Below, one piece after another: positions 1 to 64,000 of a stretch of DNA of 64,000 nt. Position 1 is the first letter of the stretch. Every line of letters starts with the position of its first letter. Origin of the DNA: Candidatus Latescibacterota bacterium (GTDB lineage: Bacteria; Latescibacterota; UBA2968); assembly GCA_965205975.1 (NCBI GenBank), contig OZ242195.1, forward strand, positions 4,416,001 to 4,480,000, written 5' to 3'. Made by a program: the position numbers and the translations under genes. The notes beneath the pieces are model-generated. The model searched no databases, was not told where the DNA came from, and saw only the letters and a list, made by a program, of their open reading frames with translations.

Positions 1-2
1 GT

Positions 3-1526
3 GTGTCGCAGGATAGGGCGCTGGATCTCGTTATTACCAATGCGCTTGTCGTTGATTATACAGGGATATACAAAGCGGATATTGGGATTAAAGACGGGCG
101 TGTCGCCGGTATTGGCAAAGCGGGTAATCCCGATATTATGTCGGGTGTTGATCCCGATCTCATCGTGGGGGTTACTACCGAGGTTATCGCGGGTGAAGGT
201 CATGTGCTCACTGCCGGTGCGCTCGATGTGCATGTCCATTTTATTTGTCCTCAGCAAGTTGAGGAGGCGATTGCTTCGGGTATTACGACTATGCTGGGTG
301 GTGGTACGGGTCCGGCGACGGGGACCAATGCTACGACGTGTACACCGGGGGCGCACTATATTCGCATGATGCTGGAGTCGAGTGATGCTTTTCCCCTCAA
401 TTTTGGTTTTTTGGGCAAGGGTAATTCTTCGCTTCCGCAGGGGCTTATTGAGCAGATTGAAGGGGGTGCATGCGGGCTTAAGCTCCACGAGGACTGGGGT
501 ACGACGCCTGCAGCTATTGATTCCTGTCTTTCAGTTGCCGATGAATACGATGTTCAGGTGGCGATTCACACGGATACGCTCAATGAGTCGGGTTTTGTGG
601 AGCAGAGTTGTGCGGCTTTTAAGGGGCGCACGATTCACACGTATCACACGGAGGGCGCGGGTGGGGGACATGCGCCGGATATTATGCGTCTTTGCGGTGA
701 GGCGAATGTTTTGCCTTCATCTACGAATCCCACGCGGCCTTTTACGGCGAATACGATTGACGAGCATCTGGATATGCTTATGGTGTGTCATCATCTGGAT
801 AAGAATATACCCGAGGATGTGGCTTTTGCCGAGAGCCGTATCCGGCAGGAGACGATTGCGGCAGAAGATATTTTGCACGATATGGGGGCGCTGTCGATTA
901 TCGCGTCGGATAGTCAGGCGATGGGGCGCGTGGGGGAGGTTATTTGTCGCACTTGGCAGACTGCCCATAAGATGCGTGCGCAGCGGGGTGCATTGCGCGG
1001 TGGTCGGGGGAATGATAATGGGCGCGTGAAGCGGTATATTGCCAAGTACACGATTAATCCCGCGATGGCTCACGGTTTGAGCGATTATATCGGTTCGGTT
1101 GAGGTGGGCAAGCTCGCGGATCTGGTGCTCTGGAAGCCATCTTTTTTTGGTGCAAAACCCGAGATGGTGATTAAGGGGGGCATAATTGCGTATTCGCAGA
1201 TGGGCGATCCTAATGCTTCGATTCCCACGCCGCAACCCGTGTATCCGCGTCCTATGTTCGGCGCTTATGGCAATGCCGTGGGTTCTGCGTCGCTGGCTTT
1301 TGTCTCCCGTACTTCGCTGGATACTGTTGGGTCTTATGATCTGTCCAAAGGCGTTGTTGCAGTGTCCAATTGTCGGGATATTGGGAAGAAGGATATGAAG
1401 CTCAACGACTTTATTCCCGATATTCATATTGATCCGGAGACTTATAGCGTTACGGTCGATGGCGAGTTGCTCACCTGTGAGGCGGCAGAGAAACTGCCGC
1501 TGGCGCAGCTTTATAATTTGTTTTGA
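3..1526 (+). CDS. ureC: Urease subunit alpha (5' end outside window)
   Basis: Motifs [44 protein letters not shown]. Confidence 0.98.
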
Positions 1527-1546
1527 TGGATAAGGCTAAAAGTATC

Positions 1547-1631
1547 CGCAGATGAACGCAGATGAACGCAGATGAAAAGGGACTGGGGTTTGGTTGGGTG
1601 GTTGTCTCACGTTTTACGTCTTACGTCTCAC
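1547..1631. repeat. Short intergenic tandem repeats: (CGCAGATGAA)x3 and 7-mer GTYTYAC x4
   Basis: Read directly at 1547-1576 and 1604-1631. Confidence 0.8.
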
Positions 1632-1642
1632 CGCCTTTTATT

Positions 1643-2311
1643 ATGCTACTCGATCTTCTCACACTTGCTGATAGCAATTTCCCTACGGGTGGATACGCTT
1701 TTTCCAATGGGCTGGAGGCCACCAAACAAATGGGGTTGTTGCGTTCTTCCAATGATCTGGATGCGTATCTTCAAACGGTGATTCACGCGACGGCAAATGG
1801 TGAGGTTCCGTTTATTAATACGTGTTTTAAGGGTGATTTGATTCCCGCTAATTTGACGGATATGCTGCTCGCTTATGATGCGATGCTTACGGCACCGGCG
1901 ATTGCTCGGGGCAGTGAGGTGCAGGGGCGCAATTTGCTGCGTCTGATGCGCGATTTGTATTTTTCGGATGCGATGGCGCGGTTGCACAGGACGTTGCTTG
2001 CACAACCTGTGCCGGCTCATTATACGATTGTTTTTGGTGCGACGTTCCGGATTGCGGGTCTTAAACGCGGGCAGACGTGTCGGATTTTTATGTATCAGTT
2101 TTTGCGCGATCAGATCAGTGCGGCTGTGCGCCTGGGGCAGATTGGTCCTCTGGAGGCTGCGCGGTTGCAAAAACGCCATCACAAGACGGCGATTAGTGCT
2201 ATGACTTCTGTCGCGCAGGTAGATTATAAGTGTGCGACGCGCTGTGCACCCCAATGGGATATTGCACAGGGTATGCACGAGTATCTGTATTCGCGGTTGT
2301 TTCAGAGTTGA
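1643..2311 (+). CDS. ureF: Urease accessory protein UreF
   Basis: LADSNFPTGGYAFSNGLE N-terminus, AAVRLG, C-terminal SRLFQS; start moved to ATG 1643. Confidence 0.93.
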   Translation: MLLDLLTLADSNFPTGGYAFSNGLEATKQMGLLRSSNDLDAYLQTVIHATANGEVPFINTCFKGDLIPANLTDMLLAYDAMLTAPAIARGSEVQGRNLLRLMRDLYFSDAMARLHRTLLAQPVPAHYTIVFGATFRIAGLKRGQTCRIFMYQFLRDQISAAVRLGQIGPLEAARLQKRHHKTAISAMTSVAQVDYKCATRCAPQWDIAQGMHEYLYSRLFQS

Positions 2312-2338
2312 ATTAAAAGCAACCACCGATGAACACAT

Positions 2339-2364
2339 GTAGGGGCGAGGCATGCCTCGCCCGT
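2339..2364 (+). repeat. GTAG-type REP-like palindrome
   Basis: GTAG-GGGCGAGGC-AT-GCCTCGCCC. Confidence 0.75.
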
Positions 2365-2401
2365 CATTGCACCATGGTTCCAAGCTCTTAAAGGATTTGC
2401 T

Positions 2402-3121
2402 ATGCACGATCATCATCACGATCATTCTCACGAGCCTTTTGATTCTGCCGGTGACTTTGCCCTGCGCGAGTCGGTTCTTTGCGATCGCGATTTTTCACAG
2501 CGGGCGTTTACCGTGGGGGTTGGCGGTCCGGTGGGTACGGGGAAGACGGCGCTTGTTCGCGTGTTGTGCGAAGCCCTGCGCGATCGGTTTAGTCTCGGTG
2601 TGGTTACGAATGATATTTTTACGCGGGAGGATGCCGAGTTTCTTTTGCGTCACGAGGCGCTTGAGGCCGATCGCATTATTGGGGTTGAGACGGGGGGATG
2701 CCCGCATGCAGCTATTCGGGAGGATATTTCGCTGAATTTGAATGCGCTCGAGGATTTGATGATCCGCTTTGAGTGCGATATCGATTTGCTTTTTGTGGAG
2801 AGTGGCGGCGATAATCTGGCGGCGCATTTTAGCAAGGAGTTGGTCGATTACGCGATTTATGTGATTGATGTTTCTGCTGGGGACAAGATTCCCCGAAAAG
2901 GGGGTCCGGGGATTACGCAATCGGATTTGCTTGTTATTAATAAGACCGATCTCGCCGGTCTGGTTGGCGCGGACCTGGGGGTTATGGCGCGGGATGCAAA
3001 GAAGATGCGCGGCGATGGTCCCACGCTTTTTTCCTGTCTCAAACACGGGTCTGGTCTCGACGAGATTATTGCGCATGTTCTCCGAGCGCGCAGGTCTGTT
3101 TTGTCGCCTCAGGCGCGATGA
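2402..3121 (+). CDS. ureG: Urease accessory GTPase UreG with His-rich N-terminus
   Basis: [37 protein letters not shown]. Confidence 0.97.
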
Positions 3122-3951
3122 TGTCTTCCCTCCCCTCCCGAATTGAAGTGACTCGCAATGGTTCCCGTTCTGTTCTGACTGCCTGTCGCTCAGTCGCGCC
3201 TTTGAAGTTGCTCAATCCCGTCGCACAGGGCGATTATTGCGCTGTTGTGCTTTCCAGTTACGGGGGGGGTATGGTGGAGGGGGATGCGACGACGCTGTGT
3301 GTGCGCTGTGGCGAAGGGGCATCTCTTTATCTGGGTACTCAGGCGTTTACCAAAGTTTATAAGAGTCCTAATGGTGTTCCGTGTAAGCAGATAATTAGTG
3401 GTGAGGTCGAGGCCGGGAGCCTTGCCGTTGTTTTGCCCGATCCCGTTGTCCCTTATGCGCGAAGTGTTTTTGAGCAGGTGCAGACGTGGCATCTGGCGTC
3501 TAATTCGTGTCTGGTGCTTGCCGATGGTCATACGGCGGGGCGCATGGCTTTTGGGGAGCATTTTGCGTACTCGAGTTACCGATCAGATATTACCATTCAT
3601 ACGGCTGAACGCCCGGTTCTGGTAGAGCGCTATTATTCCGAGCCGGGGATGTTGTCGCCGGTACTTATGGGTGCTTTTGGGGCTTATGGTGTTGTTTTTA
3701 ATATTTTTATTGCGGGTAATTCCGCGCGTTTTAGCTGTTTGGTTGAAAGTCTTTCCCAAACGCTCGCTCCTTTGTTGAAACCTTCGCAGGATTCTCTTTT
3801 GCTTTCCTTTGCTTCCCCAAGATCCGATCTTTTTGTGATACGATCCCTCGCGCAAAATGTCGAGTGTCTTCTTCCTCTCTATACAGCCCTCCGCAATGCA
3901 ATTGCCCATCCCAATGTTCTCGGTGCAGATCCGCTGGCGCGAAAGTACTGA
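3118..3951 (+). CDS. ureD: Urease accessory protein UreD
   Basis: [34 protein letters not shown]; overlaps ureG stop. Confidence 0.92.
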
Positions 3952-3981
3952 AGCGGTCAGCGGTCAGCCCACCCATTCGTT

Positions 3982-4041
3982 GTCATCGCGGCGTGATCCC
4001 CGTATAAAAGCACTACGGGGCATGCTTGAGCCGCGATCCAG
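3982..4041 (+). repeat. GTCAT-type REP-like palindrome with nested hairpin
   Basis: GTCATCGCGGC...GCCGCGATCCAG enclosing CCCCGTA-N9-TACGGGG. Confidence 0.7.
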
Positions 4042-4172
4042 AGGTTTTGCCTGTCATCCAGTCCCCAATTTCCAGTAGTACTTGATATTGCGAAAAAAAT
4101 GCGTTAGTTTGAGGTTAATACGCCTAAATATTTGCGTCATTTGTCTTGTTATTCTGGCAAAGGAGTGCGGTT

Positions 4173-5264
4173 ATGAAGATCACGAGCGTTGATTTGACCC
4201 CTGTTGCGTCGAGGCGCGAGACTGGACATTTATCTCGTCACGTTATTGTTCGCATTCACACTGATGAGGGATTGATCGGTCTGGGGGAGATGTCCGATGT
4301 GAACGACTGGGGTGTGATGTACAATCTCGATGATGTCAAGGGTGCGTACGAGTCGTTGCTCGTGGGAAGGGATCCGCTGGCGTGGCGTACGATTACCATT
4401 GCAGCGAGGTCCCGGTTGCGGATGGGTGGGGCGATTCGAGCGGGGTTTGAGATCGGTCTTTTCGATTTGGTCGGCAAGATCCAGGGGCAGTCGGTTGCGG
4501 GTGTGTTTGGGGGGGCGCTGCGGGATAAGTGGCGCGTGTGTTATCCGATTTTCAGGAATTATTCCAGGGAAGATGCCGAGGCGAATATCGCACGGGTCAA
4601 TCGCCGGATGAAGGAGGGTCAGGATCTATTTCGGCTGTATCACGGCGGCAATGTGGAGGCGGATGAGATATTTTTGGATGGGGTGAAGTCGTCCTGGGGC
4701 GATCAGTTCGTTTTGAAGTCGCTCGATTTTAGCGGCACGCACAAGTGGAAACGGGTGGTGCAGGCACTGGATGTTTTGCTGAGGTACTACAGGCCTTTTC
4801 ATCTGGAATCAGTCTCTGACCGGAGAGATCTGGAGGGCCAATACGAGGTGCGAAAGCGAATTGATCTGCCCATCAGTGAGCACGTCAGTTCACTGGATCA
4901 AGCCTATCAGTTTGCCCGGCACCGGTATGTCGATATTTTTAATATCAGTTTGTCGGGTGCGGGGGGATTTACAAATGCGCTGCATATCGCGCAGGTGGCC
5001 GATGCGGCTGGTCTGTCGTGTCTGGTGGGTACGACGCAGGAGTTGTCCATTGGCGTGGCGGCTCAGGCGACGTTTGGTTCTGTGGTGGAGAATCTCGATT
5101 ATCCGGGCGATCCAACAGGTGGGTTGCTGTACGAGAGCGATGTGGTTAAGGAGCGCATACAATACGAGAAGGGTTATGTGATTGTGCCGAAGGGTCCGGG
5201 GTTAGGGATGGAACTGGATGAGGAGAAGATTGCCGCGATTTCAGAGCCTTTGAGTTCTGTGTAG
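4173..5264 (+). CDS. Enolase-superfamily enzyme, galactarate dehydratase II-like (RxY type)
   Basis: IHTDEGLIGLGEMSD, VCYPIFR, FRLY, KSLDFS, PISEHV, GTTQELSIG; AAGGAG RBS. Confidence 0.85.
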   Translation: MKITSVDLTPVASRRETGHLSRHVIVRIHTDEGLIGLGEMSDVNDWGVMYNLDDVKGAYESLLVGRDPLAWRTITIAARSRLRMGGAIRAGFEIGLFDLVGKIQGQSVAGVFGGALRDKWRVCYPIFRNYSREDAEANIARVNRRMKEGQDLFRLYHGGNVEADEIFLDGVKSSWGDQFVLKSLDFSGTHKWKRVVQALDVLLRYYRPFHLESVSDRRDLEGQYEVRKRIDLPISEHVSSLDQAYQFARHRYVDIFNISLSGAGGFTNALHIAQVADAAGLSCLVGTTQELSIGVAAQATFGSVVENLDYPGDPTGGLLYESDVVKERIQYEKGYVIVPKGPGLGMELDEEKIAAISEPLSSV

Positions 5265-5282
5265 CTGTGAGAGGAGAACACG

Positions 5283-6116
5283 ATGTCTCAAACAGCGATT
5301 TGGTCCCCTGTCGAGGGTACGGTTGATGAGATTCTCGCGCAGGTTTCGCGGCCGTTCGATGCAATGATGGCGAGCGAGATTCCCGCTGTTATTGTGCGTC
5401 GCGCGTTTCCGTCGGATCACTGTGCAGCGCTTATTGAGCGGTTTTACGAGCGCGGTTTGCTCTACGATCCGCGCAAGGTGGGTGATGGCAGTCCACGCCG
5501 GGTCGATATCGGTACGAGTCTGGGTCACCACGGGAATGATCCAGATGCCTTTTACGAACATTCTCGCCAGACGCATGATCTTTTTTCGTATTTGTTTGAC
5601 GGGTATGAGGATCCCGTGAAGACGCTGTACGATGCGCTTGCCAGGATGCTTCCGGATAAGCGGGTTATGACGGCTCGGAGCGTTGACGGTCGTCTTTACG
5701 GTCCCTCTATTTTTAGAACTTATCACGAGGGCGTGGGGCATTACCCGCATTACGATTCCGTGTCCAAGCGTTCCAAACGCTACAATTTTACGGTTTCCCG
5801 GTTCAGACATCAGTTTGCGGGTGTGCTGTGTTTTCAGAATAGCGAGGATCGGGGTGATAGCGGCGAGGGGGTCCTGTACAGGGCGCCTATGTCGCCAGCG
5901 TTTCAACGTCCTCTCGAGGAGAGGCGGTTTCGCGAGTACGCAGAGGAGGAAGGGATTGCGCGCGTGCAGGTCAATCTGGAACCGGGGGATCTTTACTTTT
6001 TTTATTCCGAGACGATTCACGAAGTTCCTTTTGTCGCAGGCTCTCAGCCCCGCGTTGTGCTGGCGTCGTTTATCGGTATGTCTGAAGACGATCCAGAGGT
6101 TTATTTGTGGTCTTAG
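5283..6116 (+). CDS. 2OG-Fe(II) oxygenase superfamily protein
   Basis: HYD...H triad, PGDLYFF, distal Arg (PRVVL). Confidence 0.75.
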   Translation: MSQTAIWSPVEGTVDEILAQVSRPFDAMMASEIPAVIVRRAFPSDHCAALIERFYERGLLYDPRKVGDGSPRRVDIGTSLGHHGNDPDAFYEHSRQTHDLFSYLFDGYEDPVKTLYDALARMLPDKRVMTARSVDGRLYGPSIFRTYHEGVGHYPHYDSVSKRSKRYNFTVSRFRHQFAGVLCFQNSEDRGDSGEGVLYRAPMSPAFQRPLEERRFREYAEEEGIARVQVNLEPGDLYFFYSETIHEVPFVAGSQPRVVLASFIGMSEDDPEVYLWS

Positions 6117-6152
6117 AGGTCGTTTTTCTACTTTTAATTTTGGATTTTTCCT

Positions 6153-7154
6153 ATGAACCAACCTCCTGAATCATTCGTTCGCGTCTATGAAGATCGCCTT
6201 CTGGATTTTGCTGCGGCTTGTTTTGAGAAAGCTGGGCTTGAGACCGATCACGCGAGGGTTATCAGCCGCTTGCTGGTCAATAGCGACCTGCGAGGTGTTC
6301 GCAGCCACGGTACGCGAACGGTTAATGGCTATTGTAAGAGTTTTGAAAATGGGAGTCTCAATCCGCGTCCCAATGTGCGGGTTATCCACGAGACGCCGAC
6401 GTGTGCTGTTATTGATGGGGATGGTACGGTGGGGTATCTCCCGATGGTGCGCGCGGCAGAGCACGCGATTCGCAAAGCGAAAGAGCTGGGTATGGGTATG
6501 GGGCTGGCGCGACATGTGGGGCATATTGGTTCGGCGGGTCATTACGCGCGGATGTGTTCCGAGGCGGGGTGTATTGGTTTTTGCGTGCAGGGCAGGCAGC
6601 AGGGCAATGCAAAGAGGGATGGGAGAGGACCGCTTCTCGGCTATTTTGGCAATCCGCCAATATGTTTTGCGATTCCCTCTGGGGACGAGCCTCCGATTGT
6701 CCTCGATGCGGCGACCTGTATTTTGGCAGATTATCAGCGGGGTCCGGAGTTTGAGGCTTTGTTCGAGATGATTCCGGCGGCGTTTTTTAAGAGTATTGGG
6801 TACACGGCGGTGGCTTCGATTATGGGGGGTGGGTTGGCAGGTGCCAGTCTTCCGTCTTCTCACGAGATGAAGGAGAAATGGCCCTCGTCAGGTGCGGGTG
6901 GTTGTGTTCTTGCGATCCGCGTTGATCAGGCGGTTTCCGAAGAGGTTTTCCGGGCTGAGTCCGATCACATGGTGAGAACGGTGCGCGAGACGTACGAGCC
7001 GATGCCGGGACATGATCGCGCGCTGCTGCCGGGTGCGATTGAAGAAGAGCGCATGGCGTTTCACCGCGCCGAGGGTATTCGCTATGGCGAGATGGAACAG
7101 GAGAACGCACGTGAGGTTGGTGCGCGTCTGGGGGTGCCGCTTCCCTGGGGTTGA
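6153..7154 (+). CDS. Ldh_2 (type 2 malate/L-lactate dehydrogenase) family oxidoreductase
   Basis: SDLRGVRSHG, HIGSAGHY, GNPPICFAIP. Confidence 0.9.
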   Translation: MNQPPESFVRVYEDRLLDFAAACFEKAGLETDHARVISRLLVNSDLRGVRSHGTRTVNGYCKSFENGSLNPRPNVRVIHETPTCAVIDGDGTVGYLPMVRAAEHAIRKAKELGMGMGLARHVGHIGSAGHYARMCSEAGCIGFCVQGRQQGNAKRDGRGPLLGYFGNPPICFAIPSGDEPPIVLDAATCILADYQRGPEFEALFEMIPAAFFKSIGYTAVASIMGGGLAGASLPSSHEMKEKWPSSGAGGCVLAIRVDQAVSEEVFRAESDHMVRTVRETYEPMPGHDRALLPGAIEEERMAFHRAEGIRYGEMEQENAREVGARLGVPLPWG

Positions 7155-7175
7155 TGGGACAAAGGTCTAATAACT

Positions 7176-7209
7176 AAAGCCCTATAGCTTATTGCTCTGG
7201 GGCTTTTTT
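7176..7209 (+). terminator. Probable intrinsic terminator
   Basis: AAAGCCC...GGGCTTTTTT hairpin with U-tract after the Ldh_2 gene. Confidence 0.7.
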
Positions 7210-7245
7210 AATCGGGCTTTCAAATGGAAAGCCAAATCATACACA

Positions 7246-7274
7246 TTGACATTGAGAGAATCGGAACTTATTTT
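7246..7274 (+). promoter_or_regulatory. Sigma70-like promoter
   Basis: TTGACA-N17-TATTTT upstream of ATG 7324. Confidence 0.55.
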
Positions 7275-7323
7275 GGCATTTAACGCACTATCGCAGTTCT
7301 AACTTCACAAATTGGAGGCTACC

Positions 7324-8307
7324 ATGTATATCGGAACACAGGTGGGATGTCGGAACGACACGGATATTGAGGTTCTCGCGCAACTCGGGGTTTTTAATGT
7401 CGATCAAACACCAGAGGGACCCTGGGCGGAGTGGAGTGCCGATGCGATTAAGTCCATGCGCGACCGGTTTGATAAATACGGTATTAATTTGGAGATGATT
7501 CACATTCCGCTGGGTTCAAGCAGTGCTTTTAAGAATGAGGCTGGGGCGATTTTCCTGGGGCCAAGCGACGAGCGCGACCGGGCTATTGAGCGGATGTGCG
7601 AGACGGTTAGAATGGCGGCGGAAGCGGGGTTGCGAGGGCTCAATTACAATATCACGATTTTGGGGCATATGCGGACAGAGCCGCGATACGGACGCGGGGG
7701 CGCGAGGCTGTCGTCGTTTGAGTACGATAAATTGGACCAGTCTTTGGGCGAGTTTGAAGGCGGCGCTGCGGATGAAGACGAGATGTGGGCGCGCATCGAT
7801 CACTGGTTGCAGAATATTATGCCCGTGGCGGAAGAGTACAAGATCCAGATGGCGTGTCATCCCTCGGATCCGGGTATCGGGTATGGGACGACGTATCGGG
7901 GGGTCGCGCGCGTGCTGGGTATGGTGGATGGGTTTAAGAAGTTTATCGATTTGTACGATAGTCCGTATAACGGATTGAATTTCTGCCTGGGCTGTATGTC
8001 CGAGAGCCTGGAAGATCCCAGTGCGGACGCGTATGATGTGATCCGTTATTTTGGAGAGCGCAAGAAGATTTTCAATGTGCATTTCCGCAATATCAAGGGT
8101 GGGCTTCGCAATTTTGTCGAGGTGTTTCCCGATGAGGGCGATGTGGATATGCTGAAGGCTTTGCGGACGTTTAAAGAAGTCGGGTACGAGTATATGATTA
8201 TGCCCGACCACGTTCCGGGTATTTCCGGTCCGGAAGCCAGGCAGGTCGGTTTTGCGTACACGTACGGGTACATCCACGCGCTGTTGCAAGCGGTTAATGA
8301 GGAATAA
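7324..8307 (+). CDS. Mannonate dehydratase (UxuA)-like protein
   Basis: MACHPSDP, NGLNFCLG, VHFRN, DEGDVDM, MPDHVP; GGAGG RBS. Confidence 0.85.
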   Translation: MYIGTQVGCRNDTDIEVLAQLGVFNVDQTPEGPWAEWSADAIKSMRDRFDKYGINLEMIHIPLGSSSAFKNEAGAIFLGPSDERDRAIERMCETVRMAAEAGLRGLNYNITILGHMRTEPRYGRGGARLSSFEYDKLDQSLGEFEGGAADEDEMWARIDHWLQNIMPVAEEYKIQMACHPSDPGIGYGTTYRGVARVLGMVDGFKKFIDLYDSPYNGLNFCLGCMSESLEDPSADAYDVIRYFGERKKIFNVHFRNIKGGLRNFVEVFPDEGDVDMLKALRTFKEVGYEYMIMPDHVPGISGPEARQVGFAYTYGYIHALLQAVNEE

Positions 8308-8309
8308 TT

Positions 8310-8336
8310 GTAGGGGACGGTCCTCGTGCCGTCCCT
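8310..8336 (+). repeat. GTAG-type REP-like palindrome
   Basis: GTAGGGGACGG-TCCTCGTG-CCGTCCCT. Confidence 0.75.
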
Positions 8337-8368
8337 AGCCATCTACTATCAATCCCAATCCAAAATCT

Positions 8369-10375
8369 ATGTCCGCATCTCCAGAACCGCGCCTTCCCAA
8401 ATCAGAAACCGCCGAAGGCTCTTCCGTTATTACCAAACGATCCCTCCTGATTGGGCTGGGTATGGCCATGCTTATGCCTCTGTGGCCGACCTATACCAGT
8501 TTTGTGGTGAATTCAACGCGGGCTGATCATTCGCATCTTTCGATGGCGATGCTCATTCCTTTTGTGGGGCTTCTGATTCTGAACGCCTTTCTCGAGCGGC
8601 GCGGTATCGGGTTTTCTCCAACGGAATTGCTCACGGTTTGCTGTATCGGTTTTGTCGCATCTACTATGCAGGGCGAGTGGCTCACGGTGTGGTTTTTGCA
8701 GATGCTGACGATGCCAGCGTATTACGCGTCGCCAGAGAATCGGTTCGACGAGTTGCTTTTGCCGTACATGCCGAGTTGGACGACGATTACCAATCGCGAT
8801 GCGGTGCGCGGGTTTTACGAGGGGCAAGTGCCCGGTGCAGCGTTTCCGTGGGGCGAGTGGTTTTCGGTGCTTTTCTGGTGGGGTGCGCTGATTGCGAGTA
8901 TTTTGGCGATTCATCTGTGTCTGAGTGTTTTGCTGCGGAAGCAGTGGATGGAATACGAGCGGCTGTCTTTTCCGGTCGCCACTGCGCTGCTGGAACTCAC
9001 GGGTGTTTCGGGTACGACGGGTACGCTGAGGACGCTTGTGCGAAATCGCCTGTTTCAATGGGGATTTGGACTTACGTTTGCCATTATTGCGTGGAATGTG
9101 TTTACGTGGTTTACGGTCAATTTGCCGATGTTTCCGTTTTTGGCGGGGCGATATGGGCGGAATGTGATTTCGGTTGCGCCGGGCTTTCCGAGTATTGTGA
9201 CTACGTTTGTGTTGCTCACGTTTTGTCTGGGGTATTTTACCAAGCTGGAGGTGCTTTTCAGCCTGTGGTTTTTCCATGTGGTTCAGATCTGTGTGGTGGG
9301 TCTGTTCAACCGCTTTGGCCTGGATTTGGGCCCGAATGATCCGTGGAGTTCGAGCCATCCGGCGATTGGCTGGATGACATTTGGGGGGATGGCCGTTTTT
9401 GTCGGCTGGGGGTTCTGGATTGCGCGGTCTCACTTTCGAGATGTTTTTCGCAAGGCGTTTTTGCGCGACGAGCGTGTGGATGATTCCGAAGAGATTATGT
9501 CTTATCGCACGGCTGTCTGGCTTTTGCTGACGTGTTGCGGTTTTGTTTTTCTGTGGCTCTGGCGCGCGGGGATGGGGCCGGAGACGATTCTCGCATGGTC
9601 ATTTGCGATGCTCGTTTTGTTTGTGGGGATGTCCCGCATTGTGGTGGAGAGCGGTCTGGTCTATCTTCGGGTGCCTCTCACGGCGCCGGGGTTTACGTGG
9701 CATGCCGTCGGCGTTGGGAATATGGGGCCTGCTGGCGCTTCTATTTTGACGCTTACGATGAGTCTTGTGGCCGATGGGAAGACGTTTGCGACGACGCAGA
9801 TGGCGCATGTTCCGCGGTTGAGTATGGCGATGGCAAAGCGCAGCCGAAAAGCCGTGGCGCCGACTGTGCTCTTCGGTTGTTTGCTCGGCGCGGCGGTGGT
9901 TATCATATTCGTTATATATCAGGGGTATTACGGTATTGGCAGTGCCAATTTTGGGCGGACGACTTTTAAGGGTATTGGATCTCTCAATGGGGCGGGTTTT
10001 AGCCGGCTGGCTGTGTCTCGAATTCAGGGCGATGTGCTGTTTACGGATTGGAATCGCGTGTTGTTTATGGGTATCGGTGGCATTTTTACGGGTACGCTCT
10101 ACTTTTTGCGGTATCGCTTCCCGGGCTTTCCGATCCATCCCATTGGTTTTACAATCTGTGGCATGGTCGAGATGCAGGATAATTCTTTTAGTATTTTCCT
10201 GATGTGGGGTGTGAAGACGATTATTATGAAGTTGGGTGGTTTGGAACGCTATCGGCACTACGCACCCTTTTTCCTGGGTATGATTATGGGCTATATCGCG
10301 GGTGTTTTTTTGGGTGTTTTTGTCGATGTTTTCTGGTTTCCCGGAGAGGGGCACGAGATTCATTGCGATCCCTGA
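8369..10375 (+). CDS. Large polytopic membrane protein (DUF6785/DUF6784-like, putative transporter)
   Basis: Many hydrophobic segments; RKQWMEYERLSFP, RIVVESG, FPIHPIG, PFFLG motifs. Confidence 0.7.
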   Translation: MSASPEPRLPKSETAEGSSVITKRSLLIGLGMAMLMPLWPTYTSFVVNSTRADHSHLSMAMLIPFVGLLILNAFLERRGIGFSPTELLTVCCIGFVASTMQGEWLTVWFLQMLTMPAYYASPENRFDELLLPYMPSWTTITNRDAVRGFYEGQVPGAAFPWGEWFSVLFWWGALIASILAIHLCLSVLLRKQWMEYERLSFPVATALLELTGVSGTTGTLRTLVRNRLFQWGFGLTFAIIAWNVFTWFTVNLPMFPFLAGRYGRNVISVAPGFPSIVTTFVLLTFCLGYFTKLEVLFSLWFFHVVQICVVGLFNRFGLDLGPNDPWSSSHPAIGWMTFGGMAVFVGWGFWIARSHFRDVFRKAFLRDERVDDSEEIMSYRTAVWLLLTCCGFVFLWLWRAGMGPETILAWSFAMLVLFVGMSRIVVESGLVYLRVPLTAPGFTWHAVGVGNMGPAGASILTLTMSLVADGKTFATTQMAHVPRLSMAMAKRSRKAVAPTVLFGCLLGAAVVIIFVIYQGYYGIGSANFGRTTFKGIGSLNGAGFSRLAVSRIQGDVLFTDWNRVLFMGIGGIFTGTLYFLRYRFPGFPIHPIGFTICGMVEMQDNSFSIFLMWGVKTIIMKLGGLERYRHYAPFFLGMIMGYIAGVFLGVFVDVFWFPGEGHEIHCDP

Positions 10376-10440
10376 TCGATCGCGGATTAGGCAGATGACG
10401 CGGATGGCGCGGATGAAGGCGGATATGGAGGAGGGATGGC

Positions 10441-10514
10441 ATGAAGATTACAGATGTCAAGACCTATACTGCCGGGCAGGATGGCAGAAATTTTTTGTTT
10501 TGCAGGGTTTTTAA
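10441..10514 (+). pseudogene. Truncated N-terminus of an enolase-superfamily (DgoD-like) gene
   Basis: GGAGGAGG RBS then MKITDVKTYTAGQDGRNFLFCRVF-stop. Confidence 0.6.
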
Positions 10515-10526
10515 GATATGTTCCTT

Positions 10527-11696
10527 TCAAATCTCGATCACGGTCTGCGCCTCGATTCGGTCCCAGTCGATTTTTCGCCCGAGTCCGGGCGTTTGCGGTA
10601 CGTACATGTAGCCGTCTCGTACTTCGGTTGTTTCTTCGATTAAGCCAGAAAAGGCCGAGGAGATGGATCTGTCTGCGCCCGTGGGTGGCCAGGCTGAGAC
10701 TTCCCACCAGTCGTCGTTTCGAATTGCGGCTACGACGTGGGGATTTCCCCCGTGGCAGTTTAGCCCAAACATTTCCGCGAGGTTGGCCAATTTCATCTGT
10801 CCGGTGATTCCCAGTCCTGTTTGGCGCACGATGTCGATGGCGCCGATTGACAGGTACGGTGCGGCGAGATAGGGGTTGCCCTGGATGGATTCCAGTGCCA
10901 TTACTGGAAGGTCGATTGCGTCTGAGAGTCGCTTCAGGCCGTTGATGTCGAATTCCTGCAGGGGTTCTTCGATCCAGAGATAATTCAGTTTTTCGAGTCC
11001 ACGTCCGACTGTGATCGCATCTTCTACGGAGTATTGTTGTACGGGATCGTGCATGAGCACCATGTCGTCGCCGACGAGGTCCCGGATGTCTTTGGCGAGC
11101 GCGAGGTTGGTTTCCACGCCGAGCATGGAGTGGTCTTTGAAGCCTTTGTATCCTTCGTCAATAGCCCGTTGGGCGGATTTCAGGGTGTCTTCGTATGGTA
11201 TGCCGGTTTCGGTGAGGTAGGCTGGGACGCGATTGCGAAATCCGCCGAGCAATTTGTGGATGGGTAATTGTGCGTGCAGGCCCGCCAGGTCCCAGAGAAG
11301 GGCGTCGATGAGGGCGAGCGGGGCGGTGGATGCCATGTGGAAATACCGCCGCGCCATCCACATTTTGTGCCACATGTACTCCCGGTCCAGGGCGTCCGTA
11401 CCTGTGATTTCCGGTTCCCACTGTACTTTGAATGTGCGGGCTGCCCATTCGAGGTCTTCCTGCGCCCAGCCTGTGGAAAAAATACCGCAGGTTTCCAGGT
11501 TTGCATCTGTGCGGATGCGAAGCAGGGTGAGGTACGCCGGTCTTTTTTTGAGCTGAATCCCCTCGCCTTGAAAGAGCCGATGACCAAATCGCACTTTGTG
11601 CGCGCCGGGATATTCCCGCATGGTGCGCAATGGTCGCCATTCCGGGGTTACGGGTTCGCTTTTGAGGATCAGAAAGTCAATGGCTTCAATTTTCAT
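10527..11696 (-). CDS. Mandelate racemase/muconate lactonizing enzyme family protein
   Basis: IDALLWDLAG, LMHD, WIEEP, ALES, PGLG. Confidence 0.9.
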   Translation of the reverse strand: MKIEAIDFLILKSEPVTPEWRPLRTMREYPGAHKVRFGHRLFQGEGIQLKKRPAYLTLLRIRTDANLETCGIFSTGWAQEDLEWAARTFKVQWEPEITGTDALDREYMWHKMWMARRYFHMASTAPLALIDALLWDLAGLHAQLPIHKLLGGFRNRVPAYLTETGIPYEDTLKSAQRAIDEGYKGFKDHSMLGVETNLALAKDIRDLVGDDMVLMHDPVQQYSVEDAITVGRGLEKLNYLWIEEPLQEFDINGLKRLSDAIDLPVMALESIQGNPYLAAPYLSIGAIDIVRQTGLGITGQMKLANLAEMFGLNCHGGNPHVVAAIRNDDWWEVSAWPPTGADRSISSAFSGLIEETTEVRDGYMYVPQTPGLGRKIDWDRIEAQTVIEI

Positions 11697-11712
11697 GGCG
11701 TTATCCTCCTAT

Positions 11713-12453
11713 TTACTTTCCAACTGAGCCGAAATATACGGCAAAATGTTCGACGCCGTCGAGTTTGAGTGCCCGATTTAATTCGTCGTCGTTGAATGCC
11801 GCACTGGTGCATGCGCGGCAGTTTACCGCCATGGCGCCCAGATACAGGTTTTGTCCCACATGTCCGGCATCGAGGTGGATGTAGCGATATCCCCGATCAC
11901 CGTAGCGCCAGGTCATTCGCGCGGCTACTGTTGTCCAGATGAATGTGGTGGCACTTGTCTGGATCAGTTCTGGTTGCAAGGTGGTGTTGGCAATTCTGTC
12001 GCCAATTTCCTTTGATTGGTCGATTATTCCCAGTTTGTGTCCCATGGCCAGGTACCGATATAACCCGCGGTCCAGGCCTTCCACATTATTCACTACGATA
12101 TAGGTTTCAAATGCGTGGCGCGCACCCGCCGATGGTACGGTGCGAAATGTTTCGCCTTGCTCAAATTCTTTTACGCCCTGCGTTGCCCAGAGTAAGTAGG
12201 TCAGCTCATTCAGTGTGATGGGTTCATCGAAGAATACGCGTTCGCTCTTGCGCTCATCTATGGCTCGACGCAGGTCGATTTGCGTTGTTTCGATCTGCGC
12301 GGGTTCGGGCAGGTCTATTGTTTCGCCCTGGTAATGCAATTCGGGCATGGGCGGTGGTTCTCTGCGCGCCTGCCCGGTTGGGCCCAAATTTTTGAACTGC
12401 GTGCGCCGCATGAATTCCGGTCCCGCTTGTGGACGGCGTTTGCGTTTTGCCAT
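11713..12453 (-). CDS. SagB/ThcOx-family FMN dehydrogenase (nitroreductase fold)
   Basis: RTVPSAGARH, WRYGDRGYRY, DAGHVGQNLYL. Confidence 0.9.
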   Translation of the reverse strand: MAKRKRRPQAGPEFMRRTQFKNLGPTGQARREPPPMPELHYQGETIDLPEPAQIETTQIDLRRAIDERKSERVFFDEPITLNELTYLLWATQGVKEFEQGETFRTVPSAGARHAFETYIVVNNVEGLDRGLYRYLAMGHKLGIIDQSKEIGDRIANTTLQPELIQTSATTFIWTTVAARMTWRYGDRGYRYIHLDAGHVGQNLYLGAMAVNCRACTSAAFNDDELNRALKLDGVEHFAVYFGSVGK

Positions 12454-14043
12454 TTAATTTTCCTTCCCGTTTGCGCCTATGGCTTTTAGGGCTTCTGTGC
12501 CCAGGCGATCTTCCAGTTGTTTTAAGTACAGACTGCGCGGAACTACTTTTTGCCCATGGGAATCCCAATATCCATCCTCGCGTTCGTGCCAGCCGTCTCG
12601 TTTTTCGCCGATGCAGCCGATGGCGTAATTTTGCGATGTTGGGGGTTTTTGTAAGATAAAACTCTCTGCTTCGCAATTCCACAATACTTTTTGCGCGCCT
12701 GCCCAGCCGTGACCGGTGCCCGAACTTTGCCGATCCTGTACGTTGATGGCGTTGCCGTTTACGATTACGTTGTCAAATAGGGTGCAAACAGACCAGCGGT
12801 GATGGGGTCCGGTGTCGGAATGCGCGATGTCCGCTACGCAATCTACAAACGCGTTTGGTCCCGGTACGCGGGCGTGTAGCACATAATCGTGGCGGCCGCG
12901 TCGGGTATAACACCGTTGTACGAGGGATAGTTGTCCGTGGATGGGGAAGGAGTAGCGCCGCGATCCGGTGATTTTTGATACGGGGTCGAGACACTGGCTA
13001 TCCTGTACGGTCATCCATTTTGCCTGGTTGCCAATGGTCACACATGCATATCCAAAGTGGATCGAGGTGATGTCGCGCGCCCAGGCGTTTTGTACCTGGG
13101 AAAATACGACGAAATTCCAGGCGTGGTCTTCGTCGATATATTCATTAGCTCGCCGATGATCTTTTTCGCTGTTGTCAAATTCCGATACGCCGCGGAGGTT
13201 CTCAATGCCGACCTGTTCAATGCGCCCGGGATATTCGTATTTGTAAATCGCGCCGCCGCCGTATTCGCGTTCAATTGCATTGCCCATTGGCGCGTCGATT
13301 GTGATTTGATTGCCATTTATGGCGGTTATGGTGCGGTCAAAGTGAAAGTCGTAGGAGCCGGGTTTCCATTGCCGAACGTCGGGGTGTCTCATTTCGATGC
13401 GGTCCATACCTATGGTCGCGATCCACTTTGCGGTGCTGGGGCGATGTACGATGATGTTATCGCCGACTGCAAAATTCGAAGCATCTTCTATAGAAAATAT
13501 TTTTGCGCCTACGGGGACATAATTATCTGCGATTTTCTGTCGCGTGTTTTCTATTTCCCGCGGTCTGCGTCCCTGGCCTTTAAATTCAATTAAGGTGCGC
13601 TGTCCTTTCCCCGTTGCGATCAATACTGTGCCGTTTTCATCTGCGCCCTCACCGCGGAGTACGACGCCACTTGTCCGGATCTGCAGGGTTCCGCCAATCC
13701 GATATTTTCCGCGCTCGATTAATAAGGTTCCACGAAATCCATTGGCGTCTGGTGTTCGTGCAGATACGTCGTCAATTGCCGCTTGTAATCGCGCTGTGTC
13801 GTCTCCTTCGGCCTGGGGTTGAACGGTTAATACGACTGGTACATCTGGTAGTGCTACACCACCACCCATGTACCCGCAGTGTGAGAAGTCCGGGATTATA
13901 TTGCCTTTTTCGTCCGGTACATAGACCAGCTGGCCGTCAGGTCCTGGATATACCAGTTTGCTGTAGTTTCCTTCTGCCCACGCGGTTGTGGCGCATGTGA
14001 AAAATACGCACAGTACGGCGATAAAGCTCAGTAGATCAATCAT
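12454..14043 (-). CDS. Secreted pectate-lyase-like beta-helix protein
   Basis: Signal peptide, IPDFSHCGY, DDTARLQAAID, SGVVLRGEG. Confidence 0.75.
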   Translation of the reverse strand: MIDLLSFIAVLCVFFTCATTAWAEGNYSKLVYPGPDGQLVYVPDEKGNIIPDFSHCGYMGGGVALPDVPVVLTVQPQAEGDDTARLQAAIDDVSARTPDANGFRGTLLIERGKYRIGGTLQIRTSGVVLRGEGADENGTVLIATGKGQRTLIEFKGQGRRPREIENTRQKIADNYVPVGAKIFSIEDASNFAVGDNIIVHRPSTAKWIATIGMDRIEMRHPDVRQWKPGSYDFHFDRTITAINGNQITIDAPMGNAIEREYGGGAIYKYEYPGRIEQVGIENLRGVSEFDNSEKDHRRANEYIDEDHAWNFVVFSQVQNAWARDITSIHFGYACVTIGNQAKWMTVQDSQCLDPVSKITGSRRYSFPIHGQLSLVQRCYTRRGRHDYVLHARVPGPNAFVDCVADIAHSDTGPHHRWSVCTLFDNVIVNGNAINVQDRQSSGTGHGWAGAQKVLWNCEAESFILQKPPTSQNYAIGCIGEKRDGWHEREDGYWDSHGQKVVPRSLYLKQLEDRLGTEALKAIGANGKEN

Positions 14044-14055
14044 AGGATCTCCTTT

Positions 14056-14511
14056 TTATGCGATGTCTTCGTATCGCGGCAGTGTGTCTATGAAGCGATA
14101 GGAGTTGTTTTTTCGATCAATTACACAGCAATAATGCTGCAGTCCATTTGTCACAATGAGGTAGGTGGCCTGTACGACTGTATTGTATCGCCCGATTTGG
14201 TCAAAGACCTGTTGGGTGATTTTTACTTCGGGGGCTTTGCATTCCGCCATTAAAAGTGCTTTTCCTTTTATGTCATATACGAGTACATCGGCGCGACACT
14301 GCATGCCCTGAAATACAAATCCGGTTTCGATTGCGGTGCGTCCCTGCGGGTAGCCCAGTCCTCCGATTAAGTATCGCACAAAATTCTGTCGCACCCATTC
14401 TTCAGGGGTTAATACCACGTATTTTTGACGGAGGGGGTCTAAGATCATTTCGCTTCCGTCGCGATTTGCGATGTCAAATGTGGATGAGGTTGGAAAATTT
14501 AGTTTTTGCAT
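14056..14511 (-). CDS. Stand-alone HsdR N-terminal domain protein
   Basis: LTPEEWVRQ, RADVLVY, ECKAP, TNG. Confidence 0.85.
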   Translation of the reverse strand: MQKLNFPTSSTFDIANRDGSEMILDPLRQKYVVLTPEEWVRQNFVRYLIGGLGYPQGRTAIETGFVFQGMQCRADVLVYDIKGKALLMAECKAPEVKITQQVFDQIGRYNTVVQATYLIVTNGLQHYCCVIDRKNNSYRFIDTLPRYEDIA

Positions 14512-14518
14512 GGTGTGG

Positions 14519-15790
14519 TTATTCTCTCAACGCTACAACGGGCGCGAGTGAGGCGGCTTTGCGGGCGGGCAAGAGCGCGAATATAAAGCACAATCCCACA
14601 GATGCAAGGGAGATGTATGCAAAATCAATGGCGAGCATTTTTACGGGTAGTGCCTGGATGATGTAAATTTGACCGGGTAGTTTGATCCATTCAAAGGTTT
14701 GTTGCGACCAGCACAGGATATAGCCTATCGCATTGCCCAAGACGACGCCTGTAAGACCAACGCCCAGGCCCTTGAATGTAAAGATTTTGCCAATTGAACG
14801 CGGCGTTGCTCCCATAGCTTTTAATATGCCGATGTCGCGCTGTCTGTCACCTACTGTCATGGTCAAGATGCTTACGATGTTGAATCCGGCTACCATTACG
14901 ATTAGACATAGTACCAGGGAGCTAAACCATTTTTCCAGGCGAATAGATGCGTACAGGTTGCGGTGGGTGTCCATCCAGGTTATAACGTCAAAATCTGTTC
15001 CTGTGGGAAGGGTGGGGGCGATGCGATGTGCTTCAAATGGCTCGGCGAGCCGAATCTGGATGCCCGAGATCTGATCGCGCCACCCCAGGTCGCGTTGTGC
15101 CGCTTCGAGCGATACAAAAGCGAGTGCGGAGTCGAGTTCATCCAGTCCGGTGTGAAAGATGGCGGTTACTTTGTAGGGCCACAATTGCGGTTGTTGTCCC
15201 ATTAGGACTTCTTTGGGTACTAATCCCAGCATGATTTCGGTGCCGACTACTGCGCCGAGCCGGTCTGCGAGTACGCGGCCAATGGCCGTGCCATACACTT
15301 TGGCGCGTCTGGTGGCGGGCGTAGTCTGATCAGGGTCAGGTGGTTGAATATTCAGGTCGAGGTCACCTGCCCATAAATACGCATTGAGGTCTGTAATTTT
15401 TGCCAATTGTGCGGCTTCTATTCCCCGCACGGCTAAGCTGGCTTGAATCATTTCGCCGCCGGGTGGTCGCCGAAGCGCGAATCCCTCGGTCGCAATAAAA
15501 GGTGCTGCTGCGCGTACAGAGACCTGTTTTTTTATGTGTTCGATTTGTTCTGCGTTGGGCGACATGGGCTGTGCATGGGGTTTTTGCACGATAACATGTG
15601 GGCTTACGCTCAACAGGCTGTCCCACAACAATGCCGAAAAGCCGTTGAAAACGGACAGGACAATGACGAGGGCGGCAACGCCAATGGTTACGCCTGCAAT
15701 AGCAATGGCCGCGGTTAACGATATCTGGCGCTGCTGGCGCAGGGCGTGCATGAGTCGCCGCGCGATGAAGTATTCGTAGGTATTACTCAT
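14519..15790 (-). CDS. Lipoprotein-releasing ABC permease, LolC/E family
   Basis: IAIAGVTIGVAALVIVLSVFNGF, DIGILKAMGA, PVVALRE. Confidence 0.9.
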   Translation of the reverse strand: MSNTYEYFIARRLMHALRQQRQISLTAAIAIAGVTIGVAALVIVLSVFNGFSALLWDSLLSVSPHVIVQKPHAQPMSPNAEQIEHIKKQVSVRAAAPFIATEGFALRRPPGGEMIQASLAVRGIEAAQLAKITDLNAYLWAGDLDLNIQPPDPDQTTPATRRAKVYGTAIGRVLADRLGAVVGTEIMLGLVPKEVLMGQQPQLWPYKVTAIFHTGLDELDSALAFVSLEAAQRDLGWRDQISGIQIRLAEPFEAHRIAPTLPTGTDFDVITWMDTHRNLYASIRLEKWFSSLVLCLIVMVAGFNIVSILTMTVGDRQRDIGILKAMGATPRSIGKIFTFKGLGVGLTGVVLGNAIGYILCWSQQTFEWIKLPGQIYIIQALPVKMLAIDFAYISLASVGLCFIFALLPARKAASLAPVVALRE

Positions 15791-17012
15791 ATCTAATAGC
15801 TTCTACGGGGTCCAGTGTTGCCGCTCGTTTGGCGGGCCAGCGGGCAAATACGAGGCATAAAAATAATGCCAGTGCCGAGGTCAGTGTGAAGTCCAGTATG
15901 TTTATGGTTACGGGAAGGGCGTTGATAAAATAAACATCGCCGGAAAGAGATAAGGGTACATAGACCTTTTGTATCCAGCACAGGCCCCCGCCCAATATGT
16001 TGCCCAATAATACACCGCTCGCTCCGATTATTAGACCTTCTCGGGAAAAAATTTGGGCGATGCTTTTGGGGGCTGCCCCCATTGCTTTCAAGATGCCAAT
16101 TTCGCGTCTGCGCTCATTCACAGCCATGGTTAGTATGCTGATGATGTTGAATCCCGCGACAACTACGATCAGGCTCAAGACCACGAAGCTCGCCCATTTT
16201 TGCAACTGGATCCACGCGTACAGATTGCCCTGGGCATACATCCACGATGTGGGGAACATATCGGCATGTGTTTCCGCCAATGTCTCTCGTAATTCAACGC
16301 TGACGCGATCGGCCTCAAATGCATTGACGAGGCGCACTTGAATGCCCGTTGCCAGGTCGCCCCATTGCAGGTCCCGTTGTGCAGCCGCGAGGGGCACATA
16401 GATTAGTGAGGCGTCAAATTCGTAAAATCCCGTTTCAAAAATGCCGGTTATCACATATTGGCGAAGAGGGGGTATGTTGGTCAGGTCTTTGGGAGCGACC
16501 AGCAGACGAATTTTTGATCCTGCGGAGACGCCCAATTTTTTGGCGAGTGTTTTGCCTATTATGATTCCAAAGGTGTTGCCTTCTATGCGGGTTAATTCCA
16601 TTTTTCCTTCGGTTATGTGATGGACGATGTCGCTGCTTTTCACAATGCCATCCACGCCCCGCACTAAGACGCCCGATGTGACAGTGCCCACATCTTTGAC
16701 CCGGTTCAATATATAACCTTCTGTTTCTACTACGGGATTGGCGCCGACTACTTCGGGGTGTTTTTCGAGCAATTGGACAATGGGTGCGTAATTTTCGATG
16801 CGTTCGCTATACGGGCGCCGCACGGTTATATGGGGATTTATACCTATCTGGCGGTCAAAAATCATGTCTGCATAGCCATTCATTACCGATAGCGTGATGA
16901 CGAGTGCCCCAACCCCCAGCCCGACACCTATGATGGCTATGATTGTGGTTAATCCCATACGACGACCAGTGCTGAAGAGGTGTCGTCTAATTATGGTCCA
17001 TTCATATCCCAT
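15783..17012 (-). CDS. Lipoprotein-releasing ABC permease, LolC/E family
   Basis: LSVMNGY, EIGILKAMGA, LDPVEAIRYE. Confidence 0.9.
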   Translation of the reverse strand: MGYEWTIIRRHLFSTGRRMGLTTIIAIIGVGLGVGALVITLSVMNGYADMIFDRQIGINPHITVRRPYSERIENYAPIVQLLEKHPEVVGANPVVETEGYILNRVKDVGTVTSGVLVRGVDGIVKSSDIVHHITEGKMELTRIEGNTFGIIIGKTLAKKLGVSAGSKIRLLVAPKDLTNIPPLRQYVITGIFETGFYEFDASLIYVPLAAAQRDLQWGDLATGIQVRLVNAFEADRVSVELRETLAETHADMFPTSWMYAQGNLYAWIQLQKWASFVVLSLIVVVAGFNIISILTMAVNERRREIGILKAMGAAPKSIAQIFSREGLIIGASGVLLGNILGGGLCWIQKVYVPLSLSGDVYFINALPVTINILDFTLTSALALFLCLVFARWPAKRAATLDPVEAIRYE

Positions 17013-17036
17013 ATCCCCTAATCCCAGCCTTTATAC

Positions 17037-17086
17037 AAAAAATCCCGATTCAGAAACACACCGGTGTTTAGAATCAGGATTTTTGT
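17037..17086 (-). terminator. Probable intrinsic terminator
   Basis: AAAAATCCCGATTC...GAATCAGGATTTTT hairpin with A/T tails. Confidence 0.6.
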
Positions 17087-17110
17087 GTTGTGATGTTCAG
17101 GTTGCAGTTT

Positions 17111-17860
17111 TCACAAGTTGTTTTTTTTCAGAGAACTGAGCCTGTCTCTCAACCGAGCCGCTTGTTCATATCGCTCTTCGACAATGGCTTTTTGGAGTTT
17201 TTGTGCCAGTTTTTGTTGTAAAGTGATTGGGCGATCGCGTTCTATTTCTTCAGCCCATGCAGAGAGGGCTTCGATCTCTTCGTCTGCCTCAACGCCAGAA
17301 TTTGCCACGCATGTTTGAATTTTGTCGATTCCTTCTTCAATGTGGTTTAGAGCACCGGCATAATCGCTTTTTTGCAAACAAATTTCACCCCGCGCACGGG
17401 TGTGAATCATGAGTACATAAGGCCGATAGTGTTCGAATATTTTTCGGTCCTCTTCTTCTTCGGCATAAGCCCGCACGAGATCCAGAAGTGCCAGATTGTG
17501 GGCGGTGTCGCGCACGACTGATTCAAAATCGCCCAGGCGCATCAAACAGACATAGCGATGATAAAATAATAGTCCCTCTTGACTCAATTCGATGCACGCA
17601 TCTCTGTCGAGATAAAAATTCTCATCTGTACCAGAATGCGTGTGTTCGGCTTCGAGTTGATCTAAATAGTAGTCCAGCAATGAAAAATGGCCGTTCGGAC
17701 ACGTTCCGTCAGGTCTATCGTTCATTTCCATCTGCATTAAGCCCAGATCCAGACGTACTTGCAATTTTTCCCGTCCGTCCAGGCCCCGAATTTTGCGTAC
17801 ACAAATATCGGTGGGGTCAAAATCCCAGTTAGATAAAAATGGGTTGAGGTCGTGTTTCAT
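17111..17860 (-). CDS. Conserved protein with C-terminal UVR (UvrB/UvrC) motif
   Basis: LQVRLDLGLMQME; LQKAIVEERYEQAARLRD. Confidence 0.8.
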   Translation of the reverse strand: MKHDLNPFLSNWDFDPTDICVRKIRGLDGREKLQVRLDLGLMQMEMNDRPDGTCPNGHFSLLDYYLDQLEAEHTHSGTDENFYLDRDACIELSQEGLLFYHRYVCLMRLGDFESVVRDTAHNLALLDLVRAYAEEEEDRKIFEHYRPYVLMIHTRARGEICLQKSDYAGALNHIEEGIDKIQTCVANSGVEADEEIEALSAWAEEIERDRPITLQQKLAQKLQKAIVEERYEQAARLRDRLSSLKKNNL

Positions 17861-18016
17861 TATTTCCCTTTTTTTAGTCAGTCTGTAAATGTCGGGGAAA
17901 TATGAAGAAAACCCCACTAAAAGTCAACCCGTTTGCAAGGACTACGGCACTTGACAATTACATCTGGCGGGCGTTATTTTGGGGTGTTCATCACAGTGAG
18001 AAGGCTCTGAATAGAT

Positions 18017-18982
18017 ATGTCCAAATCTGACAATGAAGGTACTGTTATCCGCCACCACCTCGGCCATTATGTCGTCCAGACTGCCGATCGCGTGGTGATG
18101 TGCGCGCTGTCAACTCGTTTGAGGAAACAGCTCGAATATCCCGAAGCTGCGCCGGGTTCGCGCCGCCGCCGCGTGCAGTCAGTGAGACGGGTTCGCGTGA
18201 TCGATCCGGTTGCGGTTGGAGACCGCGTGGTTTTTTCTGAGGGTGCGGATAATAGGGGTATGATCCGCGAGGTGTGTCCCCGCAGTAATAAGGTTTCTCG
18301 GCGCGCGTCTGGCGGGTCTCATAGAGAGCAACTCCTATCTGCCAATGTCGATCAGGTTGTTCCAATTGTGTCTGCGGGTGAGCCTGACCCGGACTGGCAT
18401 TTGCTGGATCGCATGTTGGGTATTGCAGAGTGGCAGCAGATACCGGTGTCACTGTGTCTCAATAAGCTCGATCTCACCGATGAGGCCTGGGCAGATCGGG
18501 TTATGCGTCCGTACAGAGCAATGGGATATCCGGTGGTTTATACCAGTATTATTTCCGATGCGGGGAAAGAGGCGTTTTACGATGTTCTGCGCGGAAAAAT
18601 TACCCTTTTTATGGGGGCTTCCGGCGTTGGAAAGTCGAGTTTGCTCAATTGGTTGCAACCGGGATTGCAATTGCGTACAGGACCTGTTAGCAAGGCTACG
18701 GGCGAGGGGATACATACGACGACCCATACGGAATTAGTCGCGCTCGATAAGGGGGGGTTTGTCGGTGATATGCCGGGTGTTCGGGAGTTTTATCTGTACG
18801 ATATAAGGCCCGAAGATGTTCCCCTGCTTTTTAGAGATTTTCATCCGTTTCTGGGTGGTTGTCGGTTTCGGGATTGTTCGCATGTCCACGAACCCAGTTG
18901 CGCGGTGAGGGCGGCTGTGGATGATGGCGAGATCGCGCTTCAACGCTACGAGAGTTATCTGAGGCTGCGGGAGAGGCCGTAG
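18017..18982 (+). CDS. rsgA: Ribosome small subunit-dependent GTPase A
   Basis: NKLD, GASGVGKSS, GIHTTT, CRFRDCSHVHEPSC zinc site. Confidence 0.95.
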   Translation: MSKSDNEGTVIRHHLGHYVVQTADRVVMCALSTRLRKQLEYPEAAPGSRRRRVQSVRRVRVIDPVAVGDRVVFSEGADNRGMIREVCPRSNKVSRRASGGSHREQLLSANVDQVVPIVSAGEPDPDWHLLDRMLGIAEWQQIPVSLCLNKLDLTDEAWADRVMRPYRAMGYPVVYTSIISDAGKEAFYDVLRGKITLFMGASGVGKSSLLNWLQPGLQLRTGPVSKATGEGIHTTTHTELVALDKGGFVGDMPGVREFYLYDIRPEDVPLLFRDFHPFLGGCRFRDCSHVHEPSCAVRAAVDDGEIALQRYESYLRLRERP

Positions 18983-18987
18983 GTATT

Positions 18988-19929
18988 TTAAAAAATCCGC
19001 GTTAGAAATAGAGATAAAAACGCTTCGGCATTGACATGCATCGCGCAGTTGACGGGTTTTCCGAGACGATAGGGCGGGGGCAGGCCGCGGCGGTCTGTGA
19101 CGACCTGACCCAGAGTGAGGTCGCCCGATGTTTCTATGTCGATGTATAAGGTTTCTGAGCGGAGGAGTTCGGGCGCAATAGCCGCGCCTACGGCGAGTGG
19201 ATCGTGCAGGTACACGATTGGCTCGCGTCCGAGTTGTCGATAGAGTGCGAGTACGTTCTGCACGGCTTCGACGACGAATTGAGATGCGACTGTTTTCAGG
19301 GGGGCGATCTGGTTTTCGATATCCGTTTCTGATAATACGACCTGGCGTGTTGCATCTAATGGTACGAGTAGTAGTGTTGCGTCGGAATGGATGACTGTGT
19401 GTGCAGCGTGGGGGTCGGCGTAAAAGTTGAATTCTGCTACGGGTGTTGAGTTGCCCGTTTCTGCAATGGCACCGCCCATTACGATTACCTGTTTGACTTT
19501 TTGGAGTATGCCCGGTTGGCGCTGTTCGGCCAGTGCCAGATTTGTCAGGGGTCCGACGGCTATTATTGTGATTTCGCCCGGTTGTTCGGATAGGGTTTGC
19601 ACCAGGAAGTCAACCGCATTGCCACGCACGTCCAGGGCGGGTTCTGGCAATACGGCTTGTCCCATGCCGCTTTCGCCATGGACTTCGGTGGCAAATACGG
19701 GGTCGCGTTTTAAGGGTGTGTCTGCGCCCGCAAAGATGGGTATTTCTGTGCGTTCCAATAGTTGCAATAATCCCTGTGCATTGCGCGTGCCAGCGCTGAG
19801 CGGTACGTTGCCGCTTACTGTGCAGATGCCCATTACATCGAGTTCCGGAGAGCCCAATGCCAGCATGATGGCCAGCGCGTCATCCACGCCGGGGTCGGTG
19901 TCTAAGATGATGGGTTGTTTGGTCGCCAT
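18988..19929 (-). CDS. Nucleoside hydrolase
   Basis: DTDPGVDDA, AEFNFYADP, LHDP. Confidence 0.95.
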   Translation of the reverse strand: MATKQPIILDTDPGVDDALAIMLALGSPELDVMGICTVSGNVPLSAGTRNAQGLLQLLERTEIPIFAGADTPLKRDPVFATEVHGESGMGQAVLPEPALDVRGNAVDFLVQTLSEQPGEITIIAVGPLTNLALAEQRQPGILQKVKQVIVMGGAIAETGNSTPVAEFNFYADPHAAHTVIHSDATLLLVPLDATRQVVLSETDIENQIAPLKTVASQFVVEAVQNVLALYRQLGREPIVYLHDPLAVGAAIAPELLRSETLYIDIETSGDLTLGQVVTDRRGLPPPYRLGKPVNCAMHVNAEAFLSLFLTRIF

Positions 19930-19933
19930 ATTG

Positions 19934-21448
19934 CTAAATCCCATACAGCGGTTCGTACTTTGCCCTGAGATGCCGCATCAAGGGTTCATGGCTCAGGGGT
20001 TTGCCCGTTACGACTTCGATGAGTTCATTTGCGCGGTAGCGCTGGCCCTGCGAATAGATTTTTTCCGTTAACCAGTTTTTCAGCGGTTCAAATACGCCTT
20101 CGGCAAATTGTGCGTTCAGGTCGCCTACTTCCTGGCGCGCTTGTTCAAAGAATTGCGCGGCGTACAAATTGCCTAATGCATAAGTTGGAAAGTACCCTAT
20201 CCCTCCACCACTCCAGTGTATGTCTTGCAAACACCCCAGAGCATCGTCCGGGGGGATGATTCCCAGATATTTTTCAAATGTTTCGTTCCAGACACCGGGG
20301 ATGTCTTCGGCTTTTAACCCGCCATGAATCAGTGCTTGTTCGAGTTCAAAGCGCAGCATGATGTGTAAGTTGTACGTGGCTTCGTCGGCTTCTACGCGAA
20401 TATATGAGGGGGCGACGGCGTTGATTGCGGCGTAGAAGTCGCGTTCGGATACGTCGCTTAGTGCGTCTGGGAATGCGGCTTGCACTTTGGGGTAGAAGTG
20501 TGTCCAAAATGCTTCACTGCGGCCGACGAAGTTTTCCCACATGCGAGATTGCGATTCGTGTATGCCCAGGGATATAGAGCCTCCCATGGGTGTGCCGTAA
20601 TGTTCGTCGTTTAAGCCCTGGTCGTATATGCCGTGGCCCGCTTCGTGCATGATGCTGAAGAATGATTCGGAAAAGAAGTGTGTGTTATACCGCGTGGTCA
20701 GGCGGGTGTCGCCCGGTCCAATGCCGCTGCAAAATGGGTGGGTGGTGATGTCCAGGCGACCGTTGTCAAAGTTGAAGCCGATTTGTGCGGCGGCGGTTTT
20801 TCCAAATTCTTCTTGTTGGTCTATGGGATATGTGCGCGTTAGAATATTTTCATCGGGTTTTTTGCCGGATTCGGCGATTGCACCCACGAGTTCGACGAGT
20901 TCGTCGCGCAGGCCCGAGAAGACCCGGGTCAGGTTTTCAGTGGTTTCGCCGGGTTCATAGTCGTCTAATAACGTGTCGTAAGAGGTTTCGCCCGTGTTCA
21001 GCGCATTTACTTGTTGATGTTTTAGATCGAGGATTTTTTTGAGGTGGGGTTGAAACAGGGCGTAGTCCGATTTTTCGCGGGCTTCTCGCCATGCTTGCTG
21101 CGAGATGGTGGCTACGCGGGCGAGTTCTTCGACGAGGGATTGGGGGAGTTTGATAGCCCGATCGTAGTCCCGGCGAAGTTCTCGTACGTTGATTGCGGCT
21201 TCAGAATAAGGATCGGAGATCAGGTCGCTGTTTTCTATTTCTGTGAGATAGTCGCCGATTTGAGGAGCGGTTGCACGTTCGTGTATCATGCCGCTGAGCA
21301 ATGCGAGTTGCTCGGCGCGATGCCCGGCTCCGCCTTTGGGCATGTAGGTCTGTTTGTCCCAACCCAATACACTGGCACAGGATCCCAATAGGGAGATTTG
21401 TTTTATTTCTGCGATTAGCTGCTGATATGTGGAATTGACATCGGCCAT
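19934..21448 (-). CDS. Carboxypeptidase, M32 family
   Basis: HPF, HEAGH, HESQS, IRVEADE, GYFPTYALG. Confidence 0.95.
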   Translation of the reverse strand: MADVNSTYQQLIAEIKQISLLGSCASVLGWDKQTYMPKGGAGHRAEQLALLSGMIHERATAPQIGDYLTEIENSDLISDPYSEAAINVRELRRDYDRAIKLPQSLVEELARVATISQQAWREAREKSDYALFQPHLKKILDLKHQQVNALNTGETSYDTLLDDYEPGETTENLTRVFSGLRDELVELVGAIAESGKKPDENILTRTYPIDQQEEFGKTAAAQIGFNFDNGRLDITTHPFCSGIGPGDTRLTTRYNTHFFSESFFSIMHEAGHGIYDQGLNDEHYGTPMGGSISLGIHESQSRMWENFVGRSEAFWTHFYPKVQAAFPDALSDVSERDFYAAINAVAPSYIRVEADEATYNLHIMLRFELEQALIHGGLKAEDIPGVWNETFEKYLGIIPPDDALGCLQDIHWSGGGIGYFPTYALGNLYAAQFFEQARQEVGDLNAQFAEGVFEPLKNWLTEKIYSQGQRYRANELIEVVTGKPLSHEPLMRHLRAKYEPLYGI

Positions 21449-21690
21449 TTTTGCTCCTTGTGATGGTTTTTCAATGCGATGCACAGTAGGACAAAATCTA
21501 TGCACCTGTCAAGATGAAAACAAGACTTTTTCTGGTATTCGTCGTGCCTCTGGTCTCAAAAGCCGGAAATTTGAACGCGCAATCAGAAAAGCACTTGAAA
21601 GAAGACACAATTCTGAGTATGCTTTGTGGAAGCCGGTCAGAGTAAATAATGTGAGGACTGTTGGAAACAGGGTAGTTTGGGTCAGGGAAT

Positions 21691-21945
21691 ATGAATAAAC
21701 GTCACTGGAGAACATTTAATGCGATCTTTGCACATCCTATATCGGGCAATATCAAATGGCGAGATGTTGAAGCCTTGTTAAAGACCTTGGGAGCAGTCCT
21801 CAGTGAACGTGCGGGATCGAGAGTTGCTGTGTCGCTTAATGATAGAGTTGCTGTTTTTCATCGCCCGCATCCGAGTCCAAATATGGATAAGGGTGCAGTA
21901 AGAGATCTGCGAAGATTTCTTGAACATGCAGGGGTCATGCCATGA
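21691..21945 (+). CDS. hicA: HicA-family toxin
   Basis: IKWRDVEALL, GSRV, FHRPHP. Confidence 0.85.
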   Translation: MNKRHWRTFNAIFAHPISGNIKWRDVEALLKTLGAVLSERAGSRVAVSLNDRVAVFHRPHPSPNMDKGAVRDLRRFLEHAGVMP

Positions 21946-22196
21946 TTGAATACAAAGGATATCTCGGGGATGTTGTGTTTGATCCGGAGATTGATGCCTT
22001 TCACGGGACGGTGATCAATATCAATGATGTGATCACGTTCTATGGATCATCTGTAGCGGAACTGAGGAAAGAGATGCAGAAGTCAATTGAGGCATATTTT
22101 GAGTTTTGCAAGGAACAGGGAAGAGATCCGGAAGAACCGTTGACAGATAAAGCCCTTGTGCAAGCGGGTGGAAGGCATAAGGATTTGGATGATTAA
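21942..22196 (+). CDS. hicB: HicB-family antitoxin (C-terminal DNA-binding part appears missing)
   Basis: MIEYKGY, FHGTVININDVITFYG; overlaps hicA stop. Confidence 0.8.
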   Translation: MIEYKGYLGDVVFDPEIDAFHGTVININDVITFYGSSVAELRKEMQKSIEAYFEFCKEQGRDPEEPLTDKALVQAGGRHKDLDD

Positions 22197-22377
22197 AATG
22201 AGAGACCAGAAGATTAATGAAGTTCGCAGAATCCGACATGAAATTTCAGCGAGATTTGGACACGATATTGGACGATTGGTCGCTTATTACCAAAAGATAG
22301 AGAAAGAATTCAGGCGATCTGGCAAATACAAATTCGCTGATTCCAAAGAATCAGAAAGAAGGAATAGTACTCTATGA
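22189..22377 (+). CDS. Small hypothetical protein (resembles PIN partner at 33910-34083)
   Basis: DQKINEVRRIRHEISARFGHDIGRLV; overlaps both neighbours. Confidence 0.6.
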   Translation: MIKMRDQKINEVRRIRHEISARFGHDIGRLVAYYQKIEKEFRRSGKYKFADSKESERRNSTL

Positions 22378-22796
22378 ACGAGGTTGATGAGGCGCGTGCT
22401 ATGCTTTCGATGGCGGAAAAAAATTTGCGTGCATTAAAGGGCATGGATGATGCGACAGTATTTTATGATGAAATTTTTGGTTTTCATGTTCAGCAGACGA
22501 TAGCGAAATCGTTAAAAGCCTGGATTATCGCTATTGGCGTTGCGTTCCCATCCATCCACAATATCGCGAGATTGCTTGCGATTCTCGAAGAGAATGGATG
22601 TGATGTCGAGTCATTTTGGGATCTGGTTGAATATACAGCATATTCTGTTACGTTTCGATACGATGCCGCTGAAATGACTGATGACCCTATAGACCGTCCT
22701 GATGCGTTAGAACAAGCACAAAGGCTCTATGATCATGTCGAGCAGTTTCTCAATGATGCCTCAACTGAAGCGTCACAATCGGAAAATGATGCATGA
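22374..22796 (+). CDS. HEPN domain protein
   Basis: FGFHVQQTIAKSLKA, HNIARLL, FRY. Confidence 0.85.
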   Translation: MNEVDEARAMLSMAEKNLRALKGMDDATVFYDEIFGFHVQQTIAKSLKAWIIAIGVAFPSIHNIARLLAILEENGCDVESFWDLVEYTAYSVTFRYDAAEMTDDPIDRPDALEQAQRLYDHVEQFLNDASTEASQSENDA

Positions 22797-23551
22797 AAAA
22801 TAACCGCGATGTTATTCAGGCACTTGTCGATGCGTTTCCAACGGAACCCGTGTGTGTGGCTGATGCGCTGTCGGATGGGCGGTTTTTTTTGGATGAGAAA
22901 TACGATGCCCTTTCCCGGCGGCTCGGTGAGGTGTTCTGGTTGCCGGTGTCACATGCTTATGTCGTGTTCTGTTATGCGTATAGCGCGTTGTTTGGGATTC
23001 CCGATTTTACGCGTGAAGCCCTGATGCGGCAGCCCGATCGGTTTTCGCAAAAGCGTTTGGCGCTGACGATTCGCTCGACGAGTGGTTTTATACTCGATGG
23101 CTTTGGCTATGACCGTCGCACGGAGCGGTATCGCAAGGATATTTATTGGCCCGGTCCGGTTATTCGCAGTGTGCATGTGGCGAGTCCCAGGCACAACAAG
23201 GCGCGGATTTCCAATCCGGCAATGGCGTATTTTGGTTATCATCTCATCCGCGCGGCAGAATGGCTTTCTGTACATCGCGAGGATGCGGATATTGCCGGAG
23301 AACGTCGGCGGCACTATGATTTTGTTGGTGACTTTTTCCGCACGGCTGATTATCCTTTCCCTGTAGATCGCCGCGAGGCGAGGGAATTTTCGAGGCAGGT
23401 TGATGGGTTGCTCGCCGGGGGTGACTGTGCGGATTGCTGGCATAACATCCGCCACGCGGCGAGAGAATTGGGCGTGGATCTGGATTTTGAAGATCTCGCG
23501 TCTTTTTTGCCCAGACGAACGGGTACATTTTTTAGACAGGTTGTTTTTTAA
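22793..23551 (+). CDS. Hypothetical protein, possible distant MpaB/DUF2236 oxygenase-like
   Basis: 252-aa ORF coupled to HEPN gene; weak KR..T / H / ISN..MAY resemblance. Confidence 0.5.
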   Translation: MKNNRDVIQALVDAFPTEPVCVADALSDGRFFLDEKYDALSRRLGEVFWLPVSHAYVVFCYAYSALFGIPDFTREALMRQPDRFSQKRLALTIRSTSGFILDGFGYDRRTERYRKDIYWPGPVIRSVHVASPRHNKARISNPAMAYFGYHLIRAAEWLSVHREDADIAGERRRHYDFVGDFFRTADYPFPVDRREAREFSRQVDGLLAGGDCADCWHNIRHAARELGVDLDFEDLASFLPRRTGTFFRQVVF

Positions 23552-23640
23552 TTCAGTATAATAGGAGGCAGGATATGTCGAAGAGCCTCTTTAACAAGGT
23601 CGCTCATTCTTTTTTCACTCTTTTTAAAAGGAGACGTCAC

Positions 23641-23880
23641 ATGGCCCGGATAGAAATTGAATATTGTGCATCTTGAGGCTATGAACCACAATCCGTCGGG
23701 ATGACGGATCAAATTGTCAATGCGTTTAAGCAGGATATCGAAGCTATTACCCTTATTCCGTCCAGCGGTGGTCGCTTTGAGGTTACGGTTGATGGCGAAC
23801 TGGTGTTCTCCAAACTCAAGGAGAAACGCTTTCCAGAATACGAGGAAATCCAACCGCATATTCAAAGTCGAATTTCGTGA
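23641..23880 (+). CDS. Rdx/SelW-family selenoprotein (CxxU, Sec codon TGA 23674-23676)
   Basis: AAGGAG RBS; MARIEIEYCAS-TGA-GY...PSSGGRFEVTVDGELVFSKLKEKRFP, all in frame. Confidence 0.92.
23691..23709 (+). promoter_or_regulatory. Putative bacterial SECIS hairpin
   Basis: ATCCGTC-GGGAT-GACGGAT starting 14 nt after the in-frame TGA; loop begins with G. Confidence 0.75.
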
Positions 23881-23945
23881 ATTGGGGATGCTGAAAATAA
23901 GTGAGCCGGGGTAAAAAAACTCCGGCTCAAATTCAGGCGATTAAA

Positions 23946-24128
23946 ATGAAACAATACAACGCTTGCTATACGCCAATTCCATCGGGTTACATGGGACAAC
24001 TGTTGGATTGGCCAGAAGTAGTGACGGAGGGGGCGACAATAGAAGAATGTACAGAATTACTACAAGATGCGCTCAACGAAATGATACAAGCCTATAGCGA
24101 ATTGGGTAAACCCATTCCCAAACCCTAA
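23946..24128 (+). CDS. Short HicB-like antitoxin
   Basis: VTEGATIEEC...DALNEMIQAYSELGKPIP. Confidence 0.75.
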   Translation: MKQYNACYTPIPSGYMGQLLDWPEVVTEGATIEECTELLQDALNEMIQAYSELGKPIPKP

Positions 24129-24144
24129 TACAAAGGATGAGGTT

Positions 24145-24462
24145 ATGGAAACAGCAATTCGAGAAATGACGCGCAGAATTATCGAACAATTTAATCCCAT
24201 AAAGATCGTTCTTTTTGGTTCTCATGCACGGGGAACCGCTGTATCGGATAGTGATATTGATCTTTTAGTGATAAAAAAAATCGAAGGCTCCAAACGCAAG
24301 GAGCGCGTCGCGATAGGCATAGCCCTCCACGATATCCATGTACCAAAGGATATTATTGTTGCCTCGCCCGAAGAGGTTGCAAAATTCGGAAACACTGTGG
24401 GCACAGTATTATATCCCGCTCTGAAAGAAGGCAAAGTACTATATGAAAAAACCCTCGCCTGA
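24145..24462 (+). CDS. Minimal nucleotidyltransferase (MNT)
   Basis: LFGSHARG, DSDIDLLVI, KEGKVLYE. Confidence 0.9.
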   Translation: METAIREMTRRIIEQFNPIKIVLFGSHARGTAVSDSDIDLLVIKKIEGSKRKERVAIGIALHDIHVPKDIIVASPEEVAKFGNTVGTVLYPALKEGKVLYEKTLA

Positions 24463-24780
24463 AACTATAGTACTGGTTAAAGTCTCAAGTCATCGGCACA
24501 GCGCGTGAGTCCGTCTCGCAGCGGTCATTGTTATTCCATTCCAACGGTGCAGGTCACAGCATGGTGTACTATCACGGAAACGATTTGCGCTGTGCCAGCC
24601 CCTCGGCGTTTGAGAGCGGCATTTTTTGCCTACTTTTCTTCAGATGCTCATTCGCGTCTTCTCTGGTGACAAAAAGTAGGTCGCCGAAGGCATGAAAAGA
24701 AAAATTTTAAAAAACTTTATAGGTCGTTTCACCACAACAAATGAATTATACACTCCCCCCATTTAATCACGGAGGCTTTC

Positions 24781-25818
24781 ATGAGCGATCTCAATGTCGG
24801 CATTGTTGGACTCGGCTGGGTAGCTGGGGCGCATATCGATACTTTTAAGGCGGTCAACGGTGCAAATGTTACGGCGATATGTTCTCGTCGGGATCACAAC
24901 GAAGATGATCTTGCAGCAGAATATGGCACGCCTTTGAAGGCGTATAAAAATTACGATGAGATGATCGCAGATCCCGATATTCATATTATCGATATTTGCA
25001 CGCCGCACAAATTTCACGCGGACCAGGCGGTTGCGGCTGCCGAGGCGGGCAAACACTTGCTTATCGAAAAGCCTATATGTCTGTCTTATGAGGATCTCAA
25101 ACGGGTGCGCGATGCGATTGTAGCAGCCGGGGTGCAATCCTGTGTGTGTTTTGAGTGTCGCTTTAGCGCGCACTTTTCTATGATCCGCTCGATTATTGAC
25201 GAGGGGTTGCTCGGCGAGTTGCACTATGGCGAGGTTGATTACTACCACGGCATTGGTCCCTGGTATGGTCAATTTGAATGGAATGTGAAGAAGGATTTTG
25301 CCGGGTCGAGTTTGCTCACTGCGGGATGTCACGCTCTGGATGCGTGTCTGTTTTTTATGGATGGCAATGTGGAGGAAGTGACGAGTCTGGCTACGAGATC
25401 GAGGTCCGATATTTTTGAACCTTATGAATACGATACGACCACGGTTTCTCTTCTCAAATTTGCCAATGGCAATGCGGCAAAGGTGACTTCGTGTGTCGAT
25501 TGCTTGCAGCCCTATTATTTTCACATTCACCTCGTTGGGTCCGAAGGTAGCTTGCTGGATAATCGGATCTATTCCCACAAGTTGCACGGCATGAGCAAAG
25601 AGAGGTGGAGTACGCTGGAGACGTCGCTGATTGACTCTGGGGATGTGGCAGATCATCCCTATGAGCCGCAGTTCCAGGCGTTTGTGGATGGTATCAATGC
25701 GAATGAGCCGATGCCGCGCACGAATTTTGATATTGCTTTTGAGACCCACCGCGTCAATTTTGCCGCCGATCTTTCGGCGTCGGAGGGACGCACGGTCCAG
25801 CTTTCGGAATTTGACTGA
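24781..25818 (+). CDS. Gfo/Idh/MocA oxidoreductase
   Basis: [22 protein letters not shown]. Confidence 0.93.
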
Positions 25819-25838
25819 TGAGATGATGAGGATCGCAG

Positions 25839-25873
25839 AAACCCACTCGCGAGGATAGCGGGTGGGTTTTTTT
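25839..25873 (+). terminator. Intrinsic terminator between convergent genes
   Basis: AAACCCACTCGC-N7-GCGGGTGGGTTTTTTT. Confidence 0.8.
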
Positions 25874-26643
25874 TATTTTTGCGAGAGATTAAAGAGCAGG
25901 ATGCCACTTGCGACTGCAATGTTGAGCGATTCGACCGGGGCGGCCATGGGTATGGTGACGGTGTGGTGGGATAGGGCGAGGAGGGCGGGGTCGATGCCAA
26001 AGGCTTCGTTGCCGAGGAGGAGGGCAACGGGTTTTTGGGGTTGGAGTTTGTGGAAGGAGATGCCGCTGGTGTGTGCTGCGATGATCTGGATGTTGCGCTG
26101 GCGGAGTTGGTGTAACAGGGCGGGTCCGTCCTGGAGGGGGAAGACGGGCATGCGAAAGATGGCACCCATGGTGGCGCGCACGACTTTGGGGTTATAGACT
26201 TCTACCGATCCGCGGGTGAGAAAGATGCCTTTGCATCCGGCTGCTTCGGCTGTTCGCATGATGACGCCCAGATTGCCGGGGTCAGAGATGCGGTCGAGGA
26301 TGAGGAATGGGCCATTGGTGTTGAGGACGGTTTTGCGATCATAGGTCGGCATTGATACCACGCCGAGTACGCCTTGCGGTGTGTCTGTGTCTGACATGTG
26401 TTTGAAGGCGCGCCAGTCGGTTTGCTGGATGGGGATGCGTTGTGCGAGAGCCGCCTGATAGAGGTTTTCGAGGCGCGTGTTGCGGGCGATGCTTTCGCGG
26501 CAGAAGATGAGTTGTTCGAGGGTGTCACTGCTTTTGAGTGCTTCTTCGCAGAGGCGAATGCCCTCTATGAGGTATTTTTGTTCTGCCTGACGCATTTTAC
26601 GGCGTTTCAGGTTCAGGATTTTTTTGGCGTTTTTGATGGCCAT
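25873..26643 (-). CDS. TrmH/SpoU-family RNA methyltransferase
   Basis: DPGNLGVIMRTA, GNEAFG, ESLNIA. Confidence 0.93.
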   Translation of the reverse strand: MAIKNAKKILNLKRRKMRQAEQKYLIEGIRLCEEALKSSDTLEQLIFCRESIARNTRLENLYQAALAQRIPIQQTDWRAFKHMSDTDTPQGVLGVVSMPTYDRKTVLNTNGPFLILDRISDPGNLGVIMRTAEAAGCKGIFLTRGSVEVYNPKVVRATMGAIFRMPVFPLQDGPALLHQLRQRNIQIIAAHTSGISFHKLQPQKPVALLLGNEAFGIDPALLALSHHTVTIPMAAPVESLNIAVASGILLFNLSQK

Positions 26644-26647
26644 GGGG

Positions 26648-26797
26648 CTATGGGGTGTTGTCTTTGTTGATGGTGGCGCGCAGTTCGCGCAGTTCTTCCC
26701 AGATTGCTTTTTCGCGTTTGGATAGGCTCAAGAAGTAGAACAGAATGGCGACCCATATTATGATGTACGCCGCGGCCATGTATTCGAGGTGTTGCAT
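26648..26797 (-). CDS. ccmD: Heme exporter protein D (49 aa, not in ORF track)
   Basis: MQHLEYMAAAYIIIWVAILFYFLSLSKREKAIWEELRELR...; one TM plus charged tail; GGAGG RBS; follows ccmC. Confidence 0.8.
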   Translation of the reverse strand: MQHLEYMAAAYIIIWVAILFYFLSLSKREKAIWEELRELRATINKDNTP

Positions 26798-26854
26798 AAG
26801 TTCCTCCATTGTGTGTTTTGCCCAGTTACTCTGAGCAAAGTATAGAAGTCCTCT

Positions 26855-26887
26855 GTCATTGCGGCATGGTGTTGAGCCGCAATCCAG
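26855..26887 (+). repeat. GTCAT-type REP-like palindrome
   Basis: GTCATTGCGGC-loop-GCCGCAATCCAG. Confidence 0.75.
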
Positions 26888-26894
26888 TTTGTTT

Positions 26895-27584
26895 TCAATC
26901 CCGAATTTCAGCTTTGAGCGATTCGAGTTCGTCCCGCGCTTTTGCGAGTGATACGCGCTTGAAGAGCAGGGCGAAAAAGAGCGCGAAGAAGGTGATGACG
27001 CAAAAGAAAAAAGCGATTTTCATGTCGGGCGGCAGGCTGATTTCTTCGCCGCGTACCACTTCGGGGTGGTGTGTGCGCCACAGTTTGGTGGCGTAGTGGA
27101 TGAAGGGTACGTTGAGGAAGCCGATTATGCCGAGGACTGCGCGAAAGCGCGCACTTTGAACCGGATCTTCGAGGTAGGCGCGCAACATGTGATACGCCGC
27201 GAGAATGAGCCAGAGTATGAGTGTGAGTGTGAGTTGCGCATCCCAGACCCACCACGCGCCCCAGATGGGTTTTGCCCAGATCGTACCTGTGATTAAGACC
27301 AGGGTGCCAAAGAGCAGGCTCACTTCGGCTGAACACGCTGCCCACAGGTCACAGTTTTTGTCGCGTTTCCAGAGATAGAAGACGCTAAAGACGAAGCAGA
27401 GAAAGCTGCCCAGGAACATCGAGAAAGCAGATGGGACGTGGTAGTAGAAAATTTTTTGTGCCAGTCCCATTTCTTTTTCTATTCCGGCGTAAACGAATAC
27501 CAGATAGGGCGCGATAGATAGGCAGATGAGTGCGAGGATGCCGAAGACATAAGGAAGGATGTAGGGTTTTTGGGGCATTGTCAA
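26895..27584 (-). CDS. ccmC: Heme exporter protein C
   Basis: YYHVP, WAKPIWGAWWVWD (WWD domain), RTHHP. Confidence 0.93.
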   Translation of the reverse strand: MTMPQKPYILPYVFGILALICLSIAPYLVFVYAGIEKEMGLAQKIFYYHVPSAFSMFLGSFLCFVFSVFYLWKRDKNCDLWAACSAEVSLLFGTLVLITGTIWAKPIWGAWWVWDAQLTLTLILWLILAAYHMLRAYLEDPVQSARFRAVLGIIGFLNVPFIHYATKLWRTHHPEVVRGEEISLPPDMKIAFFFCVITFFALFFALLFKRVSLAKARDELESLKAEIRD

Positions 27585-28258
27585 TCCTCCAGGACATATT
27601 CGAATAAGAGCAGGCAGGCAGCGATATAGAGCGCGACAAAAGCACTGCTGAGTACGAGCCAGTCTGTGATTTCACTGCCTTCGAGAACTGCGCGAAAGGA
27701 TTCGATGGCCGCGAGAAGTGCCGGGATGAATATGGGCAGTGTGAGCAGGGGCAAGAAGGCTTCTCGCAATCGGGTGTTGAGCGACATGGCGGAGAAGAGG
27801 GTGCCAATGGTTGCAAGGCCGAGGGTGCCCAGCAAGATGGGCAGGATTAGACGCGGGAGTGCCTGTGCGAGTTCTACGTTAAGAAAGATGACGAGGATGG
27901 GCAAGATGAGCGCCTGGAGTATGAGCATGGTGAGGGTGTTGCCCAGCATTTTGCCAAGGAAGATCGCTCCCGGATCCGCGGGTGTGAGGCGCAGTCCCAT
28001 CAGGCAGTCGTTTTGTGTTTCGATGGCATAAGATCGGCTGAGGCCCAGTAGCCCTGCAAATGCTGTGGCGATCCAGAAGATGCCGGGGGCGACGGTTTTT
28101 ATGATTGGCGATCCGGGTTCATATATAAAATTGAAGATGATGACGATTAGCAATGCGAAGAAGGCCATGGCGCTGAGGCGTTCTCTGGTGCGCCATTCAG
28201 TTTTGAGATCTTTTTGGAGAATGGCGAGGGTTTGTGAGAAAAAAAGAGGCATTTTCAA
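27581..28258 (-). CDS. ccmB: Heme exporter protein B
   Basis: KDLKTEWR, LLTLPIFIP; between ccmA and ccmC. Confidence 0.92.
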   Translation of the reverse strand: MKMPLFFSQTLAILQKDLKTEWRTRERLSAMAFFALLIVIIFNFIYEPGSPIIKTVAPGIFWIATAFAGLLGLSRSYAIETQNDCLMGLRLTPADPGAIFLGKMLGNTLTMLILQALILPILVIFLNVELAQALPRLILPILLGTLGLATIGTLFSAMSLNTRLREAFLPLLTLPIFIPALLAAIESFRAVLEGSEITDWLVLSSAFVALYIAACLLLFEYVLED

Positions 28259-28965
28259 AGGGTGGTTTTGGTTTCGTAGAGGGTTTGCAATTCGGTTTCA
28301 CTGATGTCTTTTGTCGATGCTTCGTGTACTAATTGGCCCTGGAAGAGGATGCCAAAGCGGTCTGCGAGTGCGAGGCCCCGCGCGAGGTCGTGTGTTACCA
28401 GGAAGATGGTGCGTCCTTCTGCTTTGAGGGTGGCGATCATGTTGGCTAATATTGACTGAGCCGATGTGTCGAGACCGGTGAAGGGTTCGTCGAGCAAGAG
28501 GGTCGATGGGTGGTGCAAGATGGCCCGGGCTATGGCCAGTCGCTGTTTCATGCCCCGGGAGAATTTTTGTATCCGGTCGCGCTGGCGATCTTTCAGACCA
28601 ACGGCGAGGAGGACTTCTTCAATGCGGGTATTGAGATTTTGGAGGCCGTACATGCGTCCGTAGAATGCGAGGTTTTCTCGCGCTGTGAGGTCGTCGTAGA
28701 GCATGGTTTGATGCGAGATGAAGCCGATGTTTTTGCGTATTTCATGCGGATTGCGTCGGGTGTCTATACCGCTGACCCAGATGTCGCCAGATGACGGTTT
28801 TGATAGTGTGGCGATGAGGCGCAACAGGGTTGTTTTGCCCGCTCCGTTTGGGCCAAAGAGTGCAAAAATACATCCCGTTGGTACGGTGAGGTTTATGTCT
28901 TGCAGGGCCGTGATATGACCAAAACGGCGGGTTGTATTCTGTATGATGATGGCCGATGTGTTCAT
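28255..28965 (-). CDS. ccmA: Heme ABC exporter ATP-binding protein
   Basis: GPNGAGKT, FSRGMKQR, LLLDEPF; context. Confidence 0.9.
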   Translation of the reverse strand: MNTSAIIIQNTTRRFGHITALQDINLTVPTGCIFALFGPNGAGKTTLLRLIATLSKPSSGDIWVSGIDTRRNPHEIRKNIGFISHQTMLYDDLTARENLAFYGRMYGLQNLNTRIEEVLLAVGLKDRQRDRIQKFSRGMKQRLAIARAILHHPSTLLLDEPFTGLDTSAQSILANMIATLKAEGRTIFLVTHDLARGLALADRFGILFQGQLVHEASTKDISETELQTLYETKTTL

Positions 28966-29996
28966 TAGTTGCTATCTGATAGATCAATGACTTCGGCTTT
29001 GAGGGCATTGCGCCTGTTTTTGTAATCGGGTTCTGAGAGTTCGCCGTTTTCATATCGCTCGTCGAGATCGGCGATTTGTTCGAGTAGTATTGTGCGCCGA
29101 TTGGGCGTTGTTTTGAGCGTGCGCATGTACAGGACGAGGATTGCGAGTGCGACCACACTGGCTGCGGCGATCCATATTGGGGTTTGTAGATTGGATGCGA
29201 TTTCGGTTGATGAGAGTTTGATGTCGATTTGTGTGCCGGGCGCGAGTTGTTCGGCGCCAAAGCGCTGAAAGACATGATCGCCCAGGGTTATGCCGCCGAG
29301 GTCTCGAAGTACTGTTGTGGAGATGGGGGTATCAGCGGGTTGGACGAACAAGTCCATGCCTGCGGTGGGATAGGTGATGCGTTGTGCGATGCGGTTGGAC
29401 GGGGGTATGGCAAATGTGAAGAAGGTCTGGCTATTTCCGGGGATGATGGGGCGCGGATCTACGAGCAATGTGCCGTGCAGGTGTACGCCTTGCGGTGCGC
29501 GGATAAAGTCGGTTACGCCGTCGGGCAGGGGTATTTCCAGGCCGTGACCGTGGTCGCCGCCCGTGAGGTAGGTGCGGTCACCGTGGTTGTGGACGATGAA
29601 AATGTATGTGACTGTGCCAGCCTGGGCGTCGAGGAGGATGTGGTGTGAAGATAGGGATATGGCGGTGTCGGATTCCGTGGTTTCAAATACGGGAATGTCA
29701 ACGGTGTCGCCCGCGGGTGCCGGATTGCCGGGATAGTCTATGCCGTTGTATCGGGCGAATAGCATGGGCGGTGGTTCAGCACCCGGGTCTGAGGGCACGT
29801 CGAGGATGAATTGGCCTTTGCTGTCGGTGGTGTCGCGCACTACGGTGACGTCTCCAGTCTCATGGAGGATGTACGAGACTTCGACATCGGGTTCGGGACG
29901 GTTGAGGGTCTGGTTGATGACATGCCCCTTGAGCGCGAAGATAGGGGTGGAGATAAGTAGTGTGAGGAATGCAATGAGGGATATAAATGGTTGCAT
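28965..29996 (-). CDS. Ccm-cluster-associated exported protein with C-terminal TM anchor
   Basis: Signal peptide, TTDSKGQF beta domain, TM, IADLDERYENGELSEPDY tail. Confidence 0.7.
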   Translation of the reverse strand: MQPFISLIAFLTLLISTPIFALKGHVINQTLNRPEPDVEVSYILHETGDVTVVRDTTDSKGQFILDVPSDPGAEPPPMLFARYNGIDYPGNPAPAGDTVDIPVFETTESDTAISLSSHHILLDAQAGTVTYIFIVHNHGDRTYLTGGDHGHGLEIPLPDGVTDFIRAPQGVHLHGTLLVDPRPIIPGNSQTFFTFAIPPSNRIAQRITYPTAGMDLFVQPADTPISTTVLRDLGGITLGDHVFQRFGAEQLAPGTQIDIKLSSTEIASNLQTPIWIAAASVVALAILVLYMRTLKTTPNRRTILLEQIADLDERYENGELSEPDYKNRRNALKAEVIDLSDSN

Positions 29997-30015
29997 TTTG
30001 TTCTCGCGTTTCCAG

Positions 30016-30285
30016 TCACGCATCTAACATGCGCTGAAATGCCTCGAGATTGGGCACCTGTATCGCCGCACGGTGCAACTGCTTGAGGCGTTGCAAATCG
30101 TCTATGGCGGCAATGCGAGTGGATAGGGGGTGTGTCTCGGGCATATCAAATCGGATCTCCAACACATCGAGAAGATCTTCAATGGCACGTTGCCTGCCTC
30201 CCTGCTCAATACCTTGCTCAATACCTTCCTCTATGCCTTCTCGCTTAAAGTATTGAATAAGGGATGATTCGCGGATCAGATCCAT
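30016..30285 (-). CDS. Rpn/YhgA-like C-terminal domain only (remnant or small protein)
   Basis: AAGGAGG RBS; MDLIRESS, EGIEEGIEQGIEQG repeats, VLEIRF, IDDLQRLKQL. Confidence 0.7.
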   Translation of the reverse strand: MDLIRESSLIQYFKREGIEEGIEQGIEQGGRQRAIEDLLDVLEIRFDMPETHPLSTRIAAIDDLQRLKQLHRAAIQVPNLEAFQRMLDA

Positions 30286-30555
30286 GATGCCCTCCTTTAT
30301 TATGTCTTCAATATGCTGTATTGTGCCCTTTTTTACAACCTGAATTTGTGGTTCGCCCGTTTGGTGCAGAACAATATCGTGTACATTTTGAGCGATGAAT
30401 GGGCAGTTATGTGAAAGATATGTGTCGCTTGACCAAGTGGTGGTGGTTCTTGCGTAACGTCCCATAAATTCTGATAAACAACAAAGGCTACGTCTTCCGA
30501 GGCGTAGCCTTTTCTCATTTCCTACTTCGGCACTATTTTATATGCTTCACGCCTT

Positions 30556-30936
30556 TCATCCGCTGCGTTTTTTTCGGGTGCGGCGAATGGCGGCGATTTC
30601 ACTTTCTATCTGGTCGGAGATTCCCTGCGGTTTGGGCGTGGGACGGTCTGCCTGGCTGGAGGCTTTGTCGAGGGATTTGATGAGTTCTACGGCCTGTGCT
30701 GTATAGCGGGCGCGGGTTTGCCGGTAGTCGTCTTCTTCGACTTTTCCCATGCGATGGTCAAAGTCGAGTTCGCGGATGGCTTCATAGACCATGTCGCGCT
30801 GTTCAATCAGTTCGCGGCGTCGCGCTTCTCTGCGGGAGATCTGGCTGATGGTGCTGGTATCGCGGGGGTCAAATAGGGGTGTGAATATGAAGATCAGAAC
30901 GCCCGCTGCGATGAGGATAAAAGCGGCAATGATCAT
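30556..30936 (-). CDS. CcmI N-terminal-like small membrane protein
   Basis: N-terminal TM; AIRELDFDHRMGKVEEDDY. Confidence 0.7.
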   Translation of the reverse strand: MIIAAFILIAAGVLIFIFTPLFDPRDTSTISQISRREARRRELIEQRDMVYEAIRELDFDHRMGKVEEDDYRQTRARYTAQAVELIKSLDKASSQADRPTPKPQGISDQIESEIAAIRRTRKKRSG

Positions 30937-31394
30937 TACTCTCGCTCCTTGAGGTCGCTTTCGAGGCGATCGAGGTACGGGTCATCGCGCGCGGGTTGTG
31001 CGGCTGGTGTGGCGGGACTTTTTGTTTTTGACCAGGCGCGCAGTACGCTGCGTACTGCGAAGAATCCGATGAGGAGAACGAGGGGTGGCATAAGCCATGC
31101 CGTGAGGTTGAAGCCTTTGGCTGGCGGTTTGGAGAGGATTTCCAGGCCAAATTCGCTGATATAAGCATCGACAATGGCCTGCGGCGTTTGACCGTCGGCC
31201 AGCATTTTTTTGATGCGTTCGTGCTGTTGTTGTGCATATCCGCAGATGCATTCGTCCAGTGGTCTGCGCGGGCAGTCGCCGCACAGGCAGGCGAGTTCTT
31301 TGCCGACTTCTTTGATCTGTTCCCGGGTCACTTCGGCGTGGGTGGGGATTGCGGAGAGGAAAAAGAATATTGGGATCAGGATTGCGGGCTTCAT
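30936..31394 (-). CDS. ccmH: Cytochrome c biogenesis protein CcmH/CcmL
   Basis: ELACLCGDC, FGLEILSKPP, AWLMP. Confidence 0.85.
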   Translation of the reverse strand: MKPAILIPIFFFLSAIPTHAEVTREQIKEVGKELACLCGDCPRRPLDECICGYAQQQHERIKKMLADGQTPQAIVDAYISEFGLEILSKPPAKGFNLTAWLMPPLVLLIGFFAVRSVLRAWSKTKSPATPAAQPARDDPYLDRLESDLKERE

Positions 31395-33376
31395 GCCATC
31401 GCCTCCCGCATTTGCAATGCCTGTTTTTCGCGCTTGTCGGGCCACATGACGACGATGGTGCCGATTGTGATTATCCACGCGCCTATCCAGACCCACATGA
31501 CGAGGGGGTTGATGTACAGGTGAAAGAGGGCGACTTCTTCGCCGTCTCGCATGTCAACGCCCTGGTAGAGTGCGTAGAGGTCTTCTCGCAAGTTGGATCG
31601 AATGGCGACTTCTGTGGTGCTTTGTTGATCTTGTCGCTTGTAATAGACTTTCTGGTGGGGCCACATGGTGCCCAATCGCTGTCCGTGTTTATAGACGCCG
31701 AGTTGGGCGACGATGTCCGCGGTGAGTGGGTTGACGGATTCGGTAATGCCTTCATACGTGAGGGTGTAGGGTCCGATGTCGGTGGATTCCATGTATTTGA
31801 GTTCGACCTGGGAATCTTTGTTGAACGCATTGCCGGTGAATCCGATGAAGAGCAGGACCACGCCAAAGTGGATGATATAACCGCCGTATCGACGGCGATT
31901 TCGCCGGGTGAGATTGACGATGGCGCGGAGATAGGATTCGCCAGAACTGCTGCCGCGCGCCCGTGCGCCGCGGTGAAATTCGGTGATGATAGTGCCTGTG
32001 ACAAAGCCGCAGAAGAGGAAGGAGATGATGGCGTAGATGTCGCGTACGCCGAGGGCGATGGCGACAAAGCCGCAGATTAGCCCCAGGATGCTCGATCCCG
32101 TGAAGTGTTTTCTCAGGCTTTTACCCGAGGTGCGCCGCCAGGCGAGCAGCGGACCTATGCCCGTGAGTACGAGCAGGAGCAGGCCAATGGGTACCATGAC
32201 GGTGTTGAAGTAGGGGGGACCTACGGTGATTTTGTCACCGGTAACGGCTTCGGAGATTACGGGAAACATGACGCCCCAGAAGACGGCGAATGTGGCGGTG
32301 AGAAAGAGCAGGTTGTTGAGTAAAAATCCGCCTTCGCGCGAGATGGGGGATTCGTATTGGGTTCTGGTTTTGAGAAGGTCCAGGCGCGAGACGAGGAGGA
32401 GGCTTGAGAAGATGACGATCAGGACGACGAGGACGCCAAACCAGGGTCCAATGGGAGACTGGGCAAACGCGTGTACGGAGGATACGACGCCACTTCGGGT
32501 TAGGAAGGTGCCGTAGATGCACAGGGTGTAGGTGGCGATGATGAGGACCATGTTCCAGATTTTGAGCATGCCTTTTTTTTCTTGTATCATGACGGAGTGC
32601 AAAAAGGCCGTGCCGGTCAGCCAGGGCAAGAGGGCGGCGTTTTCGACCGGGTCCCAGCCCCAGTATCCGCCCCAGCCGAGTACGACATAAGCCCATTTGC
32701 CGCCGAGGAGCTGGCCCGTGCCCAGGAAGAACCAGGCGAGGAGGGTCCAGCGGCGGGTGGTGCGAATCCATTCTTCGTCGATTCGTCTGGATAAGAGGGC
32801 GGCCATTGCAAAGGCAAAGGGTACGGTAAAGCCGACATAGCCGTGATAGAGCATGGGGGGGTGGATGGCCATGACGGGATGGACGAGCAAGGGATTCATG
32901 CCGGTTCCATCGGGCAGGGCGCGCGGCATGGTGACAAATGGATTTTCGTGGATGCATATCAACGCGAGGAAGAAGGTCAGCGTGAAGGACATGATGGCTG
33001 TGGCATAAGAGGCGAGGGGTCCGCGAAAGGCGCGGGTTTTGATGACGGCAAAAAATATGAATCCGGATAGGATCAATGCCCAGAGCAGGAGCGATCCCTG
33101 CATGCCGGACCAGACGGCTGTGAATTTGTAACCGGTGGGCAGGTCGCGGCTGGAGTGGGTGGCGATGTAATGGACATCGAAGCGGTCTGTGAGGAAGAGC
33201 ACTTCGAGAATGGCCATGGCTGAGAGACAGAGTACAAAACCCGTGAGGACCGCGCGTTCCGTGCTCAGTATAAGGCCCATTCGCCGGGTTTTGGCAGCCA
33301 AAATTGCGGCGATGACCGCATAAGCCGAGGTGAATAGGGCGAGGTAGAGAAGAAAATTGCCGAGTTGTGGGAGCAT
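31391..33376 (-). CDS. ccmF: Heme lyase CcmF
   Basis: HPPMLY, WGGYWGWDPVEN, LTRSG, SVHAF. Confidence 0.96.
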   Translation of the reverse strand: MLPQLGNFLLYLALFTSAYAVIAAILAAKTRRMGLILSTERAVLTGFVLCLSAMAILEVLFLTDRFDVHYIATHSSRDLPTGYKFTAVWSGMQGSLLLWALILSGFIFFAVIKTRAFRGPLASYATAIMSFTLTFFLALICIHENPFVTMPRALPDGTGMNPLLVHPVMAIHPPMLYHGYVGFTVPFAFAMAALLSRRIDEEWIRTTRRWTLLAWFFLGTGQLLGGKWAYVVLGWGGYWGWDPVENAALLPWLTGTAFLHSVMIQEKKGMLKIWNMVLIIATYTLCIYGTFLTRSGVVSSVHAFAQSPIGPWFGVLVVLIVIFSSLLLVSRLDLLKTRTQYESPISREGGFLLNNLLFLTATFAVFWGVMFPVISEAVTGDKITVGPPYFNTVMVPIGLLLLVLTGIGPLLAWRRTSGKSLRKHFTGSSILGLICGFVAIALGVRDIYAIISFLFCGFVTGTIITEFHRGARARGSSSGESYLRAIVNLTRRNRRRYGGYIIHFGVVLLFIGFTGNAFNKDSQVELKYMESTDIGPYTLTYEGITESVNPLTADIVAQLGVYKHGQRLGTMWPHQKVYYKRQDQQSTTEVAIRSNLREDLYALYQGVDMRDGEEVALFHLYINPLVMWVWIGAWIITIGTIVVMWPDKREKQALQMREAMA

Positions 33377-33392
33377 GTGTTCGGGCCTTGTG

Positions 33393-33887
33393 TTATCGGG
33401 ACAGGACTTCCTCTGCGGTCAATGACAGCAAACTCTTCAACGTGTCTGTTGTTAGCTTTGAACTCAACATTTTTTGCAACTGATCGCGAAATTCCTGTTC
33501 GCTGTTGCATTCAGATAGTTCATCATCTTTGTCGCCAAGATCATAAGACAGGACAAGTGGATAGTAGTCTCGCAGTGGATAGGGATAGATCACCGTAACT
33601 ATATCCAGATGATAGTCTTTTAGTGACGGAACTGTGATGGCAAGGGTTGAGCAGAGTTTTTGTTCCAATTCACCTCTTGTAGCAGTCGAGCGGAGTTTTT
33701 GTTCCAGCCCACTTGCATCATCATAGCGGCGGTCGAGTGTTTCTCCCAGTCCCTTTGTAGCAACCGATGCTCTGATCCGTGGCGCGGTTCTTTCGTTGAG
33801 AGCACTTGCCTGCTCCTGCAGTATCTGGACAGGTGTCATCTGCTCAGTAGTAAGTTGGAGGTCGCCCCAGTAGTCTGGTGTTACCAT
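33393..33887 (-). CDS. Hypothetical protein inserted in ccm cluster
   Basis: ORF with RBS; TPVQILQEQASAL; short internal duplication LEQKL.ST. Confidence 0.6.
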   Translation of the reverse strand: MVTPDYWGDLQLTTEQMTPVQILQEQASALNERTAPRIRASVATKGLGETLDRRYDDASGLEQKLRSTATRGELEQKLCSTLAITVPSLKDYHLDIVTVIYPYPLRDYYPLVLSYDLGDKDDELSECNSEQEFRDQLQKMLSSKLTTDTLKSLLSLTAEEVLSR

Positions 33888-33909
33888 CTCAAAACACTCC
33901 TCAATGTTG

Positions 33910-34083
33910 CTACCGCTCAATAGGGATCAACAGCTTCTTAGGTCCCGGATTTAGCACTGGACGGTCAGATTCCCGTTCGCGCTTGCGGAGTGCTTGAACA
34001 ATGCGTCCAAGGTCATTCCCATGTTCAGCAGTATGTGCCCTACGGTGCTGACGAATTTCCTCAACAATAGGATCTTTAATCAT
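33910..34083 (-). CDS. Small partner protein of the PIN gene
   Basis: MIKDPIVEEIRQHRR...HGNDLGRIV; overlaps PIN stop. Confidence 0.7.
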   Translation of the reverse strand: MIKDPIVEEIRQHRRAHTAEHGNDLGRIVQALRKRERESDRPVLNPGPKKLLIPIER

Positions 34084-34558
34084 CAGAAGTTCCTCCGAGT
34101 TCTTCGGGTGAACAGATTTGTGGACATACAAATCCTCGCGATTCTACAACCCTTGCAATAGCCGATTTCGTCTCGGCATTGTTAATATGGCGAAAATTCC
34201 AGGTCAGGAGGAAATCTGCGCCCTGAGCAGCAGCAATGGCGATGTGCAATGCATCGTCCGCACTCCCGCCAGGAATAGCACCTTCATCCAGCAACTGTCT
34301 TGCCAGTTCGGTCGCCTCGTCAGATATTCCCAAGCTCGCAATCTCGGCTACCCAACTCAGACGGCGTTTGGCCGCATCGTCGTCCCCACGGCCAATCTCT
34401 TCTTCAACCAGTGTAGAAATACGAAGATTAAACCGGTGTCTGTGGTTGCGCCACCAATCGTGCGAGATCGCTTGTCGAGCCGCCACGATTACGTCTCGAC
34501 TGGGCCGCGATGCTAAATAGCTGATTACAGATGATTCAATGTAGATCGAAGATTTCAA
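34076..34558 (-). CDS. PIN-domain (VapC-like) protein
   Basis: IYIESSVISY, DDALHIA, LLTWNFRH, ICSPEEL. Confidence 0.88.
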   Translation of the reverse strand: MKSSIYIESSVISYLASRPSRDVIVAARQAISHDWWRNHRHRFNLRISTLVEEEIGRGDDDAAKRRLSWVAEIASLGISDEATELARQLLDEGAIPGGSADDALHIAIAAAQGADFLLTWNFRHINNAETKSAIARVVESRGFVCPQICSPEELGGTSDD

Positions 34559-34625
34559 GGATCCTCAATCCTATGTGTTTTGTCGGTGTAGTCTGGGAAG
34601 CGATTTAGCTCCCAGCGCTCTTAGT

Positions 34626-35063
34626 CTATTCATACGACGCTTTGATTTCTTCGTAGCTCTGGCTTTCGTATTTGGAAGGGCATTTGGCGAGCATGTTGTC
34701 GGCTACGAAGATGCCGTTGGGTCCGATTTCGCCTTCGAGTACGACATCGGCTTCGTCTCGGAAGGTATCGGGGACGACGCCGCTGTAGCGGATGGTGCGT
34801 TTGTTGGAAGAGGGGTCCTGGTCGATGAGGTCAGAGATTTCAAATTCAACGGTGCGGTTGCCGTCTCGGTAGGTGATGGTGCCAGGGATGACTTTGCCAG
34901 CGAGTTTGAAGCGGGTGTTGGCAAATTCGGTTTCGCGCGCTTCCAGTTCGGAGACGGTGAGGTAATACAGCGACATTTTTTCAGAGCTGTACACGATCAT
35001 GGTGAGCAAGCTGGCGACGATGACGGCAAATCCGGCGATGAATTTTATTTTTTTGGTGGTCAT
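34626..35063 (-). CDS. ccmE: Heme chaperone CcmE, Cys (CxxxY) variant
   Basis: YSGVVPDTF, LAKCPSKY. Confidence 0.93.
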   Translation of the reverse strand: MTTKKIKFIAGFAVIVASLLTMIVYSSEKMSLYYLTVSELEARETEFANTRFKLAGKVIPGTITYRDGNRTVEFEISDLIDQDPSSNKRTIRYSGVVPDTFRDEADVVLEGEIGPNGIFVADNMLAKCPSKYESQSYEEIKASYE

Positions 35064-35139
35064 TTCAATCTCCGCGCTTTTTGGCTACCAATGGGGGTCT
35101 CAGAAAATTAAAGATAGATAAGTCCCCCTAAATCCACAA

Positions 35140-36006
35140 CTATTTTAAGCCCAATTGTGCGCGGTAGGCGATGTCTTCAACTTTGTTTTTGTTCCAGTAG
35201 TCGATCATTGTAGCGTGCGTTTTGCGCGCTGTGGTCGTGGTCCAGCGACCCCGGCGTTGCGTGGATTCTTCCCAGCCGAGGATGGCGTGGGGATAGTTTT
35301 TTTCAAAGGTTATGGCGAGTTTGCGGCCGATAGAGGTGTAGGTGAGGGTGTAAACCGAGGTCTCGTCGTCTGCAGTGAGTTCCGCATTGGCGGTCTGGAC
35401 ATCGGGGAGGGTGTGTGTCAGGCGCTGGAATAGCATGCTGGGGATGATCTGGATTTCACCTGTGGGCAAGCGCTCGGGTGCCAGTCGGATGCGCGTCCAG
35501 ATTTCGTCTTCGAGGATGGCGCTGGGCAATGTGAGGTCGCGGTCGCCATCGCTTTGGAAATAAGATCGCAGTGTGGCTTTGTATTTGCCTTCGCGATGGT
35601 TTATTTGGGCAAAGGTATGTCCGCACCATTCCTGGGCTGTGGTGGTGACTTTGAGTGTGCGCATTTGGTCGGGTGCCACGGGTGTGAATACAGAGGTCAT
35701 GAGGGAGTAGGGATAAAGGCCCGTTGTAAATTGGCGCATGGCGTTGAGTTTGAGTACGGAGGTGCTCGGCCCGTCGCCGCGTTCGTGCTTTACGTGTTTG
35801 TCTGTGAGAAAGTTCTCGGTTACGAAGATGAGGACGGCGTCGCCATCATAAACATCGCGGTATTGCGCCTGTTTGAGTTCATAGCGGGTGATTTCCGCGA
35901 GTCCGGCGTACCATTGTTTTTTGAATGCGTCATCCCAGGGTTTTACTTCTGCATGGGTCGGGGCGATGAAGATGATGGTGAAAAATATGGTGATTAAGTG
36001 TCGCAT
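35140..36006 (-). CDS. Conserved secreted hypothetical protein
   Basis: Signal peptide; LIFVTE, QEWCGH; GGAG RBS. Confidence 0.7.
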   Translation of the reverse strand: MRHLITIFFTIIFIAPTHAEVKPWDDAFKKQWYAGLAEITRYELKQAQYRDVYDGDAVLIFVTENFLTDKHVKHERGDGPSTSVLKLNAMRQFTTGLYPYSLMTSVFTPVAPDQMRTLKVTTTAQEWCGHTFAQINHREGKYKATLRSYFQSDGDRDLTLPSAILEDEIWTRIRLAPERLPTGEIQIIPSMLFQRLTHTLPDVQTANAELTADDETSVYTLTYTSIGRKLAITFEKNYPHAILGWEESTQRRGRWTTTTARKTHATMIDYWNKNKVEDIAYRAQLGLK

Positions 36007-36105
36007 GGCGTGCTCCTGTTGAGGGAAACGGGTGGCGCTACGTGGTGTAAGTTGTATATTGGTACAGATGTTAAGCAGGCATGAATATAACTACGGAGCC
36101 ATAAT

Positions 36106-37602
36106 ATGCGACCGAATTTTTTGATTTTTTGCGTGGATCAGATGCAGGCTTATTGCATGGGTTGCAGTGGACATCCGGATGTACAGACGCCCAATCTGGA
36201 TCGTCTGGCACAGGATGGGGTTTTGTTTCGCCGCAATTATTGCTCGCATCCGGTGTGTCAGCCGTCGCGGGCTTCTTTGATTACCGGATTGACGCCTTCT
36301 CAACACGGGTTGATACAAAATGGCATGAGTTTGTCCGAAGAGATGCCGACTGTGACCGGGGCGTTGTCCGAGGCGGGGTATCGCACGCATGCGGCGGGTA
36401 AGTTGCATTTGCAGCCTTTTTCGGGCGGTGATTCCTGGGAGAACCGATATCGGTGGTACAGCGGTGAGGTGACCCATTTGCCCGAGGGGTATTACGGTTT
36501 TGGCGAGACGGATTATGTGGGTGGGCATGTGAATTACGTTTGTGGGGATTATCGAAATTGGTTGGAAAAAGAATATCCGGATGTCGCGCAAAAGGATCAT
36601 CCGGAAGACGGTCCTTCAACATGTGTTCCTTATGCTCAGTTTTCGGCGTATCAGAATTTTGGCTACCAGACCTGGAAGATTGATCAAATTCCGGCTGAGT
36701 TGCATTACAATCACTGGATTGCAGATCGCACGATGGCTTTTATAGATGGTTTGGACGCGGGTGAAAATTTTTTTGCGTGGTGTTCTTTTCCGGATCCGCA
36801 CCATCCTTTTGTGGCTTGCAAGCCGTATAGTGAAATGTATGATCCCGGGGCTTTAACCCTGCCGGAGACGTTTGTTGTTGACGAAGATCCAGATCCTGAT
36901 AGTTTGCTGCGGAGGGTTGGTCCCGCCTGGTTTAATGGCGATGAGGCGGATTTGCGGCAGGTGATGGCGCAGACTTATGGTATGATTTCGCATATTGATG
37001 ATAATGTGGGGCGCGCGATTGATTTTTTGCAGGCGAAGGGGTTGTACGATCATACGGTTGTTGCTTTTATTGCAGATCACGGCGAGTATCTGGGGGCACA
37101 CCATTTATGGCACAAGACGCCCTATCAGTGGGAGGAGTTGCTGCGCGTGCCGTATATTTGGCGGGTGCCTGGGGGACAGACGGGTGTTTGCGATGATGTG
37201 GTGAGTAATTTAGATTTTGTGCCTACTGTGCTGGATTATGCGGGGATAGATCAAGTTTCTATGCGATTTCGGCGCGAGGATTGGGCTGTTGAGGGTTTTG
37301 AGTTGCCCGGGCGTTCGTTGAGAGGTTCTATTAATGATGGCGCGGATATGTCCGACCGCGCGGCTTTGGTGGAGATGGGGTCCATGCGGACGTTGATTAC
37401 AGAGCGCTATAAAATTGTGGTGGATGCTTCGGGTATCGGGCATAATGTGCTGGTGGATCTGGAGAATGATCCACGCGAGAAAGTAAATTTGTGGGATCGT
37501 TCGGAGGCGCGGGATGTGAAGGCGGATCTTTTGACGCGTTTGATGCGGGAGTGTATTCGCTGTACGCGTGTGGATAATCCCAAAATTACACCTGGTGCAT
37601 GA
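36106..37602 (+). CDS. Sulfatase
   Basis: CQPSR, GKLH, PDPHHP, ADHG. Confidence 0.93.
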   Translation: MRPNFLIFCVDQMQAYCMGCSGHPDVQTPNLDRLAQDGVLFRRNYCSHPVCQPSRASLITGLTPSQHGLIQNGMSLSEEMPTVTGALSEAGYRTHAAGKLHLQPFSGGDSWENRYRWYSGEVTHLPEGYYGFGETDYVGGHVNYVCGDYRNWLEKEYPDVAQKDHPEDGPSTCVPYAQFSAYQNFGYQTWKIDQIPAELHYNHWIADRTMAFIDGLDAGENFFAWCSFPDPHHPFVACKPYSEMYDPGALTLPETFVVDEDPDPDSLLRRVGPAWFNGDEADLRQVMAQTYGMISHIDDNVGRAIDFLQAKGLYDHTVVAFIADHGEYLGAHHLWHKTPYQWEELLRVPYIWRVPGGQTGVCDDVVSNLDFVPTVLDYAGIDQVSMRFRREDWAVEGFELPGRSLRGSINDGADMSDRAALVEMGSMRTLITERYKIVVDASGIGHNVLVDLENDPREKVNLWDRSEARDVKADLLTRLMRECIRCTRVDNPKITPGA

Positions 37603-37633
37603 TATCGGGTATTTTTCAAATAGAGGAGATGCT

Positions 37634-39040
37634 ATGGCTAACAAACCAAATGTTATTGTCTTTTTTACGGATCAACAGCGCTGGGATTGTATGGCAGCGC
37701 ATGGTAATCCATTGGGTATTACGCCCAATCTGGATCGCGCGGCGCAGCACGGAACACATGTGTACAATAGTTTTACGTGTCAGCCTGTGTGCGGTCCGGC
37801 GCGTTCGTGTTTGCAGACGGGGATGTACGCGAGTGAGACGGGTGTGTATCGCAATGGGGTTGCGCTGAATCCGGATCACAAGACGCTTGCGCATTGTTTT
37901 AATGATGCGGGTTATCACACGGGATATATTGGGAAGTGGCATCTGGCGACGAGTGGACGCGGTTCTGTGCCCGTAGAAGCGCGTGGCGGGTACCAGTACT
38001 GGCTCGCGGCAAATGCGCTGGAGGGGACGTCTGATACGTATGATTGCGTTGTTTATGACAATGATAATCAGGAGGTGAAGTTGCCCGGTTATCGGGTCGA
38101 TGCGCTGACGGATGCGGCGATTCGGTATGTGGATGAACATCAGAGCGATCCCTTTTATCTGTTTATTTCTTTTTTGGAACCGCATCACCAGAATCATCTG
38201 GACGATTATCCGCCGCCGGATGGGTATCGCGAGATGTATGCGGGACGATGGACACCGCCCGATCTGGCGGGATTGCCCACGCATCCGTCTGCTGAAGGTG
38301 AGTATCCCGGCGCGGTTCCCACGGGGGGGAGTACGCAGCAGCATTTGGGTGGGTACTGGGGTATGATCAAGCGTTTGGATGAGGCTTATGGGCGTTTGCT
38401 CGATTCCCTGAAGAGTTTGGGGCTGTTAGAGGATACGATTGTGCTGTTCACTTCTGATCACGCCTGCCATTTTCGCACCCGCAATAAGGAATACAAGCGT
38501 TCGTGTCACGAGAGTTCTATCCGCACGCCAACGGTGTTGACGGGTGGCCCGTTTACAGGAGGGGGCACGTTGGGCGAGTTGGTGAGTCTGGTAGATTTGC
38601 CGCCGACGCTGTTGGATGGTGCCGGGTTGGAGATTCCCGATCAGATGTCGGGGCGTTCCGTGCTTCCCATTTTGGGCGGTGGTGGGAAATCACTTGCAGA
38701 TCCCTGGCCGGATGATGTGTTCGTGCAGATTTCAGAGAGTGGTATTGGTCGCGCTGTTCGCACAAAGCGATGGAAGTACGCGGTCCAAAGCGATGCGGTG
38801 CCGCCCGGTGCAGAGGGTGCGAAAAGTTATGAGGAGGCGTATCTCTACGATCTGGAGGCAGATCCGTACGAGTTGCGCAATTTGATTGGCTATGAAAGCC
38901 ACCGTCCGGTTGCAGATCGAATGAAGGCGCGGTTGTTGGGCTATATTCGGGATGTTGAGGGGTATGTTCCCGAGATTGTGGATGCGAAAGAACGACAAGG
39001 CGGTCAACGGCGGGTGTCCGATGTAGAGGTTGAGAGTTAA
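37634..39040 (+). CDS. Sulfatase
   Basis: DQQR, CGPAR, GKWH, SDH. Confidence 0.93.
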   Translation: MANKPNVIVFFTDQQRWDCMAAHGNPLGITPNLDRAAQHGTHVYNSFTCQPVCGPARSCLQTGMYASETGVYRNGVALNPDHKTLAHCFNDAGYHTGYIGKWHLATSGRGSVPVEARGGYQYWLAANALEGTSDTYDCVVYDNDNQEVKLPGYRVDALTDAAIRYVDEHQSDPFYLFISFLEPHHQNHLDDYPPPDGYREMYAGRWTPPDLAGLPTHPSAEGEYPGAVPTGGSTQQHLGGYWGMIKRLDEAYGRLLDSLKSLGLLEDTIVLFTSDHACHFRTRNKEYKRSCHESSIRTPTVLTGGPFTGGGTLGELVSLVDLPPTLLDGAGLEIPDQMSGRSVLPILGGGGKSLADPWPDDVFVQISESGIGRAVRTKRWKYAVQSDAVPPGAEGAKSYEEAYLYDLEADPYELRNLIGYESHRPVADRMKARLLGYIRDVEGYVPEIVDAKERQGGQRRVSDVEVES

Positions 39041-39089
39041 AAATTAAGGAACGGTATAACTGCCTTAGCAGTTTATTGGGATGTGAGGG

Positions 39090-39192
39090 GCTATCAGCAG
39101 TCAGCGGTCAGGAACAGGCGTTGTAGAGCCGTCATTGCGGCAGGGTTTTAGCCGCAATCCAGTGGGTGGGTGGGGACTGATAGCTGACCGCT
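39090..39192 (+). repeat. Composite element: GTCAT-type REP (39131-39162) bracketed by inverted heptamer runs
   Basis: GCTATCA-GCAGTCA-GCGGTCA ... CTGATAG-CTGACCG-CT. Confidence 0.7.
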
Positions 39193-39213
39193 ATACACAG
39201 GAGGCGATGAGAG

Positions 39214-40233
39214 ATGTACATTCAAGATCAGGTTCATTACGATAACTTAGACGATAATATTTTGAGTTTTTACAGGGCGATTAGCGTGGATTCGATTCAC
39301 CTCGAGTTGCGGGGCGGTAGGCCGTCTGCAAAATCGGCGAAGCGCAGTGGCACGGGTGTGGCGAATACGGCGCTGGCGCAACGGATTCACGCAGGAGAGG
39401 ATTGTACGGAGGAATTTGAGAGGGCGCGGGAGTTGGTGGAATCCCATGGCATGAGGTTGAATAATATTTTTATGCCGTGCTGGGAGGAGATTGCGCTGGC
39501 AATGGAGGATCGGGATGAGAAGATCGGATTCTGGTGTCAGATGCTGGAGTCGCTGGGGAGGGCGGGGATTCCGTGTTTGGGCTGGAATTTCAAGCCGATG
39601 GGGAATTTTCGGACGCCTTCGGATACGGGTCGCGGTGGAGTGAGATATAGTACGTTTGATTATGACTATTTTAGTCAGAATCGTCCAGAGCAATTCGATC
39701 CGCCTGTTTCCGAGGAGACGATGTGGGCAAATATGGAGGCTTTTTTGCAGGCGGTGATTCCCGTTTCAGAAAAGGCGGGGGTGCGTATGGCGCTGCATCC
39801 GGATGATCCGCCGATTCCAGAGCCTTTGGGTGGTATTGCACAGATTTGTTCGTCGCTGGATCAGTTCAGGCGCACGCTTTTTGAGATTGCGCCGGGTGAG
39901 CACAATGGGATGTTATTTTGCCAGGGGTGTATGACGGAGTTGCTGGGTGAGGGTGTTTATGATGCAATTGCCGAGATGGCTTCGAATAATAAGATTGTTT
40001 GGGTGCATTTCCGAAATGTGAAGGGGCAACTGCCGCGGTTTGTCGAAGTTTTTATGGATGAGGGCGATATCGATATGAAGCGCGCGATGGCGGTTTATCG
40101 AGATAATGGGTTCAATGGTCCCTATATGATGGACCATACGCCGAGGTTTGCCCTCCCCACATATACGCAATTGCACGGGAAGGCGTATGCGATTGGGTAT
40201 ATCCGCGCGTTGATCGATGATGTTTATGGGTGA
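39214..40233 (+). CDS. Mannonate dehydratase (UxuA)-like protein
   Basis: MALHPDDPP, FCQGC, VHFRN, DEGDIDM, DHTP. Confidence 0.85.
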   Translation: MYIQDQVHYDNLDDNILSFYRAISVDSIHLELRGGRPSAKSAKRSGTGVANTALAQRIHAGEDCTEEFERARELVESHGMRLNNIFMPCWEEIALAMEDRDEKIGFWCQMLESLGRAGIPCLGWNFKPMGNFRTPSDTGRGGVRYSTFDYDYFSQNRPEQFDPPVSEETMWANMEAFLQAVIPVSEKAGVRMALHPDDPPIPEPLGGIAQICSSLDQFRRTLFEIAPGEHNGMLFCQGCMTELLGEGVYDAIAEMASNNKIVWVHFRNVKGQLPRFVEVFMDEGDIDMKRAMAVYRDNGFNGPYMMDHTPRFALPTYTQLHGKAYAIGYIRALIDDVYG

Positions 40234-40236
40234 CTG

Positions 40237-40315
40237 CGGGCGGGCACGGGGGCACCGCCCCTACAACAGATGAAATAAAAATATCATCGTAGGGGACGGC
40301 CCCTGTGCCGTCCCG
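40237..40315. repeat. Back-to-back pair of GTAG-type REPs
   Basis: Minus-strand copy 40237-40264 (ends CCCCTAC); plus-strand copy 40289-40315. Confidence 0.8.
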
Positions 40316-40413
40316 CCTTTACATATGTCTGTGGGTGACGCAAATTTTGGAATTGACGATGTGAAATGGCGTAATTATCCTGTGCGTGCGAATTTTTGAT
40401 CAAAGGATGGTCT

Positions 40414-42690
40414 ATGTTTGGACTTTTGAAGCGGTATATGCACTGGTTGCACACGCGGTGGCCTTCGGGCACGGTGGAGAAGTTGCCCGAGATGAATGAA
40501 GATGGATCAACGGCGGTGCCGGGGCTTTATATTGTGGGGGATTTAACGGGGATTCCGCTGTTGAAGTTTTCGTCGGATACGGGGGCGCGGGCAGTGCAGA
40601 CGATTGCGGATGATGCGGGGTTTGAGAGGCGGACGAATAGGGATGGGGTGCGCGATCTGGTGATTATCGGTGGGGGGGTGTCGGGTATGGCGGCGGGTAT
40701 TGAGGCGAGAAATCGGGGATTGGATTTTGTGCTGTTGGAGGCGTCAGAGCGGTTTTCTACGGTGGTGAATTTTCCAAAGGCGAAGCCGATTTACACGTAT
40801 CCGACGGATATGGTTCCGGCAGGTGATTTGCAGTTTTCAGATCGAGCAGATGTGAAGGAGCGGTTGTTGGATGAGTTGGAGAAGCGGACCGCGGATATCG
40901 AGCCGGTGTTTGCGCGGGCGGAGTGCGTGCAGCGGGAGGGGGATGTGTTGCGGGTGGTGATTCCCGAGGGTGAGGATTTGCTGGCGCACCGGGTGATTGT
41001 GGCGATTGGGCGGTCGGGCAATTTTAGAAAGTTAAATGTGCCGGGTGAAGATCTGGATAAGGTGATGAACCGGTTGCACGATCCCAAGGATTATGCGGAC
41101 CAGGATGTGCTGGTGGTGGGTGGGGGTGATAGTGCGCTGGAGACGGCGATTGCAATTGCCGAGTCCGGTGGGCGGGTGACGCTGTCGTATCGGCGCGCGG
41201 AGTTGAGCCGTCCCAAGCCCGAGAATGTGGAGAAAATTGAGGTGCTTTCGGGTGGGGAACATTTGCGAATGGCGCTGGCGAGTGAGGTGCAGGCGATTGG
41301 TGAGGAAGAGGTGGTGCTTTCGACGGATGAGGGTGATGAGGCGATGCCCAATGATGCGGTGTTTGCGATGATTGGGCGCGAGGCGCCGCTGGATTTTTTC
41401 AGGCGTTCAGGTGTGCCGATTAGAGGGGAATGGCGCCTGGGTACGTGGGTGTCTTTTGCGCTGGTTATGCTGGCGTGTGTGTTTGTGTATCACTGGAAGA
41501 CGGGTGCGGGGATTCCGATTTACGAGTGGTTTAAGGGGGCAGAGCTGTTTCCGTTTAATTTGACGCCTGCAGAGGATAAGTCGGGTCTTTTCGGGACGGT
41601 TTGGACGTCGATGACGCAGCCGGGTTTTTATTATTCGCTGGCTTATTGTGCGTGTGTGGTCGGGTTTGGGATTCGCAGGATTAATCGACGGCAGACGCCT
41701 TATGTGACGGTGCAGACGGTGACGCTGATGGTTATTCAGTGTGTGCCCCTGTTTTTGTTGCCGTACATTTTCTTGCCGTGGCTGGGTCACAATGGGTGGT
41801 TTTCCGATGGTGCTTTTTTAAAGCCTGTAGCGGATGCGTTGTTCCCGGCGACGGAGTGGGATGCACACGGGCGGGAGTACTGGCGGAGTTTGGGTTTTAT
41901 TCTGGCGTGGCCGCTGTTTTTCTGGAATGTGTTTACGAGCCAGCCGCTGGGGTGGTGGTTGGGTATCAGTCTGGTGCAGACTTTTGTGGTGATTCCTCTG
42001 ATTATCTGGCGCTGGGGCAAGGGGGCTTATTGCGGGTGGATTTGTTCGTGCGGGGCACTGGCAGAGACGATGGGGGATATGCACCGGCAGAAGATGCCGC
42101 ACGGGCCTGTTTGGAATCGGATGAATATGGTGGGGCAGGTGATTTTGGTTCTGGCTTTTGTGCTTTTGGCGTTGCGGATTGCGGGCTGGTTGTTGCCTTA
42201 TGATCACTGGGTGAATGCGGGGTATATGGGGTTGTTTATGGGGAAGGATGTGAATTGGGGCGGTCTGGTGTTTCCGCTGACGTTTTTGAATTATCAGTGG
42301 TTTGTGGATTTGTTTTTGGCGGGTATTATTGGGGTGGGTTTTTACTGGCATTTTAGCGGGCGGATGTGGTGCAGGTTTGCGTGTCCCCTCGCTGCGCTGA
42401 TGCATGTTTATGCGCGGTTTTCGCGGTTTCGGATTTTTGCAGATAAGAAGAAGTGTATTTCGTGTAGTGTGTGTACGTCGGTGTGCCATCAGGGTATCGA
42501 TGTGATGAATTTTGCGAATAAGGGTTTGCCTATGGAGGATCCAGAGTGCGTGCGGTGTTCGGCCTGTGTGCAGAGTTGTCCGACGGGTGTGTTGTCGTTT
42601 GGGCAGATCGATCCTGCGACGGGTGGAGTCGCCAGGATAGATGGACTGGCGGCGTCGCGAGTGGTGATGGCAGAGGAGGGTGAAAGGTGA
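40414..42690 (+). CDS. TrxR-like FAD/NAD(P) oxidoreductase fused to membrane 4Fe-4S (NapH/YccM-like) domain
   Basis: GGGVSG, GGGDSA, YCGWICSCG, WCRFACP, CISCSVCTSVC, CVRCSACVQSCP. Confidence 0.85.
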   Translation: MFGLLKRYMHWLHTRWPSGTVEKLPEMNEDGSTAVPGLYIVGDLTGIPLLKFSSDTGARAVQTIADDAGFERRTNRDGVRDLVIIGGGVSGMAAGIEARNRGLDFVLLEASERFSTVVNFPKAKPIYTYPTDMVPAGDLQFSDRADVKERLLDELEKRTADIEPVFARAECVQREGDVLRVVIPEGEDLLAHRVIVAIGRSGNFRKLNVPGEDLDKVMNRLHDPKDYADQDVLVVGGGDSALETAIAIAESGGRVTLSYRRAELSRPKPENVEKIEVLSGGEHLRMALASEVQAIGEEEVVLSTDEGDEAMPNDAVFAMIGREAPLDFFRRSGVPIRGEWRLGTWVSFALVMLACVFVYHWKTGAGIPIYEWFKGAELFPFNLTPAEDKSGLFGTVWTSMTQPGFYYSLAYCACVVGFGIRRINRRQTPYVTVQTVTLMVIQCVPLFLLPYIFLPWLGHNGWFSDGAFLKPVADALFPATEWDAHGREYWRSLGFILAWPLFFWNVFTSQPLGWWLGISLVQTFVVIPLIIWRWGKGAYCGWICSCGALAETMGDMHRQKMPHGPVWNRMNMVGQVILVLAFVLLALRIAGWLLPYDHWVNAGYMGLFMGKDVNWGGLVFPLTFLNYQWFVDLFLAGIIGVGFYWHFSGRMWCRFACPLAALMHVYARFSRFRIFADKKKCISCSVCTSVCHQGIDVMNFANKGLPMEDPECVRCSACVQSCPTGVLSFGQIDPATGGVARIDGLAASRVVMAEEGER

Positions 42691-42695
42691 AGTAC

Positions 42696-42723
42696 GTAGG
42701 GGCGGTGCCCCCGTGCCCGCCCG
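42696..42723 (+). repeat. GTAG-type REP, exact reverse complement of 40237-40264
   Basis: GTAGGGGCGGTGCCCCCGTGCCCGCCCG. Confidence 0.85.
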
Positions 42724-42800
42724 TTTGTTATTTTGGTTAATATAGAGCCGGGGTTAATTTTAACAGGACTCTGTAGAGAGTTCAATTACAGGAGGGTATA

Positions 42801-43463
42801 ATGTTGAGTGTCATACGTTTGTTGTGTTTGGGGCTGGTGTCGTCGCTTGTGATGGCGGATACGAGTTTTGCCGAGAAGTACCAGATTGACCGATCACATT
42901 CGTCGGTCGGGTTCTCGATTCGGCACTTTGTGAGCCGCACGGCGGGCAGGTTTAATCAGTTTAGCGGCACGATTGATTACGATCCTGCCGCGCCCGAAAA
43001 GACGATGATTGAAACGACGATCCAGGCGCGGAGTGTCGATACGGGGAATCAGCGTCGCGATGATCATTTGCGCGGTGCGGATTTCTTTGAGGTGGAGACT
43101 TATCCGACGATCGCGTTTAAGAGTACGTCGGCTGTGAAGGAAGGGGAAAAGATTCTGGTGACGGGTGATTTGACGATGCACGGCGTGACGAAGAGCATTA
43201 CGATGCCGGTGACGGTGCTCGGCATTGGTACGCATCCGCAGCGCAATACGCCTCTGGCTGGTTTTGAGACCGAGTTGACGCTGTTGTGTTCGGATTTTGG
43301 CGTGAATAGCTGGGCGAATTTTGCCAATGTGCTGGGGGATGAGGTACGCGTGAATATCACGATTGAAGCGGGTCCGCCCAGACAGGCTCGGGGCCAGCAG
43401 GGTCGTCGCGGTGGCGGCGGGCGCGGTGGTCAAGGTGGCCGTGGTGGTGGTCGCGGGAATTGA
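42801..43463 (+). CDS. YceI-family periplasmic protein with Gly/Arg-rich tail
   Basis: IDRSHSSVGF, RDDHLR, GDLTMHGVTK. Confidence 0.92.
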   Translation: MLSVIRLLCLGLVSSLVMADTSFAEKYQIDRSHSSVGFSIRHFVSRTAGRFNQFSGTIDYDPAAPEKTMIETTIQARSVDTGNQRRDDHLRGADFFEVETYPTIAFKSTSAVKEGEKILVTGDLTMHGVTKSITMPVTVLGIGTHPQRNTPLAGFETELTLLCSDFGVNSWANFANVLGDEVRVNITIEAGPPRQARGQQGRRGGGGRGGQGGRGGGRGN

Positions 43464-43527
43464 GCAGGAGGGAAATCCTTTGAACTGGCCTGAGAAACGG
43501 CCAGTTGTACCCCGCTCCCCGACTCTC

Positions 43528-43559
43528 GTCATCGCGGCATGCTTAAAGCCGCGATCCAG
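43528..43559 (+). repeat. GTCAT-type REP-like palindrome
   Basis: GTCATCGCGGC-loop-GCCGCGATCCAG. Confidence 0.75.
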
Positions 43560-43580
43560 AAGATTTTGTTTGTAATCGCT

Positions 43581-43620
43581 AAAAAATCCCATCCTGTATT
43601 CAGGGTGGGATTTTTTGTTT
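43581..43620. terminator. Bidirectional terminator, copy 1 of a ~40-bp direct repeat
   Basis: AAAAAATCCCATCCTG-TATT-CAGGGTGGGATTTTTT. Confidence 0.85.
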
Positions 43621-43636
43621 TGTCCATATAGGCGGA

Positions 43637-44029
43637 TCAATCAGTCCCACCTGTATTCTGAGAATATTGCTCGTAAAAATCCCTTACATCGCGTGGTGTA
43701 AAAGGCGACCTGAGAAGTCCATCGCCAATTCTACGCAATAGTTCTTTAGAGGCAGGAGGTTGTTGCTTCCCTTTGGATAAGACAAATTCGACTTGCCATT
43801 CCTGGAGCAGGCAAGCATTATCATAGGCAATGACTGATTTTTTGGTGATAAAATCGTGATCTCCTGGCTGCAGGATAAGTGTTTGATCTTTGTGCTCACG
43901 CCATGATGTGATATTCACGATAACAGCTACTAACTGATTTTTTCCATAGTCTGCATAATCTGTCAAAAATATACATAAATGTTCACCCCCAAAATCAGGG
44001 TGAATAACACACACACCCGCCAGTCCCAT
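43637..44029 (-). CDS. Putative toxin partner of Panacea protein (possibly PemK/MazF-like)
   Basis: Starts 2 bp after Panacea stop; HLCIFL, VNITS, GDHDFITKKSVIAY. Confidence 0.6.
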   Translation of the reverse strand: MGLAGVCVIHPDFGGEHLCIFLTDYADYGKNQLVAVIVNITSWREHKDQTLILQPGDHDFITKKSVIAYDNACLLQEWQVEFVLSKGKQQPPASKELLRRIGDGLLRSPFTPRDVRDFYEQYSQNTGGTD

Positions 44030-44031
44030 AT

Positions 44032-44619
44032 TTATCTCGCCATGATGAGGGTTTCAAATTTCGCTTTGTATGCGAGATCTTTCTTAATCTCTGTCAAATC
44101 CTCACCCGCCCAGCCTACAGTTCGAAGGAGTGTTTCCCATTCTATCCGCTCGGATGATCCGCCCGGATCATTATATTCGGGTAAGGCCTGGAAGTAAGCT
44201 GTCAATTCTTCAAAGGTTTTGTGCCCAAATTTATCAAATATCTCGCCGATTAGATTGACCTCAGCGGGGGATAGCTCTCCCGTACCGGGGCCCGGTTTGA
44301 TGAGTCGAATACGATGGTCTATGGAATTTGAAAAAAAATGAGACCAGTAGTTGGGTGTATTACTATGGGAAAGCCTCTTTTTTTTGGGGGGATCAATAAG
44401 ATCATACGTATGGCTGGGCGTAGGACCATACAGAAGATTCTTTGGCGTGTCATAAGTTACTGGGCGTCCCCAAAGTTCCAATGCTTTTCTATCCACGAGA
44501 TAGATCAGCTTGAGAAGTTTATACATGTCAATGCTTTGACCGCCATTATGCTTTATCAACAATGCCGCAACCTGGGCAGCTTTCCGCTCTTTGAATTGAG
44601 GCATCTCTATTGTTGACAT
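44032..44619 (-). CDS. Panacea (DUF4065/SocA) domain antitoxin
   Basis: KLLKLIYLVDR, GRPVT, YGP, LPEY; AGGAGG RBS. Confidence 0.85.
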   Translation of the reverse strand: MSTIEMPQFKERKAAQVAALLIKHNGGQSIDMYKLLKLIYLVDRKALELWGRPVTYDTPKNLLYGPTPSHTYDLIDPPKKKRLSHSNTPNYWSHFFSNSIDHRIRLIKPGPGTGELSPAEVNLIGEIFDKFGHKTFEELTAYFQALPEYNDPGGSSERIEWETLLRTVGWAGEDLTEIKKDLAYKAKFETLIMAR

Positions 44620-44700
44620 AAATACCTCCTTATATTTTTTCTTCAAAAAATATAGGGAATTATATACTAAAAAGCGATTGGGAATTTGCTGGTAAAAATA

Positions 44701-44740
44701 AAAAAATCCCATCCTGTCTTCAGGGTGGGATTTTTGTTTG
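44701..44740. terminator. Bidirectional terminator, copy 2 of direct repeat
   Basis: AAAAAATCCCATCCTG-TCTT-CAGGGTGGGATTTTT. Confidence 0.85.
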
Positions 44741-44756
44741 TAGTTTTCCTATTGCT

Positions 44757-46184
44757 TCACATCTCAGTAATTACAACTCTTTTTTTGAATGTGTCGAGGT
44801 CAATTTTTTGGCTGGCGTAGGCGTCAATGTCGCGTTTGGCAACGCGGAAGAGGATGCGGTCGGGAGATTTGATAATCTCAGATGTTTTGTCTTTTTTTGT
44901 ACGCACGATCCGCATGATTTTGTGGTCGCTGTCTTTGAGGAGGTTGGCGTGAACGATAATGGATTCCTCTGGCGATAAGCCGCGCAGAGTGGGCCCGTAG
45001 TCGGCGAGAGTTTCTATGACTGCGGTTTTGAATGCGTCGAGTCCATCACCTTGATCAGAGTCTGGTTTGTACCAATCGTTCCCAAATAGATTACCCTTTT
45101 GCGAGACGAGAAAGAGTGCGCCTATGTCTTTTTGGTAGAAGCCTATGCTTTTGGTGTCATTCAAAAAGTGGAGATCTGTATCCTTTTTGAGGATATTGGT
45201 CAAAATGTCGGCCAGGATGTCGATTCTTTTATCTCGCGAGGGTTGTGGTTCGTGCTCGCGGAAGGTGATTTGATCATAGATGGTTTGTTCGTCAATTTTC
45301 CCTCGGTTGTATGCTTCGATATCGCGTTTGGTGATGGTAGCTTCAAAGAATCTGCCCTTGGGTTTGGCAATTTTGATCGCCACGTTTTTGGAAGTTTCGT
45401 GTCTTTTTTTTACCTCTTCGATCTTTTTTTTGTAAGTTTCCAGTTGTTTTTGGGAGGTTTCGATTTTTTTCTTTAAAGCCTCCATCTGTTTTTTATCAGC
45501 TTCGTCCGTTTTCTTCAAAGCCTCCATCTGTTTTTGGGAGGTTTCGTATGTTTTCTCCAAAGCCTCTGTCTGTTTGTAGGGGTGTAAAGAACCAAAGCCG
45601 TAGCTGTGCTCTGACAAGTGCAAGAGAATGGTTACGCGATCGTCATCTTTGAGTTGTCCAATAGCATTCCCATAAATGCTTAAAAATTCAGTGAGTTGTT
45701 TTTTTATGGCATCATTTTGACTTTGAGAGGTATCTGGTCGTTTTTCGACCATAAAAAATTCAAAGATTTCTTCCTCTTCATTTTCACTGCTTTTGTCGTC
45801 TGTATTCTTCTGTATATGAAGAACTTCAGACTCGTCTAAAAAGTCCCATCGACTCTTAGCATTGCTTCTACTCTGCTGTATTTGCCAAACATCCATGTCG
45901 GATATAGCAATGTCAACGTTTTCGGCACCAGTCGCATGCACTCGGACCTCGTATTTGTGAATCCCGCCGCTGGCAATGAGCAAGACGCCGTGATTTTCAA
46001 TATAAAGACCGGTTGTGGAAACTTTTTTTTCGTCAAAAAATTGGTCGAGTATGCTTTCCTGAATGGAGAGGTCGCGTTTCATGCGTTTCCAGTCTATGTC
46101 GGCGAGGGCTGAAGTGCAAAAGGCAAAGAGAGCTATTCCCGCAAAGAGGCTGGTTTGCGCGATTTTTGTCACGATATGTCTCAT
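44757..46184 (-). CDS. Exported hypothetical protein with duplicated domain and coiled-coil repeats
   Basis: Signal peptide; YGxxxxxL and KRDIxAY each occur twice; ~14-aa KQMEALKK repeats. Confidence 0.7.
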   Translation of the reverse strand: MRHIVTKIAQTSLFAGIALFAFCTSALADIDWKRMKRDLSIQESILDQFFDEKKVSTTGLYIENHGVLLIASGGIHKYEVRVHATGAENVDIAISDMDVWQIQQSRSNAKSRWDFLDESEVLHIQKNTDDKSSENEEEEIFEFFMVEKRPDTSQSQNDAIKKQLTEFLSIYGNAIGQLKDDDRVTILLHLSEHSYGFGSLHPYKQTEALEKTYETSQKQMEALKKTDEADKKQMEALKKKIETSQKQLETYKKKIEEVKKRHETSKNVAIKIAKPKGRFFEATITKRDIEAYNRGKIDEQTIYDQITFREHEPQPSRDKRIDILADILTNILKKDTDLHFLNDTKSIGFYQKDIGALFLVSQKGNLFGNDWYKPDSDQGDGLDAFKTAVIETLADYGPTLRGLSPEESIIVHANLLKDSDHKIMRIVRTKKDKTSEIIKSPDRILFRVAKRDIDAYASQKIDLDTFKKRVVITEM

Positions 46185-46215
46185 GTGATTTTTCCTTTCG
46201 TCCAGGGTATCTACA

Positions 46216-47430
46216 TCAACCATTGGGATCATTTACAACCAGAAATTCAATTTCCCGCTGTTCTTTCTGAATTCGTAAGCCGAGTTGTTCTTTCAGGACT
46301 GCGATCACGGAATTGGGATCGTCTTCGTCATAGGTGAGTTCCCAGTCGTATTTTCCTTCTATTCCGGTACCGTCCTCTACAATACGTTCTAAAACATGTT
46401 CCAATGACTGCGCCAGTCTGCTGATTGCACCGTTCATTGTCTTTATCTTGCCACGTCCACCCCTTGTCATAGATCCCGACGAACTCATTACTGTAGGCTT
46501 CAATTTTTCTGCGCTGTCTTCTTCAGCCGTGAGTACGAAGACTTCAACAGATTTTTTCTGGTTGGAAACGCGCAATTGTAGCGATGCCGTCAATGCTTGT
46601 TGGAATAGCAATTCGAACTGATTGGTCGGCAGTCTGACTGAGATCTCGTACCGCGACTCTAAAAGTGTCTCTGGGCCCAGAATTCGCGTTGTGGGAACGC
46701 CATAAGCCATGCTTAAAATCTGGTGCAATGTCCTGCTCTCTGCTTCCTGCTGTTTGTATCCTTTTGAAATTTTGCTTGAACTACGGCCACCTTCTTTTTC
46801 TGTAGGTGCTATCGATATTTTGAAGATGGGGTCGGTGCCTTCGTTTTCGACAGTTTTCGGTTTTGGCAATTTGGGACGTTCTATTTTTTCTCCCGCGATG
46901 ACCTTTTCGATCATGTCAGATGAGAGCCCTGTCGGGTGGAGTGAGGCGGCGATTATGCCCTCTTGGTTGATCAAAAATGTCCGTGGGATTCCCCTGATAC
47001 CATAAGCTTCAAAGGCTGACCGATCCGTGTCCAGTCCAATCCACGATTTCATTTCTTGTCGTTTTAGAAATGGTGCAATTACGTCTTCGCCTTCATCTGT
47101 TACTGAGATAAACTGGACTTGCTTATCGCGAAATTCCTCGCTTAGCTGGTTCAGATGTGGAATCTCTGCCACGCAGGGGACGCACCAGGTTGCCCAAAAT
47201 TCCAGGACGACAACCTTGCCCTTTAATGCGGATAAGCTCTTTTCACCTTCTGGTGCTTGCAGGTATTTTTCAATGTTCAATTCTGGCGCAGTCTGTCCAA
47301 TGAGGCTCTGCGTTCCCATTACATTCATAACCAACACTTTGGCCTGCTCAGCTGTGCTTTCCTGTGCTATCACACTTGTAGCAAATACATGGACGATGAT
47401 TGCGATTTTCAGTAGATGGGAGTTATGCAT
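46216..47430 (-). CDS. TlpA-like thioredoxin fused to TIGR03435-like domain
   Basis: FWATWCVPC; VEDGTGIEGKYDWEL, EQLGL, EFLVV. Confidence 0.8.
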   Translation of the reverse strand: MHNSHLLKIAIIVHVFATSVIAQESTAEQAKVLVMNVMGTQSLIGQTAPELNIEKYLQAPEGEKSLSALKGKVVVLEFWATWCVPCVAEIPHLNQLSEEFRDKQVQFISVTDEGEDVIAPFLKRQEMKSWIGLDTDRSAFEAYGIRGIPRTFLINQEGIIAASLHPTGLSSDMIEKVIAGEKIERPKLPKPKTVENEGTDPIFKISIAPTEKEGGRSSSKISKGYKQQEAESRTLHQILSMAYGVPTTRILGPETLLESRYEISVRLPTNQFELLFQQALTASLQLRVSNQKKSVEVFVLTAEEDSAEKLKPTVMSSSGSMTRGGRGKIKTMNGAISRLAQSLEHVLERIVEDGTGIEGKYDWELTYDEDDPNSVIAVLKEQLGLRIQKEQREIEFLVVNDPNG

Positions 47431-47444
47431 TGGAATTTCTCCTT

Positions 47445-47801
47445 TTAGTGTTGTACATGCGTGGGATGGGGCGAGATAAATATATAATTGATGTTGTCAT
47501 TGGGTCTTAAAAGCAGGTCATCTGTGGTGTAGATGGCTTTGTCAGCCGGGCGGAGAAGCAGGTCGCGGGCGTTGGGGTTATGGCGTTCTGAGATAAGAAT
47601 TCTCACGCGCACGGAATCGGAGATTATTTTGGCTATGGAATCGAGTTGTGTCGTATGGGGTATTGATATTGTATCGGGTTGCGCGATCTTTATCCGTGTG
47701 TCCGATGGTAGCGTTTTGTCAGATGCGTGAATATTCCAGACGAGGAATAGCAAGATCGGTGCTGTCATCAGTGCTGTGAGTTTTCCGATTTCGCGCTTCA
47801 T
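47445..47801 (-). CDS. Hypothetical exported protein
   Basis: N-terminal TM; DLLLRP twice; overlaps anti-sigma stop. Confidence 0.55.
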   Translation of the reverse strand: MKREIGKLTALMTAPILLFLVWNIHASDKTLPSDTRIKIAQPDTISIPHTTQLDSIAKIISDSVRVRILISERHNPNARDLLLRPADKAIYTTDDLLLRPNDNINYIFISPHPTHVQH

Positions 47802-48553
47802 GGGGTTTTTCTTCCTGTGGGTATCGTGCGGTATGGTCGGTTATCTTCAGGTACGATGAGAACTTCAACTCCGCCATCATAGACGGTGTTTTTAACAGAG
47901 TCCATTTGTGTCAGGATACGGTCGTAGCGGGTTTCCTGTGTGTTGTAGAGGATCTGTAGCCCGCGGTCAATGCGCAGGAGGTCCTGTTGGCGCTGGGTTT
48001 CGAGTTCGCTTACGAGACGAATGAAGGTGTTGTTGACTTCATTGCGCTGTTGGTTTTGCGATTCTTGGACGAGGCGATTGGTGTAGTCGATCAAGTTTTG
48101 TTGATGGATGATAAATTCGCCGAGGGTGATGGGGGCGTCTAATGGGGGGACTTCAGTGGTGTTGGCTGTGGCGGTTTGTTCAATCGGATCGCTGGATCGC
48201 AGGCTAATAGAGGTGTGGAATGCGCCGTCTCGTATGGCAAATTCGATGTTGAGAAAGGTGAAGATGAGGATTGCGGCAATGGCTGAGCCCGCAGCTATCC
48301 AGGTTTTGGGGTATCGCTTGGGGAGCAGGTTTTGCCAGAGGGTTTGGCGCTCCTGTACGAAGACGAGGTCCAGGTTGGGTTTTTCGTCGCCCCAGGCATT
48401 GAGGATGCGGGATGTGCTGCCCAGTTCTTCAAGGGTTTGGCTGCATGACGGGTAGGTTTCGATGTGAACTTTGAGGCGTTCACGCTCGTTTGGACGGATG
48501 TCTTCGTCGTAGAGGTAGGCGACTATTTGTTCTCGGGTGATGTCACAGTTCAT
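47798..48553 (-). CDS. Anti-sigma factor, degenerate zf-HC2 type
   Basis: MNC...AYLYDE...HIETYPSC, one TM; follows ECF sigma. Confidence 0.8.
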   Translation of the reverse strand: MNCDITREQIVAYLYDEDIRPNERERLKVHIETYPSCSQTLEELGSTSRILNAWGDEKPNLDLVFVQERQTLWQNLLPKRYPKTWIAAGSAIAAILIFTFLNIEFAIRDGAFHTSISLRSSDPIEQTATANTTEVPPLDAPITLGEFIIHQQNLIDYTNRLVQESQNQQRNEVNNTFIRLVSELETQRQQDLLRIDRGLQILYNTQETRYDRILTQMDSVKNTVYDGGVEVLIVPEDNRPYRTIPTGRKTP

Positions 48554-49103
48554 AACGCACCATGTCCTCGCTGATGTGCCAGCGATCAAAGATTTTTTTG
48601 AGGGCAGAGAGGCCGTAATACATTCTGGATTTGACGGTGTTGATGGGCACTTTGAGTGTTTCGGAAATTTCGGTGAACTTTAGTCCTTGATATTCTTTCA
48701 TGATGATGACGACGCGCTGTTCTTCGGGCAAGTTTTGCAGTGCGCGATTGAGCAGGTCCCGAACGCTTTGTTCGTGTATGAGCGCGTCTGGGGGATTTGT
48801 TGTGTCTGCTATAGGGGTGTCGAGTGTGTCGAGGGAGACGAGGCTGCGACGACGGCCAGCGTCTCGGCAGGCGTTGAGTGCGATTTGATAGATCCACGAG
48901 GTGAATTTGTCGGGGTCGCGCAGACGCCGCAGGCTTTTGTACGCGCGGATAAAGGTTTGTTGGCACAGGTCGCGCGCGTCGTCTCTATTGCCCGCATAGC
49001 GCAGGACAAAGTTGTAGATCGGGCACTCCCAGCGTTTGACCAGGGTGTTAAAGGCCGCGATTTGCCCGGCCCGGAACTGGGCAATTAATTCCGCATCGTT
49101 CAT
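48543..49103 (-). CDS. ECF RNA polymerase sigma factor
   Basis: DLCQQTF, WIYQIALNAC, NTVKSRMY. Confidence 0.93.
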   Translation of the reverse strand: MNDAELIAQFRAGQIAAFNTLVKRWECPIYNFVLRYAGNRDDARDLCQQTFIRAYKSLRRLRDPDKFTSWIYQIALNACRDAGRRRSLVSLDTLDTPIADTTNPPDALIHEQSVRDLLNRALQNLPEEQRVVIIMKEYQGLKFTEISETLKVPINTVKSRMYYGLSALKKIFDRWHISEDMVRYEL

Positions 49104-49214
49104 TAATGAGAGACCGTGTTGGGGTTCTGTGTGTTGGTTCACCTTTCAAGACGTTTGGTTGGGGCGAAAAGTTTTAATGATCGTTAAAATTTTTCATATT
49201 TTGAAGAAAGTGTT

Positions 49215-49315
49215 GTAGGGGACGGTCCCCGTATAGGCATGTGCCGTAATGATTCTATACGGTAGTCACTACGGGACAGGCTCCCGTTATCGCGGCATGG
49301 TTAGCCGCGATCCAG
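49215..49315 (+). repeat. Nested REP cluster (GTAG-type start, CCCCGTA..TACGGG module, GTTAT-type REP)
   Basis: GTAGGGGACGGTCCCC at 49215; GTTATCGCGGC..GCCGCGATCCAG at 49286-49315. Confidence 0.7.
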
Positions 49316-49356
49316 AAAGTTTTTGCCGTTGGTTTTGTTTGTTATTGTATGGAGAA

Positions 49357-50070
49357 ATGATGCCTTCAAGCCAGTTTGAGTTTTTCGGTTTTGCTCACAT
49401 TGCCGCGATGGGCGTCATTCTCGTTGTGCCGATTGTTTTGACTGTTGTTGTCAGGTGGCTGGATTCGGAGCGGGCGACTCAGGCGATCTGCTATGCGTTT
49501 GCGGGGGTGATCGCGCTCAACGAGGTGCTGAATTGGAGCTATCGCATAGCGACGGTTGGGGTGCATGAGTTTGTGCGGGAGTATATGCCGTTGCATGTTT
49601 GCGGAATTACTGTTTTTGCGGCTGTCGTTACGCTCGTTTTCCGACGGCAGACGGCTTACGAGATTGCCTATTTTTGGGGGCTTGTGGGAGCGACGAATGC
49701 GGTTGTGACGCCTCAGCTCGATATCGGCTATCCGCAGTATCGCTTTTTTCAATATTTTATTGTGCATGGCGGCATTGTCGCTGCTGCGCTGTTCGCCACG
49801 TGGGGCCTGGGCATGCGGCCGACAGCGAGATCGATTTTGCGCGTTTTTGTTTTGCTGAATGTTCTGGCTGTTGTTTTGATCGGCGTCAATTTGATGCTGG
49901 GGAGCAATTATATGTTCCTCTGTCAGCCACCTGTTACAAAATCGCCTTTTTTCTTTTTGCCGTGGCCCTGGTATCTGTTGTTCCTCGATGGTGTGGCGCT
50001 GGTGTTATTTTACGTGCTTTTTATTCCATTTTCGCGGAGAAGATCATACGATTCAAATTTGTTGAGATGA
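49357..50070 (+). CDS. YwaF/TIGR02206-family membrane protein
   Basis: MPLHVC, YFWG, FFQYFIVHG, SNYMFL, PWPWY. Confidence 0.88.
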   Translation: MMPSSQFEFFGFAHIAAMGVILVVPIVLTVVVRWLDSERATQAICYAFAGVIALNEVLNWSYRIATVGVHEFVREYMPLHVCGITVFAAVVTLVFRRQTAYEIAYFWGLVGATNAVVTPQLDIGYPQYRFFQYFIVHGGIVAAALFATWGLGMRPTARSILRVFVLLNVLAVVLIGVNLMLGSNYMFLCQPPVTKSPFFFLPWPWYLLFLDGVALVLFYVLFIPFSRRRSYDSNLLR

Positions 50071-52294
50071 TAGATCAATACGCAAAATATCTGATTCTCC
50101 TGATGCTCGTGGGCGCGAGTGCGTGTTTTGCGGCAACGCCTTTTACGCCTCGTTATCCGGATGCCGTGCATGAGTCCTGGCGCTGGCGATCTTTTCCGGA
50201 ATTGAAGGGGCAAAGGGCGTCGTGTTTGGCGCAGGATGGGGATGGCAATTTTTTATTTGGGACGGATAAGGGTATTTATCGCTATGACGGAATAAACTGG
50301 CATCTTTTTCCGTTTGATGAGGGGATGGTTGGGGCGCAGATTAACACGCTTTATGTCGCTCGGGATGGAGGTGTTTATGTGGGGTCTGATCGGGGTATTA
50401 GTCGTTTTGAGAATGGGGCGTGGGTACGGGTATTTCCATCTGAGGGAGAATGGAATGTCTGGGATTTGATGGAGGCACGGGACGGGAGTTTGTGGGCGGG
50501 TACGGAATGGGGTGCGCTCAGGTTGACGGTTCTCTGTGGTTTGCCGCGGGTGTGGATTGGTGGTTATATGATGGCTTTCTCGGTGGGGTGGTGGTTTTTG
50601 ATGGGGTGAGATGGACACATTATGCTTCTCCGGAGATGGCGCGCTATGCTTATGGGATCGGGCAGAGTTCTGATGGTGTTTTGTGGTTTGGCGGAAGGCT
50701 GTTCGGTTTTGATGGGGTGCGAGAGGTGCCATTTACTGGTCCGGGGAAGTTGACGAATGATTTTATCGATGCTGTTTATACACAGGGAGACCTGTGGTTG
50801 GGGTCCCGAACTTATGGGGTGTTTCGGTATGATGGGACGGCGTGGCAGCAGTTCGATTATGGCGATGGGCTGGCGGATAATGGGGTGCGAAGTATTTTCC
50901 AGGATCGGGCTGGTGCGATTTGGGTGGGGACAGCAGAGGGTGTTAGCCGGTTTGATGGGCGCACATGGTTGCCACAGGCTTTACCTTCTGGACTTCCGCG
51001 TACAGAGTTTTATGATTCGATTCTTCAGTCTGGAGACGGGGCACTCTGGCTCAATTCTGTATCTGATGTAGATGCCTGGCTCAGACGGTCAGAATCCGAG
51101 GGCGTTGCGGTGTGTACTCTGCGTACGATCCGATATGTGCCAGAGACAGACCCACCTGAAACCCTGGTGACCATTGTTCAGGATGAGGTCTCTCAGGGCG
51201 GAAAGATAAATTTCGCGTGGACAGGGATAGACGCCTGGCGAAGTACGTTGCGTGAAGATCTGCAATACGCCCATCGTTTGAACGGTGGGGGGTGGTCGCC
51301 ATATAGCGGGGATACGATCCTATCCTTTGAAGGTCTGGATGTGGGGACGCATACGGTTGAGGTTAAAGCGCGCGATCTGGCGTATAATGAAGACCCCACA
51401 CCGATTGTGATGTCGTTCAATATTGTTCCGCTGGTGTGGCGCCGTCTGTGGTTTATTAGCCTGATTGTGGGATTTGTGGTCCTTACGGGTTATCTGATTT
51501 CGCGGATTATTGTCAGGGATCGGAGGCTGCAGAAAGCAAATGAAGATCTTGCATCTGCTAATGAGACGCAACTCCTGCAGTCCGCGCGTCTGGTGTCGCT
51601 GGGGCAAATGGTTGCGGGCGTGGCGCACGAGCTTAACCAGCCGCTGACCGCTGTCGAGACAAGTGCTGGGGATATTTGTCTGCGGTTGAAGGAGGGTATG
51701 CCGCTTGAGACGGACGAGTTGAGGGAGATGATGGAGGATGTTCGGGGTGTGGTCGATAGGATGGCGGGTACTGTTGATCATTTGCGCGTGTTTTCGCGCG
51801 ATGTGTCCGAGGAGCCGCGCCAGGCGATGGATGTGAATGAGGTGATACAGAGTAGCTTGAAGTTGATGGGGTCGCAGCTTGAGAATCACGGGATTGATCT
51901 GGTTCTGGATCTTTCTGACGCGCTCCCAAAGGTCTGGGGACATTTGCATCCGCTCGAGCAGGTGGTTCTCAATTTGCTGTCAAATGCCCGGGATGCAGTG
52001 GATGAGCAGACGGAGACGGAGGGAGTGGGTTATGATAAGCAGATCTGGATTCGAACGCGCGTTGAGGACGATGCGGTTGTTATTGAGGTGGAGGATAACG
52101 GGGTTGGGATGGATGAGGCGACAAGGCAGCGTCTTTTTGAGCCTTTTTTTACGACGAAGGATGCGGACCGGGGCACGGGTTTGGGGTTGTCGATTATTTA
52201 TGCTATTGTTCGCAAGCACGATGGACAGATCGCTGTGGAGAGCGAACAGGGCGTGGGGACGATGTTCAAGGTGATGTTGCCGGTGTTGGAGTAG
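50067..52294 (+). pseudogene. Beta-propeller/Y_Y_Y sensor histidine kinase, frameshifted near 50526
   Basis: Propeller repeats (DGSLW, GIYRYDG) continue in a second frame; AHELNQP, NARDA, DNGVG, GTGLGL. Confidence 0.85.
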
Positions 52295-53822
52295 TAGGGT
52301 TTTCTATATAGGATGCATACGCCGATCGCACGATTTCCTCGGACGGTTTGTCGCGAATAGAATACGTGCGGCGACGTGCCCAGTATCTCGCCCACCGTTC
52401 GTCGCTGGCTATCCAATTATCCCAATAGAAGACACCATTTACTATCCCAGGGTACTGAGTCAGGGTGTTGATTAATGCCTTGTAGATGTTGGCCTGAGTT
52501 TCTCGCCCGTCATCCAGTCCATTGCGGTTCGAGTCGGTAAATACGAATCGACGGTTTTGCGCTGATGTATCACCTGGTCGTTCGGGTGTTTCAGTCACGT
52601 CCATAGCACCGTATTCGGTAAATACAATGGGTCGTTCGGGATTTGTGTTTGCAAGCGGAATAAGCTGGTTTTGGAATATCTGCCTGTAACGCGTCTGGAA
52701 ACGTTCGACGCTCAGTACTGTTGAAGGACGCGAGTCCGTCAGTGGAAACCACGCACTGATGCCAATGATGTCGAGATCCAGATCTTCCCATAGATGACCT
52801 GCGCCCGATCCCGGTCCGTAAAAGTGGGATGCTGTGAGTACGTCGTAGTGCATGTCATAGGTTAGCAGGCCACTGTACACGGCACGCACGCTTTGCACCA
52901 TTGATCTGAGTTCTCGACCAAAATCATTGGTCATATAACTTCCAGAACGCGTACGAAAGAGCCGGTCAGTCTCCGTGCCCAACGAGTATAAACGCACGCC
53001 CTCGTCCTCAGCTATTCTGGCAAAGTGTACCGCCTGTTGCGTATAGGTTGCCCAGAATTCGGCGACAAAACGCCGGTGATCCGGATGGTTTGGACGCCAG
53101 GGCCAGTATTGGGGCAGTATCAACCCATAGATATTCGGATTATCAGGCGGAACGCCGCGAGGTGCCGGGTCTCCGAGTTGCCACCTGCGTACCGGGCGTG
53201 TGGCAGTTTCAGCCTCATAGGCTTCGAATGCCAGGGTCAAATATACGTCTATCCCGTGATTTCTAAATTCTCGGATCAATTGTCTGAGTGCTTCATCTGA
53301 AAAAGTGCGAATATCTACATTTGATGAGTACACGCGTTCGACCGTGCTGTCCATGCTGTCATCGTAATGTAGCGCGACGGAAAGGCCGATCCAGTTTATA
53401 TGCAGACTCTTTAGCCATTCGATATAGTCCACAGGTATGAGCGTTCCGGTCCTTCCTGCGGCTTCCCATCTATCTACAACATAGCCAGTATCTCCCCAAT
53501 TGCCCGCAGCATGAATGGCGCGTAGCGGAAATTTTATTTTCGTGTCTATCGTCTGGGGCACTGTTTTGCCAAAGTCGCTGGCAAAGATCAGAAAGTCTGA
53601 AAATGCAATCACGCCATCGCCATCCAGGTCGAATCGGTCTTCATACGTCTCATCGCCACGACTTGTCCCGAAGTGTTCGACAAATAGCAAAAAGTCTGGA
53701 AGATCCACGACGCCGTTTTCGTCAAAGTCGGGGAGAGGGCTGGATTGTGATGCGTGTGCGAGAGGTAGCCAGGTCCATAGATAGCTTGCAATGACCACAA
53801 TCAAGATACACAAACGCTTCAT
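52266..53822 (-). CDS. Secreted GH113-like TIM-barrel protein with dockerin/EF-hand-like N-terminal module
   Basis: DFDENGVVDLPDF / DLDGDGVIAFSDF; LGTET, IGISAWFP, IVFTEYG. Confidence 0.7.
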   Translation of the reverse strand: MKRLCILIVVIASYLWTWLPLAHASQSSPLPDFDENGVVDLPDFLLFVEHFGTSRGDETYEDRFDLDGDGVIAFSDFLIFASDFGKTVPQTIDTKIKFPLRAIHAAGNWGDTGYVVDRWEAAGRTGTLIPVDYIEWLKSLHINWIGLSVALHYDDSMDSTVERVYSSNVDIRTFSDEALRQLIREFRNHGIDVYLTLAFEAYEAETATRPVRRWQLGDPAPRGVPPDNPNIYGLILPQYWPWRPNHPDHRRFVAEFWATYTQQAVHFARIAEDEGVRLYSLGTETDRLFRTRSGSYMTNDFGRELRSMVQSVRAVYSGLLTYDMHYDVLTASHFYGPGSGAGHLWEDLDLDIIGISAWFPLTDSRPSTVLSVERFQTRYRQIFQNQLIPLANTNPERPIVFTEYGAMDVTETPERPGDTSAQNRRFVFTDSNRNGLDDGRETQANIYKALINTLTQYPGIVNGVFYWDNWIASDERWARYWARRRTYSIRDKPSEEIVRSAYASYIENPTTPTPATSP

Positions 53823-53909
53823 ACTGCACCTTTCTGTGCGTTGTTGAAAAGAACACACGTCAAAATATATTTTCAGGCGCAATAGGCAAGCGTATTTGAC
53901 CTGTTCTAT

Positions 53910-54001
53910 TGAGAAAAGCCCTATGGCCTATAGAAGGCCGTTGGGCTTTTGTGTGGTTTGTTCTCATTATTTGTGTCCCATATCTCAATGATATAGAATG
54001 A
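53910..54001 (+). repeat. ~90-bp hairpin-containing direct repeat, copy 1
   Basis: TGAGAAAAGCCC...GGGCTTTTGTGTGGTTTGTTCTCATT; copy 2 at 57988. Confidence 0.85.
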
Positions 54002-54015
54002 GTTACATTAATTTT

Positions 54016-54102
54016 TATTTATACGACAATTTTGTTGACGACGGTCTTGTTGTTTTATATATTTATACGACAATTTTGTTGACGACAATTCTGTCGTATA
54101 AA
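54016..54102 (+). promoter_or_regulatory. Promoter overlapped by direct and inverted operator-like repeats
   Basis: 27-bp perfect repeat at 54016 and 54060; TTTATACGACA/TGTCGTATAAA inverted pair; TTGACG-N17-TATATT. Confidence 0.7.
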
Positions 54103-54118
54103 AAGAAAGCGAGAGACA

Positions 54119-55363
54119 ATGAATTCATCGACTGGCCGTTGGGTAAGCGACGACGACTTTTTTAATCGCGAACGCGAGTTGCGGATACTGGAGACACGGG
54201 TCCGTGACGGCAATCACATATTGCTTACAGGACAGCGGCGTATGGGAAAGACCAGTATTGCCCGAGAACTCGGGCGACGGCTTGAAACTGAGGGTTGGAT
54301 TTTTCTCTTCGCTGATGTCGAGGGGGCGACCTGTGTGGAGGACGCAGTCGCAGACATCGCACAGGCCGTGCATCCCATTCGTCCCATTGCGTCTCGTTTT
54401 GCTATCGGGATGAAACGCTGGTTGGATGATAACATTGAGGAAATCAATGCGTACGAATTTCGCGTCAAAATTCGTGCTGGTCTGGATGCAGGAAGTTGGC
54501 GTCGTTACGGGGAACAACTGCTTCGCGATTGCGCTATGCAGGACAAGCCAGTGCTCCTCGTCATTGACGAGCTACCGATTCTTCTCAAGCGAATGCTTAA
54601 TGGTGAGGACGGTGTCAGACAAGTCGATGAGTTTCTGAGCCGGTTGCGCGGCGTGCTTCAAGGTATCGGAGACGGTTCTCTGGTCCTCATCGTATCCGGC
54701 AGCATTGGGCTTACCCCTCTGGTAAATCGGTTAGGCATACCCGATCGCATTAATCATCTCTATCCTTTTCGCCTGGGACCGTGGGACCGCAACACCAGTA
54801 TTGATTGTTTCCAAAGTCTCGCGGAGAGCTACAAATTACAAGTTGAGGACGACGTGGCAAACGCGGTGTATGACGCACTCGGCGTCGGCATACCTCACCA
54901 TGTACAGTCCTTCTTTGCTCGTTTGAGGGACCATGCCACCATGCATGGACGAGACCGGGTGACGGTGGAGGATGTCGAGGAGGTCTATCGCACAGGGCTT
55001 CTCGGTCCTTCAGGGCAGAACGATCTCGTACACTACGAGACGCGTCTCAAAGAGGCATTGGAAGATGAGAACCACACCATCGCTATGGAGATCCTCGCCG
55101 AAGCGGCCACCCAGGACGTTTTCACATCAGAAGCGCGGCGTTGCCTTGAAGAGCTATACGCCAGAGTGGTTGACGATGCACAGGGGCGTATTGCGGATAC
55201 ACTCGAAATTTTGATGCACGACGGCTATCTCGAAGATGGCGAAGATGGTTATCGCTTTCCGTCGCGCCTGCTGAAGGACTGGTGGTCGGCGCGTTTCCGC
55301 GATCACCACATACCCCTCGAAAATCGCCGTTCTGACGATGAACTACCGGGAGACGCGCAATGA
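54119..55363 (+). CDS. STAND-like (archaeal-type) P-loop ATPase
   Basis: FFNRERE, GQRRMGKT, LLVIDE, SGS, GIP; C-terminal LLKDWW. Confidence 0.88.
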   Translation: MNSSTGRWVSDDDFFNRERELRILETRVRDGNHILLTGQRRMGKTSIARELGRRLETEGWIFLFADVEGATCVEDAVADIAQAVHPIRPIASRFAIGMKRWLDDNIEEINAYEFRVKIRAGLDAGSWRRYGEQLLRDCAMQDKPVLLVIDELPILLKRMLNGEDGVRQVDEFLSRLRGVLQGIGDGSLVLIVSGSIGLTPLVNRLGIPDRINHLYPFRLGPWDRNTSIDCFQSLAESYKLQVEDDVANAVYDALGVGIPHHVQSFFARLRDHATMHGRDRVTVEDVEEVYRTGLLGPSGQNDLVHYETRLKEALEDENHTIAMEILAEAATQDVFTSEARRCLEELYARVVDDAQGRIADTLEILMHDGYLEDGEDGYRFPSRLLKDWWSARFRDHHIPLENRRSDDELPGDAQ

Positions 55364-57948
55364 ACAAGTCCGATCAACGTATTCGCAAGTTCAATCCGGG
55401 GACGTTCCTATCCGACGAGGAGGTGATTGAGCAGTTCGTGGTGAGAAAACATGAACTCAATATCGTGCTTGAGGTCTTGCGCGGAAATATCGATTCACCA
55501 TCGTGCCAGCATGTTCTGGTCGTTGCGCCTCGGGGGCGGGGAAAGACGATGTTGCTCGCGCGCGTCGCGGCGGAGTTGAATACTGATGATGGACTCTCCG
55601 AATGTCTTTTGCCGGTTCGGTTTATGGAAGAGAGTCACGAGGTACTCAATATCGCGGATTTCTGGCTCGAAACCCTGTTCCACCTTGCGCGGGAGAGCGC
55701 CAGACATGATCCCGTACTCGCACAGGAACTGCGAGAGACGCACGCCGATCTGAGAGATCGCTGGCGCGAAAAGGAACTCGCAGATCGCGTCCTTGCTGCT
55801 GTCCTGGACGCATCGGACCGGCTGGGCAAAAAGCTCGTTCTCATGGTCGAAAATCTACAGTCAATTGGCGAGAACGTGGATGACGATTTCGGCTGGCAGC
55901 TACGCGGCGCATTGCAATCAGAGCCTCAGATCATGTTGCTCGCCACCGCCACGAGTCGCTTCAAGGGTCTGGACGACGCGGAGCAACCGTTCTTCGAGCA
56001 GTTCCGAATCTTGGATTTGGAACCATTGAACACCGAAGAATGCCGTCGTCTGTGGCAGGTCGTCAGCGGTGACGCGGTGAGCGACCACGGGATCAGACCG
56101 CTCGAAATTCTGACCGGAGGTAGTCCCCGTCTTCTGGTAATCGTTGCCGAGTTCGCGCAGCATCGGTCGTTGAGCCAGTTGATGGAAGAACTGGTGACAT
56201 TGATCGACGACCATACCGAGTATTTTCGCAGTCACCTGGAGGTCCTGGCCAGTGTCGAACGTCGCGTGTATCTCGCGGTGATTGATCTTTGGCAACCGTC
56301 GAACGCGGGCGAGATCGCGACACGGGCGCGCAAGGATATTCGAACCGTATCAACCCTGCTCAGGCGACTGGTCAACCGGGGTGCGGTTATCGTGGAGGGG
56401 ACTGGTAGGAAACGAATGTACGTTGCCGCGGAACGTCTCTACAGCATCTATTACAAACTGCGACGCGAACGCGATGAAGCGGCTGTTGTCGCAAATCTCA
56501 TCTACTTTATGGCAGTGTTCTATAGCGAAGAGGAACTGGTAGAGATGTTCGACAAGCTGATTGCGGAATCGGCGCGATTGCCAGTGATTCGCGAGGGTTT
56601 TGAACGGGCAATCGCCGAACAGCCGCAAGTCGGCAGTGTATTCTCTAACATAGCACGGTCAAGCATTGATCAGGCATCTGACCTCGCTACGTCAATCGAG
56701 AATGAGAGCGTCGAACGACTGTTCGAAGAGATTACTACAGCTTTAACAGAAGGGGCATTCGAGAAGGTTATCGAGACCGTGGACCAGGCTTTTACTGTTC
56801 GGAGCACAAATTGGTCTCGGGTACCAGAGTCATTGATCGCCTTGGCATTTCTTAACAAGGCGTTAGCTCACGAGAGACTCGGCGAGTTGGAGATGGCGGT
56901 AGTGTTTTATGATGAGGTGATCGCACGCTTTGGCGACAGTGATGCAATTGATCTCCAAGAGCAGGTCACTTGGGCGTTGTGCGGCAAGGGAAATACGCAA
57001 GTACAACTGGGTGATTTTGCTGCTGCATCAGCGTGTTATGATGAGGTGATCACACGTTTTGGTGACAGTGATGCACCTGCTTTCCAGGATCGTGTTGCTT
57101 GGGCATTGTGCGGCAAAGGAGATGTGCACAGACAACTTGGCGAGTTTACGTCGGCGGTAGCGTGTTATGATGAAGTAATCGCCCGCCTTGGTGACAGCGA
57201 TGCAATTGATCTCCAGGAGCGGGTCGCCTGGGTATTATGCAAAAAGGGAGATGTGCAAAGCCGACTCGGAGAGTTGGAGGCTGCGATAGCGTGTTATGAT
57301 GAAGTGATCGCCCGCTTTGGTGACAGCGAGGTTCTCATGCTCCAGGAACGTGTTGCCTGGGCATGGTCTGGCAAGGCAGATGTGCAAGGGCGACTCGGTC
57401 AGTTTGTGGCTGCGCTTTCTGCCTACGACGAAGCGGTTGTCCGCCTGGGTGATAGTGATGCACCCGATCATCAGGCTCCAGTCGCTTGGACATTGTTCAA
57501 AAAGGGTATTAGACAAATCAATATGGGCCGTGCGAAAGAAGCTCTACACACCTGTGAAGAGATTGAAAGAAGACTTGGTGCCTTGACTGGCAATGAGAAG
57601 ATCGAGTTTACATGGCGCGTAAGGTGTATGCGGGTTATGGTACTGATGGTGCAGAAAAAACGTCGGGCCGTTGTGGACATGTTCCGGTCTGCGTATGCTG
57701 TGTTCGTGCCTGATAACGAAACTATAATGAATGAGATGCTACATTTTGCGCCTGAGTTGATTGCACAGGGTGTCTTGGAGCGTGACCTTATCGAGATCCT
57801 GTCCAGCGACAAGGAAAAATTGGACGCATTGGTACCCCTCATTGTTGCCCTGCTACAGCGTACCGGCGAGGAGGTTCGTGCGCCTGTGGAAGTCCTTGAG
57901 GTCGCGAAGGATATCAACAAGCGCATTGAAAAAAGAATGGCGGATTGA
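55360..57948 (+). CDS. STAND-like ATPase-wHTH-TPR protein, copy 1 (5 x 43-aa repeats)
   Basis: PRGRGKT, LMVENL, TGGSPR, EIATRAR..LRRLVNRG; ATGA overlap with upstream ATPase. Confidence 0.88.
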   Translation: MNKSDQRIRKFNPGTFLSDEEVIEQFVVRKHELNIVLEVLRGNIDSPSCQHVLVVAPRGRGKTMLLARVAAELNTDDGLSECLLPVRFMEESHEVLNIADFWLETLFHLARESARHDPVLAQELRETHADLRDRWREKELADRVLAAVLDASDRLGKKLVLMVENLQSIGENVDDDFGWQLRGALQSEPQIMLLATATSRFKGLDDAEQPFFEQFRILDLEPLNTEECRRLWQVVSGDAVSDHGIRPLEILTGGSPRLLVIVAEFAQHRSLSQLMEELVTLIDDHTEYFRSHLEVLASVERRVYLAVIDLWQPSNAGEIATRARKDIRTVSTLLRRLVNRGAVIVEGTGRKRMYVAAERLYSIYYKLRRERDEAAVVANLIYFMAVFYSEEELVEMFDKLIAESARLPVIREGFERAIAEQPQVGSVFSNIARSSIDQASDLATSIENESVERLFEEITTALTEGAFEKVIETVDQAFTVRSTNWSRVPESLIALAFLNKALAHERLGELEMAVVFYDEVIARFGDSDAIDLQEQVTWALCGKGNTQVQLGDFAAASACYDEVITRFGDSDAPAFQDRVAWALCGKGDVHRQLGEFTSAVACYDEVIARLGDSDAIDLQERVAWVLCKKGDVQSRLGELEAAIACYDEVIARFGDSEVLMLQERVAWAWSGKADVQGRLGQFVAALSAYDEAVVRLGDSDAPDHQAPVAWTLFKKGIRQINMGRAKEALHTCEEIERRLGALTGNEKIEFTWRVRCMRVMVLMVQKKRRAVVDMFRSAYAVFVPDNETIMNEMLHFAPELIAQGVLERDLIEILSSDKEKLDALVPLIVALLQRTGEEVRAPVEVLEVAKDINKRIEKRMAD
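56881..57525 (+). repeat. 129-bp coding tandem repeats x5 (TPR-like)
   Basis: TATGATGARGT recurs at 56908, 57037, 57166, 57295, with a diverged fifth unit. Confidence 0.9.
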
Positions 57949-57987
57949 GATGGGCGGCTGGCAGGTTTTATATATCTGAGGCTCTAA

Positions 57988-58079
57988 TGAGAAAAGCCCA
58001 ACGGTCTATAGAAGGTCGTTGGGCTTTTGTGTGGTTTGTTCTCATTTATTGCGTGTCATATCCCAATGGTAGAGAACGA
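57988..58079 (+). repeat. ~90-bp direct repeat, copy 2 (probable terminator for copy-1 operon)
   Basis: AAAAGCCCAACG...CGTTGGGCTTTT, same tail as the 53910 copy. Confidence 0.85.
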
Positions 58080-58094
58080 TTTATATCGCCTCTT

Positions 58095-58162
58095 AATTTT
58101 GTCAACAATTTAGTTGACAAAATTTTTTCTAATATTATTTTGTCAACAGTTTCGTTGACAAA
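58095..58162 (+). promoter_or_regulatory. Two palindromic operator-like sites overlapping a TTGACA
   Basis: AATTTTGTCAAC-N6-GTTGACAAAATT and TTTGTCAAC-N6-GTTGACAAA. Confidence 0.75.
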
Positions 58163-58190
58163 GATTTAATGAATCATCAGGAGACGCGCA

Positions 58191-60650
58191 ATGAACAATT
58201 CCGATCGTCCAATCCGCAAGTTCAATCCGGGGACGTTTCAGTCCGACGAGGAGGTGATTGATCAGTTCGCGGTGAGGAAACACGAACTCGATACGGTGCT
58301 TGGGGTGCTGCGTAGGAATATCGGTTCACCATCGTGCCAGCACGTTCTGATGGTCGCGCCTCGGGGTCGGGGAAAGACGATGTTGCTCGCGCGCGTCTCG
58401 GCGGAGTTGAATGCTGATGGCGAGTTTTCCAGGTGTTTTTTGCCGGTTCGGTTTATGGAGGAGAGTCACGAGATATTCGATCTCGCAGATTTTTGGCTCG
58501 AGACGCTGTTTTATCTCGCGCGGGAGAGCGTCAGGCACGATTCCGCGCTCGCACAGGAACTGCGAGAGGCGCACGCCGATCTGACCAATCACTGGGATGA
58601 GGAGGCGCTCGCGGATCGCGCTCGTGCCGCTGTTCTGGACGCGGCGGACCGATTGGGCAAAAAACTCGTTCTTATGGTGGAAAATCTGCAGGTGCTCTGC
58701 GAAGATGTGGATGACGATTTTGGCTGGCAGTTGCGCGGCGTGTTGGAGTCCGAGCCTCGGATCGTGCTGCTCGCCACTGCGACGAGTCGCTTTGCGGGTC
58801 TGGAAAATGCGGCGGAGCCGTTTTTTGAGTTTTTCCGAATAGTCGATCTGGAACCGCTGAGTACCGAGGACTGTTGTCGTCTGTGGGAGATGGTCAGCGG
58901 CGATGCGGTGACTGAACAGGAGATCAGGCCGCTCGAGATCCTGACCGGTGGCAATCCCCGTCTTCTAATTATGGTTGCCGAGTTCGCGCAGCACAGGTCG
59001 TTGCGCCAGTTGATGGAAGAACTGGTGACGCTGATTGACGAGCATACCGAGTATTTTCGCGGTTATCTGGAGGCTTTGCCTAGGAGCGAGCGCCGCGTGT
59101 ATCTCGCGTTGATTGATTTTTGGCGACCGTCGAGTACGAGCGAGATCGCGGCGCGGGCGCGTATGGGGGTTCGGCCCGTATCGACTATGCTCGGTCGGCT
59201 TGTGAACAGGGGTGCGGTCGTCGTGGAGGGGGCCGGCAGGAAGCGATTGTACGCCGCAGGGGAACCTCTCTATAGCATCTATTACAAGTTGCGGCGCGAG
59301 CGCGACGAGGCGACAGTTATGAGGCGTCTGATCCATTTCATGATGGCGTTCTACGGGATAGGCGAGTTGTACCAGATGTCTGGTCGGCTGAGTTTGGAGG
59401 CGGCGGAGTCAAAGGTTATTCGCGAGGGGATTGAGCGTGCGCTCGTCGAACCACCGGACGTTGAGGACAGTTTTTTACGCGTGGCAGGGTCGGCTGTCGA
59501 ATATATATCGGACAGGGCGACGGCAAATGCGCCATTCACAGCGGAACTGCGTTTAAAAGAGGAGATCCAAACGGCGCTCGATGAGAAAGAATTTGAAAGG
59601 ATTATCGAGATTGGTGACCATTTTATCGCTTCAGGAAGCGTGGATGCATCTCTGATGCCAGAGTCTCTGCTTGCCTACATATTGCATATGAGGGCTATTG
59701 CTTATGAAAAATTGGAGGATTTCCAGGGGGTGGTCGCGGTTTGCGATGAGATGGTTGAGCATTTCGACGACGCGAGCGACCATACACTCCTGGCGCGTAT
59801 GGCCCGCGTATTGATCCACGGGGCAAGAGCGCGATATGAACTCGGAGAGTTGGGGTTGGTGATGTCGGCATATGAGGAGGTGATTGAGCGTTTTGGTTCC
59901 AGCGACGCGCCCGATTTCCAGTTTCCGGTCGCTCTGGCGCTGTTAAAAAAGGGAGATTTGCAAGTTCAACAGAGAGAGTTGGGGCTGGCGGTGTCTGTAT
60001 ATGAAGAGGTGATTGCCCGCTTTGGCTCCAGTGATGCATCGGGGATTCAGCTTTTGGTCGCCTGGTCGTTGTCCCAAAAGGGAGATTTGCAAGCCCAACT
60101 GGGAGAGTTGGCGCTGGCAGTATCTGCGTATGAGGAAGTGATCGCGCGTTTTGGTTCAAGCGATGTGCCAGCGATCCGGGTTCTGGTCGCCTGGTCGTTG
60201 TCCCAAAAGGGTATGATACAAATTAAGGTGGGGCGTATGAAAGAAGCTATGCTCATAAGTGAAGAGCTTGAGGGAAGACTCGGTGCGTTGGCTGACGATG
60301 AGAAGGTGGTGTTTGTATGGCGAGCAAGGTATGTCCATGCTTTGGCACTGCTGCTAAGGAACAGACTACGGATGGCTATGGATGTGTTTCAGTCGGCGTA
60401 TGCGGTGTTCTTATCTGACAACGAAACGATGATGTATGAGATGCTACAACTCGTGCCCGATTTGATCGCAAATGGTGCCTCGGAGCCTGATCTTGTCGAT
60501 ATTCTCCTGTCCAGGGGGAAATCCGATGTGTTGGAACCTCTTATTGTTGCCTTACGACAGCGTTCCGGCGAGGTGGTTCGTGCGCCTGTGGAGGTTCTTG
60601 AGGTGGCAAGGGATATTAACAAGCGTATTGAATTTTTCCGAAATGTATGA
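58191..60650 (+). CDS. STAND-like ATPase-wHTH-TPR protein, copy 2 (4 x 43-aa repeats, first degenerate)
   Basis: Colinear with copy 1: KFNPGTF, PRGRGKT, TGGNPR, VRAPVEVLEVA. Confidence 0.88.
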   Translation: MNNSDRPIRKFNPGTFQSDEEVIDQFAVRKHELDTVLGVLRRNIGSPSCQHVLMVAPRGRGKTMLLARVSAELNADGEFSRCFLPVRFMEESHEIFDLADFWLETLFYLARESVRHDSALAQELREAHADLTNHWDEEALADRARAAVLDAADRLGKKLVLMVENLQVLCEDVDDDFGWQLRGVLESEPRIVLLATATSRFAGLENAAEPFFEFFRIVDLEPLSTEDCCRLWEMVSGDAVTEQEIRPLEILTGGNPRLLIMVAEFAQHRSLRQLMEELVTLIDEHTEYFRGYLEALPRSERRVYLALIDFWRPSSTSEIAARARMGVRPVSTMLGRLVNRGAVVVEGAGRKRLYAAGEPLYSIYYKLRRERDEATVMRRLIHFMMAFYGIGELYQMSGRLSLEAAESKVIREGIERALVEPPDVEDSFLRVAGSAVEYISDRATANAPFTAELRLKEEIQTALDEKEFERIIEIGDHFIASGSVDASLMPESLLAYILHMRAIAYEKLEDFQGVVAVCDEMVEHFDDASDHTLLARMARVLIHGARARYELGELGLVMSAYEEVIERFGSSDAPDFQFPVALALLKKGDLQVQQRELGLAVSVYEEVIARFGSSDASGIQLLVAWSLSQKGDLQAQLGELALAVSAYEEVIARFGSSDVPAIRVLVAWSLSQKGMIQIKVGRMKEAMLISEELEGRLGALADDEKVVFVWRARYVHALALLLRNRLRMAMDVFQSAYAVFLSDNETMMYEMLQLVPDLIANGASEPDLVDILLSRGKSDVLEPLIVALRQRSGEVVRAPVEVLEVARDINKRIEFFRNV

Positions 60651-60762
60651 AGACATTAAAATGCATTAAGACATAATCTGGATGCGTGATCTTGCTTTTT
60701 GCCATTTCCGTCTTATTTTCCCAAAAACAAACGATTGTAAATGTGGGAAGAAGGGAAAAAGA

Positions 60763-62081
60763 ATGGCTGAGCAGGTCAGCATGACGGTTCTGGTGATCGA
60801 TGACGATGCACATATCCGAACTGCTATTGGAAAGTTTCTCATTGCGAGAGGTCATACGGTTATCGAAGCGGCAGATGGCGAAAAGGGTGTAGAGGTGGTG
60901 GAGAGCCAGGCTGTGGATATTGTGATTACGGATGTGAAGATGCCTAAGATGGATGGGTTTGAAGTGCTTCGGCAGGTGCAGTCTATCTCTCCTGAGACCG
61001 AGGTGATTGTGATTACGGGTGTGAAAGAGGCCGAGAATGCGTTTCGCGCGTTGCGAGAAGGGGCGTTTGATTTCTTTAACAAGCCTTTCAAGGTGGAGGA
61101 GTTGAATGCGGCTATCCGACGCACTGTGCGCTACCAGGCGCTTCGAAAAGAGAAGGATAGGGTTCAGGCGAGGCTGGATAGGATGGAGGCACAGGAGCGA
61201 GAAAAGAGCGGTTTGAATGCGATTATAGGGGAAAGTGAGGCGGTTGTGAAGATGAAGGCGCAGATCCGACAGGTGGCTGCGACTGATTATACGACGGTGC
61301 TAATTGTTGGGGAGACGGGTACGGGGAAGGAACTGGTTGCGCGAGCTGTGCATAGCGAGAGCAATCGCGCTGGCGGTCCATTTGTTGCTGTGAATTGTTC
61401 TGCGATTTTGATCTGGCAGATGGGGGTACGCTGTTTCTGGATGAGATTGGGGATATGCCGCTGGATATGCAGGTGCGCCTGTTGCGAACTCTGGAGGATC
61501 GATGCATCAGACCCGTGGGGAGTAGTCGTGAGATAGCTGTGGATGTGCGCGTGGTTGCAGCGACTAATAGAGTGCTTAGTGTAGCGGTGCGGGAAGGGTC
61601 TTTTAGAGAGGATTTGTATTACAGGCTGAATGTGTTCGCGATTCAGGTGCCGCCGTTGCGCGAGCGAGCGGGGGATGTTCTGTTTTTGGCGCGGCACTTT
61701 TTGGCTGGTTATGCCCGCGATTTGCGAAAGCCGTTGATGGGGTTTTCAGAGGAGGCTGAGGATTTGCACCAGCAGCAGGTGTTTCCGGGCAATGTTCGCA
61801 TGCTGAAGAATGCGGTTGAGCGGGCTGCTATTTTGTGCGGGGATGGGGAGATTGAAGCGGATGATCTGGGTTTTGAGCTATTTGAGGGTGGTTCGACCAG
61901 TGGCGTTGAACATGTGGTGCAGAGCCTATCCGGGAATCAGATGAATTTGTCCGCATTTGAGAAGGCACTGCTTTGTGAGGCGTTGCAGCGAACAGAGGGG
62001 AACCAGGTTCAGGCAGCCGCGCTTCTGGGTATTTCGCGGATGGTGCTGAGGAATAGGATGAAGAGGTATGGGTTGGTTTGA
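60763..62081 (+). pseudogene. NtrC-type sigma54 response regulator with deletion/frameshift near 61407
   Basis: [16 protein letters not shown] then jump to [15 protein letters not shown] in another frame; ESELFG/GAFTGA segment absent; Fis HTH. Confidence 0.9.
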
Positions 62082-62154
62082 TGCAGAAGCCGTTTCCGCG
62101 CCTTATGATATGTCTCCCAGTGTGCGAATGTATAAAATCACACATGTGCGCGTT

Positions 62155-62770
62155 TCAGTGTTTCGATTTTTTTCTTTTTTCTGTAAGTTTTTGTTCCATT
62201 TGTCTCCGTTCAAGATAGTGAATTGGTGGATAAGTCATTTTTAAAATTTCCAGTTTTTCACAAATTCTCAATATTTTCTCCGATAGATTTTTTACGCGTT
62301 CTGATAAATTTTGAGGGACAAGCCGAAGCCGCGCAATATTCCCTTTTTGGGCAAATTGAAATTTCAATGACTGGGGGTAATGGTGATCGCATTGGGAGTT
62401 TCGTGTCTGGGGGAGAATGTATCAGATGCTTTGAGCTGTCCAGATACAAAACTGTTTTCGGGGATCTGATTTACCAGTTGCTCCCAGGTTTCGTCTTTCA
62501 ATTTGAGCGTCTGCTTAACAGATAGCCTTTCTCCAGGAGATCCGGTTTTGATTCTGTATTTCGCGCTGCCTGGGAAGATACAGGTAGCGGGATAGAAACA
62601 AATGGGAGCACGCGACCGATATAACTGCGCGCCAAATCTATATCTGGGAGCACGTTTCCTATGATGGCGCATGTGACCGCGGGAGGTTGCGGTGCAGAGG
62701 CAGGAAAAGAGCGAAAAGGATCCCGCTACTGTGAACAGGCCAAAGGCGATGTGTGTGCGGGTGCTGTCAT
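62155..62770 (-). pseudogene. Degraded YdjM-like metal-dependent hydrolase gene
   Basis: MTAP / THIAFG / GNVLPDIDLARSYIGR / YRIKTGSPGE recovered across several frames. Confidence 0.65.
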
Positions 62771-62952
62771 CATTCTTGAATGGCGGCACATCCGGGAAGT
62801 ACTTTTTTTGAGCTATTTGTTGAGTGTGAGGTGCGCCCCAATAGTTGAACCGGTATAAAGGCTGTAACATTGGGTATCAGCTTTGCACATATCTGCAATT
62901 TACTCGAAAAAAACAGGGGTTTGCAATGGCGTTTTGAGTATGCGAATGAGTC

Positions 62953-63753
62953 TTACCACACAATTTCGTGGGCGTTGACGACGGGTCCTTCGAGGCAGAC
63001 GCAGCGATAGCGGCGGTCTTCGGTAGGATATGTTTTGTATTCGACTACACATCCGACACAGGCGCCAAAACCGCAGGCCATGTGGTTTTCGAGGGAGGCA
63101 AAGCAGGGGGTGTTTAATTCGGCGGCGATGTGGGCTACGCGCGCCATCATGGGATGCGGACCACAGGTGAGGATGGTCGTGTGGTTTGAGAGGGTGTGTT
63201 CGGCAATGAGTTCTGTGACAAAACCTCGGTGTCCCACACTGCCGTCATCGGTGGCGATGTGGAGGGATAGATCAGCGGGTAAGAGTGTGGACATGTCGGG
63301 CAGACGCGCGGCGTTTGCTGAGCCCATGAGGTAGATCATGTCGGGACGGCGATCGGGGTGTTCCCACGCCAAAAATGCGAGGGGGACGAGGCCGACGCCA
63401 CCGGCGACGAGGAGGATGCGTTTGGTTTCTGGGGGAGCGAAAGGGTTGCCCAGTGGTCCGCTGATATCAAATGGGTCGCCGCATTGGGCAGCGGATAAGC
63501 GTTCGGTGCCGGGTCCGATGACGTCGTAGATGAGGTCGAGCCAGCCTGCTTTGCGGTCTGCGCGCAATACGCTGAAGGGACGGCGAAGATATGGCGAGAG
63601 ACCCGGATCAGTCAGGATTTGCAGAAATTGCGCTGGGCGAGAAGTGGTTGCGAGCCGGGGCGCGTGCAGGCGCATGAGATATACGCCCTGTGCAATGGGT
63701 TCATTTTTTTGTACGATGGCAGATTCGGAGATGAAGTGTGGGATTTCGGGCAT
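62953..63753 (-). CDS. pyrK: Dihydroorotate dehydrogenase electron transfer subunit
   Basis: RRPFS, GPLGN, AGGVG, CGP, MACGFGACVGC...CLEGP. Confidence 0.92.
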   Translation of the reverse strand: MPEIPHFISESAIVQKNEPIAQGVYLMRLHAPRLATTSRPAQFLQILTDPGLSPYLRRPFSVLRADRKAGWLDLIYDVIGPGTERLSAAQCGDPFDISGPLGNPFAPPETKRILLVAGGVGLVPLAFLAWEHPDRRPDMIYLMGSANAARLPDMSTLLPADLSLHIATDDGSVGHRGFVTELIAEHTLSNHTTILTCGPHPMMARVAHIAAELNTPCFASLENHMACGFGACVGCVVEYKTYPTEDRRYRCVCLEGPVVNAHEIVW

Positions 63754-63756
63754 TAT

Positions 63757-63999
63757 CTACTCTGGCGGTTCAAAATAGATGGATATGTCTATCCACATGT
63801 CGCGCGGCACGTCTTCGTGTATTCCAGGTTCAAAGGTGTATTGCTGTACGGCTTTTACTGCGGCGCTGTGAAATAATTCGGGTCCAGAGGTTACATGGAC
63901 TTCGCCCACGCTGCCATTTTTTAAGATCAGCAAGCGCAGGATGACTGTGGCGGGTTTGCCATCGGCTCTGGCTTCTTTGGGGTATTCGGGTTCGATTTC
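63757..63999 (-). CDS. TonB C-terminal domain protein (3' end only)
   Basis: PEYPKEARADG...GSVGEVHV...AAVKAVQQYTFEP, stop at 63757. Confidence 0.8.
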   Translation of the reverse strand, partial: EIEPEYPKEARADGKPATVILRLLILKNGSVGEVHVTSGPELFHSAAVKAVQQYTFEPGIHEDVPRDMWIDISIYFEPPE

Positions 64000-64000
64000 T

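Follow-up and report, generated by a model that had tools for sequence, protein, structure and literature searches.

What is the role of a small P-loop ATPase whose gene overlaps that of a larger ATPase with a winged helix (wHTH) and TPR-like repeats, and why does a second copy of the larger gene follow? A sequence-only reading of the window (the whole stretch of 64,000 nucleotides analyzed here) had proposed one helper ATPase serving two interchangeable sensors. We find that the conserved unit is the pair formed by the first two genes, A and B, and not the trio. Our best explanation is a mobile two-gene STAND cassette that has spread horizontally, in which B would repress its own promoter and restrain A as a toxin-antitoxin-like defense switch, with B2 as a separately promoted copy of B able to persist without A. 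This explanation as a whole is held tentatively, at somewhat less than an even chance.

Three ATPases without a recognizable effector

All three genes lie on the forward strand, and their open reading frames are confirmed as real. A (54119-55363, an ORF call) encodes 414 aa, and its stop is overlapped by 4 nt by the start of B1 (55360-57948, an ORF call), which encodes 862 aa. B2 (58191-60650) encodes an 819-aa paralog of B1 and forms a separate predicted transcription unit. The ORFs and domains are those that had been read from the letters. None of the three has a further copy in the complete 5.56-Mb genome, Rfam gave 0 matches, and Pfam matches of the window proteins place a two-component system and a glycoside hydrolase in the flanks.

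A harbors a Walker A motif, GQRRMGKTS, and a Walker B motif, LLVIDE, whose DE makes it a complete catalytic Walker B. Its Pfam matches are weak (AAA_16, AAA_22, and ATPase_2), its G-x-P region is kept with P259 invariant, and its C-terminus is an acidic winged helix. The nearest folds are those of the archaeal proteins SSO1545 (2fna) and PAB2304 (2qen), with a Z of 26 and an rmsd of 3.3-3.4 Å over ~330 residues at 16-18% identity, and Orc1/Cdc6 comes next; the same two archaeal proteins are also the best sequence-profile matches of A, and no sign of a B-like partner was seen for them. The A-like family is large, with 2077 representatives at 50% identity (E<=0.001 to A). B1 is composed, in order, of an ATPase, a basic TrmB-like wHTH, a variable linker, 43-aa TPR-like repeats, and a conserved helical C-terminal cap, and in both B1 and B2 Pfam recognizes AAA_16, the TrmB-like wHTH (about residues 298-357), and TPR. 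The profiles of A and B are homologous (97%, E=1e-10). Models and fold matches place both among the STAND/ORC-CDC6 clade NTPases (MNS/ATPase_2-like), with a P-loop, a GxP helical domain, and a winged helix, in agreement with the STAND assignment made at first sight.

B1 and B2 are 57% identical overall, and their near-colinear ATPase and wHTH parts (77% and 69%) and diverged linker and repeats (41% and 45%) are as initially described; the cap is 57% identical, and B1 has one extra 43-aa repeat relative to B2. The Walker B motif LMVENL had been singled out for lacking the usual Asp. Its first acidic position is indeed Glu in 48/59 non-redundant B homologs (Asp in 11/59), and more telling is the Asn (N165) that replaces the catalytic acidic residue in 59/59. 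The Walker A (GxGK) Lys62 and the sensor-2-like Arg257 are each kept in 59/59, and a GGxPR motif is conserved. B proteins range from 499 to 1205 aa, and the TPRs are missing in 18 of 120 close homologs (499-522 aa).

No nuclease, TIR, SIR2, or protease domain was found by Pfam in the window proteins, nor any effector domain in 39 B homologs (E<=1e-7) or in 15 B C-terminal parts (E<=1e-3), which bears out the earlier impression. The alignment of the helical cap contains no RxxxxH, and A has no known toxic domain. The effector-fusion search returned only 2 long A matches, both A-B fusions on single contigs, which are weak evidence either way. Matches in PADLOC and NCBIfam were weak and partial only.

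Linkage of A to B and one-way loss of A

A lies directly before B in 63/63 metagenome loci with room after A, from a set of 80 loci of which 17 end within or just past A. In a scan of 140 genomes from the same phylum, A was found in 40, B in 51, and A without B in 0. Of the 51 A matches there, 49 immediately precede B; the remaining 2 are broken copies of A ~1.5 kb ahead of B. Together with the metagenome loci, these counts confirm that the A-B pairing is conserved; the identities of A and B also co-vary (Spearman 0.94, 60 pairs).

It is A that is repeatedly lost. An A match is absent from 11/51 genomes with B in the phylum scan, and 10 genomes (G008, G010, G015, G019, G039, G073, G104, G121, G126, and G070) carry an A with an internal deletion or interruption next to an intact B, though B is the larger target. 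Five of the A deletions are in frame and others out of frame, and no claim of selection for in-frame deletions is therefore made. A single TGA within nine A matches was not retained as a disruption, as it corresponds to the true stop of A in the three loci inspected. Two exceptions to the rule that A comes with an intact B are known. In G089, which carries further B copies, a frameshift at a run of G disrupts a B next to an intact A; and in a distant Segatella pair, the second gene encodes a 298-aa ATPase-wHTH that lacks both TPR and cap.

Such repeated loss beside an intact B is hard to reconcile with A as a required helper that each of two interchangeable sensors can activate. This reading can draw on the divergence of B1 and B2 in linker and repeats around a shared ATPase core, on purifying selection on both in genomes with A, and on the possibility that B2 works on A in trans. 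However, the trio is genus-specific among the loci seen, B2 being a duplicate from near the base of the genus and confined to that one genus among the loci examined, and B2, with a predicted promoter of its own, stays under selection where A is missing. The helper arrangement is very unlikely. Given that deletions hit A time and again but leave B intact and under purifying selection, A appears to be a costly component that depends on B.

In a lineage without A and B1, B2 is still under purifying selection (pN/pS 0.29), which argues that B is not just an antitoxin. A different reading starts from this result: B may suffice for protection by itself, as an effector-less STAND comparable to bNACHT01, while A would be a dispensable ATPase for resetting or tuning, using ATP hydrolysis to recycle or disassemble B, in which the catalytic acid is missing. 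It is also favored by lone B genes with putative operators beside cyclase-type defense genes on Agrobacterium and Sphingobium plasmids without A, by the complementary Walker B motifs of A and B, and by the effector-less NACHT protein for which the available text of bioRxiv 10.1101/2022.07.19.500537 describes protection against phage. Yet many phyla retain A immediately ahead of B, repeated deletion is not what one expects of a beneficial resetting helper, and B has no known output domain. We regard this reading as unlikely, though worth serious consideration.

Predicted operators and the spread of the cassette

A 104-nt upstream block occurs twice on the forward strand, at 53905..54008 and, 85% identical, at 57983..58086 before B2. 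Each copy contains a terminator-like hairpin; the first (53914-53950) would insulate the A-B1 unit, and the second (57992-58028) lies between B1 and B2. In relatives, deletions joining both copies remove A and B1 (joint 53909-57977 in run X2). Beyond copy 1, four 14-bp palindromes starting at 54024, 54039, 54068, and 54083 form the predicted operator array of A-B1 (54024..54096), which consists of two pairs at a 15-bp period with the consensus CAACA-N4-TGTTG. They flank a sigma-70-like promoter (TTGACG at 54035-54040, 17 nt, TATATT at 54058-54063). Before B2, two palindromes (58103 and 58144; 58103..58157) overlap a promoter-like site, TTGACA at 58114-58119. The sequence-only reading contained neither the operator arrays nor the duplicated promoter block nor the independent B2 promoter.

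We infer that the palindromes are operators. At least two sites occur in 65/89 A-led upstream regions (shuffles mean 0.3, max 2) and before 14/14 B genes without a preceding A (shuffles 0), 12 of these 14 lone-B promoters coming from one genus and the motif having first been read by eye from the same sequences. The spacing is 15 bp for 92/153 neighboring sites. A role as mobile-element ends was ruled out, since of 60 regions downstream of B, 1 contains a site and none contains two. In their own genome, paired strong sites occur only at the A-B1 and B2 promoters, and a wider regulon was ruled out too, the best single sites elsewhere being mostly within ORFs (7 places inspected).

B is the likely autorepressor of the cassette promoter, because the palindromes persist before B genes without A and because the wHTH is basic in B (median net charge +4, 91% positive, n=58) and acidic in A (median -3, 8% positive, n=83). 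A point against the core wHTH of B as a DNA binder is that in characterized STANDs, according to the available text of PMC6468293, the WHD packs against the NBD, leaving DNA binding to a separate domain. Alternatively, B could be a STAND regulator of other genes, similar to MalT or PH0952 and modulated by A, within a non-defense signaling or transcription module. PH0952, a putative STAND-TPR transcription factor, is the top fold match of B1 (E=4e-9, TM 0.27-0.35), the putative operator is clear, defense genes are not significantly enriched near the cassette, and the locus is stable in the genus, with B in 18/20 genomes. Against such a regulator, the 5.56-Mb genome contains no second strong operator array, no neighbor was found conserved across loci, many neighbors being housekeeping genes, and the distribution is patchy and mobile. 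A role of this kind appears quite unlikely.

The preferred switch model includes mobility. A is 71-76% identical across Latescibacterota, Nitrospirales, and Vicinamibacterales with patchy presence, one A-B pair sits between two IS3 transposases, and homologs occur in Clostridium, Moraxella, Agrobacterium and Sphingobium plasmids. In relatives, toxin-antitoxin pairs are inserted between B1 and B2. The cassette itself shows features of a type II toxin-antitoxin system: two coupled genes, putative operators over their own promoter, and one partner not found alone, apart from the G089 and Segatella exceptions. A selfish addiction-type cassette without defense benefit, whose decay would fit the one-way loss of A, or else a sponge-symbiosis TPR factor, is nevertheless the least probable of the readings considered. 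Selection on a lone B2 needs a benefit, the putative operator does not recur at the 3' end in the manner of an element terminus, and the hosts just named argue against both. The sponge version appeals to sequencing runs with small shares of the stretch, labeled as sponge or coral metagenomes, a weak indication. RNA runs likewise contain small shares and contigs only; in one of them B2 is covered more than A and B1, which is not an expression measure.

A defense role, already suggested from the letters, is plausible, but the enrichment expected among neighbors is not significant: PADLOC (E<=1e-15) matched 18/204 neighbors versus 9/139 genes from 20 evenly spaced 8-kb control stretches of the own genome only (Fisher p=0.54), and 14/204 versus 5/139 (p=0.23) once obvious false matches were removed. 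The neighbor ORFs were chosen by a crude length and composition rule, and many loci are short. Among the plasmid loci viewed, defense-type genes adjoin 5/6. The search for phage carriage yielded no A in viral contigs, one 62-residue B-like match, and nothing in 50,697 phage records, and PHROGs gave weak P-loop matches only.

A possible switch and its relation to known systems

In the mechanism that we propose, the basic wHTH of B would first bind the 15-bp-period palindromes and keep expression low; Orc1/Cdc6 proteins, which bind origin repeats, offer an analogy. B, whose E/D-N Walker B suggests slow or absent hydrolysis, would act as a nucleotide switch closed by the TPR arm and the conserved cap; the natural TPR-less variants weaken this sensor step. 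An infection cue would then free B, the operon would be derepressed, and B and A could co-oligomerize through their homologous cores. Finally A, whose catalytic Walker B is complete and which lacks a sensor, would give a costly output leading to growth arrest, by ATP-driven assembly on DNA or by ATP burning. A lone B might still be of some use, either by acting as a weaker sensor-effector or by conferring immunity against an incoming A. In a more specific form, possible but doubtful, the two genes would form a bacterial NLR pair that operates as a toxin-antitoxin switch, in which the core wHTH of B autorepresses, B checks the sensor-less A, and infection triggers co-polymerization, the assembly itself being the weapon with no fused enzyme.

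If correct, this would reveal an effector-less, self-regulated hetero-STAND design in bacterial immunity, parallel to plant paired NLRs, and the core winged helix of a STAND as a sequence-specific repressor. If the cassette does not serve defense, it is still an uncharacterized mobile regulatory cassette. Simple first experiments are within reach, given the predicted operator, the variants that naturally lack the TPRs or A, and the one-way loss of A.

Several known systems share parts of this design. The Orc1/Cdc6 heterodimer on origin DNA (2qby) likewise combines AAA+ and wHTH domains, two paralogous ATPases, and repeated palindromic sites, whereas the A-B sites overlap the cassette's own promoter, B has a TPR extension, and there is no replication context. 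As described in the available part of PMC6468293, the PH0952/MalT regulators share with B a NOD-arm-TPR architecture but have a separate DNA-binding domain, where B has its core wHTH only and no regulon was found. Avs/AVAST and other defense STANDs (Lee et al. 2026, PMC13581612) resemble B in their STAND core with TPR-like C-terminal repeats; in Avs the TPR sensor recognizes a phage protein and thereby triggers oligomerization, and killing needs its own effector domains, whereas neither a fused nor an adjacent effector was found for A-B. The accessible text of that paper, which sorts into 589 clades, yielded no two-STAND system, and six RefSeq accessions of the family and three of its motifs are absent from 7 of its supplements, although its largest tables, outside this look-up, may classify them. 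The antiphage protein bNACHT01 is also a STAND without a recognizable effector, but it is described in the available preprint text (bioRxiv 10.1101/2022.07.19.500537) as a single gene of the NACHT clade with a short non-repeat C-terminus.

The A-B family was found neither named nor described in the libraries and full-text literature searched, in line with the earlier remark that its architecture is not known from a characterized system; the layout of two STAND genes in one operon had, however, been predicted before, as the nSTAND2 operon (Kaur, Iyer, Burroughs, and Aravind 2021, PMC8195603). The account also cites Leipe et al. (2004) for the Npun2340/2341 family. PF20702 (nSTAND2) is not among the Pfam matches of B1 and B2 at E<=0.01; a search of their own genome for it came back empty too, although the control of that search stayed silent. 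In the available text of that account, the second nSTAND2 protein carries a HEPN or GT4 effector and has eroded NTP-binding motifs, whereas in B no effector was found, the Walker A and the arginine of GGxPR are invariant, and only the catalytic acid is replaced; the same text mentions no operator, in contrast to the predicted operators of A-B. Judged by sequence and by this text, the nSTAND2 operon is nevertheless the closest described system, of the same layout and a different family: a mobile two-gene operon encoding STAND+wHTH followed by STAND+wHTH+TPRs, predicted to form a hetero-multimer with a catalytically impaired second ATPase, to which A and B can be likened.

Architecture of the A-B cassette

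The three genes are present as the sequence-only reading had described them: A, a small STAND/ORC-like ATPase (54119-55363, + strand, 414 aa), is followed by two ATPase-wHTH-TPR paralogues, B1 (55360-57948, +, 862 aa) and B2 (58191-60650, +, 819 aa). None has a further copy in its own genome (a single contig of 5.56 Mb), and close loci occur in named genomes of Latescibacterota, Nitrospirales, and Vicinamibacterales. B1 and B2 are 57% identical overall; as first noted, they are alike in the ATPase (77%) and wHTH (69%) and divergent in the linker (41%) and repeats (45%), with 57% in the helical C-terminal cap. They form separate clades in the genus tree (bootstrap 93% for B1, 100% for B2), and their core dN/dS within the genus is about 0.1-0.3. 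B2 has its own upstream hairpin, promoter-like site, and candidate operators; the block that holds them is a duplicate of the one preceding A, and the trio is a local duplication.

Other genes of the window were also noted. A sigma-54 response regulator downstream of B2 (60682-62081, +) is broken into a 284-aa and a 228-aa ORF in different frames, while relatives carry a single ORF of 468-493 aa; it is either a pseudogene or an assembly error. An upstream beta-propeller sensor kinase (49599-52294, +) seems shortened or broken up, with a 614-aa ORF and a further piece ahead of it in a different frame, where relatives have 1042-1073 aa. An adjacent pair of small toxin-antitoxin-like ORFs (43637-44712, -) presumably encodes a DUF4065/Panacea-like antitoxin and a PemK-like partner.

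All three proteins give weak AAA_16/ATPase_2 matches in Pfam, B1 and B2 also match TrmB-like wHTH and TPR models, and none has a family-level match in PADLOC or NCBIfam. The predicted structure of A (pLDDT 94) best matches SSO1545 and PAB2304 (Z 26), followed by NLR resistosome cores, Orc1/Cdc6, and TnsC; for B1 (pLDDT 85), PH0952 ranks first, then TPR arrays, 2qen, and Orc1/Cdc6. Profile comparison indicates that A and B are homologous across the ATPase and wHTH (97%, E=1.2e-10). The 83 A homologues hardly vary in Walker A (RRxGK(T)S) or in the DE of Walker B. In B, GxGK, N165, and R257 are invariant in 59/59 homologues (94 reduced at 80% identity), and at the first acidic position of Walker B 48 have E and 11 have D. 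B is thus selected to bind nucleotide, yet it has no catalytic acid. Hydrolysis by B would be slow or absent.

The lack of a visible effector was borne out, with no effector domain beyond the repeats in 39 full-length B homologues (E<=1e-7) and none in 15 B C-terminal parts (E<=1e-3). The 120 closest B homologues span 499-1205 aa, and a repeat array cannot fit in 18 of them because they are only 499-522 aa long; the repeats are dispensable. The cap (L-x-P-L-x-x-A-L ... E-V-x-E-V-A-x-D-I) is conserved across repeat types. Among the proteins P0391, P0392, and P0229, two single-contig proteins carry part of A fused in frame to B, and one links the A ATPase straight to TPRs and the B cap; these could be genuine fusions or the product of sequence errors.

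Linkage of A to B and loss of A

B lies directly 3' of A in all 63 metagenome loci with sequence beyond A, at a spacing of mostly -20 to +42 nt; 17 of the 80 loci, the best of 335 from an A profile search and including a few near-duplicates, stop within or just past A. Of 140 genomes of the same phylum (completeness >=85%), 51 had a B match and 40 an A match, and no genome carried A without B; the cut-off was E<=1e-30, up to 13 candidates entered the scoring for each genome, and related genomes do not count as independent. Of 51 A matches, 49 immediately precede B and two are broken copies about 1.5 kb upstream of it. The proposed pairing of two ATPase families is thus conserved in both surveys. 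Among 6 of 13 matching plasmid rows viewed, the pair is present on Clostridium and Moraxella plasmids, and a lone B (with no A in front) on Agrobacterium and Sphingobium plasmids. A identity tracks B identity (Spearman 0.94, 60 pairs), a covariation taken to show co-inheritance, not contact.

In ten genomes (G008, G010, G015, G019, G039, G073, G104, G121, G126, and G070), B is intact while the adjacent A carries an internal deletion or an interruption; some of these genomes share an event. The reverse was seen once, in G089, where B is frameshifted at a run of eight G and other B copies exist. In a distant Segatella pair, the second ATPase is short, with neither TPR nor cap. Six genomes of the genus retain B2 alone, without an A match, and further ones retain B next to a broken A. 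One deletion junction is common to genomes G013 and G002 (93% identical, 1.5 kb), for which a shared loss would be parsimonious; the duplicated upstream block also favours independent recurrence of the same deletion, and a similar junction occurs in G003. The pN/pS of B2 between these two genomes is 0.29 (p=5e-10), like the 0.23 and 0.34 of pairs from A-bearing genomes. Because lone B remains under selection, loss of A fits poorly with the required-helper role first proposed, and a helper A serving two sensors, B1 and B2, is unlikely. The pattern would be expected if A is costly and B-dependent.

A predicted operator

The palindrome CAACA-N4-TGTTG occurs in upstream regions of cassette genes. 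It was initially read by eye from the same regions later scored (CAAC-N6-GTTG, one mismatch allowed, 50 dinucleotide shuffles, ten duplicate loci dropped). Of 89 A-led upstream regions, 75 contain at least one site and 65 at least two (shuffle means 7.1 and 0.3), a few regions lacking sites owing to misplaced gene starts. At least two sites precede all 14 B genes without A in front (shuffles 0). Twelve of these are B2 genes from a single genus, seven of them in genomes that lack an intact A, and two lie on plasmids without A. Neighbouring sites are 15 bp apart in 92 of 153 cases. In the window, four sites surround the A -35/-10 and two the B2 promoter-like site; palindromic sites are all but absent downstream of B (one of 60 regions), and the 5.56-Mb genome has no further strong site pair.

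Since the HTH and wing are basic in B (median net charge +4, n=58) and acidic in A (median -3, n=83), B rather than A is assigned to the predicted operator, and we infer that B is an autorepressor of the cassette. The portion of PMC6468293 consulted gives the WHD of characterised STANDs as structural, which counts against DNA binding by the B wHTH; Orc1/Cdc6 offers a precedent for it.

Divergent homologues at loci L083, L091, L100, and L106 retain the 4-N6-4 palindrome and 15-bp period upstream with an altered core (CAAG, CAAA, AAAC), which may help to work out wHTH-operator specificity. In the genome that contains the window, a ~213-nt AT-rich intergenic element is duplicated between convergent genes (G000:C1:4141640-4141960); each copy carries a near-perfect operator palindrome, and the element may be what is left of a lost cassette. 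A single strong palindrome (G000:C1:4726041) immediately 5' of a small cluster, which we take to be nucleotidyltransferase-like/HTH genes, is probably that cluster's own operator.

Function and relation to known systems

We infer from architecture and evolutionary behaviour that the cassette acts in defence. Its patchy, mobile distribution counts for this, as does one Nitrospirales pair that lies between two IS3 transposases in a composite-transposon-like arrangement (L004 6294-15779). Defence-type genes adjoin 5 of 6 plasmid loci viewed, and some loci neighbour a type IIG RM gene, PD-Lambda-2, or HmaC/DUF499. Against it, housekeeping genes are common among the neighbours (150 of the 204 were scanned for this), the window's flanks of the cassette are not defensive, the B repeats are dispensable, and defence-island enrichment is not significant, with PADLOC matching 18/204 neighbours versus 9/139 control genes (p=0.54; curated matches 14 versus 5, p=0.23).

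In relatives, small TA-like pairs, presumably mazEF-like, Fic/Doc-like, and HigA-like, are inserted between B1 and B2, a hotspot for such insertions, at L001 13699-14693, L002 13855-15330, and L005 13960-15161, and upstream of B2 in L024, L027, and L020; these insertions too count for defence. On an Agrobacterium plasmid (L029 2286-10195), a lone B and operator array are divergent from a two-cyclase and ThiF operon of defence type, which this B could regulate.

Our tentative preference, at somewhat under even chances, is that B would sense, repress its own operon, and restrain A, the costly executing ATPase; a trigger would derepress the operon and drive an A-B hetero-oligomer that arrests growth. 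That B protects alone and is reset by A is doubtful. A non-defence regulator is rather unlikely, and a selfish or symbiotic cassette very unlikely.

The sequence-only reading took the module as a candidate for an undescribed system, and full-text search found no description of the A-B family; the two-gene STAND layout itself had already been predicted. In the sections consulted, Kaur et al. 2021 (PMC8195603) predict a mobile operon of STAND+wHTH then nSTAND2+wHTH+TPR+HEPN/GT4; the A-B cassette has its two-gene layout and lacks the family model match, eroded motifs, and effector. No two-STAND system is described in the sections consulted of Lee et al. 2026 (PMC13581612). The A-B cassette is real, conserved, and unnamed, a variant of the predicted two-STAND kind.
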